Shown: piece after piece, positions 1 to 41,099 of the stretch | Layout of the letters: every line of letters starts with the position of its first letter | Numbering within the stretch: position 1 is the stretch's first letter | Source of the DNA: a virus | Taxonomy: Duplodnaviria; Caudoviricetes | Direction: 5' to 3' (one strand) | Length of the DNA stretch: 41,099 bases | Virus record (IMG/VR): IMGVR_UViG_3300024331_000005 | Coordinates: 1 to 41,099 of that record | Program-made: the position numbers and the translations under genes | Notes under the pieces: model-generated | What the model was told of the DNA's origin: nothing | Database searches by the model: none | What the model saw: the letters and a program-made list of their open reading frames with translations, nothing else

Positions 1-127
1 AGGCGATCACGGAAACGGCCAATTGCGCCGGAAGCGTGAATACCTCAATCGTATTCGGCAACATTTCCATATTCGTGCCGATAACGGCAGCAGACGCGGC
101 GGTTATCGTAGTGCCAAAACTGATCGT
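1..127. repeat. Terminal direct repeat (circular contig overlap), copy 1
   Basis: 1-127 is identical to 40973-41099. An ORF reads through the junction, and 127 nt equals a common assembler k-mer. Confidence 0.95.
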
Positions 128-346
128 CACAGGAGGCCCGCCAGTGCCGGTAGTCGTATCCCGCACCTCGAATCGATAGCTATTCGTGCTTCCCGTAGTA
201 AGCGAATCGCACGTTAGCGCCTGCGCTGATGCAGTGACTGCAATAGACTTTGTAGAAGTCCCTGCAAGCGGCTGAAATGGCTGCGAAACCGCCTGCCCAT
301 AAGCATGTCCGCACAGCAGCAAAAAAAGACACAGAAGTTTTTTCAT
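1..346 (-). CDS. Origin-spanning 130-aa signal-peptide tail-region protein, 5' part (continues 40972->40926)
   Basis: Translated by hand from ATG 346: MKKLLCLFLLLCGHAYG-QAVSQPFQPLAG...FRCTAGAGQ*. Not in the ORF track. Its stop overlaps the next ATG (ATGA) at 40926-40929. Confidence 0.85.
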   Translation of the reverse strand, partial: MKKLLCLFLLLCGHAYGQAVSQPFQPLAGTSTKSIAVTASAQALTCDSLTTGSTNSYRFEVRDTTTGTGGPPVTISFGTTITAASAAVIGTNMEMLPNTIEVFTLPAQLAVSVIA

Positions 347-357
347 CGCATAATTCC

Positions 358-1851
358 CTATTGGTTCTTGCCGCGTGAGTCAATCCAGCCTAGAGTGGTA
401 ATGATAAATGCATCGCTTGCCCCGCTTGCATCCTGGCGCGTGCGGAATTGCGCGGATGTATTGGTTAATACGCTTTTTTGTATCGTCGTAGAAACCTGCG
501 CGGCGCTATTGGTCCGCAAATCGAATAGGGTTGAGGTCGGCGTGGTATCGGTTTGGGAGAGCGCCGTATACAGATGATTCTGAGCCGATGATGTAGCGTT
601 TTGCTCATTGAATACGCATCTGGCAAATACTGTGATTCCAGTCGGAACAGTCACCGTGCGAGTGACCGCCGAAGTACCCGGATTGCTGACGTTCACGTCA
701 TTTACAGGAACGTCCCAAGTAAACTCATCGCCATTTTGCGCGAATAGAATCCAGTGCGCCGAAGCATCCGTTTTGCCTGATCCGATGCGCCGGTAGATGG
801 TGTAATTCGCTGGCAATGCAGGAGCCGATGCCGACAGGCTGAAAATAACGTCCGTGACATTCGTATCGGGGCGATTGATTTCGTAGAAATGATACCAGGT
901 CGAATTGGCGATTGCGCCCGTATCCAGACCGCCCTGCGCGCTTCCGACTGCCCAGGATGAGGTTGTTTTGGCAATGGATGCCGCCAAGGTCATATAGGCG
1001 GCATTGGTGCTATCCGTGGCAGTTCCTGCGGCAATCGTCATCGTTCCAGAACTACCCGCCGTAGACATGGTAAGACCGGCGATGTAATTGCGCAAAACAA
1101 CGTTCGGCGCGCTGTTATTGATAACCGGCCTGCCGCTCGTATCGTAGCTGACAGTAATGCTCGTGCCCGCCTGAATAAAGCGCGGAATCGAGATATTGGT
1201 AGCCGACAGCAACCCATAAGAAACGGCAGACAGCGGATTTTGCAGCGTCAGTCCGCCATCGTTGATCGTCGTAACTGTGGTAAGCGTGGTGCCGTTATAG
1301 GCGGCAGTGTTTACCGTGGCGTATTTGGTGCCGATGCCGTCAACGATTTGCAGGCGCAGGCCAGCGGTAAACGTTGAAGTCTGATCGCCTGCCAGGGTAA
1401 AACTGGTGCCGCTAACGAATGTAGGTGATGGCCCGGCTACCCATTGCGACTGTGTAACCGTTGTATCATTGATACCCTTGATATTATCGATAGTCCAAAT
1501 CGGACTAGTCGGCGGGTCGGTATCGGTCGGGCTGGCGAGTACGGCCTTATAGGTCAGACCGGCTTGGAAGAAAATGCCGCTTGCCGGTTCGCCTAGAGAG
1601 TTTAAGACGATGGGGTTGGCATTGGCGACTAGACCGGTAGAATCGGTATATGTATTCTGTTTAGTGCTAGTCGATCCGCCAACGTACCAAAATAGTTGAT
1701 AGCCGGTTGCTGGTGCGCCGGTCAGGTCAACGTATTGGGGCTTGGGACCGCCTAGGGAGGATGGGTTTACGGCGGCAATGCCAATCCCCTGCACGAACAG
1801 CAGGGCAAAAAGCAATAAACCGGAGTAAAATTTGCGCATGGATTTATTCAT
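358..1851 (-). CDS. Tailspike/tail fibre with head-binding-like domain and N-terminal signal peptide (start 1851 or 1839)
   Basis: MRKFYSGLLLFALLFVQGIGIA leader, then PKPQYVDLTGAP..LFWYVGG..TYTDSTG..NANPIVLN..YKAVL..WTIDNI, typical of podophage tailspike virion-attachment domains. The rest is S/T-rich and beta-like. Follows the ejection genes. Confidence 0.8.
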   Translation of the reverse strand: MNKSMRKFYSGLLLFALLFVQGIGIAAVNPSSLGGPKPQYVDLTGAPATGYQLFWYVGGSTSTKQNTYTDSTGLVANANPIVLNSLGEPASGIFFQAGLTYKAVLASPTDTDPPTSPIWTIDNIKGINDTTVTQSQWVAGPSPTFVSGTSFTLAGDQTSTFTAGLRLQIVDGIGTKYATVNTAAYNGTTLTTVTTINDGGLTLQNPLSAVSYGLLSATNISIPRFIQAGTSITVSYDTSGRPVINNSAPNVVLRNYIAGLTMSTAGSSGTMTIAAGTATDSTNAAYMTLAASIAKTTSSWAVGSAQGGLDTGAIANSTWYHFYEINRPDTNVTDVIFSLSASAPALPANYTIYRRIGSGKTDASAHWILFAQNGDEFTWDVPVNDVNVSNPGTSAVTRTVTVPTGITVFARCVFNEQNATSSAQNHLYTALSQTDTTPTSTLFDLRTNSAAQVSTTIQKSVLTNTSAQFRTRQDASGASDAFIITTLGWIDSRGKNQ

Positions 1852-1948
1852 AGCGATGGCCTTGCGCCCGTTTGCTGCTTGGGCTTGCAAGAAACTATTC
1901 TCCTTGTTGCCTGAAAATATCCGCATATCATTGACGAAGGAGCGGTAA
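1838..1948 (+). CDS. Possible 36-aa antisense amphipathic peptide (MDLFIAMALRPFAAWACKKLFSLLPENIRISLTKER)
   Basis: Hand-read ORF filling the gap between the ejection and tailspike genes. TAAAAT at 1826-1831 ends 6 nt before the ATG. Confidence 0.4.
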   Translation: MDLFIAMALRPFAAWACKKLFSLLPENIRISLTKER

Positions 1949-3595
1949 TGCTGCCGCTCCGCCTATGGCTGCATAAGGGGCGGATTGCCGTAGCAATTCC
2001 GATATGGGTTGCGCGATTGCCGGTCTTTGGGATAGCAGCGCAGATAGTGCTGCGGTTCCCGGTCTGGTATAAGCACCAGCGCCCAAGGCGATAGCGGCAG
2101 GCACAGCAGGGTGAGCGAATGCACCAGCGCCGCCAGCTACCACAGCGCCAAGCATGCCGCGCCCAGCCGTACCAGAGTCCGGAATCTTGCTAGGCAAAAC
2201 GCGCTTTCCGGCATCCGACAAGTCCTGCATCAGAGCTTCGCCAATCGCAGTATTTCCCTTGCCAACACTCGTATCCGCCGCTTTGACTGCCGCAGCGAGT
2301 TGCGCTGGAGTGAATAGCCCCATGTCCGTGCCGGTACTTGATGCAGCGCGACGCAGCCGGGTAAAGTTTGCGTAGCCCTCATTAATCGCCTGCAACGTCT
2401 TTGCCTCTGCCGGATTGCTGCGCATCAGGTTATCGCGCACGCTAGCTTGCAATTGGGCAATCGCACTGCCGAGTTGGCGTTTATCAAATGAAGGATCGCT
2501 TGCGTATCCCTTCGCCAGTCTGCCTAGATCGGACTCGACTATCTTTACAACGTCGCCCGACATATTGCCCTGTGGCGTCATGCGGCGAATCACAGTATTT
2601 TTCAGAATATCTTCAAACTGTTTTGCCTCTGCCGCGCCCAAACTTGTACCGGTGCCAGCGCCCGCAAGATTGCGGAGATTAGCAACATCCTGTCCGAATT
2701 GCTGATCGGCCTTGAAACTCAATTTCGGTAGCAAAGCATCATAGGCAGCGCCAAGTTTCTGCTTTACAATCGACATACCCTCACGGCCAACAGGGAAGTC
2801 TTTTCCCGCATTTTCGCCAATCGGGGCCAGCGCGCGATTGTAGGCGGCTCGGTTGAAATCTTCGATGCTGCGGCCTTGCGCGTTTTTGATGAAGTCGCCA
2901 AGCAGCGGGACGCTTGTGAGTTTGTCCTCAGTTGCTTTAGCTGCGCCGCCCAGTACCTGTCCAGGCGTCAGGCTTACGCCCTGATCCAGCAGGGATTTAA
3001 CCTCGGGTGCGGTATTCGGGCTAATGACGCGAGCAGCGCCGCGCGCCAACAGGTTGCCAGCCAACGCGCCACCTGCGCCCATCGCGGTATTGGCTAGGCG
3101 GCTTTCGCCAGTTCCAACAGGCTGCAAAGCGCCCAATGTGCCGCCCACGGCCATTTGCGATTTTAGGCCGCCCATCGGCACCCCAGCGGTTTCCAGCAGG
3201 TTAAATCCAATATCGCCGCCCGTGCCGCCCCATGTATGCATTAGGGGCTTGTCCGTCTGGTTCGCGGCATCAATCCGCGCCTTTACATCGGCTAGTTGCT
3301 GATCCGTCACCAAAGGATTGCCGCCAACAGTTACGCGATGGCCGAGACTCTTTGTAATATCTTCCAGCCCCAGCGCCGCGCGATCAAAACCGCGCCCAAA
3401 ACCAGCGGATAGATTATCAAGGAAAGACCCGGTAGGCGTTACCGCTTCACGCTCTTTCCGTGCAACATAATCCCGCACGCCCTGTCGATCATTTGGCGCA
3501 GATGGCGAATCCGAAATTACATATCCGCCTTTCGGCGCTTCGACAGCAACCGGCGCGGCAGGCGTAATCGGATCGTCTGTAATAGTGAAAGCCAT
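1928..3595 (-). CDS. DNA ejection/internal virion protein (third of three)
   Basis: G/A-rich helical protein with PDSGTAGR and a hydrophobic C-terminus. Third large gene of the ejection block; ATG 3595 overlaps the upstream stop. Confidence 0.7.
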   Translation of the reverse strand: MAFTITDDPITPAAPVAVEAPKGGYVISDSPSAPNDRQGVRDYVARKEREAVTPTGSFLDNLSAGFGRGFDRAALGLEDITKSLGHRVTVGGNPLVTDQQLADVKARIDAANQTDKPLMHTWGGTGGDIGFNLLETAGVPMGGLKSQMAVGGTLGALQPVGTGESRLANTAMGAGGALAGNLLARGAARVISPNTAPEVKSLLDQGVSLTPGQVLGGAAKATEDKLTSVPLLGDFIKNAQGRSIEDFNRAAYNRALAPIGENAGKDFPVGREGMSIVKQKLGAAYDALLPKLSFKADQQFGQDVANLRNLAGAGTGTSLGAAEAKQFEDILKNTVIRRMTPQGNMSGDVVKIVESDLGRLAKGYASDPSFDKRQLGSAIAQLQASVRDNLMRSNPAEAKTLQAINEGYANFTRLRRAASSTGTDMGLFTPAQLAAAVKAADTSVGKGNTAIGEALMQDLSDAGKRVLPSKIPDSGTAGRGMLGAVVAGGAGAFAHPAVPAAIALGAGAYTRPGTAALSALLSQRPAIAQPISELLRQSAPYAAIGGAAALPLLRQ

Positions 3596-5502
3596 TAGTT
3601 TTTCACCCGCACCCATTTCGTGCCGTCAGATTGATAGCTGATGCCGCCATCGCCATGCGCGAATTTCCACTTGTACTGCGCGGGGTCAGGCAGTGAATCG
3701 ACTACCTGCGCGGACTTCCCACCGCCCCGCAGCCGGTCAAGAGTGGCTTGCGCTTTCGGGTAGACCATTTGCAGCGGGTCTTCGGTAGTACCCATGCCAG
3801 TTTGATATTGCTGCTTTACCGCACCAATCCGCGAATCCAGCAAGTCAACAGCGCCGCGAACGGCTGCTTTCAGGGCAGCAGGGGAATCGGCAGAATTGAG
3901 CGTTTCAGCCCATTTCGCTGTGTCAGTGCTTGATGCGCCGGTCCCGCGAAATACCGCCATCAATTCATTGGCGACCGCCTCTTTTGCCTGCTGGAACGTC
4001 CGAATCTTCCCGGCAGTCTCAGTGCCACCAACCTCGGGGACGATGGCGTTATAGAGCTTGTTGAACAGGGGATAATCGCTGTTATTCAGGGCTTCCGCCG
4101 CCTTGTCGAATGAATCCAAGTGGCCGATGGCGGTATTGATTTTCGTCAGGTTTTGGCCGATCTGACCCGCAGCAAGGCTAGACCGCGTTTTATTGCGCGC
4201 CTGATAGTTCACCGCATCAAATGTCGGATCGTAAGCACCCACCAGCGACAGAATTTGCTGCGTCACAGGAGAGCGGAAAGCCGCGCCGGTCGGAAACGCC
4301 ATGCGACCCTCTGCCAGCGCTTTGACTTGGGCGGCAATATTCGGAGGTAGCTGCTTAAGCAAGTCTTCGCCGTGCTGCGTGAGGTCAATGTGGCCGGTAG
4401 GCGCAGCAGGGGCCGCTACAGGAGCCGCCACAGGGGCCGCAGGCGCTTGTCCAGGCGCAGGCATACCGCCAGCTACAGGAGCGCCACCAGAGCCGCCTTG
4501 GCGCTGCATATCGGCGGTAATGCTGGCAATGGCATCCTGATAGGCGGCGCGTTCGGCTGGCGTGCGAGCGTTCGCTAGTCCGCGTTGTGCTGCGGCGAGG
4601 TCTGCCGCATTTCCCGGGGTTTCCTGAGTCGGCGCGAGTGGCGCACTCACAGCAGTACGCATGGCCGGGAGTTCCGGCGCATTCATGTTGCCTCGGAATC
4701 CGCCGCCAGCGGGCGGCATACCACCGGGAGTAGGCATTCCAGCGCCCGGAATAACTGACGGCGGCATGTCAGGCACCGGAACCGTCGCTTGCGGATTCAG
4801 ATTCAGCCCGAGTGGGTTTTCCTTGATTTGGTTGCCCTGCGCTGTTACCTGATGCCCGTACATACTGGCATTGTAGGTCATGTTTTGGCCGCGCTCGCGC
4901 AAAGCAAGGTCGGCTTGTTTTTGCAATTGCTCCGCGAATCCAGACATGCCTTTTTCAGCCTTGATTTTGAAATCGCGGAATGCAATCGGGTCTTTCGGAA
5001 TGTGCTGCAATTGATCCTCAAGAGAGCCGCGCTGTTGCAGAATCGGGCCAAGGTCCGGGTCTTTGTATTGCGCGCTGTAGAGCGCCGCCAAATCTTCAGG
5101 CGTATTGGCGGCATCGAGCAGCGATTTATAAGCCGTTATTTTGTGCGTCAGAACTTCGGAATTGGCCTTTTTAATGTCGGCGCGCGCTTTATCTGCATCC
5201 AAAAACGACTTGGACGCGGCCTGATACGCCGTAACAGCACCGCGCCCGGCCAGATTTTTGAGCAACGCGCCTTGATCTACCGTTCCCGTAGTTGGATCAA
5301 CGGATGCCTTGTAAGCCTCACGCGCCGCAGCCGAATCCTCTAGCCCTTGCTGTGCCTGCTGAGTCTGTAAGCCCTGCAATTGCTGCTGGCCCATCAACGT
5401 CTTGAGTTGCAAGCCCTTCGCATACATCGAAATAGGGTCTTCGATATTGATGGGCGCGGGCGGACGCAATCCGCTGCTTATGATCGACGCATCGATAGCC
5501 AT
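3595..5502 (-). CDS. DNA ejection protein (second of three)
   Basis: Q-rich N-terminus, P/A/G-rich linker and helical C-terminus; position matches the P22 gp20 slot. Confidence 0.7.
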   Translation of the reverse strand: MAIDASIISSGLRPPAPINIEDPISMYAKGLQLKTLMGQQQLQGLQTQQAQQGLEDSAAAREAYKASVDPTTGTVDQGALLKNLAGRGAVTAYQAASKSFLDADKARADIKKANSEVLTHKITAYKSLLDAANTPEDLAALYSAQYKDPDLGPILQQRGSLEDQLQHIPKDPIAFRDFKIKAEKGMSGFAEQLQKQADLALRERGQNMTYNASMYGHQVTAQGNQIKENPLGLNLNPQATVPVPDMPPSVIPGAGMPTPGGMPPAGGGFRGNMNAPELPAMRTAVSAPLAPTQETPGNAADLAAAQRGLANARTPAERAAYQDAIASITADMQRQGGSGGAPVAGGMPAPGQAPAAPVAAPVAAPAAPTGHIDLTQHGEDLLKQLPPNIAAQVKALAEGRMAFPTGAAFRSPVTQQILSLVGAYDPTFDAVNYQARNKTRSSLAAGQIGQNLTKINTAIGHLDSFDKAAEALNNSDYPLFNKLYNAIVPEVGGTETAGKIRTFQQAKEAVANELMAVFRGTGASSTDTAKWAETLNSADSPAALKAAVRGAVDLLDSRIGAVKQQYQTGMGTTEDPLQMVYPKAQATLDRLRGGGKSAQVVDSLPDPAQYKWKFAHGDGGISYQSDGTKWVRVKN

Positions 5503-6449
5503 TATCCGGTCACTCCCGCAAGTTGACTATTGATGTAATCCATGCCCGCACCATACCCTACATTCTGACTCATGTTGTTTTGATTGTTGTTGCCAACCAA
5601 AGAAGAGAGTAGTTGCCCGTTTTGATACTGGTTATAGGCGTTGCCGATGCTTGAGCCTAGCCCGCTAAACGCATTTGCGCTTCCTACGATGCCAGCAGCT
5701 TGCGCGTTACCTGCGCCCGTAATCAGCCCGCTTGCCGAATTGGCAAAGTTTGTCCCGGCTGCATTCGTACCGGCAGCCGCATTCAATCCCATGCCTGATT
5801 GTCCGCTCAAAAAGCCGTATTGCTGCGCGCGCTGATTCTGAATATCGGATGAGCCTGCCTGCGCTTTCGTGGTGCCGTAGTCATTGGCAAAACGCGTCAA
5901 GGCTTTCAGGGTCGCGCCAGAGTCATAACCGCCTTGTGCCAGAGCGCGATTATTGATTGCCGCCGTTCCCTGATTCAGTCCAAAATCAAGTCCGCTCGCA
6001 TAGATCGGATTAGCCTGAACATCGGCCATCGTAATCGGCTTGGTGAGCGAGCCATAGGCCGGATCAGAAGCATTTTTTTGTTGCCGCTGCTCCATGTAAT
6101 ACTTGACGGCAGCAGCATCGGCAGCATCGCTTTGTCCAGGTCCGGTAACACCGAATTGCTGATAGATCGGTTGGACTACGCTTTGATACTCCGGTCCCAT
6201 GCCCTCTGCGGTAGAGACTGGCGTGTTGTTGGACAGGCCAAGCAGAGTTTGCAAGCGAGCGTTAGCCGCCATGCCGGAATTCAGATATGGTGCTAGGTTG
6301 GATTGCTGCTGGCTATAAACCTGACGTTGCAGTCCTAATGCATTGTTGCTGGCGTTCGTTTGTGCTTGCGCGGCATCACCAGCGGCGCTAGAACTCATCG
6401 CGCCACTGATAACGGACCCTGCTACTCCTGCTACGGCTCCCCAAGGCAT
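5502..6449 (-). CDS. DNA ejection/transfer protein, P22 gp7-like
   Basis: G/A/S-rich N-terminus, LAPYLNSG..A..RL..LLG motif, GGYDSGATLKAL..F..DY motif, GAGNAQAAG C-terminal part. Confidence 0.8.
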   Translation of the reverse strand: MPWGAVAGVAGSVISGAMSSSAAGDAAQAQTNASNNALGLQRQVYSQQQSNLAPYLNSGMAANARLQTLLGLSNNTPVSTAEGMGPEYQSVVQPIYQQFGVTGPGQSDAADAAAVKYYMEQRQQKNASDPAYGSLTKPITMADVQANPIYASGLDFGLNQGTAAINNRALAQGGYDSGATLKALTRFANDYGTTKAQAGSSDIQNQRAQQYGFLSGQSGMGLNAAAGTNAAGTNFANSASGLITGAGNAQAAGIVGSANAFSGLGSSIGNAYNQYQNGQLLSSLVGNNNQNNMSQNVGYGAGMDYINSQLAGVTG

Positions 6450-6451
6450 CG

Positions 6452-6739
6452 CTATTGCTCCTTCTCTACTTCGTCAGCATTGAACACACAGAACAGTCGC
6501 GTGTTGTCTTCAAGCGCGATAAACCAATGATCTACGCCGCTATCAATCAGTTTCGCCTCACCTGCCTTGATGGTTCCCTTGAGTTCGCCATCTACAAAAT
6601 ATTCAGCCGATCCGCTACCGCACAGAGTAGGGTGTGAAACGTCATGGCGATGACGCGGCACGCCTTCGCCTTTCATCAGCACCGGAGAGCCGCGAAAATA
6701 AAACTTGCCGCAGAATTCGACGGTTTCTACGTTAGCCAT
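6452..6739 (-). CDS. Cupin-domain protein
   Basis: G..VPRHRHD.SH..LC.SGS and I.SG.DH.F.ALED metal-binding cupin motifs. Confidence 0.75.
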   Translation of the reverse strand: MANVETVEFCGKFYFRGSPVLMKGEGVPRHRHDVSHPTLCGSGSAEYFVDGELKGTIKAGEAKLIDSGVDHWFIALEDNTRLFCVFNADEVEKEQ

Positions 6740-7278
6740 GTCATCTCCGTTTTGATGCAAACAATCATCGCTATCCTGTTGCGTTTGCTATCGTTGTTTA
6801 CCCAATGCGGAATGTCGTTGCGGAATTCGTAGACTTCGCCCAAGTGCGGATGAATCGCCGCACCCTCCCATTCAAACGACGCGCCTGCGTCGTTTTGCAC
6901 CGGGACATAAAACTTGGAGTAATAGCCAGCATGCCATCCGCCATCCACATGCGGCTCGATGCGCCCGCCCGCAGGCACTTTCGTAATCAGCACGCCGCCC
7001 AATCGCTCGCCGTCAACCAGCGCCATCAGCCCAAACAGAATCGGCTTGAGTTCCGGCAGTTCGCGATAGGCCGGATACCACACGGAATCGTGTTCATCAT
7101 TGAAATTCGGCCCTAGGTTTTTGTAATCGTTATAGCGCACCCAAATATCCGACATGGCTGCATGTGCATACGTTTCCTGCCGCATCTTGCGCTCGCCGAA
7201 TAAATGCGTCTTTGCATTCAATGCAATTTGCAGATGCGAAACATCCAAGTCATCATAGATGCGGGCGAATGGCTTCAT
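6727..7278 (-). CDS. 2OG-Fe(II) oxygenase, aspartyl/asparaginyl beta-hydroxylase-like
   Basis: GGRIEPHVD (HxD) ... GEVYEFRNDIPHWVNN.S..NRIAMIV (distal His and Arg). Start MKPF at 7278 overlaps the upstream stop. Confidence 0.85.
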   Translation of the reverse strand: MKPFARIYDDLDVSHLQIALNAKTHLFGERKMRQETYAHAAMSDIWVRYNDYKNLGPNFNDEHDSVWYPAYRELPELKPILFGLMALVDGERLGGVLITKVPAGGRIEPHVDGGWHAGYYSKFYVPVQNDAGASFEWEGAAIHPHLGEVYEFRNDIPHWVNNDSKRNRIAMIVCIKTEMTWLT

Positions 7279-7535
7279 GCGACAGTCCCATCCGCAAGAA
7301 TCCACGTTACGCCATCTTTGGCTATCCAAATCGGTTTACCATGCGCGCCAAGCGACGTATCAAAATAAGTGCGCCCGATGAACAGGAATGTGGTGGGCCG
7401 CTGCGCCGTGGTGCCGCTAGAGGTCAAGCCAGAAAGCAGATTAAACACGGCAGAGAAAAACGATGCCCAGCCGGGATTCTGCATTTCCGCGCCTTGATCG
7501 ACTGCGCCGGATGGGGGCTTGTTTATCAGTGCCAT
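7275..7535 (-). CDS. Small tail-region protein
   Basis: Directly after the gp10-like gene; SGTTAQRPT..GRTYFDT.LG..KPIW....W..ADG motif seen in small tail proteins. Confidence 0.65.
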   Translation of the reverse strand: MALINKPPSGAVDQGAEMQNPGWASFFSAVFNLLSGLTSSGTTAQRPTTFLFIGRTYFDTSLGAHGKPIWIAKDGVTWILADGTVA

Positions 7536-7536
7536 C

Positions 7537-9189
7537 TCAATCGCTCGGATTCACAGACGCGCTAACCAGGCAGAACTTAACCGGGTCAGTCATCGTTATG
7601 CGTGGCGTGAAATTGCGCATCGTGCCCAGCATGTCCCACTCGACTACCTCTGAATAATTCCCGAGTTTCCCGAGCGGTTGCAGCATCTGCGCGCCGTAGG
7701 TCTTTCCGTTGTCGCGCGAAATCTCTAGTCCTACCTGCGGATTCGATCCAGGGTCAACGGTATTGCCGTCGCCAACCTGAATATCCAGCCGGAAACGATT
7801 CACGGTAAATCGGCCGCCATCCGGATCGCGCAACGTCTCGCCGGTCATCTGCACGGTAATAGGCTGGCCGTTGTCGGTTACGCTCGCCGGATTCAGCTTA
7901 TATAAATTCCCTTGCGCGTAATCGCAGATAATCATTTCTCCAAGGAACGGGAACGAAAACTCTCCAAAGTCACGCGTCAATCCCATGCTGTCCCAAGGCG
8001 ACCAAATCTTAGTGGAGCCGTCATAGCACCACGTAGCGCCAGCACTCGGGAAATTACAGATCAACAGCGGATGACCGCCAAGCATCATGCTGTAGAAACT
8101 GGCATCGGCGACGTTTGCGTAGCCATTGATGATCTTGTCCAAGTCCGGATTGGACAATGGCTGCGGCATATAGCCGACAATCTGCGCAATCATTACCTGA
8201 TTGGTGCGGTTGCGCATCAGGCAGGCCACGGTGTTTCCGTAGCGCGCGACGCCAAACGTAGCTGCAAGCCCCCACTCTGACGTAGTGCCCTGCACTTCGC
8301 TAAACAGGAAATCTTGTCCGCCGCTCGCGCCCCAAAACTCCGAGTGTGCCGCACACAGCAGGAACAATTGCCCGTTGGACGTCCAAATCGCCACCATCGG
8401 GTCCGGATGATCCTCTGCCGTGGCGAAATTCAGCGCATAACCGTTCAAGCCGTCGCTAATACCAGAGACAAAAAACGCGCGGGAATTGAGCGATTGCACC
8501 TCAAAGCATTGCAGCAGAAAAGTCACCGTCTGCGGATTCGCAGGAAAGCTAGGCGACGTAATCTGCGCGAATTGCGTAATCGTGTAGGTGCCTTTGGTGC
8601 CCGCTGCGCCGCCCGGATCAACATCCATTGGAAATGTGAACGTCGAAGCGCCCGTTACCGTGATGGTGTAATTGCCGATGTACGCAGCAGGCACTTGACC
8701 CGCGAGGCTGACGATATTGCCAGTCACCAACAGATGCGGCGATGCAGTCGTAAGCGTGGCAATGCCTGCGCTATAGGTAATCGTGCTGATTGCCTGCGGA
8801 GTCGCGCCACCAGGGATTGCGACAGTTGAATAGATGTAGCCATAAGTGCCGTCTACGATCATCAATTGCTGCCCGTTATCGGACATGCTTACGCGGCCCG
8901 ATGTGGTATTCAGCATGCCGAGATTTGTTTTGTTACCGGCGTTATCTACTGACCATAGGACAGATCGATGGACAACGTAGGCGAGCGTGCCTGTCTGAAT
9001 CCACCAGGCCCCGCGAATCGGTGTCGCGCCGAATTGGACGAACAGATCGCGGCCCGGTCTGCCGAAAGCGACTATCTTGGACTTCTCACCATCGGGCCGA
9101 ATTTCCCCGTAAACATTCCGCGCGAGTTTGGCCGTAACGAATGACGATTCGCTTTTCAGGCCAATACCTAGCATGGAGATACGGGGCAT
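7537..9189 (-). CDS. Packaged-DNA stabilisation/tail hub protein, P22 gp10-like
   Basis: VSMSDNGQQLMIVDG, AEDHPD, S.DNGKTYG, G.LGNY...VEW..LG motifs; contains an extra beta insertion (TITYSAGIATLTT..H.L.TG..V). Confidence 0.85.
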   Translation of the reverse strand: MPRISMLGIGLKSESSFVTAKLARNVYGEIRPDGEKSKIVAFGRPGRDLFVQFGATPIRGAWWIQTGTLAYVVHRSVLWSVDNAGNKTNLGMLNTTSGRVSMSDNGQQLMIVDGTYGYIYSTVAIPGGATPQAISTITYSAGIATLTTASPHLLVTGNIVSLAGQVPAAYIGNYTITVTGASTFTFPMDVDPGGAAGTKGTYTITQFAQITSPSFPANPQTVTFLLQCFEVQSLNSRAFFVSGISDGLNGYALNFATAEDHPDPMVAIWTSNGQLFLLCAAHSEFWGASGGQDFLFSEVQGTTSEWGLAATFGVARYGNTVACLMRNRTNQVMIAQIVGYMPQPLSNPDLDKIINGYANVADASFYSMMLGGHPLLICNFPSAGATWCYDGSTKIWSPWDSMGLTRDFGEFSFPFLGEMIICDYAQGNLYKLNPASVTDNGQPITVQMTGETLRDPDGGRFTVNRFRLDIQVGDGNTVDPGSNPQVGLEISRDNGKTYGAQMLQPLGKLGNYSEVVEWDMLGTMRNFTPRITMTDPVKFCLVSASVNPSD

Positions 9190-9193
9190 TTAT

Positions 9194-9595
9194 TTAGCGC
9201 GGCGGATTTGGGTTAAGGCGAACTTTGAGTGGATCACCAGAAACAGAGATGGCGGCTATGTCTTGCTCGCGACAGAGAAGATATTGCTTTCCATCCAAAG
9301 TAATCGGCTCGCCGCCTGAGTTATAACGACCAAAAATCACCCAATCGCCTACTTTGAGCGATGTAGGTACAAGATGCCCATGCTGCGTATGTCCGGCTGC
9401 ATCCAAAAATGTGCTATAGATGCGTCCCGGCCCAACAGCTACAACGCGTCCGCTCGGAAATTTTGCCTCATCTCCTGGCAGAAAAATTCCTCCCTTGGAG
9501 ACTTCTTCTTTCAGTTGCTCGACAATCACAATATCGCTGATTGCGCGCAGCGGGAATTCTTCGGCCTGAGTAAGCGGGACAACATTGCTTTGCAT
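9194..9595 (-). CDS. groES: Co-chaperonin GroES (Cpn10)
   Basis: LRAISDIVIV..SKGGIFLP..GRVVAVGPG..LKVGDWVIF..Y..G..I.LDGKQYLL.RE.DI. Confidence 0.92.
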   Translation of the reverse strand: MQSNVVPLTQAEEFPLRAISDIVIVEQLKEEVSKGGIFLPGDEAKFPSGRVVAVGPGRIYSTFLDAAGHTQHGHLVPTSLKVGDWVIFGRYNSGGEPITLDGKQYLLCREQDIAAISVSGDPLKVRLNPNPPR

Positions 9596-9688
9596 TGAAA
9601 ACCCCTTATAAGTGCGTTAAAATGACGAAGCCAGCATAGGCGCGACAACGCCCGCTGGCTTCTGACCAATCAGTGAAAGGCAATTCAC

Positions 9689-10183
9689 ATGACGGCTAAA
9701 GCGGATGTTACCGCAGAATATTTGCGCGAATACTTCATTTACGACAAAGGCACGGGCCTTTTCATAAATCGCAAAAAACGATGGCTGGCACTCGCCGGTC
9801 AGGTCGTGGGACAAATAAACGCCGTTGGCTATTTGGTAGTCGGTATTCATGACCGATCCTGGCTTCTGCATCGGCTTGCATTTTTGTATGTCACCGGAGA
9901 ATGGCCGAAGAATCATGTTGACCATATTGATGGCAATAAACTTAATAATCGCTGGGGGAATCTGCGTGATGTTTCTCAGGAATTGAATACTCAAAATGTT
10001 AAGACTCATCGCAAACACAACAAACTTGGCGTACTTGGCGTTCAAAAAACTCCTTCCGGAAGTTTTATGGCGAGAGTAGTTGTTAAGGGAAAATCGTTTA
10101 CAAAAAACTTTGCAACGCTCGAAGAGGCGCAGGAACATTACCTCGCTCTTAAGCGATTTCTTCATGAAGGAAATACTCTCTGA
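9689..10183 (+). CDS. HNH homing endonuclease with AP2-like C-terminus, antisense within the late operon
   Basis: HRLAFLY..GEWP..VDHIDGNKLNNRWGNLR; C-terminal GVLGV..F.ARV..F.T.EEA; lower GC; AAAGG RBS. Confidence 0.9.
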   Translation: MTAKADVTAEYLREYFIYDKGTGLFINRKKRWLALAGQVVGQINAVGYLVVGIHDRSWLLHRLAFLYVTGEWPKNHVDHIDGNKLNNRWGNLRDVSQELNTQNVKTHRKHNKLGVLGVQKTPSGSFMARVVVKGKSFTKNFATLEEAQEHYLALKRFLHEGNTL

Positions 10184-10202
10184 CTTAACGTAAGTCATTG
10201 AT

Positions 10203-10901
10203 TTAGAAGCCTTTGTATAAAAAACTGTTCGAAATGTTACTTGATGTATCGAAGGGACAATCCATCTCCATCACCATCACATTCGTATCCGTCAGCCTGT
10301 TCTGTGCCTCAGTAGCCAAGCGCCGTACATCCGCAGGCACAGGCGCATTCCCCTTGAATGACGGCCAAATATCAACGGACAAGGCATCGACCATGAATTT
10401 CTCGTAACCGGCAGGCAGTTGCAAATTGCTGGTCAACGTCATTGCCGCAGGCGTGATGCGATTGCGTGAAACGATGGTGCATAGGAATGCAGCGTAAGGC
10501 GTCGGATAAAACGAAAATATCCCGTCAGGAAAATCGGGATTGTAAAAACACTGATTCGGAATCCCTTGCGTTGCCTTGAATGGGATTGCATCAAACTTTT
10601 GCTGATCGATTAGATCAACGTCATAGTCGATGCCGGATAGCGTGAGGAAAATCGAATCCAGGCTAACCGGGCGCCCCGCAACAGTAAGCAGCGTGGTTAG
10701 ATACGTATTCACCGCTGCCGTCATGGTGAAACTGTCGTTTGTCGTGTTGTAAACGATGAAATTATCGTTTGCAAACGAGTCCATCATCCGTTGGAATCGA
10801 CGCAATGCCAATTGCATGCTGGCGTTGTCGATTACCTCATCCTGGCCCTTGATGGTAGAGCCGTAGAATGCGTCTTGGATGATGGTCGATACAGCAGTCA
10901 T
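10203..10901 (-). CDS. Head-tail connector, P22 gp4-like
   Basis: AL.R...MMDSF, GIP...FYNP.FP.G...FYP.P and LPAGY motifs; lies between coat and gp10-like genes. Confidence 0.7.
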   Translation of the reverse strand: MTAVSTIIQDAFYGSTIKGQDEVIDNASMQLALRRFQRMMDSFANDNFIVYNTTNDSFTMTAAVNTYLTTLLTVAGRPVSLDSIFLTLSGIDYDVDLIDQQKFDAIPFKATQGIPNQCFYNPDFPDGIFSFYPTPYAAFLCTIVSRNRITPAAMTLTSNLQLPAGYEKFMVDALSVDIWPSFKGNAPVPADVRRLATEAQNRLTDTNVMVMEMDCPFDTSSNISNSFLYKGF

Positions 10902-11465
10902 TTAGTCGGCCTTGGGCGGGCGACCGGGGCCGCGTTTTTCAGTTGCATCACGCGCGGCAAGTGCGGCGGTTACAGCGGCGGCAATGCGTTCCTGCAACTT
11001 CGCTTCATCGGCAGCGGCCTGCTCCTTCCGCGATGCCTCTGCGGCTTCTTCTGCGACCTTTTGGGCGGCTTTCTGCGCTTCCGCGTCTTTCTCTGCCTGC
11101 GCATCGATCATGGCCTGTACGGGCGATCCATTCAGGCGCAATTGTTCCTCGACGGATGGAGCGCCGATGTAACCGAATGCGGATGGCGAGTGCTTCCAGT
11201 CCGATCCGAGGCGATCATCCTCTTCTTTCGAGTTGACCATTTTCGTCACAATCTGACTGCCTTTGCCGCCCGGTTGCGCATAACGAACCGATGGGTAAGG
11301 CTGAAACACATACGGCTTTTCCGGCTCAAGTTTGCCATTTGGCAGCTTCTTGCCGAAATACTTACGCGGCGGCGTTTCCCATTCTTCGGACGGCATTTCG
11401 GCAGGACCGGGAATGGCCGAATAGTCGATCAGGGGATTGCCAGTAGTTACGGTATCGTTTTCCAT
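10902..11465 (-). CDS. Post-capsid protein with C-terminal AT-hook-like KRGPGRPPK
   Basis: Start MENDT at 11465 with GGAG RBS; A/E-rich helix; GRP motif at the end. Confidence 0.7.
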   Translation of the reverse strand: MENDTVTTGNPLIDYSAIPGPAEMPSEEWETPPRKYFGKKLPNGKLEPEKPYVFQPYPSVRYAQPGGKGSQIVTKMVNSKEEDDRLGSDWKHSPSAFGYIGAPSVEEQLRLNGSPVQAMIDAQAEKDAEAQKAAQKVAEEAAEASRKEQAAADEAKLQERIAAAVTAALAARDATEKRGPGRPPKAD

Positions 11466-11474
11466 TGATTCTCC

Positions 11475-11501
11475 AAAAAGCAGGGGACCGAAGTCCCCCG
11501 C
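11475..11501 (-). terminator. Rho-independent terminator after the coat gene
   Basis: GCGGGGGAC-TTCG-GTCCCCTGC followed by TTTTT on the minus strand. Confidence 0.85.
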
Positions 11502-11505
11502 TCGG

Positions 11506-12759
11506 TTAAGCGCCCACCTGTTGCACAGCCTGCTCTGGGTAGGGGGTGGCCCACCCATACAAAGCGTCAACCCGATTACCCACGGTATCCGAGGAAATTG
11601 CAGCTTGGCGGAAGGTCCGCAGGCTGAAACCCTCGAAACTTTGCACGCTGCCCCAGCCGCCAAACATCGCCAGGTCTTGCATGCGGACAACGGCAAGCTC
11701 AAACGCGTCCGGATGCCATGCGAGGTTACGCACGTAGCCGGTTGCGGCAGTACCGTTGATGGTCAGAACCTGATTGTCAGCGGCGGCATTGCTGGCATTC
11801 TGGAACGGGCCGCCGTAGATCAGCGCGGGCGAGTGGCTGATAGTCATGTTGCCAGACGCATCAGTCGAACCGGCTGCGACTACGGTAAATTGCAGCAGGT
11901 CAAACGTCGCTGCGCCAGTTGCCACGCGGGTAACAGGGTTCACGCCATACACGCCAGCGATGGTGAAGTTATCGCCAACGTTCAGACGTTGCGCAGCCGC
12001 ACCGGTCCAAGTGTCAGTCACCAGAGTACCGATGTTGGCCCAGCCGGTAGCCAGCCCTTGCGAAGCGCCGTTAGTCTGCGGAGCGCCACCCAAAGCGCCG
12101 ACAGTCTGACGCGCCACGTTTTGCGACATGGCGATTTTCAGGCCGATGGTGTTGGTTGCGTCCACAAACATGCCTTCTTCGTACTGCTTGGCGATCAGGT
12201 TTTGCGCCTGAAAGAAGCCAGTCAGCGCGGCGACTTGCGCGGCATTGGAAGTCGGGTCCATGACGAAATAACGCTCGCCGTCGCGGGGGACGGAGAAGTT
12301 ATCCATCTTGCGGCCAATGTCGAACAGGAAAGACTGCGTGTTCGGCGCGGTGCCAGCCGTACCAGTCAGCGGGCCAACCGTGTTTTTGGCGTTGATGTAA
12401 CCGTCCTGGTCGATCTGCGTCCCGAGTTGAATCATCGCGGGTTTGATGACGCGATTGCTGAAATCCTGCTCCTTCAAGGTCATGTCCGCAGAAGTAAACG
12501 CCGTATCGACGTGCTTTTGCGAGTTGATGACCAAAGGAATGCTAGTTTCCACGTAGTCCTGCGCGTTGAACGCTTGACCGTTGGAAATCAAGGCGCGCCA
12601 CGGGCGGCGAATGTTGATCGTGTCACCGATCTTCATGTCATCCTTGGCGAAATCCTTTTCATGGTCGCGCGAGACGCGTTTACCGAAAACGATGTTGTTA
12701 TTCAGGGAGCGCAGGCACTCCTTGGTATACATCACCGGGTTCTGGAAAATATTGCTCAT
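11506..12759 (-). CDS. Major capsid protein, P22 gp5-like
   Basis: KIGDTINIRRP, QKHVD..F.S.D.TL, GD.FTIAGV, NLAWHPDAF.L and R.D.LYG motifs. Confidence 0.95.
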   Translation of the reverse strand: MSNIFQNPVMYTKECLRSLNNNIVFGKRVSRDHEKDFAKDDMKIGDTINIRRPWRALISNGQAFNAQDYVETSIPLVINSQKHVDTAFTSADMTLKEQDFSNRVIKPAMIQLGTQIDQDGYINAKNTVGPLTGTAGTAPNTQSFLFDIGRKMDNFSVPRDGERYFVMDPTSNAAQVAALTGFFQAQNLIAKQYEEGMFVDATNTIGLKIAMSQNVARQTVGALGGAPQTNGASQGLATGWANIGTLVTDTWTGAAAQRLNVGDNFTIAGVYGVNPVTRVATGAATFDLLQFTVVAAGSTDASGNMTISHSPALIYGGPFQNASNAAADNQVLTINGTAATGYVRNLAWHPDAFELAVVRMQDLAMFGGWGSVQSFEGFSLRTFRQAAISSDTVGNRVDALYGWATPYPEQAVQQVGA

Positions 12760-12766
12760 GGTTTCC

Positions 12767-13645
12767 TCATTTCATATGCTTTGCCGCCCAAGCAAAATAC
12801 TGATCCGGGTCAGACGGTGGGCCATTGCTGGCCGCTGGTTTCGTCGTTACGGTTTTGCCTGGTGCTGGCGCGTTGGATGATTTCGAGGGAGCCGCTTTGA
12901 GCGTGGCCGATAGTTGGCCCAGAATGACGCCGTGCATGGCGGGATCGTCAGCATATTGCCAAAACTGCTTGGCAAGGTCTGGCTGCTTTGCGATGTGATA
13001 GGCGATCAGCGGTCCATCTGGCATCTTTTGAATCAAGTTAAGCGCGGTCGTCGGTACACTGACGTTCGCATCTTCCATGACTTCAAAATAGTCCGGAATG
13101 GTCTTGGCTATATCAGCCTGACGCGATGCATAACTTCTGCGGGTTTCGATGACGGCGCGTTCTGCCGCTACCTTGTCCGCTGCTTCGCGCTGCGCCTTGC
13201 TGGACTGTTCAAATAGCGTCTTGGCTTCCTGTTGGGCGACATACCGCGCGTCGGCCCGCAAGTATTCCTCGTAGCTGGCAAACTGTTCACGCTGGGGCGC
13301 TGCATCTACTGCCGGTCCGCTTGTCGCGCCGCTCTTACCTTCCAAAAGCGCAAGGATTCGCGCATTCTGTTGGGCTAGTTCATCGGCGCGCTTTCGCTCA
13401 GCATGCTTATCGGCGGTCAGTTCATCAATCCGCTTTTGCACGCCACGCGACTGCTTTTCGGCGCGCTTGGCACTTGCTTCCGCTGCCTCACGCTGCACAC
13501 GTTCATTCTTCTGCCCGTCGGTTTCCTCGACGTTTTCCGGCGCGCCTGCGTCACCAGTTTTTACTGACTCATCGCCAGTTTCAGGCAAAGCGGTAGCGGG
13601 GTCCGTCGCTACGTCCGGTACTTCTACTTCTGTTTCTTCCGACAT
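12767..13645 (-). CDS. Scaffolding protein
   Basis: Acidic and coiled-coil; GVQKRIDELT, P.RE.F.SYEEY, PD...V, GP.IAY.IA, S.AP.P motifs; precedes the coat gene. Confidence 0.85.
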   Translation of the reverse strand: MSEETEVEVPDVATDPATALPETGDESVKTGDAGAPENVEETDGQKNERVQREAAEASAKRAEKQSRGVQKRIDELTADKHAERKRADELAQQNARILALLEGKSGATSGPAVDAAPQREQFASYEEYLRADARYVAQQEAKTLFEQSSKAQREAADKVAAERAVIETRRSYASRQADIAKTIPDYFEVMEDANVSVPTTALNLIQKMPDGPLIAYHIAKQPDLAKQFWQYADDPAMHGVILGQLSATLKAAPSKSSNAPAPGKTVTTKPAASNGPPSDPDQYFAWAAKHMK

Positions 13646-13712
13646 GGATTACATCTCCAAGAATCGCCCGTAGGCAACCCGGTCATAGGCAGGCCGGTAC
13701 GCCTTATTGCGT

Positions 13713-14432
13713 TTATTGCAGGAACGCTTGCATGCTGACAAGCTGAATCGTTTCAGTGCCCGTCGCCTTGGTGCAGGTAACGACGATTTCCGTTTCCAGT
13801 TGCTGATAGGCGCGGGTAAGCGACGTGTAAGCAGTGGTGGAAGTGCCGTAGTAGCCAGTCGTTCCAGCGCCCAGCCCTTCCAGCGTTGCGCCGTCGCCTT
13901 GACCTTCGAATGCCGCGTCGAAGTTGTAATTGAGAACGTTCGCCAGCGATGGCGAGGCGAAGAACAGGTTACCGGCCAGACCATTCATACGGCAGTTCAT
14001 CGTCTTGGCGTTGGCGCTGTTCGTCATGTTCGCCGATGCCTTGACGAGACACTTGAAGTTCGCAGGCAGCGAGTTCGGCGCGAGGCGGAACGAAAACAGC
14101 ACTTGCTCAGACGTGGAGTTCGCTGAATCGATGGTCACGCCGTTGTTGATGAGTTGTCCCTGCATGCCGGGGATCACCATGTCAGACAGCACGCCAACCG
14201 CGTTTTGCGTGGTCGCGGTGATCTGGTAATACTGGTTCACGTCCGGGCGATACGATTGCGCCGTGGTGGACGAGCTAATCACCGCCGAGAACGGACCTGC
14301 TGGGTTGCTGGCTACCAGAAGCGAAACGCTGCCCCCCTGCAATTGCGGGGCCACACAGATGCTTTGGTTTGCCAGGATGGTCTGCACAGCAGAAGTGGTG
14401 CCGGACGAAACGCGGGTAATGATGGTGGACAT
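13713..14432 (-). CDS. Putative head decoration/minor virion protein
   Basis: S/T/A/G-rich beta-type protein between portal and scaffold, AAAGGA RBS; function inferred from position only. Confidence 0.55.
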   Translation of the reverse strand: MSTIITRVSSGTTSAVQTILANQSICVAPQLQGGSVSLLVASNPAGPFSAVISSSTTAQSYRPDVNQYYQITATTQNAVGVLSDMVIPGMQGQLINNGVTIDSANSTSEQVLFSFRLAPNSLPANFKCLVKASANMTNSANAKTMNCRMNGLAGNLFFASPSLANVLNYNFDAAFEGQGDGATLEGLGAGTTGYYGTSTTAYTSLTRAYQQLETEIVVTCTKATGTETIQLVSMQAFLQ

Positions 14433-14469
14433 GATGTTTCCTTTACTGGTTTACTGGTTTGAAGTGTTG

Positions 14470-16776
14470 CTATGTACTGCTTGAATCTCCGGAGGGTTCC
14501 GGCTTTGCTGCGTTATCGTCTGACGTAACTGGTGCTGTAGCGGCAATGTGAATCTGCGCGCCTGCGTTGATCTGCGCGACTTCGAGAGCGGTTTCGCGCT
14601 GGATCATCGCTACCTGAATTGCGCGGTCATGATCAAGGCGCGCTTTTTCCAGTTCGGCCTCATGGTCCAGTTGGGCGGCAATCGCTTTCTGTCGCGCCTC
14701 GAATTCGGCTTCGTGTGAGCGTATCGTGGCGTCCTGCGCGGCGATCTGCTGACGGGCTTGCGCATCAATCTGCGCAGCCTGCAATTTCACCTGTGCGCCG
14801 GACTCAAGAGATTTAATCTTTTCGTCCATCGCCTGCATGGTCTGCGCGGCCTGATCCAGATGCGCCTGTTGCTCCTGAATCTTGGCTGCGACCTTCGGGT
14901 CTAGCGGCTTTTGGCCCTGTTCCTTCGCCTGAATCTGCTGTTGGATCGGCGGCGGCAACATGATTTTCAGGCGATCCGCAATTACATCGGCATCCGGAAT
15001 ATCCTGCGCGCGGATAACCAGGTCGCCAGCGATTTGCATCAAGGGCGGATAGGCAGACACCAAATCGGACAGAAGCGACGCGGTTTCCTGCCGTTTTGTC
15101 GCGTATCCCGGCCCTGCTTGCGAGGTGACAGCATAGTCCGCACTGTTCGCGCCGCTGATGTTGCTTTCCTTGATGGCTTTCAGGGCTTGCGCATCAAGGT
15201 CGGGCGCTTGCTGATTGATTGTTACTTGCCTGCGCGTTTCATCGAGTCCGACGATATGCACGATACGCTCTGTATCGTAGTAGGGCGGGATACATTCCAG
15301 CAAAATCCGGCCAGTCAGCGCGATGGCGCGAGATAGGTTATCGACGTAGTTAAACGTCGCATTGTTGCCCTGCTGCTTGCGCTCGTTGATTGCCTTGCCG
15401 CTAATCTCTTGACCTTTTTGCCCAAGCGATTGCTCATACATGCCGATGGTGCTTTTAATCATCTGCACCATCGTTTGACACCAGTTTATGTAACCGGCAT
15501 CGGGCACGGAGGGTTCATTGCGCTGCGGCGGCTGCAATCCGGCAGGCGTGGTGCCATCGTCAAGGAAAGCGTTGTATGGCAGGTAAGACAGGTTCTTAAC
15601 GTTCGCCTGTTTCCAGAAATTCTCGTAACCCTTGACCTGTTCGGCGGTCAGAATCCAGGGGGTGCGCGGCGTCAGGGACAGGCGTATGGCCTGCTGCGTC
15701 ATGCCAAAATTGAGCATGGACTGAGCATCGCGGGCGTGCCGTGTAAGACCCTGATAGATACGCTTGCCGTCAAGCATCAAGTCATCGCCGACAGTGCCGA
15801 TAACCGGAATGATCGTGCCGGGCCAATCGTATTTTTCTAGAATCTGCTGGCCGCCCGCGATCTTGTACCACTCGACTGACCATTCATCGCACTCACGTTC
15901 GCGGGCGATGTAAACCTGCGCGCCGGTTTTTGGATCAATCGGCCATGATTCTTCTGGCGGGAGTTCGTCTTTCCAACCCTGCGCGCCGTCCGACATGAGA
16001 ACTTTGGTTCTCGTTTTGCAGACGCGGCGGTAATAGTCGGCAACCACTACCTTGTTATCTGTCGGCGTCCAATACGTTTCCTTGGAATCAAAACTGATTG
16101 GATCGGCTTTCGGCCACTGGCGCTTAAACTCCTCATCTTCAAGCACCTCGACAACAAAAACAAAAAGCCGGTCGCTGCCATCCGGGTTTTGATAACCAGT
16201 ATGGGCATAAACCGTATTGCTATCCAGAATCGGCTCAATCACCAGTTTCTGGTTGTCGAAGCTGCCATCTTCGGCATACTTCGAGCAAACGCGCCACCAG
16301 CCACGGCCACCGACTACGGATTGCTGGAATCCATTATCGTAGGCCGCATCTGCTTTCGAGTCATACTCAATCGCGCGGATCATGCCTTGCAGGATTTCGG
16401 CGACCTCTTTGCTCGCTTCGCCACCTGCTGGATGGATGCGAATGCCAGGGCGATTCTGCCGCTGATCGTTGACTACCTGCGCGACGAATTGCTTGAGTTG
16501 GTTGAACTCTAGGCAAATTTCCTTGTTGCTAGTACGCTCGCGGCGCACGGTATCGGGCCACTGCTGGCCGGGCGAATAGACAAACAGCGTATCGGTACGC
16601 TGTGATTCGTGATTGTCCTTATCGTCCTGACTGATACGTTGGAAACGCTCGCGCGCTTCTTCTAGGATATCTTCGTCGGCATCGTTATCGCCGTCATCGT
16701 CCGGCTTGGCGGTCGCGTTCGCGGCCAGCGTCGAATCGAGGTCCGACAGCGGAAGTTTGGACGATTTAGTAGGCAT
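14470..16776 (-). CDS. Portal protein, P22 gp1-like
   Basis: GQQWP..L.FNQL..V.N.QRQNRP, GGRGWWRV, SGKAI..R..QG, GP.Y.TKRQE; long helical C-terminal barrel. Confidence 0.95.
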   Translation of the reverse strand: MPTKSSKLPLSDLDSTLAANATAKPDDDGDNDADEDILEEARERFQRISQDDKDNHESQRTDTLFVYSPGQQWPDTVRRERTSNKEICLEFNQLKQFVAQVVNDQRQNRPGIRIHPAGGEASKEVAEILQGMIRAIEYDSKADAAYDNGFQQSVVGGRGWWRVCSKYAEDGSFDNQKLVIEPILDSNTVYAHTGYQNPDGSDRLFVFVVEVLEDEEFKRQWPKADPISFDSKETYWTPTDNKVVVADYYRRVCKTRTKVLMSDGAQGWKDELPPEESWPIDPKTGAQVYIARERECDEWSVEWYKIAGGQQILEKYDWPGTIIPVIGTVGDDLMLDGKRIYQGLTRHARDAQSMLNFGMTQQAIRLSLTPRTPWILTAEQVKGYENFWKQANVKNLSYLPYNAFLDDGTTPAGLQPPQRNEPSVPDAGYINWCQTMVQMIKSTIGMYEQSLGQKGQEISGKAINERKQQGNNATFNYVDNLSRAIALTGRILLECIPPYYDTERIVHIVGLDETRRQVTINQQAPDLDAQALKAIKESNISGANSADYAVTSQAGPGYATKRQETASLLSDLVSAYPPLMQIAGDLVIRAQDIPDADVIADRLKIMLPPPIQQQIQAKEQGQKPLDPKVAAKIQEQQAHLDQAAQTMQAMDEKIKSLESGAQVKLQAAQIDAQARQQIAAQDATIRSHEAEFEARQKAIAAQLDHEAELEKARLDHDRAIQVAMIQRETALEVAQINAGAQIHIAATAPVTSDDNAAKPEPSGDSSST

Positions 16777-18118
16777 TATGCACCGGATAACCGCTGCTGG
16801 ACGGCATCAAATCTTCCATCGTCAGCGGCTTACGCTCTTTCGTTGAACGTGCAATGCCAGGGAATAACTCCGACATGAGCCATACGAATGCATCTGCGCG
16901 GTTCGGCGACTTCGCGCCCATGTATCCATTCGTCGTCATGCTGGTGAGTTCTTCCTCTAGTTCTGGAAAATTTCCAGCAAAGCGGATTTTTCCATCTTCG
17001 GTTAGGGCGCTGATCGGTTCGGCGCGTACCACCTTCCCGCGTGATGCGTTGATGAGCTTTACAGAGGCATTTGGTTTTGCGGTGCGCAAGACAAAACGCA
17101 CCATTTCACCGCCGAAGTTCTTTTCAGCGATCATCGAGTCAGCTTCGTGCCGGTCGTAGGCATTTGCCGCGATGCCGCCCCAAATCTTCGGGCCAGCCTT
17201 GCATGTGCAATCTTCGAGAACGTAGCCTTTGCCGTCTACACCGATGCCGCCGACCATGATGCCGATTTCGTCATTGCCCGCGTTATCTACGTCGCCAGAA
17301 CCACTCGGGTCGATGGCAACCACCACGCGCTGCATATCTGGCAAATCTTCCAGCACGCGGTTTTTGTCGATGCTCTCAAGCGTCCACAGCGCGCCAGCCG
17401 TGATATCGGCAAACTTGCCATCTAGAAAACGCTGGCGGATACGAACGGGAAGCCGTGCAAGTTCTTGCAAATAATCTGGCGCGAGGTTCGCCATGTTGTC
17501 GCGCGGATTCATGTAGAGAATCGTATACGCGTCAGGATCGGCGAGAATCTTGCCCGATTCAGGCTCTAACTTGCGGACGAATTGCTTGTAAGTCCAATGC
17601 GCTTGCGAGGGCGGATTTTCGTCGTAATACGCTTTGACCCGCAGCGGCGCGCGCTTGCCTGCGATTTCGTAATCCACCAGTTGCGAAAGCCGAGTCATGG
17701 CGGTAGTCACGGACTGATAGGGAATCTGGCTGCATTCATTGAAAAGAATGGTCGCGTATTCCTTGCCGAGAACCTTTTCAGTGCGGTCCTTGTCATCGAG
17801 GCCGCTAAACCAGACTTCGGACTTGTTCGGAAACAGCGCGTAAAAGTCGCTGCGATTTAACTCGTATTCAACATCCGGGTAACAGAGTTTCATCATCTTC
17901 GGCCATGTGTCCATCATGACCGACTGCTTTACCGCTGAAAATCTGAGCCTGAATATCGCGTGCCGGGATTCAGCGGCAGCAATGGCGCGCATAGCTAGGG
18001 CGCGGCAAGCAATGAATGTCTTGCCGGAGCGCGACCCACCGGCCAGCATGATGTGCTTTGCTTCGCCGCCCAGCATCGCCCATGCTTCGGCCTGTTTCGG
18101 CGTGAGGCTAAAGGACAT
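16766..18118 (-). CDS. terL: Terminase large subunit
   Basis: Walker A GGSRSGKT, ILFNE, NPP, nuclease VAIDPS..DE.GI and SPNRADA. Confidence 0.95.
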   Translation of the reverse strand: MSFSLTPKQAEAWAMLGGEAKHIMLAGGSRSGKTFIACRALAMRAIAAAESRHAIFRLRFSAVKQSVMMDTWPKMMKLCYPDVEYELNRSDFYALFPNKSEVWFSGLDDKDRTEKVLGKEYATILFNECSQIPYQSVTTAMTRLSQLVDYEIAGKRAPLRVKAYYDENPPSQAHWTYKQFVRKLEPESGKILADPDAYTILYMNPRDNMANLAPDYLQELARLPVRIRQRFLDGKFADITAGALWTLESIDKNRVLEDLPDMQRVVVAIDPSGSGDVDNAGNDEIGIMVGGIGVDGKGYVLEDCTCKAGPKIWGGIAANAYDRHEADSMIAEKNFGGEMVRFVLRTAKPNASVKLINASRGKVVRAEPISALTEDGKIRFAGNFPELEEELTSMTTNGYMGAKSPNRADAFVWLMSELFPGIARSTKERKPLTMEDLMPSSSGYPVHNAY

Positions 18119-18425
18119 TCGCGTCGGTAGTTTGCAGAATCAGCGTGAATTTGCCGCCTTCGCTGTCGCCGATGTTCACAGCCTGCGCTGCCTTGCCGTC
18201 CAGGCGATCCGCAAGCTCTTTCACGTATGCAACGTCTCCCGACATGCACTTGCACAGGAATTCGTAAGCCGCACGCTCAATCGCGTTTTTCGGCTTCGGA
18301 TGTGGGCCTTCGCCCTCTTCGCGCTCGATTCGGTGCGCTGCCGTGGCTAGGGCCAAACGCCAGCGCCCTTTAGGCAATTCCGCTTTCGGCGGAAGCGATG
18401 CGTAGGTATGCTCTTTCGTAGTCAT
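18108..18425 (-). CDS. terS: Terminase small subunit
   Basis: GD....KELADRLDGKA.Q motif; overlaps the terL start. Confidence 0.75.
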   Translation of the reverse strand: MTTKEHTYASLPPKAELPKGRWRLALATAAHRIEREEGEGPHPKPKNAIERAAYEFLCKCMSGDVAYVKELADRLDGKAAQAVNIGDSEGGKFTLILQTTDANVL

Positions 18426-18610
18426 GAAATTGCCTCGACCAAGGGGCGATTTACTTCGATTAGGAATTTATGCCATGCCCCGTAAAGGATCATTTCAGCC
18501 AAATCACCGTTGCCGTCTTTCACTTTCTTTTCGGCCTCGGCAACTACTGCGGGCATCTCATCTTGTAAGCGCATAGCGTATGCGCCCAATTCCTGGGTGT
18601 TTAATTTCAT
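18422..18610 (-). CDS. Hypothetical protein
   Basis: ORF coupled by an ATGA overlap to terS. Confidence 0.6.
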   Translation of the reverse strand: MKLNTQELGAYAMRLQDEMPAVVAEAEKKVKDGNGDLAEMILYGAWHKFLIEVNRPLVEAIS

Positions 18611-18670
18611 GATTTACCCCGCGACGGGTCGGTTAGCGCGTGCTGCCATGCGGAACCGCCGCAAGTCGGA

Positions 18671-18859
18671 TCAAGCAATAATCTTTTTACCTGGAAAAAC
18701 TAGACGGTATGAATCATCGTCAACCATGTAAAGTTCAGCCATTTCTCCCGTATCACGATGTTTATATTCAATCGTATGGCTTGCAATCATCGGCAAACGA
18801 TCAAAGTCTTTCAAAACACGCTGATAGTCTTCGTTTGTTTTCAATTGTTCGGAAGTCAT
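18671..18859 (-). CDS. Hypothetical protein
   Basis: ATGA coupling with the upstream ORF. Confidence 0.55.
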   Translation of the reverse strand: MTSEQLKTNEDYQRVLKDFDRLPMIASHTIEYKHRDTGEMAELYMVDDDSYRLVFPGKKIIA

Positions 18860-19011
18860 GATTTTTTCTTCGGTGCTGTTGGCGTTTGGCCCTTGGCCGC
18901 CCGCTGCACTGCGTACCCAATCGCAATCGCCTGTTTGATAGGCTTCGTTTGCGCCTCGGTCGCAATGTTCTTGGAGCGCGCCGCGTTGCTGACAGATTTG
19001 AGTAATGGCAT
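18856..19011 (-). CDS. Small basic protein MPLLKSVSNAARSKNIATE..KPIKQAIAIGY (51 aa), first late gene
   Basis: Hand-translated, GGAG RBS; resembles the small MPL..S.NI..E..KQA.AI.Y proteins common upstream of terminases. Confidence 0.75.
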   Translation of the reverse strand: MPLLKSVSNAARSKNIATEAQTKPIKQAIAIGYAVQRAAKGQTPTAPKKKS

Positions 19012-19025
19012 AGCAGCTCCGGAAT

Positions 19026-19063
19026 AAAAAAATCCCCGGTCGCTGTGAGCGTTACCGGGGATT
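19026..19063 (-). terminator. Terminator in the late leader (tR'-like)
   Basis: AATCCCCGGT...ACCGGGGATT stem followed by a T-tract on the minus strand. Confidence 0.8.
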
Positions 19064-19207
19064 AGGAGGGGGAAAAGCCATCCCGAGGAGGCGGGATGAT
19101 TGGCGGGGAGAAGTCGCCAATTCTGGAGTGCAATGCGAAAATCAGAGACGCCGCGACCTAAAAAGGTTAACTCTCAGGGCAATCCCGTTGAGCGCAGCGC
19201 CGAATTA
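19026..19207 (-). ncRNA. Putative structured late-leader RNA with CU-rich loops
   Basis: Multibranch stem, then hairpins with loops ACUUCUCCC and CCUCCU, then the terminator. Confidence 0.45.
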
Positions 19208-19213
19208 GACGCG

Positions 19214-19242
19214 AAAATATAGCAAGTCGCGTACCTTGTCAA
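19214..19242 (-). promoter_or_regulatory. Late promoter (pR'-like)
   Basis: TTGACA-17 nt-TATTTT, downstream of the Q-like gene and upstream of a terminator and the late operon. Confidence 0.7.
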
Positions 19243-19430
19243 GCATGTATTTCGGTAATCGTTTTAATGATATTGGCATTAATCCACACGGATCGCCCAT
19301 AAGCCGTGATTTTTATCATCGGCATATCGACTGCATCAATGTTGACCCATGCGGGACAACCTTCAATCGGCCATTCGGATGATGGAAGATTGAAAATTAT
19401 TACCGCCTGTTTGCCAACCAATTCCTTCAC
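19239..19430 (-). CDS. Hypothetical protein
   Basis: GTGA coupling and GGAGG RBS. Confidence 0.6.
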   Translation of the reverse strand: MKELVGKQAVIIFNLPSSEWPIEGCPAWVNIDAVDMPMIKITAYGRSVWINANIIKTITEIHA

Positions 19431-19915
19431 GCCACCTCCGCCGTTACCCTAACGTCATACGCCATCGGCATACAATACGCTACCCGCCTAGCCCAATCAT
19501 ACGCCCCATCAAGAAGCAGCAAGCAGTGCGCGTATCCGGGCAAATCACTCGCATGGGGCCGCAGCTTCGATCCATTGCACGTAGGACAGGCGGCATCCTC
19601 AAGCGTCGGCGTGTCGGGCAGTTTCAAGTGGCCCAATCCGCTGCAATCGGGGCATACGCTCGACAACCACCAGAGAAGCGCCAGTGCGGATGTATTCTGC
19701 TCCAATCGGAATCGTTTGCCTGCGCGTTTATCCAGAATGCCAGTTAAAGCTCCTACGCACGGCCATAGCGCCTGTTGGTCGCCTGCGTCGTAGCGTGCGA
19801 GGGTTGTGATAGCCAAACCGGGCAGCGGGTCTTTGTGACTGGCGTAGGCAGAGGCGATCAGTAACGTGCGGTCAATGTGCGTTGCGCCGACTGAAGATAG
19901 TAAACGCTCAAGCAT
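19427..19915 (-). CDS. Late antiterminator Q-like zinc-finger protein
   Basis: CPDCSGLG...CPTCNG; last substantial gene before the late promoter. Confidence 0.65.
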   Translation of the reverse strand: MLERLLSSVGATHIDRTLLIASAYASHKDPLPGLAITTLARYDAGDQQALWPCVGALTGILDKRAGKRFRLEQNTSALALLWWLSSVCPDCSGLGHLKLPDTPTLEDAACPTCNGSKLRPHASDLPGYAHCLLLLDGAYDWARRVAYCMPMAYDVRVTAEVA

Positions 19916-20069
19916 GGCGCGAAGGCTTGATATAGTCGGTTGCGAATCTCCCGAGACATATTTTGATAATATCTCCAGAGTTATTCGACGCAAGAATCTT
20001 ACGATACCTCTGCATAGCCAAAAAGTATTTTATGTTGCTTACCTTACGCGGATTCGGTCGCATCAGCAT
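19908..20069 (-). CDS. Small basic hypothetical protein
   Basis: Hand-read (ML)MRPNPRKVSNIKYF...PSRHA*; fills the gap and overlaps both neighbours. Confidence 0.4.
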   Translation of the reverse strand: MLMRPNPRKVSNIKYFLAMQRYRKILASNNSGDIIKICLGRFATDYIKPSRHA

Positions 20070-20159
20070 GGCACCAACTCATATCTGCCATTCACGCACC
20101 ACATATTCCAGGCGCAGTGTGTGTCCTGACTTTCTAGGCCGTAGATTAGGCCGATGGCG

Positions 20160-21599
20160 TTAGTGAGCGCATTCAGTCTCATAAATCCCCCAAACCACAT
20201 CCGCAATCGCGTCCTGTCTTTCCCCGAAAAACTCCGCCTGCATCTGTTTCGCGCTCGGCATTTCCGGCATCCAGTGCGGGTGCTTGAGCAGCGTAACCAC
20301 GTTTTCGACGTATTCGCTCACCGTCTGCGCGATCAGGAATTCTTCTGGCATGCCGAAGCGCCGGATACGCATGGCAGCGATTCTCCCGGCTGTTTCATTC
20401 CCCTCAAGCGTAACAGTCGGCACGCCGCATAAAAAGCAATCTTGCACGCTGTTCGTGCCGCCGAATGGGAACGTATCGAGCGCGAGCGTACAGGTTGCCA
20501 AGCGGTCAAGGTAGGTCTGGTAATCCGTCTGCGGATGTACCGTAGCGCGCGGAAACCACTTCCGAATCTCGTAATCGACCATCGCATGCTGCAATCCCTG
20601 CTGGTTCGGGAAGAATACGAATTCCACATCGGGCCAGCGTTCGGCGATCTGTTGTAGGGCACGCATGAACGGCGGAATCAGCTTGGCAGCGATGGCTGGA
20701 ATTGCCACGCGGTTTTTCACTGGCTGATGCGCTGGCGGTATGCCGTCATTGCGCCTAATCGACGTAACGCTCCCATCCGGCAGCGCGACAACCTTTTCGG
20801 AATACATTGCGCGGTCGCCAATGAGCGATTCCTCAGTCAGCAGGTAATCAATGCATGGCGACTGCGAGGAGGCCGGATGACCGGGACACATGATCTGGAT
20901 CGGTGCGAGTCGCAGCGTAGACAGCGTAATCGTCCACGATGCCATACCGATGCTCGGGTAAAAAATGATATCCGGCGACTCTGCCAAGATCATCGCGGAT
21001 ATGTCGGCGAACTCCAATTCATCCTGCGGGATGTGCAGGATGCGCTCGAATACCTCAATCGCTAGATTATCGCTCGCGTCGCCGCCGTACATGCCGACCA
21101 GTTCAAAGCGTGTGCGTAACTGCTTAAGCATGGGCGCATAGCAGCGAAACATGCTGTGATTCGTAGAGAACCATTCGAGCGGGACAAGGATTTTCGGGCG
21201 CGCTTTCGGTTCAGCCTTGCGCTCGCACTCCGGCGTGTCCATGCTGGCGATTGCCATATCCCGAAACCACTTGTTCACCGTGCGCTTGATGGCGTGCTTG
21301 TCGGGCGCGTCGGTGTAGGTGCAGTACATGTAGATTTCGCCCGCGTTGCTCACGGCTTCGTGCGGAATGCCGTATTGCGCGAGTTCGGCATGCAGGGCCA
21401 TGAGTCGCAGGCGCTGCTCATACGCCTTGTCGCTGATGACTATGGGATCGCCTAACGCCTTGAGGATAGCGGCGAGTATGACGGCGGGATGCGGGCCGAT
21501 TGGGGCTACTAGCTTATCGTCAGGTGCGGTGCCGTCTGCGCTCATATTCGCCTGTGAAGCAGCGGCCCATGCTACTAGGCCGTAGCATGGAAGGGTCAT
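20160..21599 (-). CDS. HMW1C/NGT-like protein N-glycosyltransferase (CAZy GT41)
   Basis: YMYCTY..KH.IKR..N; LEWF...HSMFR; FYPSIGM..L...RLAPIQ...GHP.S..S..IDY; AAKLIP.F; Y..YL..L..C...L..FPFGGTN...D. These motifs are collinear with HMW1C/ApNGT. Confidence 0.9.
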   Translation of the reverse strand: MTLPCYGLVAWAAASQANMSADGTAPDDKLVAPIGPHPAVILAAILKALGDPIVISDKAYEQRLRLMALHAELAQYGIPHEAVSNAGEIYMYCTYTDAPDKHAIKRTVNKWFRDMAIASMDTPECERKAEPKARPKILVPLEWFSTNHSMFRCYAPMLKQLRTRFELVGMYGGDASDNLAIEVFERILHIPQDELEFADISAMILAESPDIIFYPSIGMASWTITLSTLRLAPIQIMCPGHPASSQSPCIDYLLTEESLIGDRAMYSEKVVALPDGSVTSIRRNDGIPPAHQPVKNRVAIPAIAAKLIPPFMRALQQIAERWPDVEFVFFPNQQGLQHAMVDYEIRKWFPRATVHPQTDYQTYLDRLATCTLALDTFPFGGTNSVQDCFLCGVPTVTLEGNETAGRIAAMRIRRFGMPEEFLIAQTVSEYVENVVTLLKHPHWMPEMPSAKQMQAEFFGERQDAIADVVWGIYETECAH

Positions 21600-21940
21600 T
21601 CTTTGTCGGGAGGCGAACCAATAGCCTCGTAAATCTCGATATCGCTATACCACCCAAACGCCAGTAAGCATCCGGACAAGTACCAGCGCAGATAAGCCTT
21701 ATCAAATCTCATTACGCCTGAAACCACCAATAAGCCAGCGTCGCCAGGTTAGTTACGGTGGCGAGGACGCTTAGCCAGATTGAGAGTTTGTTTAGGTCGG
21801 ACATGCGCTCCCCTAAAGGTTGTTGGCTGGCATCGGTATAGGATCGCAATGCCGAGTCGAACGGCAAAGCCACCAGCAAACCCGCTGAATCCCTCGCGCT
21901 ACCTTGCGCAGCCAGCCAACACGCGCAAGTCTAATCACCC
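21596..21940 (-). CDS. Three tiny tandem ORFs (~41, 30 and 38 aa), two of them hydrophobic
   Basis: Hand-read MIRLARVGW..., MSDLNKLSIWLSVLATVTNLATLAYWWFQA and MRFDKAYLRWYLSGCLLAFGWY...; closely spaced or start/stop-coupled into the NGT gene. Confidence 0.4.
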
Positions 21941-21952
21941 CGCGCGCCCGAG

Positions 21953-22180
21953 TCAAGGAGCTTTGTAGTGGGCGCGGATGGCGTCCCTACATTCACGGGC
22001 CAATGACCTACCGGCGTCACTAGCAGCCTTGCGACTGACCGAATCGCACATCTTCGCGCAGTCAGCGGCGACCAGGCGGGCGAAGGCTTCGAGCGTGGCA
22101 GTTCCGCCACACGCATAGCCCCACGAATTCTCAATCGTGAATCCCGCCTCCTCCGCCATTCTCCTGAGTTCCGGGGTCAT
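21953..22180 (-). CDS. Hypothetical phage protein
   Basis: MA.EAG..LEAFA.LV...CA..C....A..C...IR pattern; ATGA coupling. Confidence 0.65.
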   Translation of the reverse strand: MTPELRRMAEEAGFTIENSWGYACGGTATLEAFARLVAADCAKMCDSVSRKAASDAGRSLARECRDAIRAHYKAP

Positions 22181-22395
22181 TTGGCGCGCTCCGCAATCTC
22201 TATTTTTATTTCCGGGGAAGGTACTTGAACAGCTTGTAAATATGCAACGCACAAGTCCGCGTATAGCTGGGGTGCGATATTCTCGACGCACAAATGCTTC
22301 ACTTCATTTTGGCGCAGACGGATCAATTCTACTGTAAGTTTACCCAATGCATCTAACTCCGTCTTTGTCAAAATCTCTATTCGATCAGCGCTCAT
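22177..22395 (-). CDS. Hypothetical protein
   Basis: Coupled ORF with GAGG RBS. Confidence 0.55.
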   Translation of the reverse strand: MSADRIEILTKTELDALGKLTVELIRLRQNEVKHLCVENIAPQLYADLCVAYLQAVQVPSPEIKIEIAERAK

Positions 22396-22589
22396 CGCTC
22401 GCTCCTCGATTTATCCATCAAACTCGGCACGCTTCGCCAAAACTCTGCCTCGACCCGATGCACGATCACGCTAGGCGCTGGCACGTAGGGGCGGAAGGGG
22501 AGGCGTTTTAGGTCGGCTGTATCCAGGCTTGGGGTTGGCGGAGTGCTGCCGATGCGGGTGCGGCTGTAAGTGCTGTTGTTAAAGCCCAT
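22392..22589 (-). CDS. Hypothetical protein
   Basis: Coupled ORF with GAGGAG RBS. Confidence 0.55.
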   Translation of the reverse strand: MGFNNSTYSRTRIGSTPPTPSLDTADLKRLPFRPYVPAPSVIVHRVEAEFWRSVPSLMDKSRSER

Positions 22590-22943
22590 TTAGCATATCT
22601 CCTCGATAGTCAATCCGTTTTCCTTACGCCAGTCAGCCCATGATTCGTCCGTCATCTTGAAGAATAGCCATTTGAGCGAGTCGGCCTTTGGCTGATATGG
22701 CGTCTTGAGCCGTGGTGCGCAGCGGTCGCAAAGCTCGGGCAGCCTGTCGTACATGCGCCGATGGTCGCCACAGAAAAACAATCCACATCCTCGATCCCCG
22801 CCATATGCCTCACCGCCGCACACGTAGGCAAGCCCGCGATCAATCTCAACGTCACACCCAGGCTGATCGCATATCGCTGGCACGCCGTAGCCAATGTCCC
22901 TCTTCCACTTTTCATCCCACCCGATAGACCACCCCATAATCAC
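22590..22943 (-). CDS. Cys-rich conserved phage protein
   Basis: RDIGYGVPA.CD.P.C...IDRGL.YVCGG...GCGL.FC..H. Confidence 0.75.
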   Translation of the reverse strand: MIMGWSIGWDEKWKRDIGYGVPAICDQPGCDVEIDRGLAYVCGGEAYGGDRGCGLFFCGDHRRMYDRLPELCDRCAPRLKTPYQPKADSLKWLFFKMTDESWADWRKENGLTIEEIC

Positions 22944-23389
22944 CCCTCCTTGCTTAAGCTGCGGTTGGCTAGGCAGTGGAAGCGCAACGCGCGAGCATCT
23001 TCAAGAGCATTGTGCGGCAACAGCGAAACGCTATCAACCCGTAGCACTTCCATCGTTAGCGGCGGCGTATTCAGGCGCATGCCAGGACCGGTAATCAGCA
23101 TGGCGCAGAATCGCTCGATATCCTCCGGCCAGTCCGCAATGATGTGGATCGAGTCAAATCCCATCAGAAACCATTGCAGGTAGGTCCGCATGGCCTCCAG
23201 CGTTGTAGCGCGCTGATTAAGCACCGGGATTACATGCTCTATCACCCAAGGATCAGGGTTATCGCAAGGCAGCACCTGATAAAACTCGCGCCCATCGTCC
23301 GCCACAAGTGCCATTGAAATCAGATCGCCGCCAAAACTATTCCACTCGCAGTCTATGTAAATATCCATCCTAACCTCCTGATTTATCAA
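22940..23389 (-). CDS. DEDDh 3'-5' exonuclease (Rv2179c-like)
   Basis: YIDCE..LISMALV..ADWPED..HNALEDA. Confidence 0.85.
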   Translation of the reverse strand: MINQEVRMDIYIDCEWNSFGGDLISMALVADDGREFYQVLPCDNPDPWVIEHVIPVLNQRATTLEAMRTYLQWFLMGFDSIHIIADWPEDIERFCAMLITGPGMRLNTPPLTMEVLRVDSVSLLPHNALEDARALRFHCLANRSLSKEG

Positions 23390-23594
23390 CAGTCTTCCGA
23401 TTAACCCGCCACCTCTTGTCCACCTGCACCACCAGCCCGTCCACTGCCAGGGCGATCAGGGCGCGGTGGACGCGGCGGGTGTCGAGCGTTTTCGACGTCG
23501 CGCTACGCCAGTCCAAAGCATCCGCAATCAGGCGCACACTTAGCCCATTTTGCCAAGTCTCCAAAACATGCAACACTTTTGACCCGTCATGCAT
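23370..23594 (-). CDS. Small winged-helix-like protein
   Basis: LSVR.IA.AL...V.RAL..L...GLV.Q...W pattern. Confidence 0.55.
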   Translation of the reverse strand: MHDGSKVLHVLETWQNGLSVRLIADALDWRSATSKTLDTRRVHRALIALAVDGLVVQVDKRWRVNRKTVDKSGG

Positions 23595-23604
23595 GCCATT
23601 GTCC

Positions 23605-23765
23605 TAAATGTAACCTGTGTACCGTCGTAACCCCGATTCTGGCAAAACTCTATATACAGCATGCTAATAGCGTCTAATACTGTGTGTATATAATATACGG
23701 GTTACATAGGTTACATAGGTTACTATACTCTAAGAGGCGAGTTTTCCGATGAGTTACTTGTAACC
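23605..23765. promoter_or_regulatory. Putative replication origin with GGTTAC/GTAACC iterons around an AT-rich core
   Basis: GTAACC at 23610 and 23627; GGTTAC at 23700, 23709 and 23718 (9-nt period); GTAACC at 23760; directly after the VapE gene. Confidence 0.7.
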
Positions 23766-25006
23766 TATAGAACCTGTTTCATCCATCCTTTAGTAGGAAT
23801 TCCTTCTATACGAACGGTGCCCTTATCCCATCCAAGTGCCCTCAGTGCCCGTCCAACCCGCTTTTGTAACCTTTGATCGTGCTGTCCAATCTCAATCTGG
23901 AGACACTCTTTTAGCACTTCGGTAATAGTCACTTTATCCCGGCCTCGAGCAGTCAGCCAATCATTGATCAGCGGCTCCCATGAATCAACATCGCGGCGTG
24001 CATTGGTTTCCCGTTCCTGATCCTCAGTATTCACATCCCACCAGCAAACGCCGAGTTTGTACAGGTGAACAGCCTCGGCAAATAACTGGTCGCGGTTATT
24101 CTCAAGCCACTCGAGATTGATGTCTTTGCATAGAATCGGCCAAAACCGGCGTGCGCCCGTGTCATCGTTCTGCCAATCATCCCGATTTGTAGTGCAAGCC
24201 AGCACGGTCTTGCGAGGATGATCCTGCGTGTTCCTGCCATAAGAACTGCGGTAGCGGTCAACGCGGCAGGAAATAATGCCCTTTACCCGATCTACTTCGG
24301 CCTTCTTGAAACTGTGCATTTCGGATATTTCGACCAGCATGTAGCCGTCCAAAACGCCGTAGAAGTCCTTTGTAAGTACGCTCTCATGGCATTCTGTGAA
24401 CCATTTCCCGCCAATGATTCCTAGAGCGGTAGACTTGCCCTTACCCTGCTTACCCTCGAGTACTGGCACGGTATCCACCTTGCAACCAGGATTGAGAACT
24501 CGAGCAACCATGCTGATGAACCAACAGCGGCCAACATCGGAGCTATAGGTGCAGGGATCGGCCCCAAACGCCTCCGCCATGACGTAATTAAGACGCTGCT
24601 GCGTGTCCCAAACTCGAGAGCATAAATACTCTTTGCACTCGTTTTTTATGTTCCGGAAAGCGGCTAATTTAACGGCTGCATGTGCCATTTGCTCTGTTAC
24701 TTTGGACAAGCCAATAGAGCGCTGCATGTAAAGTTGTAGATTGGTATCGTCTACATCAATCCATTTGCGGGCATCGCCGTGCCATGTAGTAATGATTGAA
24801 TCCACAAATTCGTCATACCAAATCTTACCTACGAATTCCGGATCATTCTCAAGTACACGCACCACATTATCCAGATTGCATAATGGGCTTTTCCCGCTGT
24901 ACTCGAGCACAGAGCGCCAGTTAACAGCAATTTGTATGCCTGTGTCATCAGACGGCACTTCGTCTAACGCCGGGTGTCCCGGCGGCGGTTCTTGCATGTC
25001 TGTCAT
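23765..25006 (-). CDS. VapE/VirE-family P-loop ATPase (SF3-like replicative helicase)
   Basis: PGCK.D..PVLEG.QG.GKST, VE.SE, D.YR..YG....HPR..V...TTN....D.TG.RRFWP. Confidence 0.9.
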   Translation of the reverse strand: MTDMQEPPPGHPALDEVPSDDTGIQIAVNWRSVLEYSGKSPLCNLDNVVRVLENDPEFVGKIWYDEFVDSIITTWHGDARKWIDVDDTNLQLYMQRSIGLSKVTEQMAHAAVKLAAFRNIKNECKEYLCSRVWDTQQRLNYVMAEAFGADPCTYSSDVGRCWFISMVARVLNPGCKVDTVPVLEGKQGKGKSTALGIIGGKWFTECHESVLTKDFYGVLDGYMLVEISEMHSFKKAEVDRVKGIISCRVDRYRSSYGRNTQDHPRKTVLACTTNRDDWQNDDTGARRFWPILCKDINLEWLENNRDQLFAEAVHLYKLGVCWWDVNTEDQERETNARRDVDSWEPLINDWLTARGRDKVTITEVLKECLQIEIGQHDQRLQKRVGRALRALGWDKGTVRIEGIPTKGWMKQVL

Positions 25007-25179
25007 TTCTTAGGTTGGGCGGGACGGCCCCGGCCTCGAGCAGCGGGGCGTACCTCTAGGGACTGGAGAATCCAGGCGCGGCCATGCTTGATTGCAAACA
25101 TGCGGCCCTGCCCAATCAGGCGGCAAACATATTGCTCTGAAAATTTAAGTTTCTTTGCCGCTTGCTTCACGGTGAGCAT
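25003..25179 (-). CDS. Excisionase-like HTH DNA-binding protein with AT-hook (58 aa)
   Basis: Hand-translated MLTVKQAAKKLKFSEQYVCRLIGQGRMFAIKHGRAWIL...RGRGRP; coupled to both neighbours; absent from the ORF track. Confidence 0.8.
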   Translation of the reverse strand: MLTVKQAAKKLKFSEQYVCRLIGQGRMFAIKHGRAWILQSLEVRPAARGRGRPAQPKK

Positions 25180-25418
25180 TAGGTGTAGTCCACCATCGCA
25201 TCAGCCATTTTTACGGCATTTTTGACAACACGCTCAGCGTCAAAATCAACCCTACCGCTCGAGTCTCCGCAGGCGGAAATTATCGCCGCCGCCATTCTTA
25301 TGACAACGTATTCATATTTTGACAATCCTTCATGGTACGGATCAAGCGTATCCCCATCCCCAAAAAACTTTGGATCAACAGGAAATGCGGGAGAATCAGG
25401 TTCTAAAAGCATTATCAA
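25179..25418 (-). CDS. Hypothetical phage protein
   Basis: PAFP...GLSK.EY....AA...A..A...ADAM pattern; AAGGAGG RBS. Confidence 0.7.
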   Translation of the reverse strand: MIMLLEPDSPAFPVDPKFFGDGDTLDPYHEGLSKYEYVVIRMAAAIISACGDSSGRVDFDAERVVKNAVKMADAMVDYT

Positions 25419-25435
25419 TTCCTCCTTGAGCCATC

Positions 25436-25499
25436 ATTATACTTATTTGGTTTGAATACGCAACTATTTCTTGACACGCTCCCCGCCCTCTGCAATACT
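25436..25499. promoter_or_regulatory. Divergent sigma70-type promoter pair
   Basis: Minus: TTGCGT-16-TATAAT (25463->25436). Plus: TTGACA(25471)-17-AATACT(25494). Confidence 0.65.
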
Positions 25500-25505
25500 T
25501 GGGGC

Positions 25506-25660
25506 GTAGTGATGCAAGTGACGATTCGAGGCAGGCCCCTGAGCAATAAACCATCGTCTAGTGTGGGGAGCGCTTGCATTCACTACGGTAGTGTTGTTGG
25601 ATGTGGGGCGCGGAGGTCGCGCGTTGCCGATGGGATGGGGTTCGATTCCCCTACTGCGGC
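25506..25660 (+). ncRNA. Putative structured RNA: long stem-loop plus degenerate tRNA-like element
   Basis: GTAGTGATGCAAGTG (25506-20) pairs with CGCTTGCATTCACTAC (25571-86); T-arm GGGG-TTCGATT-CCCC at 25637-51. Confidence 0.45.
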
Positions 25661-25770
25661 GGATCGTTACCGAGTGGGTAGGACCATTCGGCAAACGCCA
25701 GAAATGGTGCCCACTTCCAACAGCATTCGCACCACGCGCGCCTCGGCGATCCAGGGGCATGGAGAGAAGA

Positions 25771-26091
25771 ATGACGAATCATCCGAATCGCAGCAATACC
25801 CGCAACATTGTTGAAATCGACGGTGAGAAGTTTTTTGAATGGACCGTCAAAATGCGCGTTCATCATTCATGGGTTGCCGATGGTTTTAACCTTACGGCAG
25901 AGCGCGCACACAACATGCTGACTAACGACTTGCAAGGCGGCTACACGCATGAAATGCAGGCGGAAATCATCAGCGCGCCGAGCGACGTTCAAATATTGAA
26001 AGAGCAGGGCTACACGCGCGGCAATGGGCAATATGCCTGCGAATTGCAGACGATGAAGCAAGAGCCGAAGATTTATCCGGCTACCGAGTAA
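25771..26091 (+). CDS. Hypothetical protein (MTNHPNRS...)
   Basis: GGAG RBS before ATG 25771. Confidence 0.7.
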   Translation: MTNHPNRSNTRNIVEIDGEKFFEWTVKMRVHHSWVADGFNLTAERAHNMLTNDLQGGYTHEMQAEIISAPSDVQILKEQGYTRGNGQYACELQTMKQEPKIYPATE

Positions 26092-26126
26092 AGAACCGGG
26101 CGGCTCACACAGCGCCCTAACCCAAA

Positions 26127-26447
26127 GCGCACGGGCGCTCAATGAAGGAGATAGCATGGCGATAGAAATATTAGATCGAAAGGAAGCGGTCGCAAATTTG
26201 AATTTTGAACGAACATGCTCTGGTTGCGATAGCAAAATTCGTTTTCATGCGAGCGATGCGACTGTCAGTTACTGTCTTGGCTATCCCGACACCATCGCCG
26301 TAAAGTGCCCGGTATGCGGCTGCAATTGCGCAGTAGGACTTTCGGCGCAACAACAGGCGGTAATCAATCGTGATTATCCAGAGCGCAAGGATAATAGTCT
26401 TAAGTATCTTAAGTTGCAGTAAGTACCAACCCAGCGCGCACGGGCGC
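26127..26447 (+). repeat. Two copies of GCGCACGGGCGC (26127-38 and 26436-47), each shortly before an RBS
   Basis: Exact 12-mer hairpin repeat, each copy preceded by AACCCA, flanking gene 26156-26422. Confidence 0.6.
26156..26422 (+). CDS. Zinc-ribbon protein
   Basis: CSGC...CPVC; AAGGAG RBS. Confidence 0.7.
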   Translation: MAIEILDRKEAVANLNFERTCSGCDSKIRFHASDATVSYCLGYPDTIAVKCPVCGCNCAVGLSAQQQAVINRDYPERKDNSLKYLKLQ

Positions 26448-26462
26448 GAGAGAGGAGAGAGG

Positions 26463-27140
26463 ATGGCAAGAGATGTGCAGGAACCAGTAGTAACGGAGGA
26501 TAGTTCGCCAATGGGCGGCACGCGCGAGGATCATCCGGCATATGGTCAGATCGCCGCAAGTCGCGTATCGGGCCATGCATACTTGTATGGGTCTGACTTT
26601 GCGCACCAGCATTACATGACCGTGCGAATCAGCCGTAGCCAATTGCATCGTTCGTTGTCGCGCGATTGGCCGTTTAGCCGCGAGGAAGTAATTGAAGTTG
26701 CATTGTCGGAAGCGCAATGGGCGCAATTCGTATCTACGCCAAATAGCGGATCAGGCGCGCAATGCACGATTGAGCATATCAACCGCGTCGGCATTCCTGG
26801 AATTCCCGCTCCAAAGTCACGCCAAGCACAAATCAACCATGAGGCAAACGAAACTCTGCAATCGGCATTGAAGTCTCTTGAAACGTTGCGCGCCGAAATC
26901 GAAGCATTGAAAGTATCCGAAAAACAGCGCAAGACATTGCTTTGGCAATTGGAACTGACAGAGCGCGGTTTCGGATCATCGCTGAAATTTACTGCGGATC
27001 AATTTTCGGAGCATATCGAGAACGTGACGGAACACGCAAAGATTGAGGTCAATGCATACATTCAGAACGCAGTGATGCGCGCTGGACTTGAGTCATTGAG
27101 CGCACCCATTCTTCTCGATGACAAGCCTAGCCACGCTTAA
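26463..27140 (+). CDS. Conserved hypothetical phage protein
   Basis: HPAYG...SRVSG...LYGS..H...IEV.LSEAQWA.FVS..N.G.G..CT; GAGG RBS. Confidence 0.8.
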   Translation: MARDVQEPVVTEDSSPMGGTREDHPAYGQIAASRVSGHAYLYGSDFAHQHYMTVRISRSQLHRSLSRDWPFSREEVIEVALSEAQWAQFVSTPNSGSGAQCTIEHINRVGIPGIPAPKSRQAQINHEANETLQSALKSLETLRAEIEALKVSEKQRKTLLWQLELTERGFGSSLKFTADQFSEHIENVTEHAKIEVNAYIQNAVMRAGLESLSAPILLDDKPSHA

Positions 27141-27154
27141 CGGGAGGAGGGGGA

Positions 27155-27367
27155 ATGAGCGAAATGTTGAAACGATCCGGTCTCGTGCTATACGCGAAAG
27201 CGCCGCCGAACATTTGCTACCTAGAAATAGTCGATAAGCGCAAGATTGTTGCATTCACTTTGCGCGGTGCTTTCTGGTGCAGGCCCGGTAAGAATCCACG
27301 CAGAATAGCGGCTCCATGCCGAAACTCGCCGGCGCTTGGGCAGACAACCAACCAAGGGCGGGAGTGA
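27155..27367 (+). CDS. Hypothetical protein
   Basis: Strong GGAGG RBS. Confidence 0.55.
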   Translation: MSEMLKRSGLVLYAKAPPNICYLEIVDKRKIVAFTLRGAFWCRPGKNPRRIAAPCRNSPALGQTTNQGRE

Positions 27368-27594
27368 GCGTGAATGAGTACGTATCAACAGCGACCGAGG
27401 CAAAAAAGTATATCGGTCAAACGTTGTATTGGGATGACGCAAGCAATCGCTATGTATTTCTGCGCAGCGGTATTCTAGAAGAAGTGACCGGGAAAAATTT
27501 GCGGATTGACGGCGATTACAAATACATCAAAGATTTGCCAGGACTACGAAATTTTCCAGAGGGCGGGAAATTTGCCCAAGCGGTAAAACGCTAA
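27364..27594 (+). CDS. Hypothetical protein
   Basis: GTG start coupled to the upstream stop; converges on the minus-strand operon. Confidence 0.6.
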   Translation: MSVNEYVSTATEAKKYIGQTLYWDDASNRYVFLRSGILEEVTGKNLRIDGDYKYIKDLPGLRNFPEGGKFAQAVKR

Positions 27595-27812
27595 CCCTCC
27601 CCCATCATCTCCCCAGCCTTGTCGAGCAGGGCGTGGAAAGCGTCTAGGCGAGCGAATGTAAGGCGTAGTTCGGCTAGTCGGCGCTCTGATTCCGGCGTCA
27701 CGCCAAGTTTCACGCTCACATGCACGTTGCGGGCGGCTCGTTCGGAGACGGATTTCACGAGCAAGTGTGCCGCCTGGTTCGGCATGAATCCGGAGGGCTT
27801 GGCGCGGGTCAT
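27591..27812 (-). CDS. Hypothetical protein
   Basis: ATGA-coupled to the methyltransferase gene. Confidence 0.5.
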   Translation of the reverse strand: MTRAKPSGFMPNQAAHLLVKSVSERAARNVHVSVKLGVTPESERRLAELRLTFARLDAFHALLDKAGEMMGEG

Positions 27813-28570
27813 TTCTGCGCACCCATGAATTCGTCCCGCTGCACTTGGTCGAAAGCATCTGCAAGCGATCCCTGTACCGGCTTGGGTTTCGGCGGCTCAA
27901 ATAGCGATTGCTGACGCTGTGCGTTTTCTATGCGCTCGCAGGCTATGTCGAAATACTTTGGCTCTAACTCGATGCCGATAAACTTGCGGCCGAGTTGCAT
28001 GGCCGCTACACCAGTGGTGCCGCTGCCCATGAAGGGGTCGAGGATGGTTTCGCCCTTGTCGGTGAATTGATCAACCCATTTGCGCAAAAGTGCGGGCGGT
28101 TTTCCGGTAGGATGGTCACCATCAACCTTGGGAAACGTCCAAACAGCATGATGGCCGCCGCCATTCCATCGCTTAGCGCCAGACCGATGTAGGCAAGCAA
28201 TCGCCTCCCATCCTGTGCCGGGCCTATCGCCCGTAAACTGTGGTGCGCCGTTCGGCTTGATCCAAACGCCAAGACGCACTAGAAATTCATGTTCGTCTAA
28301 TTGCGCAGCATGCCGCCATTCGCAGGACATAACCACACACCTATTGGCCTTTTCGACCAACTGCTCACACAAAGGCATAAAATCTGCGTCTGGGAGGCTT
28401 GCAAAGTCTATTAGTACCTTATCCCCATCCGTTCCTGTTCTGGCCCCTGCATGCGTTCTGGCCCCATAAGGCGGATCAGTAATCACCGCGTCCACCTTGG
28501 GCAGCGCCGGGAGAATTTCACGGCAATTCCCAAGGTATAGCATGGCGTCGCCTATGATTACTGGATTCAC
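27809..28570 (-). CDS. N6-A/N4-C DNA methyltransferase (beta class), orphan
   Basis: TDPPY, HPTGKP, LDPFMGSGTTG and FIGIE motifs. Confidence 0.92.
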   Translation of the reverse strand: MNPVIIGDAMLYLGNCREILPALPKVDAVITDPPYGARTHAGARTGTDGDKVLIDFASLPDADFMPLCEQLVEKANRCVVMSCEWRHAAQLDEHEFLVRLGVWIKPNGAPQFTGDRPGTGWEAIACLHRSGAKRWNGGGHHAVWTFPKVDGDHPTGKPPALLRKWVDQFTDKGETILDPFMGSGTTGVAAMQLGRKFIGIELEPKYFDIACERIENAQRQQSLFEPPKPKPVQGSLADAFDQVQRDEFMGAQK

Positions 28571-28725
28571 AGCGACCCCGCAATCATCCGATAAATCACG
28601 AAAGCCCGTTTCCCTGTTTGTAGCGCACCGATCAACGCAATGACTATCGCATACTCCTCCAACTTGTAATGCGAGCAAACGGATTCAAATGCAGACAGGT
28701 CGGCGGGGCTGGGTTTCCATTTCAT
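28567..28725 (-). CDS. Hypothetical 52-aa protein
   Basis: Hand-read MKWKPSPADLSAFE...; coupled at both ends. Confidence 0.5.
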   Translation of the reverse strand: MKWKPSPADLSAFESVCSHYKLEEYAIVIALIGALQTGKRAFVIYRMIAGSL

Positions 28726-29210
28726 TTTAAACGCTCCTCTACATCCATCACGGAAGTTGCCATAAATGCCAGCGCCCCAGCAGCCGACGCAGCCGACAGG
28801 AATAGTTCCTGATCCGGAGTCAGTTTGCCGCCCGGACGTTTTACTTCGCAGTAGCCAGCTTTCCCGCCCTTGAGCAAGAAGTGTATGTCAGGAAATCCCT
28901 TGATGGTGTTATAGCGCGTGTACCGGGTATTTCCGTATGCGTCAGTCGCCACAGCTACCCCGGAATTGAACCGCCCGACAAAGGCCACTTTAGGGTGAAC
29001 GGCTAGGTATTTGATGATGGCGCGCTGGATATCGCCCTCTAATGGCTCCCCGGATGGATTTACAGCCCGTTTAGCGCGTTCCTGGCGCTCGGGTGGCGCT
29101 GGCATATCACTGCGCACCGGAACGCCTCGCATAGCCGCATACAACGCCTCAGACCTAGCGTTTGAGCGGAGTTTGTCGGCGTGGGAAGTGCGGCCTCTAG
29201 TCGGTTTCAT
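28722..29210 (-). CDS. VRR-NUC nuclease
   Basis: E.DIQ..I, GFPDI, EVKRPGGKL...Q..F. Confidence 0.88.
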   Translation of the reverse strand: MKPTRGRTSHADKLRSNARSEALYAAMRGVPVRSDMPAPPERQERAKRAVNPSGEPLEGDIQRAIIKYLAVHPKVAFVGRFNSGVAVATDAYGNTRYTRYNTIKGFPDIHFLLKGGKAGYCEVKRPGGKLTPDQELFLSAASAAGALAFMATSVMDVEERLK

Positions 29211-29377
29211 TTCCTTCCCCACCATTGGTCATAGCATTGATCGTAGCGCTTGCCACTCTCTTGACAGGCTTTCATGTACTTTTCAAATACTCCGTCAGAA
29301 AACGCCGGATAAATGCAAATCGCTAAAACAAATATCACGACAAGCGATATTAAAAACATCTTCGCAAACTTTTCCAT
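29207..29377 (-). CDS. Small membrane/secreted protein (56 aa)
   Basis: Hand-read MEKFAKMFLISLVVIFVLAICIYPAFS...C..C; coupled to both neighbours. Confidence 0.6.
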   Translation of the reverse strand: MEKFAKMFLISLVVIFVLAICIYPAFSDGVFEKYMKACQESGKRYDQCYDQWWGRK

Positions 29378-29661
29378 CACTTCCCCTCTAGCAGCGCGTC
29401 GAAAGTGCGATTGAAAGCGCGTAACTCATGCTCCCAATATGCCTTATCATCGCCATCAGCCCCGTCTAGGCTTTGTTGGGCCGCGCGCATTAGGCAAGCG
29501 GTCAAAGCATCGCACCACGCCTGCCGATGTGTCGATAAATCTTCCATAGCCTCTTCCTGCTGGAGAGATTGCAGGGCCATGTCTGCGAGCGTAACCAGCT
29601 CAGGCCATGCGCTCCATACATTGCGAAGTGTTTCGATGCGCTCTTTGCTCAATTCGCTCAT
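29377..29661 (-). CDS. Hypothetical protein
   Basis: Start MSELSKE with AAGGA RBS. Confidence 0.6.
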   Translation of the reverse strand: MSELSKERIETLRNVWSAWPELVTLADMALQSLQQEEAMEDLSTHRQAWCDALTACLMRAAQQSLDGADGDDKAYWEHELRAFNRTFDALLEGK

Positions 29662-29665
29662 GGCG

Positions 29666-30433
29666 TCAGTCCTTCGGTGCGCGTGGGAGTGGTTCGAAGC
29701 GGCCATCTTCAAACTCGTCAGTAGGCCGAATCCAAAACGCGCCATCTTCGCCCTGATAGATCACGCAATCGCGCATATCCATATGCCCGGTGGATTGCAA
29801 CTTGCCGCGCCCAATTTCGGTATAAGTAGTTCCGCGCTTCTTGTGCCGCCATTTCTTCCCCGCCGCCGGGGCTTTGGGAGCGGCGGCAAGAAGGTCGCGC
29901 CATACCAGATTGAGTGCGTCGGTCATCTGGTCGCCAGTAAGTGGCGTGCGGTTTGAAATGAAGCCGGTAAACGTAGCGAATAGTTTACCTCGCATGTGGT
30001 CAGTTGCCTCTCTCGGCACCAACTGCCAGTCGCCGGGATGGGAGTGCGGGGCGGCGAGCGGGCAAGCAGCAAGCAAAGTTGTAATCTCGCGTTCTCGCGT
30101 ATAAAGTCCTTGCAGCCGTTCCGCATAGCCGCTCGGGCTTAGATCGCCAGCTTGCAGCATGTTGGCATAGTCAAGTTTCTTGCACACATACTCAGTGAAG
30201 CAAGTTTTCACCTTGGCGTACCACGCATCGAAGCCCCCCTCACCTTGCGGCTGCTGGGCGGCGAGTCGAAGTGCGGACGGGTTGAAGCATGGATCAAACT
30301 CGGCCAACACTGCATTGATCTGATCGCCGGTCATTCCGCTTTCCGACAATGCGCCACGTTGCTCTAGTACGGCATCGCGGAACGCTTCCATGGCATCGGC
30401 CTGTGCCGCCAAAAGCTTCTGTGGTTCATTCAT
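29666..30433 (-). CDS. Mosaic phage protein with C-terminal DUF1653-like domain
   Basis: WQLVP.E.T; WRHKK.G..Y......VIY....G..WIRP..EF..GRF. Confidence 0.7.
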   Translation of the reverse strand: MNEPQKLLAAQADAMEAFRDAVLEQRGALSESGMTGDQINAVLAEFDPCFNPSALRLAAQQPQGEGGFDAWYAKVKTCFTEYVCKKLDYANMLQAGDLSPSGYAERLQGLYTREREITTLLAACPLAAPHSHPGDWQLVPREATDHMRGKLFATFTGFISNRTPLTGDQMTDALNLVWRDLLAAAPKAPAAGKKWRHKKRGTTYTEIGRGKLQSTGHMDMRDCVIYQGEDGAFWIRPTDEFEDGRFEPLPRAPKD

Positions 30434-30645
30434 GACGGGTCGTCCTTAAAATTACATATAAGCGCAAGACCAAGAAATCCAAAAGCGAAGGCATGAATCG
30501 CGGCAAGCAATTGATAACCAACCATCGTATCGCCATGCTCAGCCGTATTTATAAACATGAATAGACCTAATTTGATGGTCATTGCGCAAATAACCATTGC
30601 CGAAAGAAAAACAAGAAACCTTCCTAATGCGATAGGTATGCTCAT
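30430..30645 (-). CDS. Two-TM membrane protein
   Basis: Two hydrophobic segments. Confidence 0.65.
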   Translation of the reverse strand: MSIPIALGRFLVFLSAMVICAMTIKLGLFMFINTAEHGDTMVGYQLLAAIHAFAFGFLGLALICNFKDDPS

Positions 30646-30903
30646 TTATTTATCCTTGAATGATTGCGGGAAGGCGTCCTTAATGAGATCGGACGCCTCG
30701 GTATCTTCGCCAACCTTGAAATGCAGATGCGTCAGTTCAGCGCACTCCCTCACCGCAGCGTCGGTGGCGGCGAGCCAGGTGCGCGCGATTTCACGCTCAA
30801 GATCGCGCATGATTGCGGCACGCACTTCCGGGTCGCGCTCAGACGCTAACTTGAGCGTCAGGCCGCGCAGAATCGCTTCGAACTCTCTCCTCGGGTCAGT
30901 CAT
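30646..30903 (-). CDS. Hypothetical protein
   Basis: Start MTDPRRE overlapping the upstream gene end. Confidence 0.55.
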   Translation of the reverse strand: MTDPRREFEAILRGLTLKLASERDPEVRAAIMRDLEREIARTWLAATDAAVRECAELTHLHFKVGEDTEASDLIKDAFPQSFKDK

Positions 30904-31264
30904 GTTGGGCCTTTCGGGCGGCGTCGATAGCGGCGTCAAGACGATCACCGGCATTGCCGATGTCATCCTTATCACTGAATCGCTCGTCCACCTCCATGCC
31001 AAGCGAAACATACTTGCTAACCTGGACTTTGCCGCGATAAGTAGACCAGTGCGCAATTGCAGTCTTGCGGATATGCCTATACCTCTCCGCATCCACCTTC
31101 GCCACCGCAAGCTCAGTGCGGGCGGCGGTGAGTTGGGCGCGCAGGTTGGCAATCGCAGTCCGCTCGAATAAGCCGTAGCCCGCCAAGTCCCACTCGTATG
31201 CGGTATGGTGAATCGTCAATTCCGTAGCGCCGCACATAGGCGTCTTTCCGTCTGCTTTGGTCAT
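30896..31264 (-). CDS. Hypothetical phage protein
   Basis: DAERYR..R...LDAAIDAA motif common in lambdoid early genes. Confidence 0.7.
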   Translation of the reverse strand: MTKADGKTPMCGATELTIHHTAYEWDLAGYGLFERTAIANLRAQLTAARTELAVAKVDAERYRHIRKTAIAHWSTYRGKVQVSKYVSLGMEVDERFSDKDDIGNAGDRLDAAIDAARKAQHD

Positions 31265-31674
31265 GAAATAAATTTCCTCGCTTCACGGTGCAATTGTTGA
31301 TGATGGGATTTGCAAAGCCAAACTACATCGAGCGGTAACGAATAGCAGGGATGATGCCCTTCTGTTTTTTCTTCCCCACAAACAAAACAGGGCTGTTTGA
31401 TTACCTTTCCGTTTTTCACGGCATTGCTTAATTTTTGCGCTGCCCTCACTCTTTCCGGGCGAGTTTTTAGGCGTTTTGCAAAGGCTCTTTTCATAACAGC
31501 TTTCCATTTCGCTGTAGCTCTATATTTCCTGTAATTCTTAAGGGCGCTCGCACTTTCACGTTGAGCGTTAATTCGGCATTCTGTGCAAGTAGCCTGTAGT
31601 CCATCCTTCCGCGTTCTATCTTTGTTGAACGCGGATTCGTCCTTAAACTCTTTGCATTTGGTACATTTTTTCAT
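31261..31674 (-). CDS. HNH-type endonuclease
   Basis: CTKC..F..D...KDGL...C.EC; PCFVCG....GHH..Y..PLDV.WLC..HH..LH. Confidence 0.85.
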   Translation of the reverse strand: MKKCTKCKEFKDESAFNKDRTRKDGLQATCTECRINAQRESASALKNYRKYRATAKWKAVMKRAFAKRLKTRPERVRAAQKLSNAVKNGKVIKQPCFVCGEEKTEGHHPCYSLPLDVVWLCKSHHQQLHREARKFIS

Positions 31675-31705
31675 CTCAACTCTTTTTCATCGGCGGTCAT
31701 TTAGG

Positions 31706-31933
31706 CTATTCCCCTATGTTTGTGCGGTGGCTTTCCATCTCTTTTCGGAGCGCCATTTCGCGTCCTGGCCCATCGTATCGGCGCAGTTCCTTGATGCCTT
31801 CGCGGGCCTTGAACTCGCGCGCAGTGATGCCGTGCCAGTCGCTTACGATGAGCTTGCCATCGGCTAGGTAATTGAAGTTGCCGTAGATCGGGTAATCGTC
31901 CGGCAGGATCGGTTCGTCAAGGTCGGCGGTCAT
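31706..31933 (-). CDS. Hypothetical protein
   Basis: Coupled ORF with GGAG RBS. Confidence 0.65.
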   Translation of the reverse strand: MTADLDEPILPDDYPIYGNFNYLADGKLIVSDWHGITAREFKAREGIKELRRYDGPGREMALRKEMESHRTNIGE

Positions 31934-32541
31934 TTAGGCTCCACGAGGCGGTAGGCGATGATGTTTCGTGCGCGCGGGCCGCCACGTTCCCAGCGCCAAT
32001 CTAGCCGCGCCTCTTTCGCCTCGGTTTCTTCAAAGTTAGAGCCGTCATCCCGGACGATGCGAAGTTGAACGATGGTTCCTTCCTCAACCGGACATTCGCC
32101 ACCGTCATGCTTCACCCACCCGCCCTCCGACTGCTCGGCGTGCTGGGGAGTGTGCTCGGCGAGTTCGGCTTCGGTCGGCATGCGCCAGCAAGGGAACATT
32201 GCATGCTTCCCGGCGTTTAGTTCACCACCTCCAATAAGAATGACCTTGATCCATGCTCCGGCGTATTCAACAAATTCCGCCAGCACATTGCAGTTATCCG
32301 CGAATCCGCAGATCACTTTCTGCCCTGGCACTAGCAGGCGCTGCTCTTGCGCCTGCGGTTCTGGTTGCGGAGTGGGTTCTATGGCATCCAGTGCCTTGAT
32401 GAGGTCTTCGGCGTTGTCGAATACCTCCCCGTTATGCGGCTCATCCAATGCCTCTTGGATCAACTCGCGCTCTGTTTTTTCTACGCGCACCAGGCGCATA
32501 GCGGGAAAAGGATCAACGTCTTGCAGAGTGGGGATTTTCAT
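31930..32541 (-). CDS. Hypothetical protein with C-terminal W..HDG..CPV...W.W...IIAYR domain
   Basis: Recognisable small phage domain; coupled to the cro-like gene. Confidence 0.7.
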   Translation of the reverse strand: MKIPTLQDVDPFPAMRLVRVEKTERELIQEALDEPHNGEVFDNAEDLIKALDAIEPTPQPEPQAQEQRLLVPGQKVICGFADNCNVLAEFVEYAGAWIKVILIGGGELNAGKHAMFPCWRMPTEAELAEHTPQHAEQSEGGWVKHDGGECPVEEGTIVQLRIVRDDGSNFEETEAKEARLDWRWERGGPRARNIIAYRLVEPK

Positions 32542-32792
32542 TTGGCTTTCTCCTCACGTTCATTACAGATTGCCCGTAGATAGGCCCAATCGACATCTGG
32601 CCGGAGTTGCTCGCATGTAATCGCCCGCTCCGTCGCTCTCTCGATTGCCGGGCAATGCTCCGCTGGAATATTCTGGCGATTTAGCCAGTTCCAGACATGC
32701 GATTGAGTTACGCCAATAGCCATTGCAAGGGCCGATTGCCCTCCGCAATGGGTAATGGCACGCTTAAGGGCTGTCATGGGGGATATAGTCAT
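32538..32792 (-). CDS. cro: Cro/YdaS-like HTH regulator
   Basis: AI...GGQ.ALA..IGV.Q..V.NW....IPAE.CP.IE.AT......LRPDVDW. Confidence 0.88.
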   Translation of the reverse strand: MTISPMTALKRAITHCGGQSALAMAIGVTQSHVWNWLNRQNIPAEHCPAIERATERAITCEQLRPDVDWAYLRAICNEREEKAK

Positions 32793-32798
32793 GTGCCA

Positions 32799-32890
32799 AG
32801 TCTAACCACAAACGTATTAGCCTGTCAACAACAATATTTGTAACTTTTTACCACAAGTGTATTGACAATGGATTTAGTCGCGCCCATAAT
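32799..32890. promoter_or_regulatory. Divergent early promoters with operator-like repeats
   Basis: Plus: TTGACA(32862)-17-CATAAT(32885). Minus: TTGACA(32828)-18-TAGACT. ACCACAAnnGTATT at 32805-18 and 32850-63. Confidence 0.8.
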
Positions 32891-32926
32891 CACCTCACGT
32901 TAACCCCGCGCCAAAAGGAAATCATC

Positions 32927-33115
32927 ATGAGCAAACTGACCTACGAAACGAAAGCACCGGGAAATATTTCGGTGTATCTGGACAAAAAGCCGGTCGGCAC
33001 GATCCGCCGCACTAAGGGGCTGAATTTTCCCGAGTATGTTTTTTTCCCCAAAGGAAGCAAGAATGGCGGCGACAAGTTTTCATCTTTGGAAGCTTGCAAG
33101 GAGTCGCTCAAATGA
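32927..33115 (+). CDS. Hypothetical early protein
   Basis: AAGGA RBS; first gene after the promoter. Confidence 0.7.
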   Translation: MSKLTYETKAPGNISVYLDKKPVGTIRRTKGLNFPEYVFFPKGSKNGGDKFSSLEACKESLK

Positions 33116-33435
33116 ACTGCCTGCCGAAGCCCCACGTTCCCGCCATTTTCCACACTCAAGCATTGGGCGATCTGCGCACCCCGACGCTCGACAAGTTCGC
33201 CCAAGTCGCCGCAGACGTGCGCAATATCCTGAAAGTCGAGCGGATCGCGGAACAAATCTCCGCCCTGCGCAATCTCGAACCGGCAGACGTTGTGCTGATC
33301 CTCAAGGCGCTGGAACTGGCGGATCGGGGCGAGTGCGCGCCCTACCTGCAAGAGTGCCGCGAAGGCTGCGAAGATGAGGCGCGGATTGATGCGCTACCGG
33401 AAGGTGGGCCGCTGCCGGTGCGGAGGTCGGTATGA
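33112..33435 (+). CDS. Hypothetical protein
   Basis: AAGGAG RBS, ATGA coupling. Confidence 0.65.
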   Translation: MNCLPKPHVPAIFHTQALGDLRTPTLDKFAQVAADVRNILKVERIAEQISALRNLEPADVVLILKALELADRGECAPYLQECREGCEDEARIDALPEGGPLPVRRSV

Positions 33436-33695
33436 GCAGAGCGGAGATTTATCGGAGGGCGGCGGAAGCAATCGACCGAAAAGAGGAGGAATTTTCCTGT
33501 TGCGCGGTTAGCAATGTTTGTTGCAGTAGAGATACATGGCTGGAAAGAAAAGTTTATAGCGAGAGGTTTGCCAGCCAAGAACAATCTTGGGGCTGGATTC
33601 TGGATGCCGATGATGCCCACAAGCATTGGGGTAAAAAAGGGCGGGTAATTGCCCTCTGCTTCGCCGCCGCGATGGCTGAAACGGGGGATTTGTGA
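33432..33695 (+). CDS. Hypothetical protein
   Basis: GGAGG RBS; R..ALCFAAAM C-terminus. Confidence 0.7.
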   Translation: MSRAEIYRRAAEAIDRKEEEFSCCAVSNVCCSRDTWLERKVYSERFASQEQSWGWILDADDAHKHWGKKGRVIALCFAAAMAETGDL

Positions 33696-34084
33696 ACCGC
33701 ATACAAGCCTTCAAAGACGGACTATGGCAGGGACAGCCTAACAAGTGGATTCCCCCCTGCCCAAGCCTCTGCCAAATCGCCCTAGTGCTGGCTGCGGTGG
33801 TGATGGCGTGTGCGGCGGGGTGTGCAAGTGTGCCTGCTGACTATTGGCAGAATAGTTATGATCCATATCCAGTCGTATCGGTGCAATACGTGGCCGATCC
33901 TGGCGTCATGTGCGGCGAGCCTGCGGATGGCTGCACGGTGCGCAATCCTTCGCTTAAGACGGCGCGCATTTACATCAAAGCTGGAATGCCTGAATGGAAA
34001 ACGCAATGCACGTTGAGGCACGAAGAAAAACATGCCAACGGCTACACGCATCGCAAGGGATTAATTTCGGATTGTTATTACTAG
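33692..34084 (+). CDS. Putative lipoprotein with HExxH motif
   Basis: LVLAAVVMACAAG-C lipobox-like segment; C.LRHEEKH. Confidence 0.6.
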   Translation: MNRIQAFKDGLWQGQPNKWIPPCPSLCQIALVLAAVVMACAAGCASVPADYWQNSYDPYPVVSVQYVADPGVMCGEPADGCTVRNPSLKTARIYIKAGMPEWKTQCTLRHEEKHANGYTHRKGLISDCYY

Positions 34085-34093
34085 GAGAAGAAA

Positions 34094-34399
34094 ATGCGTG
34101 AACTCTGGAACGAAGTGGTGTGCAAGGATGGCGTGCATTTGAGCGTGCAGGCTGGCAAGTCGCACTATTGCAGCCCGCGCTCCGATACAGGGCCATACCA
34201 TGCCGTAGAAGTCGGATTCATTCAGGACAAGCAAGACCAGCCATTTACGCCGCCGGAAACTTGGCGCGAATATGGTGATGGCGGATTCCCAAGCGATGTT
34301 TACGGATACATCCCTGTTCAATTAGTGCGTGAATTCATCGACGCGCACGGCGGTCCTGAAACTGGCAGATACGGTGCAGCCACTCCGTACGAAGCCTAA
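34094..34399 (+). CDS. Conserved hypothetical phage protein
   Basis: C.DG..LSVQA...HYCSPR..Y..VEVG..VYGY.P......I..HGG. Confidence 0.8.
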   Translation: MRELWNEVVCKDGVHLSVQAGKSHYCSPRSDTGPYHAVEVGFIQDKQDQPFTPPETWREYGDGGFPSDVYGYIPVQLVREFIDAHGGPETGRYGAATPYEA

Positions 34400-34502
34400 C
34401 CCGCAGCCGCTTCCGGGCAAGATCAACGGAGCCGGGCGCACTGTCGAGCGCCGCTGTCAATCCTGATAACCGCTGGATGGCTCCAACCTTACAAGGAATA
34501 GC

Positions 34503-35174
34503 ATGACTGTCACGTATCACAAGGAGTTGATCCAAGGCTCTCAGGAATGGCTAGATGCACGCTGCGGCATGCTTACGGCGTCCGAGATGGGCTTAATCAT
34601 CACTCCAACACTCAAAGCCGCCAGTAACGAAAAAGAGCGCACGCATCTGTACGAATTGCTTGCCCAACGCGTGACTAAGTACGTCGAGCCGCGTTATATT
34701 GGCGACGAGATGCTTAGGGGAATCGACGATGAAATACTGGCGCGCGATCTGTACGCAAAAAACTACGCGCCAGTGCAGGAGGTCGGATTCATCACGAATG
34801 ACAAATGGGGATTCACGCTCGGCTATTCACCCGATGCGCTTGTCGGCGATGATGGGCTGATTGAGTGCAAATCCAGGCGGCAAAAGTTTCAGGTACAGAC
34901 TTTTTGCGAGGGAAGCGCGGCGGCAGCGTTCGTTATCCAGTTGCAAACCGGCTTGCTTGTAAGCGAGCGGGAATGGATCGACTTCATCAGTTATTCCGGT
35001 GGCCTGCCCATGTTCGTTACCCGCGTGCGTCCGATACCGGAATATCAGGAGGCAATCATCACGGCAGCTACAGCATTTGAGGAGCGGCTTGCAAAAAACA
35101 TGGAAAAGTATCTGGAAAATATCAAGGGTAGTATCCCGACTGAGCGCAGGATTGAACAGGAGATGTACACGTGA
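34503..35174 (+). CDS. YqaJ/lambda-exonuclease-family nuclease
   Basis: QGS.EW...R.G.LTAS, SPDALV..DGLIECK, Q.Q..L.VS.R.W.DF.SY. Confidence 0.92.
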   Translation: MTVTYHKELIQGSQEWLDARCGMLTASEMGLIITPTLKAASNEKERTHLYELLAQRVTKYVEPRYIGDEMLRGIDDEILARDLYAKNYAPVQEVGFITNDKWGFTLGYSPDALVGDDGLIECKSRRQKFQVQTFCEGSAAAAFVIQLQTGLLVSEREWIDFISYSGGLPMFVTRVRPIPEYQEAIITAATAFEERLAKNMEKYLENIKGSIPTERRIEQEMYT

Positions 35175-35413
35175 GCAAGCAAACCGAAGCAAAAGAACGT
35201 CAGCAATACACGCCTAAAGCTATTCCGAATCTATGCGGAAACTGCGCAAATAGAAAATTTGACCGCGTTGATACAAATGAAGAATCAGCGAAAAAATTTC
35301 CGCACAGCAACATTCAGCCCTATTTTCAAGATGTAAATCAGCGTTGCGGTATTGGAGGATTTGCAATCAAAAAAATGGGGACTTGCTCAGAATGGACGGG
35401 GATTGAAAAATGA
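35171..35413 (+). CDS. Small Cys-containing protein
   Basis: CGNC...C...C; coupled to neighbours. Confidence 0.65.
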   Translation: MSKQTEAKERQQYTPKAIPNLCGNCANRKFDRVDTNEESAKKFPHSNIQPYFQDVNQRCGIGGFAIKKMGTCSEWTGIEK

Positions 35414-35970
35414 CCGATATGACCGCAGCCATCATCCCGAAGTCCGATCAACTCAACGCCGACGACTGCATCACCGGCCCTATCACCATCAAAATCAGCG
35501 ATGTGATCATTCGCAGCGGACAGGAGCAGCCGGTATCAATCCACTACGAAAACGACGCAGGAAAGCCATATAAGCCCTGTAAGAGCATGTCGCGTGTGCT
35601 GGTGACTGCATGGGGTCCGGATGCGAAACAGTACGTGGGCCGCAGTCTCACGCTTTACCGCGATCCGTCCGTAAAATGGGGCGGAATGGAAGTCGGCGGC
35701 TTGCGGATCAGCCACATGACGGACATTGAGGGGCTGCTGACAATGGCGCTGACGGCCACTAAGGGCTCGCGCAAACCGTTCACCGTGCGCCCCCTGGAAG
35801 TCGCGCCGCCGATTGATCCGAATACGGACTGGCCGACTGAAATTCTCGGTTGCCAGAGCGTTGACGAACTGCGCATTCTGGTTGATACGAGGATGAGCGC
35901 CACTCTACGCGAACAGCACAAAAAGCTGATCGTTGCGCGGAAAAAGGAATTGACCAATGCCGCGCCCTAA
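35410..35970 (+). CDS. Putative ssDNA-binding/annealing protein
   Basis: PKSDQLNADD..KPCKSM.RVL...WG....GR.L.LY.D..V..GG..VGG.RI family, located next to the YqaJ exonuclease; function inferred. Confidence 0.6.
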   Translation: MTDMTAAIIPKSDQLNADDCITGPITIKISDVIIRSGQEQPVSIHYENDAGKPYKPCKSMSRVLVTAWGPDAKQYVGRSLTLYRDPSVKWGGMEVGGLRISHMTDIEGLLTMALTATKGSRKPFTVRPLEVAPPIDPNTDWPTEILGCQSVDELRILVDTRMSATLREQHKKLIVARKKELTNAAP

Positions 35971-36136
35971 CGTCGAACACATCCTGAAAGCCGCCCAGCA
36001 CGTCAAAGCGAGCGAACAGAGCGAAATGCACAACGAGCCGCGCGTAGCCATGCATCACGCAACGCTCGCCATCGAATCGTTACTTTTGTGGCAGCGCTCG
36101 CTAGTCGAATCGCGCAAGCCAGAGGAGGGGGTATGA
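35957..36136 (+). CDS. Hypothetical 59-aa protein
   Basis: Hand-read MPRPNVEHILK...; AAGGA RBS; coupled to the next gene. Confidence 0.55.
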   Translation: MPRPNVEHILKAAQHVKASEQSEMHNEPRVAMHHATLAIESLLLWQRSLVESRKPEEGV

Positions 36137-36408
36137 ACGGGAAAATCGAAGTGGGGTGTTGGGCGGTGATTTATAAACCGTTTCCTTGCTGCGGAACGCG
36201 TCCGAAAGAATTCGGCATTCCTTTTATTGTTGAAGCGATTGATTCTGGTATTCCAATTAAATGTGATTGCCCCAGAGTTTGGCCCGCTTCCACGGTATAT
36301 GCGCTAGCCCCAAAGTTCAACATGGCCGCGCCATTGGAAATTATTAAGCGCATCGACCCTCCCGCCGAATCCGAGGAGCGGGAGACTGAAAGGGAGTTAG
36401 CGGAATGA
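36133..36408 (+). CDS. Hypothetical protein
   Basis: GGAGG RBS before ATG 36133. Confidence 0.65.
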   Translation: MNGKIEVGCWAVIYKPFPCCGTRPKEFGIPFIVEAIDSGIPIKCDCPRVWPASTVYALAPKFNMAAPLEIIKRIDPPAESEERETERELAE

Positions 36409-36773
36409 TGCGCGTACCTAATCAATTTCGCATTCGTGATGGTGCTTTTGCATCAACGGAGGCGGACGGCAATAACGGTGCATTTATGCCAACTCTGCGT
36501 CACAAGCAACTTGTGCGCGTCATTGCAAGCGACGGAGCCGGATGGGAGCATGTTTCAGTTTCCCGCAGTGATCGCACGCCGACTTGGGATGAAATGTGTC
36601 AAGTGAAAGATTTGTTTTGGGATGAAACCGATACCGTAATTCAGTATCACCCAGCCAAAACTGACTACGTTAACAATCACCAGTTTTGCTTGCATATGTG
36701 GCGTCCGACAGAAGTTTTAATTCCTGTTCCACCGAGCATTTTAGTTGGAGTGAAAGGGCTAAGATTAAAATGA
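36405..36773 (+). CDS. Conserved phage protein (GWEHVSVS/PTW.EM..VK..F family)
   Basis: GWEHVSVS..R.PTWDEMC.VK.LFW..YVN.H..CLH.W. Confidence 0.8.
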   Translation: MMRVPNQFRIRDGAFASTEADGNNGAFMPTLRHKQLVRVIASDGAGWEHVSVSRSDRTPTWDEMCQVKDLFWDETDTVIQYHPAKTDYVNNHQFCLHMWRPTEVLIPVPPSILVGVKGLRLK

Positions 36774-36946
36774 AAACCGATTCCGAATGGCGCTACTGGT
36801 TCAAGTCGTACTTTCAGGACGAGAATCCGCATGCATGGGCAGATGAGAACAGGCGCGAGTTAATTGATGCAGCTTGGGAAATCGCCGCCGCCCTAGCATT
36901 CGTCGGCTTCGTCCTCTGGCTGTCTTACTGGCCGCATGGGGCGTGA
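36770..36946 (+). CDS. Small membrane protein
   Basis: Start MKTDSE; C-terminal TM segment. Confidence 0.55.
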   Translation: MKTDSEWRYWFKSYFQDENPHAWADENRRELIDAAWEIAAALAFVGFVLWLSYWPHGA

Positions 36947-36947
36947 G

Positions 36948-37115
36948 ATGGGAGACGCAATTTTTTGGCTAGAAATAGCAAAAGGATTTGGGATGGTCTT
37001 TGCTGGCGTATTTTCATTCTATGCAGCAGTGACAGGTATGTTTGACGACGATGAGCCGATCAAACCAATATACGGCTCACGCAAAATGGAAAAAGTTCGA
37101 TATGTCGAACACTAA
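36948..37115 (+). CDS. Small membrane protein (55 aa)
   Basis: Hand-read MGDAIFWLEIAKGFGMVFAGVFSFYAAV... Confidence 0.5.
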   Translation: MGDAIFWLEIAKGFGMVFAGVFSFYAAVTGMFDDDEPIKPIYGSRKMEKVRYVEH

Positions 37116-37172
37116 TAAACCCATCCGCAAGCGCGACCGCCGCAAAGCCCGCGAACGCAAACGGAATCCCTC

Positions 37173-37289
37173 ATGCTAGCCCGAATCCTCTGCTATTTCT
37201 TCGGACATCGCCCGCGCATGCTGCCTAGATTCGTTGACGGTAGGCCGGTGATGCGGTGCTGGAAGTGTGGGATTAGGTGGAAGTTATAA
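37173..37289 (+). CDS. Tiny C/H zinc-finger-like protein (38 aa)
   Basis: LC.FFGH...C.KCG pattern. Confidence 0.55.
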   Translation: MLARILCYFFGHRPRMLPRFVDGRPVMRCWKCGIRWKL

Positions 37290-37328
37290 TTTCAGGCACG
37301 CGCAGCCTTTGATGCGCAGGAGAAACAA

Positions 37329-37565
37329 GTGAAGAAAATCCGTATTTTGGACAAGACCGGCGACACCGAGATTGACTTCGATGATTCGGAAGTGACCGCA
37401 GAGGCGCGCGAACTGGCGCAGGCGGCATTTGAGAAGGCGCAGAAGGGTGGAACCGCCATCCTTACCAAACGGGCAGGCGGTGCGCCCGACAAGGTGATCC
37501 GCAGTTTCGGAGAAATCGAGGACCAGGCGGAGGCCATTTTCATTCCGGCGATTGTGGCGGGGTAA
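37329..37565 (+). CDS. Small protein with ubiquitin-like C-terminal tail (PAIVAG)
   Basis: AGGAG RBS; 78 aa; beta-beta-alpha-beta pattern; ends in a hydrophobic strand then P-x-x-x-A-G. Confidence 0.7.
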   Translation: MKKIRILDKTGDTEIDFDDSEVTAEARELAQAAFEKAQKGGTAILTKRAGGAPDKVIRSFGEIEDQAEAIFIPAIVAG

Positions 37566-37571
37566 GACTTC

Positions 37572-38231
37572 GTGTGGACGGGCGCTGTATTAGCCGCTCA
37601 AGCAGCCGTTGAGCATGAGCAAGGGCTGCGGCAGGCGCTCGCCAATCAGCAGGGGATACAGAATGCCGATCCATATGCGGCTTATCAAAATGCAGGTCAG
37701 GCAGCGAATGGACGACTAGGAGAACTATTAGGAATCAACGGAAATCCAGCGGATGTAGTTCGGATTGATACGCTATTCGGTTGGGCGATGCTTGCTCCGA
37801 TGGGTACTTTCATATCTGAAAACCCCGAAGCAAAAGCCAAGGCCGAAAAACTCCTCCTAGATCAACTAGACAAAGCACAGCGCGCCGAATACAAAGAATC
37901 GCAGCAATTCCACGTTAAATCCTGCAATGGGAAAATGTACAAGATTACCCGCAAGCGCAGTTTTAATGTTACCGGGCCGAAGGGTGAATGCTACTGCGGG
38001 CAGACGCCGGATACGCCGATTGAAGATCAAATGCTGGCGCAAAAGTTATTGCTTGAGCATGATCCGGAGAGGCTATTCAAAAATAGCAATAAATTGGCGG
38101 CGAATGGAATGTATGAAGCACTGATAAATGCGATTCCGACAATGTATGACGAAATTATTCGTCCAACGCCAGAACCTGACCCGCCACGTAGATTTAATTT
38201 CCCAATTAATCTGGTGCCGGGTCATGAGTGA
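37572..38231 (+). CDS. Partner protein: ejection-motif-like N-terminus plus Cys-containing domain
   Basis: A..LL...L...Q..EY.....F.V....G..Y.I.....NV....YC....P.ED.MLAQKL.LE.D...F...N. Confidence 0.7.
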   Translation: MWTGAVLAAQAAVEHEQGLRQALANQQGIQNADPYAAYQNAGQAANGRLGELLGINGNPADVVRIDTLFGWAMLAPMGTFISENPEAKAKAEKLLLDQLDKAQRAEYKESQQFHVKSCNGKMYKITRKRSFNVTGPKGECYCGQTPDTPIEDQMLAQKLLLEHDPERLFKNSNKLAANGMYEALINAIPTMYDEIIRPTPEPDPPRRFNFPINLVPGHE

Positions 38232-38232
38232 C

Positions 38233-38535
38233 TTACGCGCCCGACGCTGCTTGCTGCTGCGAATTGAACGAATCCGCCGCCGCCTTGATGGCGATAACGG
38301 TATTCACCAGAGCAGGCAGAGCGGCTTGTACGGCTTGCAGGTGGGCATCGGGCGGCGCATTCGCACCGGCAGCAGTAGCAGCGGCAGTAACCACGGCGCC
38401 GACTTGCTGCACTACGGCATCGGCTTTCGCAGCACCTTGAGCGGCATGGGGAAATGACGGCTCAAGCGCAACGATGGTCGAATGGATCATCGGGAAAAGC
38501 TGGGCAAACAGTTGCAGGATGGCGAGAAATTGCAT
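38233..38535 (-). CDS. Amphipathic Ala-rich protein, last gene of the lysis cassette
   Basis: MQFLAILQLFAQLFP..; AAAGG RBS; no lipobox. Confidence 0.7.
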   Translation of the reverse strand: MQFLAILQLFAQLFPMIHSTIVALEPSFPHAAQGAAKADAVVQQVGAVVTAAATAAGANAPPDAHLQAVQAALPALVNTVIAIKAAADSFNSQQQAASGA

Positions 38536-38537
38536 GA

Positions 38538-38798
38538 TTAACCTTTCGTGGGTTGTTTGGTGATGCGGGCGATAAAAGCCAAGAGAGCAAGCAGGGAATA
38601 TAGCCCATGCTCCGCTCTTGGAGATAAAACATCTTTCAGTTGCGGGACGAATTCTAGAGCCATTGGGGCCATAGCTGCGAGGCCGAGAAGCCAAGTCGAT
38701 AGCCATTTCCAACAGTAGCGAACGTCTGAAACGAACAATTTCAGGCCGGGAGAGGGTTGCGGGTCATCCTCTGGAATTACGGTTACTGGATCGGTCAT
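38538..38798 (-). CDS. Holin-like two-TM protein
   Basis: WKWLS.W, two TM segments, AR..KQ end; follows the endolysin. Confidence 0.75.
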   Translation of the reverse strand: MTDPVTVIPEDDPQPSPGLKLFVSDVRYCWKWLSTWLLGLAAMAPMALEFVPQLKDVLSPRAEHGLYSLLALLAFIARITKQPTKG

Positions 38799-39244
38799 GA
38801 TTCCTCCGGAGTCAGAAACAAAGCCTTTTCATCCGCGCGCCTAGCAGCAAGCCCGGCCATATGCTTTCCGGCTGCCATGTCCCAAACGAGAAATTGGGCA
38901 GCAGCGTCCGCATAGTGCCCGCCATTCAGCAGTCGCAGAAGCGTCGAATTCTGAAAATTCCGTACCCCGATGTTGTAAACCAGCGAGCATAGAGCGTCGA
39001 ACTGGTTTTGTGACAATGGAACCATAACCTCCTGCGTAACCGCCCTTGCAGCCCATTCAGAATCGGTTTGTAGGTCTTCTAGAGCCTTCTCCGTGGTCAC
39101 GGTATACCCTGGCACCACTTCCGGTCCCGTATGCCCGTATCCGACCGTCCAAGGCGCTCCGCCGGTAGCCGGATCAGGGTATGCCTCTAGCCGTAATCCT
39201 TCATGGTTGCCGATGAATGCTAGACCCTTGGCGGAAATGTTCAC
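38795..39244 (-). CDS. Endolysin, GH24 lysozyme
   Basis: HEG.RL.AYPD......WTVGYGHT (E-D-T catalytic motif), QFDAL.S..YN.G, GL..RR..E..LF; GTG start at 39244. Confidence 0.95.
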   Translation of the reverse strand: MNISAKGLAFIGNHEGLRLEAYPDPATGGAPWTVGYGHTGPEVVPGYTVTTEKALEDLQTDSEWAARAVTQEVMVPLSQNQFDALCSLVYNIGVRNFQNSTLLRLLNGGHYADAAAQFLVWDMAAGKHMAGLAARRADEKALFLTPEES

Positions 39245-39423
39245 TTGTGGTATCCGTTCACCCAAATCATGAAATAGGCAATTCCGCCCAATCCGGCAAC
39301 CATGATCCCGCCAAGCGACCATTTCCCTAGATCGGCAAACTTTTCGTTAAGCCATTCCTTGATGGCGAGCTTCATCTGCGCCTTTACATCTTCCGGCGTC
39401 ATTTCAGGCATCACTAGCACCAT
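39241..39423 (-). CDS. Single-TM holin/antiholin-like protein
   Basis: C-terminal TM segment; coupled to the lysozyme gene. Confidence 0.65.
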   Translation of the reverse strand: MVLVMPEMTPEDVKAQMKLAIKEWLNEKFADLGKWSLGGIMVAGLGGIAYFMIWVNGYHK

Positions 39424-39429
39424 AAACGA

Positions 39430-39578
39430 AAGTCCTAACCATGTGTGTAATCCCTAAAGGCTATTGCGACTCAATAGGGACTATGCCAACATCATCCCGC
39501 TGTCATTGCCAGCAGGGGCCTTTGTCCCGGTTCTTACCAACCGGGGGCGCGAGCAAAAGCTATGCTTGCGCGCCCTTT
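39430..39578 (-). ncRNA. Multi-hairpin leader upstream of the lysis genes
   Basis: At least four stems: GGGCGCG..CGCGCCC; CCCGGTT..AACCGGG; CCTGCTG..CAGCGGG; CTATTG..CAATAG. Confidence 0.4.
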
Positions 39579-39859
39579 TAATTCATCTGCGAAACAGGGC
39601 TAACAACTATCGCTTGCTGCGCCTGTCCATTCTCTACGCCAAACATGGACGACTGAATGGAAGCGATAATGCATTGCTTCACCTGAGCCGCCGTTACTGT
39701 GCCCTTCGTTGCTGCTACTGTCACGCCCAATCCTGGCCCGACAGCGAAGCACCAGTTTTGCAGCCGTGCATCTGTTGCCGCGTCCGTGTTGATTGTAGCC
39801 GTTCCTGCCGTTGCTGAAACCGTGAAAAATAACAGCACCAGTGCAATAACTTTCCGCAT
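39578..39859 (-). CDS. Small secreted protein (signal peptide, 2 Cys)
   Basis: MRKVIALVLLFFTVSATA-G; AAGGGG RBS. Confidence 0.8.
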   Translation of the reverse strand: MRKVIALVLLFFTVSATAGTATINTDAATDARLQNWCFAVGPGLGVTVAATKGTVTAAQVKQCIIASIQSSMFGVENGQAQQAIVVSPVSQMN

Positions 39860-39925
39860 GATTTATCCCCTTGGCATATGCTAGAATGGTAATGACTGGT
39901 TGTAAGGACTGGTCTTTGTTTCGCT

Positions 39926-39951
39926 AATGCCCGGCTGCTACCGGGCATTTT
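39926..39951. terminator. Hairpin AATGCCCGG-CTGCTA-CCGGGCATT with a short T-tract on the plus strand
   Basis: Perfect 9-bp stem. Confidence 0.55.
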
Positions 39952-40929
39952 CTATCTAACGCGTCGCAATCGTATGAATCCGTAAGTTGTGATATTGGCG
40001 CTCACCGTGAAGATAGGGGCTGCGACCATGAACACTGTGGACGTACCGGATAGGCTGATCCGTACAGTCGGCGTCAGGCGGCAATTTTCGCTAGTCGTTG
40101 TAGCGAGCGGGACCATCGCCGCAAATTGCTCAGTGCTGTATGTCCCGAGCGCGCCAAATGTATTCGTGGCCGTACTGATGCCCTGCTTGTAGACCGTAAA
40201 TGAGGTAGAGGCGGCGCTGATATAACAGGTAAGTCCCTGGACATCGTAATCGCCTGCCGTGACAGTCGCACCAGTGCTGACTACCGTAATCGGGGTGTTG
40301 CTGCTGGCGGTGACAACTGCGCCGGTAGAAGCAACGGAGAATTCTCGTTCCTCTCCCCATGATCCCGCCTGCGCGTTGTTGTTGGTAGTTGTCCCAACAA
40401 TACCGTTTATCTGCGCTGGTGTAAAAGTTGTCGCGCCAGACATTGAAACATTACCAAATAGCGTAATCGTGCTCGCAGACGAACGAATGGACTCGGCGCC
40501 CCCGGCAGTAAGGCTTACCTGATTTCCTGCTACAGAAAACAATCCCGTAGAAGCGCCGCCAATAGACAGGCTTGGAGCACCTACCGCACCGGACGGTAGC
40601 GTAAAAATATTATTTGCTATTGTCGCCCCCGCCGTACTCGCGCCTCCCGACGAAAAGCTAATCGTCGCCCCCGAGCTAATCGTCCCATTGCCATCCGTCG
40701 CCAAGTTCGTATTGCAGGTAAACGCGCCCGCCGAGGAGTAAATTAAGCCGCCAGCGGTGGAGCAGGTTGCGGTAGGGACTGATCCAGTACCAGAGCCGCC
40801 CGCCACCGCCCGCAGCGCCCCGTTCGCCTGATTCGGCGCAATGCCGATAACGGAGAGAGCGACTAGAAGGGCGGCGACGAATAGGCCGCTTAGATAGTTG
40901 CCGAGTTTGTCGGATTTGTGCGTGTTCAT
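39952..40929 (-). CDS. Tail fibre-like protein with N-terminal signal/TM segment
   Basis: LSGLFVAALLVALSVIGIAPNQANG leader; G/S/T-rich shaft; C-terminal GTTTNNNA.AG..GE...AGDYDV.G...YG.IR.RRVR domain seen in phage fibres. Confidence 0.75.
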   Translation of the reverse strand: MNTHKSDKLGNYLSGLFVAALLVALSVIGIAPNQANGALRAVAGGSGTGSVPTATCSTAGGLIYSSAGAFTCNTNLATDGNGTISSGATISFSSGGASTAGATIANNIFTLPSGAVGAPSLSIGGASTGLFSVAGNQVSLTAGGAESIRSSASTITLFGNVSMSGATTFTPAQINGIVGTTTNNNAQAGSWGEEREFSVASTGAVVTASSNTPITVVSTGATVTAGDYDVQGLTCYISAASTSFTVYKQGISTATNTFGALGTYSTEQFAAMVPLATTTSENCRLTPTVRISLSGTSTVFMVAAPIFTVSANITTYGFIRLRRVR

Positions 40930-41099
40930 TGTCCAGCCCCCGCAGTGCAACGGAATGTCGATCCGGTAGCCGAGGCGATCACGGAAACGGCCAATTGCGC
41001 CGGAAGCGTGAATACCTCAATCGTATTCGGCAACATTTCCATATTCGTGCCGATAACGGCAGCAGACGCGGCGGTTATCGTAGTGCCAAAACTGATCGT
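40926..41099 (-). CDS. Origin-spanning 130-aa protein, 3' part
   Basis: Same frame as 1..346 once the genome is circularised; TGA at 40926-40928. Confidence 0.85.
   Translation of the reverse strand, partial: TISFGTTITAASAAVIGTNMEMLPNTIEVFTLPAQLAVSVIASATGSTFRCTAGAGQ
40973..41099. repeat. Terminal direct repeat (circular contig overlap), copy 2
   Basis: Identical to 1-127. Confidence 0.95.

What the first reader, a model, noticed from the sequence alone, without database searches (positions are those of the whole stretch)
358..1851. Tailspike with a Sec-type signal peptide in front of its head-binding domain
Seen: MRKFYSGLLLFALLFVQGIGIA/A (basic n-region, hydrophobic core, small-residue cleavage site) precedes a typical virion-attachment domain. 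No ATG lies between the leader and that domain. Known: tailed-phage virion proteins normally fold in the cytoplasm without signal peptides, but P22 tailspikes are added last and can bind finished heads in vitro. Inference: this spike may be exported to the periplasm and join particles only at or after lysis. Alternatively it may act as a secreted receptor-masking protein.
Basis: partly seen in the sequence, partly recalled or inferred. Interest (0 to 1): 0.85.

Follow-up and report, generated by a model that had tools for sequence, protein, structure and literature searches.

The report
Phage tail spike with export signal
This uncultured short-tailed phage starts its only predicted tail spike, and the three genes after it, with predicted bacterial export signals, so these outer parts likely fold outside the cytoplasm and would join the finished virus particle only when the cell bursts.

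Summary
Observation confirmed. In a complete circular P22-like podophage genome, ORF 358-1851 has a Sec-type leader in front of a Pam1/P22/Sf6-type head-binding domain. 14 of 99 other listed homologues with that domain have such a leader, in three separate tree groups, each ending where leaderless homologues begin. The body is a four-domain fibre, not a beta-helix tailspike. It is the genome's only head-binding gene, and that domain is strongly conserved while the tip drifts, as expected of a virion-anchored spike. The spike itself has one cysteine. Cultured precedents exist: three leader-bearing proteins of Cellulophaga phage phi18:3 are annotated as structural from MS/MS, and leader-bearing fibre genes occur in PBR31, BcepC6B and KL4. 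Best reading: the appendages are exported, mature in the periplasm and dock at lysis. Export, cleavage and virion incorporation are untested here. Ten literature searches found no description of this route. This scan has already noted the trait in many other phage genomes.

The parts
358..1851 (-). Fibre-like tail spike gene (497 aa from ATG 1851; the frame is open up to ATG 1926, with TTG 1890 having the best ribosome site)
1774..1851 (-). Predicted Sec/SPI signal peptide, residues 1-26, cleavage after G-I-A
   Evidence: sequence
1453..1773 (-). Head-binding (tail-attachment) domain, residues about 27-133
1201..1449 (-). Small beta-barrel domain, residues about 135-217
   Evidence: Z 7.2 to a Klebsiella K1 lyase region; common fold
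724..1104 (-). All-beta domain resembling part of Bordetella phage Mtd, residues 250-376
   Evidence: 1yu0 Z 9.1, rmsd 2.8, 100 aligned
373..738 (-). C-terminal beta-sandwich tip resembling the Bdellovibrio Bd2133 fibre tip; likely receptor-binding; holds the only cysteine (C412)
   Evidence: 8ok3 Z 9.3, rmsd 2.8, 107 aligned
1..346 (-). 130-aa jelly-roll protein with leader and invariant Cys46/Cys124; runs across the circular junction (first part)
40926..41099 (-). End of the 130-aa protein (127-nt terminal repeat duplicates positions 1-127)
39952..40929 (-). 325-aa second fibre-like protein with leader and four cysteines; no head-binding domain
   Evidence: family members link to BcepC6B gp19, KL4 gp48, PBR31 gp35
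39578..39859 (-). 93-aa protein with leader and two cysteines
   Evidence: counterpart in L001
7537..9189 (-). Tail hub (P22 gp10-like, phrog_578), leaderless; likely docking partner
38233..39423 (-). Lysis block: small membrane protein, endolysin, holin, 99-aa protein; no lipobox spanin found

Best explanation
This gene encodes the phage's only predicted tail spike, which is likely exported by the host Sec system, cleaved to the same N-terminus as ordinary leaderless spikes, folded in the periplasm with three co-exported neighbours, and would dock on the tail hub of finished particles once lysis mixes the compartments. Shown: the leader sequence, its position, its recurrence in homologues, the domain homologies and the single copy. 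Inferred: translocation and cleavage (about 0.9), virion incorporation of the exported form (about 0.65), timing at holin-endolysin lysis, and the reason (disulfide bonding of the neighbours, with the spike co-exported to meet them).
For: 1) 15 of 100 listed homologues with the head domain (this one included) have a leader; all 15 end in a small residue within one position of where leaderless ones start, e.g. leaderless P0067 begins M-AVNPSSLGGPKPQ. 2) Leaders fall in three tree groups, 6 changes, at least 4 forced by well-supported branches (quick tree). 3) No internal start codon is conserved: none near the junction in L099, and L001 has TGG where the window has ATT. 4) Only one head-domain gene in the closed genome, in the usual slot between ejection and lysis genes. 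5) Against L001 the head domain is 95 of 104 identical (pS 0.85, pN 0.07) while the C-terminal half is 57%; leader-bearing heads score as well as leaderless ones on a leaderless-only profile (median 143.8 vs 140.5). 6) Head trimer with tail hub: weak support, score 0.50, best control 0.01, runs agree in at least 93% of contacts, partner pLDDT at least 89; the mark was met by 116 of 157 solved and 2 of 215 mismatched pairs, but at 0.60 or under by only 18 of 157 and both mismatches, and like complexes are solved. 7) The next three genes have leaders, here and in L001; the Cys46/Cys124 pair is in 9 of 13 leader-bearing and 0 of 18 leaderless small-protein homologues; even cysteine counts in 25 of 28 leader-flagged vs 18 of 56 other second-fibre homologues. 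8) 3 of 12 proteins annotated 'structural, MS/MS' in phage phi18:3 start with leaders. 9) The Sf6 tailspike is the last part added (PMC9728967); Bd2133, with a similar tip, formed fibres from a PelB-leader construct (PMC10769870).
Against: No export, cleavage or virion data exist for this phage. The spike has one cysteine, and cysteine counts do not separate leader-bearing from leaderless spikes, so disulfides do not explain its own export. 85 of 100 homologues lack a leader, so export is not needed for the fold. 4 of 6 other leader-bearing loci show no flagged leader in the genes called downstream, and 22 of 103 leaderless loci do (many are lysis genes). In cultured PBR31, BcepC6B and KL4 the main spike is leaderless and only the next gene has a leader. 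The cysteine correlations are not corrected for kinship; the nine small proteins are one close group. phi18:3 proteins show no homology to these, and co-purification with membranes cannot be excluded from an annotation line. An ATT at 1779 has a weak AGGGG upstream.
Confidence: 0.62

Rival explanations
1. Dual fate: some protein is made leaderless from an internal start (or escapes export) and assembles normally in the cytoplasm; the exported pool has another job.
For: ATT at 1779 has AGGGG 6 nt upstream and would give M-A-A-V-N; L002 and L184 have in-frame ATGs in or just after the leader. It would keep the textbook assembly route.
Against: The ATT is not kept in L001 (TGG) and L099 has no start codon near the junction; leaders end exactly at the mature start in 15 of 15. 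DNA for most leader-bearing proteins was not available to check.
Confidence: 0.15
2. A free secreted decoy: it masks the receptor on the infected cell or on debris (superinfection exclusion, or protecting progeny) and is not a virion part.
For: Export fits a cell-surface role; the tip resembles a secreted bacterial adhesin tip; one leader-plus-head-domain gene (L164) lies on an Acidobacteriaceae MAG contig whose downstream genes do not look like virion genes.
Against: A decoy would not need a head-binding domain under strong purifying selection; the phage would have no other head-binding spike; the gene sits in the late virion block; Sec alone reaches only the periplasm (established knowledge).
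Confidence: 0.12
3. The leader is not cleaved and tethers the spike to the inner membrane until lysis.
For: The model shows one helix over residues 3-20; n-regions may be long (up to 39 or 51 residues with the upstream starts).
Against: The hydrophobic core is short (about 9-10 residues) and every leader ends in a small-residue motif at the mature start.
Confidence: 0.08
4. Annotation artefact: the upstream codons are not translated.
For: ATG 1851 and 1839 have weak ribosome sites.
Against: No ATG downstream before the domain; leaders recur with different sequences in three tree groups; several sure genes here also have weak sites.
Confidence: 0.03

Closest known systems
Podophage tailspikes with an N-terminal head-binding domain: Pam1 (7eeq), Pan3 (9vyg), P22 gp9 (8eb7, 8tvr), Sf6 gp14 (7sg7)
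   Same: Homologous head-binding domain; P22-type coat, portal, hub and ejection genes; same gene slot; spike added last in Sf6.
   Different: A signal peptide in front of the domain (P22 tailspike has none, bioRxiv 10.64898/2026.09.13.751334); no beta-helix; three more leader-bearing genes follow.
Xanthomonas phage PBR31 (gp34, gp35); Burkholderia phages BcepC6B (gp19) and KL4 (gp48)
   Same: PBR31 gp34 shares the head domain (43% over 70 residues); gp35, gp19 and gp48 belong to the second-fibre family and carry leaders with 2, 4 and 2 mature cysteines.
   Different: Their main spikes are leaderless. The only 'signal peptide' passage in the PBR31 paper concerns the esterase gp40.
Cellulophaga phage phi18:3 gp85-gp87
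   Same: Tailed-phage proteins with Sec-type leaders annotated as structural from MS/MS.
   Different: No detectable homology; Bacteroidota host; location in the particle unknown to me.
Bdellovibrio MAT fibres (Bd2133) and Bordetella phage Mtd
   Same: Similar tip and mid-domain folds (Z 9.3 and 9.1); MAT proteins are phage-fibre-like trimers on the bacterial surface.
   Different: MATs are cellular adhesins without a head-binding domain; sequence identity 11-19%.
Filamentous phage coat proteins pIII and pVIII (recalled)
   Same: Virion proteins made with Sec leaders.
   Different: They stay in the membrane and the particle is extruded through it; tailed phages assemble in the cytoplasm and lyse.

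Membership tests
P22-like podophage head-binding spike/fibre | N-terminal head-binding domain homologous to P22 gp9N / Sf6 gp14N / Pam1 | tested here: met
P22-like podophage head-binding spike/fibre | Encoded in a P22-type virion module after the ejection genes | tested here: met
P22-like podophage head-binding spike/fibre | Binds the tail hub as a trimer | tested here: inconclusive
   weak support (0.50 vs 0.01), possibly from likeness to solved complexes
P22-like podophage head-binding spike/fibre | Present on the virion | not testable with these tools
   uncultured phage; no proteomics
Enzymatic beta-helix tailspike (P22 gp9 type) | Parallel beta-helix catalytic body | tested here: not met
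   (mean pLDDT 89, four compact beta domains); no Pfam or PHROG lyase hit
Sec/SPI-exported protein | Basic n-region, hydrophobic core, small residues at -3 and -1 | tested here: met
   sequence; (own rule, not SignalP)
Sec/SPI-exported protein | Leader is translated (no internal start replaces it) | tested here: inconclusive
   no ATG and no conserved near-cognate start, but no expression data
Sec/SPI-exported protein | Actual translocation and cleavage | not testable with these tools
   needs reporter fusion or N-terminal MS
Disulfide-bonded periplasmic protein | Paired cysteines tied to the leader (the spike itself) | tested here: not met
   one Cys; no difference between classes
Disulfide-bonded periplasmic protein | Paired cysteines tied to the leader (the three neighbours) | tested here: met
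   93-aa protein has two Cys here and in L001; geometry of the pairs not measured
Lipoprotein (SPII) | Conserved lipobox cysteine | tested here: not met
   no Cys in the window's leader; an L-A-C in L001 is not shared
Capsid cement protein (130-aa neighbour) | Jelly-roll fold matching a known cement | tested here: inconclusive
   best Z 7.8 (Ena, 7a02), BPP-1 cement 3j4u Z 5.5; common fold

The most novel reading that the evidence does not exclude
Some tailed phages split virion assembly between two compartments: core particles are built in the cytoplasm, while the whole host-recognition kit is secreted, matured in the periplasm and fitted only during lysis. The switch has been gained or lost repeatedly by adding a leader to ordinary spike genes.
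Probability: 0.55. Interest if true: 0.88.

Novelty: new variant of a known kind. Interest (0 to 1): 0.74.

Why it matters
Tailed phages are thought to build all their parts in the cytoplasm. A spike that passes through the periplasm would add an assembly step at lysis, allow disulfide-stabilised or host-modified appendages, and mean that particles are not infectious until the cell opens. It would also change how spike genes are annotated and expressed in the laboratory. Cultured phages with the trait (phi18:3; PBR31, BcepC6B and KL4 for the second fibre) make it testable now.

Tried and rejected
Pfam and PHROGs gave no usable hit for the spike or the three neighbours. A viral-contig scan with the single protein found no relative. 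No cultured phage covers 80% of the spike, and none of the 9 records hit by the head domain was shown to have a leader on it (only PBR31 was checked). N-glycosylation sequons are not enriched in the spike (10 vs 7.6 expected, p 0.21), so I dropped a link to the phage's glycosyltransferase. No promoter, terminator or notable RNA fold near the start. JC1 virion proteomics did not help: 0 of 24 morphogenesis proteins have a leader by my rule, which serves as a negative control. No RNA holder listed. The Atlas gave unnamed viral clusters for the small protein; its PDB sequence search gave nothing significant. Tip swapping among leader-bearing spikes is rare (1 of 14 others lacks this C-terminal half), so I did not use it as an argument. 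Host not identified: five GTDB hits, in MAGs of Sterolibacterium (58%, leaderless), Hyphomicrobiaceae, Thiohalomonadales and two Acidobacteria. The careful tree did not finish; the quick tree was used. My leader rule also flagged three doubtful ORFs elsewhere in the genome (starts 30126, 32792, 18758), missed five evident leaders, and mislabelled L002 and L164 (corrected by eye).

Full report
Setting. The window is a closed phage genome: its last 127 bases repeat its first 127, giving 40,972 bp. It has a P22-type coat and portal, terminase, scaffold, tail hub, adaptor and an ejection protein, so it is a short-tailed P22-like phage. The one run that holds it fully is labelled soil metagenome and may be its source; that run's assembly matches 100-2300 without differences. 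The host is unknown.

The observation. The ORF ending at 358 has a basic stretch, a hydrophobic core and G-I-A before A-V-N-P-S. Four starts are possible (1926, 1890, 1851, 1839); TTG 1890 has the best ribosome site, and all four keep the core. No ATG lies between leader and domain. Residues about 27-133 match the Pam1 and Pan3 tailspike head-binding domains by profile (E about 1e-12) and Pam1, P22 gp9N and Sf6 gp14N by fold (Z 10.5, 8.7, 8.4; rmsd 2.2, 2.9, 4.3; 93, 90, 95 aligned). The rest is a small barrel, a domain like part of Bordetella phage Mtd (Z 9.1) and a tip like that of the Bdellovibrio fibre Bd2133 (Z 9.3); there is no beta-helix.

Is the leader real? The search listed the best 120 of 841 hits. 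100 of the 120 have the head domain; 15 of these, this protein included, have a leader, and 85 do not (two of those, P0049 and P0066, are called from well inside the domain and cannot be judged). All 15 leaders end in a small residue within one position of where leaderless homologues begin, so cleavage would rebuild the normal N-terminus. On a quick maximum-likelihood tree of all 100, leaders fall in three groups and need 6 changes, at least 4 forced by well-supported branches (shuffled mean 14.3; gain cannot be told from loss). In 245 fetched loci, 147 distinct head-domain genes were found; 6 besides the window's own have a leader (two recognised by eye), and some overlap the protein set. No internal start is conserved: the window has an ATT with a weak site just before the junction, L001 has TGG there, L099 has no start codon near it, while L002 and L184 do have in-frame ATGs nearby. 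SignalP was not available; my rule flagged 0 of 24 JC1 morphogenesis proteins and seven ORFs in this genome, four in the block and three doubtful.

It is a block. The three genes after the spike (130, 325 and 93 aa) all start with leaders, and so do their counterparts in L001. None of the core head and tail genes was flagged. The 130-aa protein is an eight-strand jelly-roll with no decisive structural match. Among 31 aligned homologues (one 2280-aa hit left out), Cys46 and Cys124 are present in 9 of 13 with a leader and 0 of 18 without. In 84 proteins sharing the 325-aa protein's C-terminal domain, 25 of 28 flagged leaders go with an even, non-zero cysteine count, against 18 of 56 others (Fisher p 5e-7). 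Neither count is corrected for kinship. Against this, the spike has a single cysteine and cysteine counts do not track its leader; only 2 of 6 other leader-bearing loci have flagged leaders downstream, and 22 of 103 leaderless loci do, many in lysis genes.

Does it join the virion? It is the only head-domain gene in six frames of the closed genome. Against L001 its head domain is 95 of 104 identical with synonymous sites near saturation (pS 0.85, pN 0.07), while the C-terminal half is 57% identical; leader-bearing heads fit a leaderless-only profile as well as leaderless ones do. A head trimer folded with the phage's tail hub gave weak support only: 0.50 against a best control of 0.01, contact agreement at least 93%, partner pLDDT at least 89; 116 of 157 solved and 2 of 215 mismatched pairs reached the mark, but at 0.60 or under only 18 of 157 and both mismatches, and similar complexes are solved. 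They are not homologous to these proteins, and I saw only the GenBank note, not the paper. In cultured PBR31, BcepC6B and KL4 the second-fibre gene has a leader while the main spike does not.

Mechanism. Most likely the four late proteins go through Sec, are cleaved by signal peptidase I, and fold in the periplasm, where the three neighbours would form disulfides; when holin and endolysin act, periplasm and cytoplasm mix and the spike docks on the hub. The Sf6 tailspike is the last part added and binds the hub through two protomers (PMC9728967, passages). That P22 spikes attach to finished heads in vitro is recalled, not from a call. A fibre with a similar tip formed from a PelB-leader construct (PMC10769870, passages). 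I found a holin and an endolysin but no lipobox spanin; a slow outer-membrane step would give time for docking, which is speculation. Export, cleavage, incorporation and timing are all inferred.

What is known. Ten full-text searches (listings and abstract starts) found no paper describing exported virion appendages in tailed phages. A 2026 preprint notes that the P22 tailspike has no signal peptide, presumably since it needs no export (passages). The PBR31 paper mentions a signal peptide only for gp40 (passages); the Tunturi phage paper has no occurrence of the term (term search); JC1 (section 25 and passages), PMC3426561 and PMC13730344 (passages) added nothing on export. Most subscription papers are not in the library, including the Pam1 structure paper and, I believe, the Cellulophaga proteomics paper, and I read no supplements; either could bear on the claim of novelty. 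This scan has noted the same trait in many other genomes, though none with look-alike sequence; those notes are leads, not evidence.

Verdict. The finding is real. The protein is a head-binding spike of a known kind with an unusual, likely exported maturation route. Interest 0.74.

Noticed in passing
window 20160-21599 (-): Glycosyltransferase with GT41 and HMW1C-domain hits, conserved at 61% in the L001 genome; could glycosylate virion proteins, but sequons are not enriched in the spike.
   Followed up: partly
window 6452-7329 (-): A cupin and an Asp/Asn beta-hydroxylase-like gene inside the tail module, between the hub and the ejection genes.
   Followed up: no
window 9194-9595 (-): Phage-encoded GroES co-chaperonin next to the tail hub gene.
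   Followed up: no
window 9689-10183 (+): HNH endonuclease inserted on the opposite strand between adaptor and GroES.
   Followed up: no
window 38233-38532 (-): 99-aa protein with an amphipathic-looking N-terminus after the holin, with counterparts in L001 and L084; no lipobox spanin was found, so it may be the outer-membrane disruptor.
   Followed up: partly
window 7537-9189 (-), residues about 128-202: The tail hub has an extra domain of about 80 residues (phrog_9998 hit) that most homologues of about 470 aa lack.
   Followed up: no
L164:2682-4863: Leader plus head-domain protein with 13 cysteines on an Acidobacteriaceae MAG contig; downstream genes look like a PadR regulator and a permease (labels recalled), not virion genes.
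   Followed up: partly
L084:8004-12079: The closest leaderless relative is followed by several fibre- or esterase-like genes, one with a leader.
   Followed up: partly
L247:9675-10484, L248:10960-12033, L249:3395-4327: Cultured phages PBR31, BcepC6B and KL4 carry leaders on an annotated structural or tail fibre gene.
   Followed up: yes
L001:13555-14172 vs window 38795-39322: The close relative has swapped in a different endolysin while keeping the leader-bearing block.
   Followed up: no

Follow-up and report, generated by a model that had tools for sequence, protein, structure and literature searches.

The closest described relatives of the enzyme reported here are the HMW1C-like N-glycosyltransferases (NGTs) of family GT41, among them AaNGT (PDB 8P0O and 8P0Q), ApNGT (PDB 3Q3E) and EtpC. 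In phages, the virion glycosylation traceable in print is that of actinobacteriophages, which is reportedly O-linked and carried out by enzyme families other than the HMW1C type. For AaNGT, the available part of PMC10507012 describes Arg177 as essential, the R177A variant being inactive. ApNGT cut at Asn125 yields a fragment, P55, in which the first 124 residues are gone; the available text of PMC3012730 gives its efficiency as 60% with UDP-Glc and 38% with UDP-Gal and describes it as insoluble when recombinantly expressed alone. EtpC is a proven N-glycosyltransferase that, according to the accessible text, modifies non-sequon asparagines as well (bioRxiv 10.1101/2024.05.08.593125). In the full-text literature that we searched, whose coverage leaves out most subscription journals, we found no account of a phage enzyme of the HMW1C type; GT41 appears in one preprint's list of viral auxiliary genes, with no further detail in its available text (10.64898/2026.01.21.700432).

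We analysed a window of 41,099 nucleotides that is the complete record of an uncultured P22-like phage of 41 kb with a terminal repeat of 127 bases. The single run that holds this record is labelled soil metagenome, and from the phage type we infer a Gram-negative host. Genes for terminase, scaffold, adaptor, head closure and ejection proteins accompany those for a P22-type coat and portal, and the window also has a block of lysis genes and an early region that is lambdoid-like (Table 1). The repressor-like and YqaJ exonuclease genes belong to a lambdoid layout, despite which neither a tyrosine integrase nor a serine recombinase was found in the complete genome.

Table 1. Features of the window, with coordinates and strand
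Feature	Coordinates	Strand	Remarks
HMW1C/NGT-type GT41 glycosyltransferase without HMW1C_N (GT)	20160..21599	-	likely true start 21545 (461 aa)
Zinc-finger protein, probable Q-like antiterminator	19427..19993	-	weak family evidence; adjoins GT in sister phage G001 too
239-aa Ser/Thr/Asn-rich head-module protein	13713..14432	-	candidate acceptor
P22-type coat protein	11506..12759	-	candidate acceptor; 5 sequons vs 4-6 in relatives where GT was not found
Head-tail adaptor	10203..10901	-	candidate acceptor; 4 sequons shared with G001, 0-4 in relatives where GT was not found
Spike/fibre-like protein, signal-peptide-like N-terminus	358..1839	-	candidate acceptor; 10 sequons vs 7.3 expected (p 0.18)
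Tail-region protein, signal-peptide-like start	39952..40929	-	
Tail-region protein, signal-peptide-like start	39578..39859	-	
Tail-region 130-aa ORF, signal-peptide-like start	origin-spanning	-	
Cupin	6452..6760	-	within structural module
Asp/Asn beta-hydroxylase-like 2OG oxygenase	6727..7329	-	Pfam E 1e-4; within structural module
GroES co-chaperonin	9194..9595	-	between adaptor and head closure
Repressor-like protein	32538..32792	-	
YqaJ exonuclease	34503..35174	+	

The GT gene had been proposed to lie just upstream of a Q-like gene and ahead of the late genes. Its position is as proposed; the Q-like identity of the neighbour is weak, with a match to PHROG 6060 at E 0.001 and Antiterm in 11-19% of the members of its Atlas clusters. 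A Q-like neighbour would place GT at the end of an early/middle operon. Our scan for promoters and terminators gave results at chance level only. Elsewhere in the genome, the 2OG oxygenase and the cupin beside it form a second candidate virion-modifying system, which occurs in the relatives G016 and G017 and not in G001. A tie between GT and the hydroxylase-like gene was rejected, since G001 lacks that gene whereas G016 and G017, neither of which has GT, possess it. The GroES gene recurs in 8 of 12 coat-related loci.

The 479-aa reading frame carries the motif series HSMFR, PSIGM, RLAPIQ..GHP, AAKLIP and FPFGGTN...D, which aligns in order with AaNGT and ApNGT, as originally read. When HMW1C/NGT-type enzymes were compared with OGT/SPINDLY, both sequence and structure placed GT closer to the former: phmmer searches of the PDB returned AaNGT at 1e-48 and ApNGT at 2e-45, with 8e-8 for the best OGT/SPINDLY entry, and the AlphaFold model (pLDDT 92, low for residues 1-30) matched NGT structures with TMq 0.79-0.84 versus 0.56-0.68 for OGT/SPY. 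Structural identity to the HMW1C-like NGTs is 24-26%, and the NCBIfam model NF049992 scores 201.7 bits, below its cut-off of 1000. Pfam detected no TPR family at the N-terminus, where OGT and SPINDLY have such a domain. These comparisons confirm GT as an HMW1C/NGT-type GT41 protein and not an OGT/SPINDLY enzyme. An in-frame stop lies seven codons upstream of Met1; the true start is probably Met19, because three of four short relatives have or begin with an MS(A/E)(N)ADG-like stretch.

No match to GT was found by tblastn in 50,697 annotated phage records, PHROG holds no family for it, and none of the best 50 matches of a BFVD structure search was GT41-like. A metagenome search returned the window's own record and G001 and nothing else. 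A search at the protein level gave 309 matches among 7,997 candidates scored, and most of the best 120 are proteins of 600-680 aa with the HMW1C_N domain. Five short forms, GT included, stand apart with 455-479 aa, no HMW1C_N and 45-73% identity, and a profile search for further close short members found none. In a tree built from EtpC, the proteins of the loci and the 50 best matches, 145 sequences in total, the five group as a single clade (support 0.998) that lies within full-length proteins of viral contigs. A single-sequence fold of one full-length relative was unusable (pLDDT 38).

The shortened N-terminal helical domain noticed in the original prediction is real: GT and its four short relatives lack the first ~160 residues of an NGT, Pro38 of GT aligns with EtpC residue 170, and PF18071 (HMW1C_N) occurs in the full-length carriers G002 and G011 but nowhere in the window, nor in G001. 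Of the helical domain, the second half is retained, and PF18254 is weak in GT (22.8 bits; cut-off 26.2). We rejected a frameshift or split gene, given the upstream stop, the absence of an N-terminal domain from the upstream frames and the rest of the genome, and the equal shortness of four relatives. Between the window and G001, GT has a dN of 0.33 and a dS of 1.5, the latter near saturation, for a dN/dS of about 0.2; its GC3 (0.70) is like that of core genes (coat, 0.71). By these sequence measures the gene is maintained under purifying selection, and the enzyme is probably active.

We then mapped the residue roles described for AaNGT (available text of PMC10507012) onto GT by sequence alignment only, with HMMER and via EtpC. 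AaNGT H276, S277, R280, G369 and H370 are kept as H148, S149, R152, G240 and H241, and K440, Y500, T519, N520 and D524 as K306, Y363, T382, N383 and D387. The donor site carries four changes (T437 to Ala304, H494 to Gln357, S495 to Thr358 and G521 to Ser384), and Q468 falls in an alignment gap. By this alignment, the nucleotide-sugar and catalytic core is largely retained. The acceptor site is altered. Arg177 is replaced by Pro52 in all five short forms and is missing throughout the phage branch; an arginine within two columns of the site occurs in only 3 of 139 sequences (118 database matches plus 21 viral loci). His214 has become Gly, and Asp215, an Asp in 108 of 118 database matches, is Glu88 in 5/5 short forms. 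EtpC retains the counterparts of all three. The claim that GT reads N-X-S/T sequons is therefore not supported: of the acceptor residues, only Asp215 survives, as Glu88. GT appears NGT-like in fold and predicted chemistry and yet fails two defining NGT features, because the core is kept while the N-terminal domain and the Arg177/Asp215 dyad are altered.

Gene neighbourhoods were compared across 24 viral loci, some of them near-duplicates. Donor-building genes lie within 10 kb of the GT gene in 17 of the 24, from the families DegT aminotransferase, nucleotide-sugar dehydratase, hexapeptide acyltransferase, ACP, FabH-like, reductase, Rieske and methyltransferase; in six, the GT gene stands beside capsid or adaptor genes, inside the head operon. 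The arrangement of the window, a stand-alone GT gene upstream of a Q-like gene, occurs in one (G001). DegT and GT2 genes are missing from both the window and G001, which leaves the host as the source of the donor. It need not be a plain hexose: judging from gene content, most phage relatives carry acylated amino-sugar pathways and the window phage none. In loci L002-L015 and L021-L023, such cassettes adjoin full-length HMW1C-type genes, and the L009 cassette adjoins thymidine-hypermodification genes. A tyrosine integrase was found in one of nine complete carriers and a serine recombinase in none, which favours a role in the lytic cycle. Taken together, the neighbourhoods make a virion target plausible for the family.

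Seventy-seven chromosomal loci, for which 73 cluster representatives were scanned, include DegT in 36, flagellin in 7 and RTX-repeat proteins in others. The HMW1C-fold genes that adjoin flagellin genes (L035, L044, L057, L068, L080, L084 and L091) lack Asp215, and from sequence context they are possible flagellin glycosyltransferases. A betaproteobacterial MAG holds four HMW1C-type paralogues as two tandem pairs on one contig (L029 9380-13328 and L037 9144-13036), beside TPR-like proteins and sugar-pathway genes; among chromosomal sequences, their clade is the phage branch's nearest sister.

The original prediction suggested that sequon density might track the presence of the gene. As a control for the method, EtpA gave 96 sequons against 55.8 expected (z 6.8). 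For comparison we used phages without GT, namely 11 P22-like coat relatives (2 complete) and 12 spike relatives (4 complete). For the window, nine virion proteins together held 43 sequons against 33.8 expected (z 1.8), and pooled z was 0.7 for G001 and -1.5, -1.9, -1.3, -2.3 and +0.6 for relatives without GT, where G001 and G017 are each represented minus one protein and G018 and G020 are near-identical. No single virion protein of the window exceeded z 1.7, and we found no sequon-rich cognate substrate among them. Whole ORF sets, which include some wrong-frame ORFs, gave z 2.7 for the window and 0.5 for G001. Of the asparagines gained on the carrier branch, 10/50 lie in sequons, compared with 3/55, 5/39, 8/58 and 13/59 in control lineages and 6/36 in an Asp control. 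Sequon asparagines were conserved between the two carriers no differently from other asparagines (28/37 vs 107/144, p 1.0), and in the pooled signal-peptide proteins 13 sequons were found where 13.0 are expected. In other carriers, tail proteins reached z 2.9-3.4, but the reversed motif S/T-x-N also reached 2.8-2.9, and the portal of a GT-less phage 3.0. Ten flagellins neighbouring chromosomal GT genes showed no consistent excess (z -0.8 to 2.1). Whether judged protein by protein, in pools, from clade-specific gains or from conservation, sequon enrichment was not convincing; in this phage group the survey is negative, with a faint trend and no significant excess over GT-less relatives.

Individual proteins gave smaller hints. 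The 239-aa head-module protein has 7.5% and 8.8% Asn in the two carriers versus 4.8-6.1% in nine relatives where GT was not found; it was picked after the fact from seven proteins, as the sole case with both carriers above all nine. The Asn content of the window coat equals that of GT-less relatives, and its N154-F-S is D-F-S in 10/10 relatives. In the late operon, the final four genes of the tail region, the spike gene among them, start with signal-peptide-like sequences as called by a simple heuristic and inspection (no trained predictor was used). Their four G001 counterparts do so too, and among 15 other spike relatives, one cut at its contig end, such a start was seen in L266 only. Such starts would mean that virion-type proteins are exported before they are assembled.

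A further Asn signal appeared in siphophages that carry GT. The tested carriers fall in one capsid clade (support 1.0) of 17 capsids, nine from known carriers (G003, G004, G006, G008, G009, G010, G012, G013 and G014) and eight from fragments in which no GT was found. An insert at about residues 158-308, low in charge, contains 9.3% Asn in this clade (7.2-11.8, n = 17) versus 5.0% outside it (2.7-7.7, n = 58); the remainder of the capsid differs little (5.4% vs 4.7%). Columns that gained Asn divide about evenly into those that are partly sequons and those that are not; two sequons of the outgroup are lost. No GT was found in 41 records outside the clade, four of them at least 90% complete, when 50 of 80 loci were searched, longest contigs first. 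The enrichment fits Asn-linked capsid glycosylation under a relaxed rule. It is a single phylogenetic event in a phage group different from that of the window, and the siphophage insert is a better test system for such glycosylation than the window phage.

Our preferred reading, to which we assign a probability of only about 0.4, is that GT is a trimmed HMW1C-type glycosyltransferase, likely active, that would act in the cytoplasm and place single sugars on virion proteins of this same phage, probably at Asn without a strict N-X-S/T rule. It would be made from the early/middle operon just ahead of the late genes and would draw on a host nucleotide-sugar. Within this reading, we put the linkage at about 60% for Asn and about 35% for Ser/Thr. 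As acceptors, the 239-aa head protein, the insertion domain of the coat, the adaptor and the signal-peptide-bearing spike are the best candidates, and coating exposed surfaces of the head or spike with sugar might serve stability or alter how particles stick or are recognised. We favour a virion target because of the head-operon placements, the frequency of donor genes, the rarity of integrases among complete carriers and the near doubling of capsid Asn in one carrier clade. Of the virion N-glycosylation first proposed, a looser form is plausible: the neighbourhoods suggest a virion target, and the sequon-directed version is not supported for this phage, with Arg177 lost and no significant sequon excess. 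Counting against any virion target, GT occurs with several different structural modules, which would fit a shared host target too.

That host target is the main rival, though we consider it unlikely. GT would then glycosylate a flagellin, a pilin, another receptor or a defence protein, and so keep competing phages out or weaken defence. Surface-glycosylation loci are a frequent setting of the chromosomal relatives, as the flagellin and DegT counts indicate; the phage cassettes share enzyme families with the Pseudomonas flagellin viosamine island (available text of PMC3927599); and in the window GT lies among early genes. Six viral loci, however, hold GT inside the head operon, carriers are mostly non-integrating and would have little time for lasting receptor conversion, and capsid Asn is enriched in a carrier clade. 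A classical NGT that transfers glucose or galactose from UDP-hexose onto N-X-S/T of virion proteins has a low probability in our estimate. Its subfamily and fold speak for it, as do the dyad acid preserved as Glu88, Ser149 (the counterpart of Ser277) in 4/5 short forms where 16/16 cassette-linked forms have Ala, the coat N154-F-S, and a pooled sequon z that is positive in both carriers and negative in four of five GT-less relatives. These points are set against the absence of Arg177, with hardly any arginine nearby in the alignment, and clade-specific sequon gains that stay within the controls and near the Asp control.

It is more doubtful still that GT is a decaying or non-catalytic remnant in which the donor cassette and the N-terminal domain went together. 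The losses of domain, Arg177 and cassette do map to the same branch, and only five members were found, but all five frames are intact at 45-73% identity with invariant catalytic residues, and both dN/dS and GC3 argue against decay. We give the least weight to phage DNA or a small molecule as the acceptor. The early/middle position of GT would suit it, the L009 cassette follows thymidine-hypermodification genes and the L021 cassette follows thymidylate synthase and dCMP deaminase, and loss of the N-terminal domain might open a groove. No base-hydroxymethylation gene was found among the scanned window proteins, a set that leaves out some small ORFs; the characterised GT41 enzymes in the papers cited act on proteins; and other carriers place GT in the head operon.

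A virion target with relaxed Asn specificity, our preferred reading, would have wider consequences. An HMW1C-derived clade across podo- and siphophages would extend virion glycosylation to Gram-negative phages, and possibly to Asn linkage. In its most extended form, which we regard as speculative and improbable in all its parts together, Gram-negative phages would have their own cytoplasmic Asn-glycosylation of virion proteins by this clade, and the window would hold its minimal, naturally soluble version of ~460 residues with a rebuilt acceptor site, acting on Asn outside N-X-S/T, possibly on spikes that are exported via Sec and joined to heads at lysis. The trimmed GT also poses the question of whether an NGT can function without the N-terminal domain and without its essential Arg. 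Because NGTs are used in glycoengineering (PMC10507012, available text), a smaller one with a different acceptor rule would be useful. New here are the trimmed, cassette-free clade and its parallel to P55, along with its reshaped acceptor site and the comparison of Asn in capsids.

GT shares with AaNGT, ApNGT and EtpC the GT-B fold, the second half of the helical domain, the motif order and most UDP-binding and catalytic residues. It differs in being phage-encoded, in lacking the first ~160 residues, in its Pro for Arg177 and Gly for His214, and in having neither an adhesin or two-partner secretion locus nor a sequon-saturated substrate. Actinobacteriophages likewise encode glycosyltransferases, which modify capsids as well as tail tubes (Freeman et al. 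2023 as cited in the available text of PMC10877033); their hosts are Gram-positive, unlike the inferred host of the phage here. The full-length phage relatives resemble the Pseudomonas flagellin viosamine islands, with aminotransferase, dehydratase, hexapeptide acyltransferase, ACP, FabH-like and reductase genes by the transferase, whereas the window phage has none of these beside GT and no DegT at all; in Pseudomonas flagellins it is Ser residues that bear the glycans, and other transferases assemble them (PMC3927599, available text). The same cassettes parallel the viosamine pathway that Mimivirus uses for its fibrils (PMC9614988, available text). The nearest precedent for the trimmed form is ApNGT P55, in which the N-terminal domain is likewise gone and the catalytic part kept. 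P55 is a laboratory fragment that, from the available text, retains the sequon-reading Arg region; the phage form is natural, ~35-45 residues shorter and conserved in five sequences.

What the first reader, a model, noticed from the sequence alone, without database searches (positions are those of the whole stretch)
37329..38231. Two-gene module resembling a minimal ubiquitin-like modifier plus Cys-containing partner
Seen: a 78-aa protein (ILDKTGDT..F...G.A....I.SF...AEAIFIPAIVAG) ends in a beta-strand and a P-x-x-x-A-G tail. Six nt later comes a protein with NV..YC....P.ED.MLAQKL.LE. From unverified recollection, this gene pair recurs in phages and the small protein often ends in GG. Known: Ubl and sulfur-carrier proteins use an exposed C-terminal Gly, and bacterial Ubl conjugation (Bil, CBASS Cap2) acts in phage defence. 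Inference: this may be a phage-side conjugation or decoy system, with the partner Cys as acceptor. No E1 or JAB gene is visible in the genome.
Basis: inference. Interest (0 to 1): 0.72.

Follow-up and report, generated by a model that had tools for sequence, protein, structure and literature searches.

The report
Phage ubiquitin-like tag with mini-E2
This phage carries a widespread, unnamed gene pair, a small glycine-ended protein with a predicted ubiquitin-like shape and a partner with one invariant cysteine that is predicted to grip it, but no activating enzyme was found, so the pair likely works as a stripped-down protein-tagging kit that would borrow its activation from the host.

Summary
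Observation confirmed. ORF1 (78 aa) has beta-grasp strand order; 70 of 73 relatives end in Gly. ORF2's core weakly resembles a shrunken UBC/E2 fold: the top seven rows are all UBC-fold, best Z 4.7. Cys142 is kept in 144 of 144 relatives that reach it. The Ubl lies just upstream of 40 of 54 assessable cores, in phages, in 13 of 301 cellular genomes sampled and on a Bradyrhizobium plasmid. The predicted complex scores 0.84 against a best control of 0.00, with the Gly tail and the Cys both in the interface. No ThiF or JAB match was found in this complete 41-kb phage; 3 of 18 virus records have ThiF, in another operon where read (2 of 3). Best reading: a Ubl plus mini-E2 conjugation module charged by a host E1 (0.4). 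Rivals: non-covalent dimer or decoy (0.25), self-charging without E1 (0.2). No chemistry is shown. No family model or paper was found, but this scan reported what reads as the same pair on other DNA seven times.

The parts
37318..37323 (+). Ribosome-binding-site-like AGGAGA, 5 nt before the ORF1 start
   Evidence: read from the sequence
37329..37565 (+). ORF1, 78-aa ubiquitin-like protein with predicted beta-grasp topology and a free C-terminal Ala-Gly
   Evidence: AF2 pLDDT 87, order E-E-H-E-E-E; weak beta-grasp matches; Gly11 and Gly78 invariant in 34 aligned relatives
37545..37562 (+). Tail PAIVAG (residues 73-78), predicted to lie in the interface with ORF2
37572..38231 (+). ORF2, 219 aa: Ala/Gln/Asn-rich variable N-terminal part, E2-like core, variable tail
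37821..38096 (+). Conserved core of ORF2 (about residues 84-175), predicted minimal UBC/E2-like fold
   Evidence: AF2 pLDDT 85 (35); VIA-align top seven rows UBC-fold, Z 3.4-4.7 (42); conservation
37995..37997 (+). Codon for Cys142, the invariant cysteine and presumed nucleophile
   Evidence: 144 of 144 sequences that reach the column; within the predicted interface

Best explanation
ORF1 is a Gly-ended protein with predicted ubiquitin-like (beta-grasp) shape, ORF2 carries an invariant cysteine in a core predicted to be a shrunken E2, and the two are predicted to bind tail-to-active-site, so the pair likely forms a two-gene conjugation module that would be charged by a host ThiF/MoeB-type E1. 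Shown: the genes, their linkage, the invariant Gly and Cys, no E1 or JAB match in this phage. Predicted: the two folds and the 1:1 complex. Inferred and untested: (1) a host E1-like enzyme adenylates Gly78; (2) Cys142 takes the Ubl as a thioester; (3) ORF2 passes it to an amine on a target without an E3, the variable N-terminal part choosing the target or the location; (4) in this phage it acts early, being the last unit of the + strand gene run that holds the YqaJ-type exonuclease. The target is unknown.
For: Ubl: strand order of a beta-grasp; nearly all Foldseek rows are ubiquitin, MoaD, SUMO, RBD or PB1 domains, and so are most VIA rows, best Z 4.5, rmsd 4.7 over 72 residues. 70 of 73 distinct relatives stop at Gly (126), the free end that E1 adenylation needs (established knowledge). 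E2-like core: rows 1-7 of 48,161 chains are Ubc9 (Z 4.7, rmsd 2.9, 78 aligned), three RWD domains, VPS37A, a BRISC subunit and FANCL; further E2s and the Bub complex follow at Z 2.4-3.0. It lacks the C-terminal helices, as BubB and Cap2 E2 do (PMC11601596, Results). Cys142 144/144, Asp152 145/145, Lys158 145/145, Asn173 138/145, Asn132 121/129 (55). Complex: score 0.84, best of 3 controls 0.00; the mark was reached by 116 of 157 solved complexes and 2 of 215 mismatched pairs; runs agree in at least 98% of contacts; partner pLDDT at least 90. The interface sets Ubl residues 7-12, 42/44/46, 70 and 72-78 against ORF2 residues 142-149 and the helix 151-164, which recalls the closed E2~ubiquitin arrangement (recalled knowledge, not tested). 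Linkage: 40 of 54 assessable cores; 10 of 10 Ubl hits have a core within 0.6 kb downstream; 13 of 13 cellular loci; Ubl and core similarities track each other over 40 pairs, rho 0.56, 0 of 999 permutations (shared descent alone can give this). ThiF-family genes are common in hosts: over the cut-off in 11 of 14 control genomes.
Against: Both fold matches are weak: no Z of 5 or more; Foldseek found no E2 for the core; no sequence or profile match to ubiquitin, ThiS or E2 families. The Cys was not placed on the E2 catalytic Cys residue by residue, and a Cys142-Gly78 contact is not among the 25 best-predicted pairs. Many invariant residues lie in the interface, so plain binding could explain them. 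No E1 is linked at any pair locus read here, and ThiF/MoeB are not known to charge E2s (own knowledge). 12 of 54 cores have no Ubl nearby, and two records rated complete (G007, G015; 7 cores) gave no Ubl hit at all. The host is unknown.
Confidence: 0.4

Rival explanations
1. Tight non-covalent heterodimer or decoy: the Ubl caps or regulates the Cys protein, or the complex mimics a charged E2~Ubl and jams host Bil, Bub or CBASS-Cap2 enzymes, with no transfer to targets.
For: Large, confident predicted interface of about 90 contacts that includes most invariant residues of both proteins; no E1 or JAB travels with the pair; enriched in phages.
Against: An invariant Cys together with an invariant free Gly is more than binding needs. 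Single copies in cellular contigs among ordinary genes, with a hydrophobic N-terminal segment, fit a phage decoy poorly. Extra cores with different N-terminal parts in jumbo phages fit several targeting enzymes better.
Confidence: 0.25
2. Self-charging ligase with no E1 and no ATP: Cys142 attacks the bond before the last Gly (Ala77-Gly78), releases glycine, holds the Ubl as a thioester and transfers it, as the lone E2 of Serratia E2-CBASS does with cGAS.
For: Precedent: that E2 cuts after cGAS G406 and links without cofactors; G406A still links, Val or Leu do not (bioRxiv 10.1101/2022.05.25.493364, sections 3, 4, 6). Here the second-last residue is Gly, Ala or Ser in 68 of the 70 Gly-ended relatives. 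It explains the steady lack of E1 in phages, cells and plasmids. His follows the Cys by two residues in 58 of 144 (55), as His follows the Ser of BubB.
Against: In the precedent the conserved Gly is followed by a removable residue; here it is terminal in 70 of 73, and nothing obvious requires a leaving residue to be Gly. That E2 needs His87; this copy has Gln at Cys+2 and no His column is invariant.
Confidence: 0.2
3. Sulfur relay: the small protein is a ThiS/MoaD-type carrier whose C-terminus becomes a thiocarboxylate, and the partner Cys passes sulfur.
For: MoaD, TtuB and ThiS-like chains are among the weak fold matches; the nearest named Atlas cluster is ThiS-like at 0.79, a lead only.
Against: No thiamine, molybdopterin or thiolation gene was found in the window or seen beside the loci read; the partner resembles UBC, not rhodanese or MoaE; an E1 would still be needed.
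Confidence: 0.1
4. The resemblance to Ubl and E2 is a coincidence of small alpha/beta folds, and the pair is an unrelated heterodimer, for example a Cys enzyme with its inhibitor.
For: All structural Z-scores are under 5, a range that the tool notes may mean only a common arrangement.
Against: Two separate searches each converge on the fold expected from the other, and the tail meets the Cys strand in the predicted complex.
Confidence: 0.05

Closest known systems
Bil operons (BilA Ubl, BilB E2, BilC JAB, BilD E1), as described in PMC11601596 and PMC11601603
   Same: Beta-grasp protein with terminal Gly plus a Cys E2; no E3, the E2 is proposed to pick the target.
   Different: Bil carries its own E1 and JAB and is a host defence; this unit has two genes, is common in phages, and matches no PADLOC, NCBIfam or Pfam model.
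Bub operons (BubA, BubB, BubCD, BubE), PMC11601596
   Same: Diverged UBC fold without the C-terminal helices; nucleophile-x-His in many relatives; chains C and D of the Bub complex 9eav are weak matches to the two models (Z 3.4 and 2.7).
   Different: Bub uses Ser and Tyr oxyesters and encodes E1 and BubE; here the nucleophile is Cys and neither enzyme is linked. Profile comparison with 10 Prok-E2_E sequences: probability 0.3% (99).
Lone E2 of E2-CBASS (Serratia marcescens), bioRxiv 10.1101/2022.05.25.493364
   Same: An E2 encoded without E1 or JAB next to its Gly-tailed substrate.
   Different: Its substrate is a CD-NTase with a residue after the Gly, and it needs His87; here the substrate is a small Ubl that ends at Gly, with no cyclase or effector.
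Prokaryotic Ubl-E1-E2-JAB operon classes 6a-6d and phage TAPI of Iyer, Burroughs and Aravind 2006 (PMC1779556)
   Same: Class 6d E2s lack the classical His and keep a His after the Cys; TAPI is a phage Ubl with a conserved Gly.
   Different: The classes in the passages seen include E1-like and JAB genes; TAPI is a tail-assembly protein paired with JAB/NlpC. No two-gene Ubl plus E2 class appears in the passages seen.

Membership tests
Ubiquitin-like beta-grasp modifiers | beta-beta-alpha-beta-beta-beta topology | tested here: met
   AF2 model pLDDT 87: E2-6, E13-17, H21-38, E41-46, E55-57, E68-73 (27)
Ubiquitin-like beta-grasp modifiers | Clear structural superposition on a solved beta-grasp | tested here: inconclusive
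   Hits are mostly beta-grasp but best Z 4.5, rmsd 4.7; Foldseek E >= 0.045
Ubiquitin-like beta-grasp modifiers | Exposed C-terminal Gly | tested here: met
   70 of 73 relatives end in Gly; 3 run on after GG
Ubiquitin-like beta-grasp modifiers | Adenylation and covalent transfer | not testable with these tools
   needs biochemistry
E2 / UBC enzymes | UBC fold | tested here: inconclusive
   Rows 1-7 are UBC-fold, Z 3.4-4.7 (42); nothing relevant in Foldseek
E2 / UBC enzymes | Invariant Cys | tested here: met
   144 of 144 (55); also in the cellular and plasmid members read
E2 / UBC enzymes | Cys at the E2 catalytic position, next to the Ubl terminus | tested here: inconclusive
   Cys142 and Gly78 are both in the predicted interface, but no distance or residue-level superposition was given (135, 42)
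E2 / UBC enzymes | His-Pro-Asn motif of classical E2s (motif recalled) | tested here: not met
   Only Asn-Val is kept (Asn132 121 of 129); no His or Pro before it
E2 / UBC enzymes | Sequence match to UQ_con or Prok-E2 Pfam models | tested here: not met
   No such hit in 14 and 45 members; hhalign with Prok-E2_E members 0.3% (99)
Bil systems | Ubl, E2, JAB and E1 in one operon | tested here: not met
   No ThiF or JAB in the genome; no PADLOC hit
Bub systems | Ser-nucleophile E2 with a linked E1 | tested here: not met
   Cys, and no linked E1
E2-CBASS | CD-NTase substrate with a removable residue after Gly | tested here: not met
   Substrate candidate is a 78-aa Ubl ending at Gly; no cyclase among 66 window ORFs scanned
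E2-CBASS | E1- and ATP-independent charging | not testable with these tools
   needs purified proteins
ThiS/MoaD sulfur carriers | Pfam ThiS match or linkage to cofactor genes | tested here: not met
   No ThiS hit in 35 members; no such neighbours in the window
DUF7737 (lead from an earlier scan note) | Pfam PF24879 match | tested here: inconclusive
   Not among the 25 of 27 families shown for 45 members at E<=0.1, nor among the 9 for 14 members (125, 51)

The most novel reading that the evidence does not exclude
A two-gene, self-sufficient ubiquitin-like ligase: a roughly 95-residue E2 core charges itself with its own Ubl without E1 or ATP and tags targets chosen by swappable N-terminal modules, used by phages on host proteins and by bacteria at the membrane. 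It would be the smallest ubiquitination-like system known and a ready protein-ligation tool.
Probability: 0.2. Interest if true: 0.9.

Novelty: new variant of a known kind. Interest (0 to 1): 0.7.

Why it matters
The bacterial Ubl conjugation systems in the papers read here are host-side and either carry an E1 or tag a cyclase. A phage-borne Ubl plus mini-E2 with no E1 would mean that phages either hijack host sulfur-carrier activators for protein tagging or conjugate without ATP. Either would extend the ubiquitin-like arms race to the phage side and bear on how E2s arose. It is directly testable: both proteins are small, and a cultured soybean symbiont plasmid carries the pair (WLC03347.1 and WLC03346.1).

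Tried and rejected
Family scans gave nothing usable: Pfam, PHROGs, NCBIfam, PADLOC. The S100/calcyphosin and troponin hits in the PDB sequence searches are helix-composition noise and were rejected. Single-sequence scans of viral contigs found no relative; the ORF1 alignment was too variable for a pattern scan. Foldseek against the PDB and its second look gave nothing for the core. tblastn of the core against 50,697 phage records gave no match; only Rctr197k and one uncultured phage matched through other members; the primase and MazG hits (E >= 0.2) are chance. The ThiF and JAB genes of G002 and G009 were considered as the missing enzymes and set aside: they lie in a separate VWA-led operon with its own 89-aa Gly-tailed protein, which does not match ORF1; sharing of that E1 is not excluded. 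The in-frame Ubl-core fusion in G010 was not accepted as real: one extra base beside a TAATG overlap would explain it. The AG tail goes with Cys-Gly-Gln in 7 of 7 pairs, but these are one clade, so it is not counted as co-evolution. The promoter and terminator scan showed nothing above chance. 4 of 23 pattern matches held no core and were dropped.

Full report
Setting. The window is a whole virus record of 41,099 bases with direct terminal repeats, rated 100% complete. It encodes a P22-like coat, portal and terminase and a lysozyme. The pair is the last unit of the + strand run that starts after a Cro-like gene and holds a YqaJ-type exonuclease; it converges on the lysis genes. Early expression is an inference from this position. 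The host is unknown.

Observation. ORF1 37329-37565 (78 aa, ends PAIVAG) and ORF2 37572-38231 (219 aa) are as described, 6 nt apart. Neither has a credible match in Pfam, PHROGs, NCBIfam or PADLOC, nor do relatives.

The small protein. Searches gave 6 close and 32 wider hits; three rows of the latter (P0055, P0058, P0071) were left out of the alignments as a repeat protein and two truncated or frameshifted forms. Gly11 and the terminal Gly are invariant in 34 aligned members. Of 73 distinct members, 70 end in Gly (GG 44, AG 22, SG 2, PG 1, VG 1); three run on after GG. The AlphaFold model (pLDDT 87) has beta-grasp order. Foldseek's rows are nearly all ubiquitin, MoaD, SUMO, RBD and PB1 domains, but at E >= 0.045; VIA-align agrees, best Z 4.5, rmsd 4.7 over 72 residues, none at Z 5. 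It is a beta-grasp by topology, and a distant one.

The partner. Only residues 84-175 are conserved. Among 145 sequences Cys142 is present in 144 of 144 that reach it, Asp152 and Lys158 in 145 of 145, Asn173 in 138 of 145, Asn132 in 121 of 129. The set was gathered with words and a profile from this region, so the figures lean high. The model of residues 78-180 has pLDDT 85. Foldseek found nothing. The exhaustive comparison with 48,161 chains put UBC-fold proteins in rows 1-7: Ubc9 (Z 4.7, rmsd 2.9, 78 aligned), RWD domains of RWDD2, GCN2 and RWDD1, VPS37A, a BRISC subunit and FANCL; UBE2S, Ubc8, Ubc13, Atg10 and chain D of the Bub complex follow at Z 2.4-3.0 (assigning these chains to the UBC fold is own knowledge). 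The scores are in the range that may mean only a common arrangement; their agreement is the signal. No sequence link to E2s was found. What precedes the core varies: Ala/Gln/Asn-rich here, Thr-rich plus a charged helix in many phages, hydrophobic in most cellular copies (by eye).

Linkage. Over all pair loci held, 60 distinct cores were found; 6 had no room upstream. Of 54, 40 have the Ubl within 1.3 kb upstream, 2 nearby otherwise, 12 not. Three of the 40 were reached through the Ubl, and one is a second core behind the first. All 10 Ubl hits in 13 virus records have a core within 0.6 kb downstream. The 12 exceptions are extra cores: G008, G009, G010 and G011 have a linked pair elsewhere, but G007 (2 cores) and G015 (5 cores), both rated complete, gave no Ubl hit, which counts against an obligate partnership unless their Ubl is too divergent. 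The pair is also cellular: 13 of 301 genomes sampled from the phylum of G001, 13 of 13 with the Ubl directly upstream, and 13 Bradyrhizobium plasmids match the core; of the two read, one has the Ubl upstream and one downstream. Rctr197k has a Ubl and two cores; the two best viral fold matches have the same lengths as these. Similarities of Ubl and core track each other over 40 pairs (rho 0.56, 0 of 999 permutations), which shows joint inheritance, not co-evolution.

No dedicated activator. ThiF and Prok-JAB models find nothing in this genome while ringing in 14 and 11 of 14 controls. ThiF occurs in 3 of 18 virus records searched (G002, G007, G009; 3 of the 8 that are at least 90% complete). 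In G002 and G009 it belongs to another operon, VWA protein, unknown protein, JAB, an 89-aa Gly-tailed protein, ThiF, whose small protein does not match ORF1; G007's context was not read. Four ThiF queries found no other E1 in any pair locus, though the cellular loci have only 1.5 kb flanks.

Predicted complex. ESMFold2 with both alignments scored 0.84, best of 3 controls 0.00; the mark was reached by 116 of 157 solved complexes and 2 of 215 mismatched pairs, counts that hold only roughly with own alignments; the runs agree in at least 98% of contacts and the partner's pLDDT is at least 90. This supports binding and does not show it; likeness to solved E2-Ubl complexes could lift the score. The interface joins Ubl residues 5, 7-12, 42, 44, 46, 54-56, 70 and 72-78 to ORF2 residues 84-98 (in part), 130, 142-149, 151-164 (in part) and 167-173 (in part). 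The beta1-beta2 loop, beta3 and beta5 packing on the helix after the Cys recalls the closed E2~ubiquitin state (recalled, not tested). Cys142 and Gly78 are both in the interface, but their contact is not among the 25 best pairs and no distance was given.

Mechanism. The parts fit a Ubl and its E2. The open step is activation. A free terminal Gly in 70 of 73 favours adenylation by an E1, which would have to be the host's (0.4). The steady absence of E1 and the small second-last residue (Gly, Ala or Ser in 68 of 70) keep self-charging open (0.2); the lone Serratia E2 does this with cGAS, but cuts after its conserved Gly and needs a His that this copy lacks. A non-covalent dimer or decoy (0.25) is not excluded, since the interface accounts for much of the conservation. 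Sulfur relay (0.1) lacks pathway neighbours.

Comparison and novelty. It works like Bil, Bub or E2-CBASS in outline and is a member of none: no linked E1 or JAB, Cys rather than Ser, no cyclase. Seen: PMC11601596 (abstract, first third of Results, Discussion), bioRxiv 10.1101/2022.05.25.493364 (abstract and sections 3, 4, 6), PMC1779556 (12 passages), PMC11601603 (9 passages); others as search listings only. Eight searches showed no description of such a pair. The library lacks most subscription papers, and no supplements were read; the operon tables of these papers could list it. Earlier notes of this scan describe what reads as the same pair in seven other genomes; they are unchecked AI notes, gave no sequence match to this copy, and are not counted as support.

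Verdict. A real, widespread, unnamed two-gene module with converging but individually weak structural evidence for Ubl plus minimal E2, a strong predicted complex, and no linked activator. New variant of a known kind; interest 0.7; chemistry and target untested.

Noticed in passing
L039:8061-12767 (G002) and L045:43-4891 (G009): A separate jumbo-phage operon: VWA protein, a 311-385 aa protein with a C-terminal Cys segment that looks E2-like by eye, JAB, an 89-aa protein ending PFG or PFGK, and ThiF; HNH inserted in G002. It looks like a full phage-encoded Ubl cascade, unrelated in sequence to this pair.
   Followed up: partly
L050:7899-9207 (G011): A second, divergent pair 2.5 kb after the first: a GG-ended ORF (E 0.061 to the Ubl profile) and a core with Cys-Met-His (E 2e-5).
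   Followed up: no
L055:3454-9887 (G015): Five divergent cores within 6.5 kb in a 72-kb phage rated complete, with no Ubl hit.
   Followed up: partly
L061:2873-6126 (G009): One Ubl followed by two cores in tandem, with a third core on the opposite strand just upstream.
   Followed up: partly
L068:646-1722 (G010): Ubl and core in one reading frame; may be a real fusion as in BubAB or a one-base error at a TAATG overlap.
   Followed up: partly
L026:106-417; L058 and L059:6702-7013: Ubls capped after GG by Asn or Ser-Arg, which would need trimming or be cut by the partner.
   Followed up: no
L100:3309-7971 (Rctr197k, KX853510.1): A 143-aa Ubl with an N-terminal extension, ending PG, two cores downstream, and an annotated CRISPR repeat region 1.2 kb upstream.
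   Followed up: partly
viral fold library row A0A2L0UZL2: A 397-aa protein of the cultured jumbo phage Atu_ph07 matches the core's fold (TM 0.63, E 0.015); its neighbourhood was not read.
   Followed up: no
L001:21-4537: The pair lies shortly upstream of terminase-like and portal-like genes here, a different setting from the window's.
   Followed up: no
window 20160-21599 (-): 479-aa protein with Glyco_transf_41 and weak HMW1C-like matches, a possible protein glycosyltransferase.
   Followed up: no
window 6452-7329 (-) and 9194-9595 (-): A cupin and a weak Asp/Asn beta-hydroxylase match side by side among virion genes, and a Cpn10 co-chaperonin.
   Followed up: no
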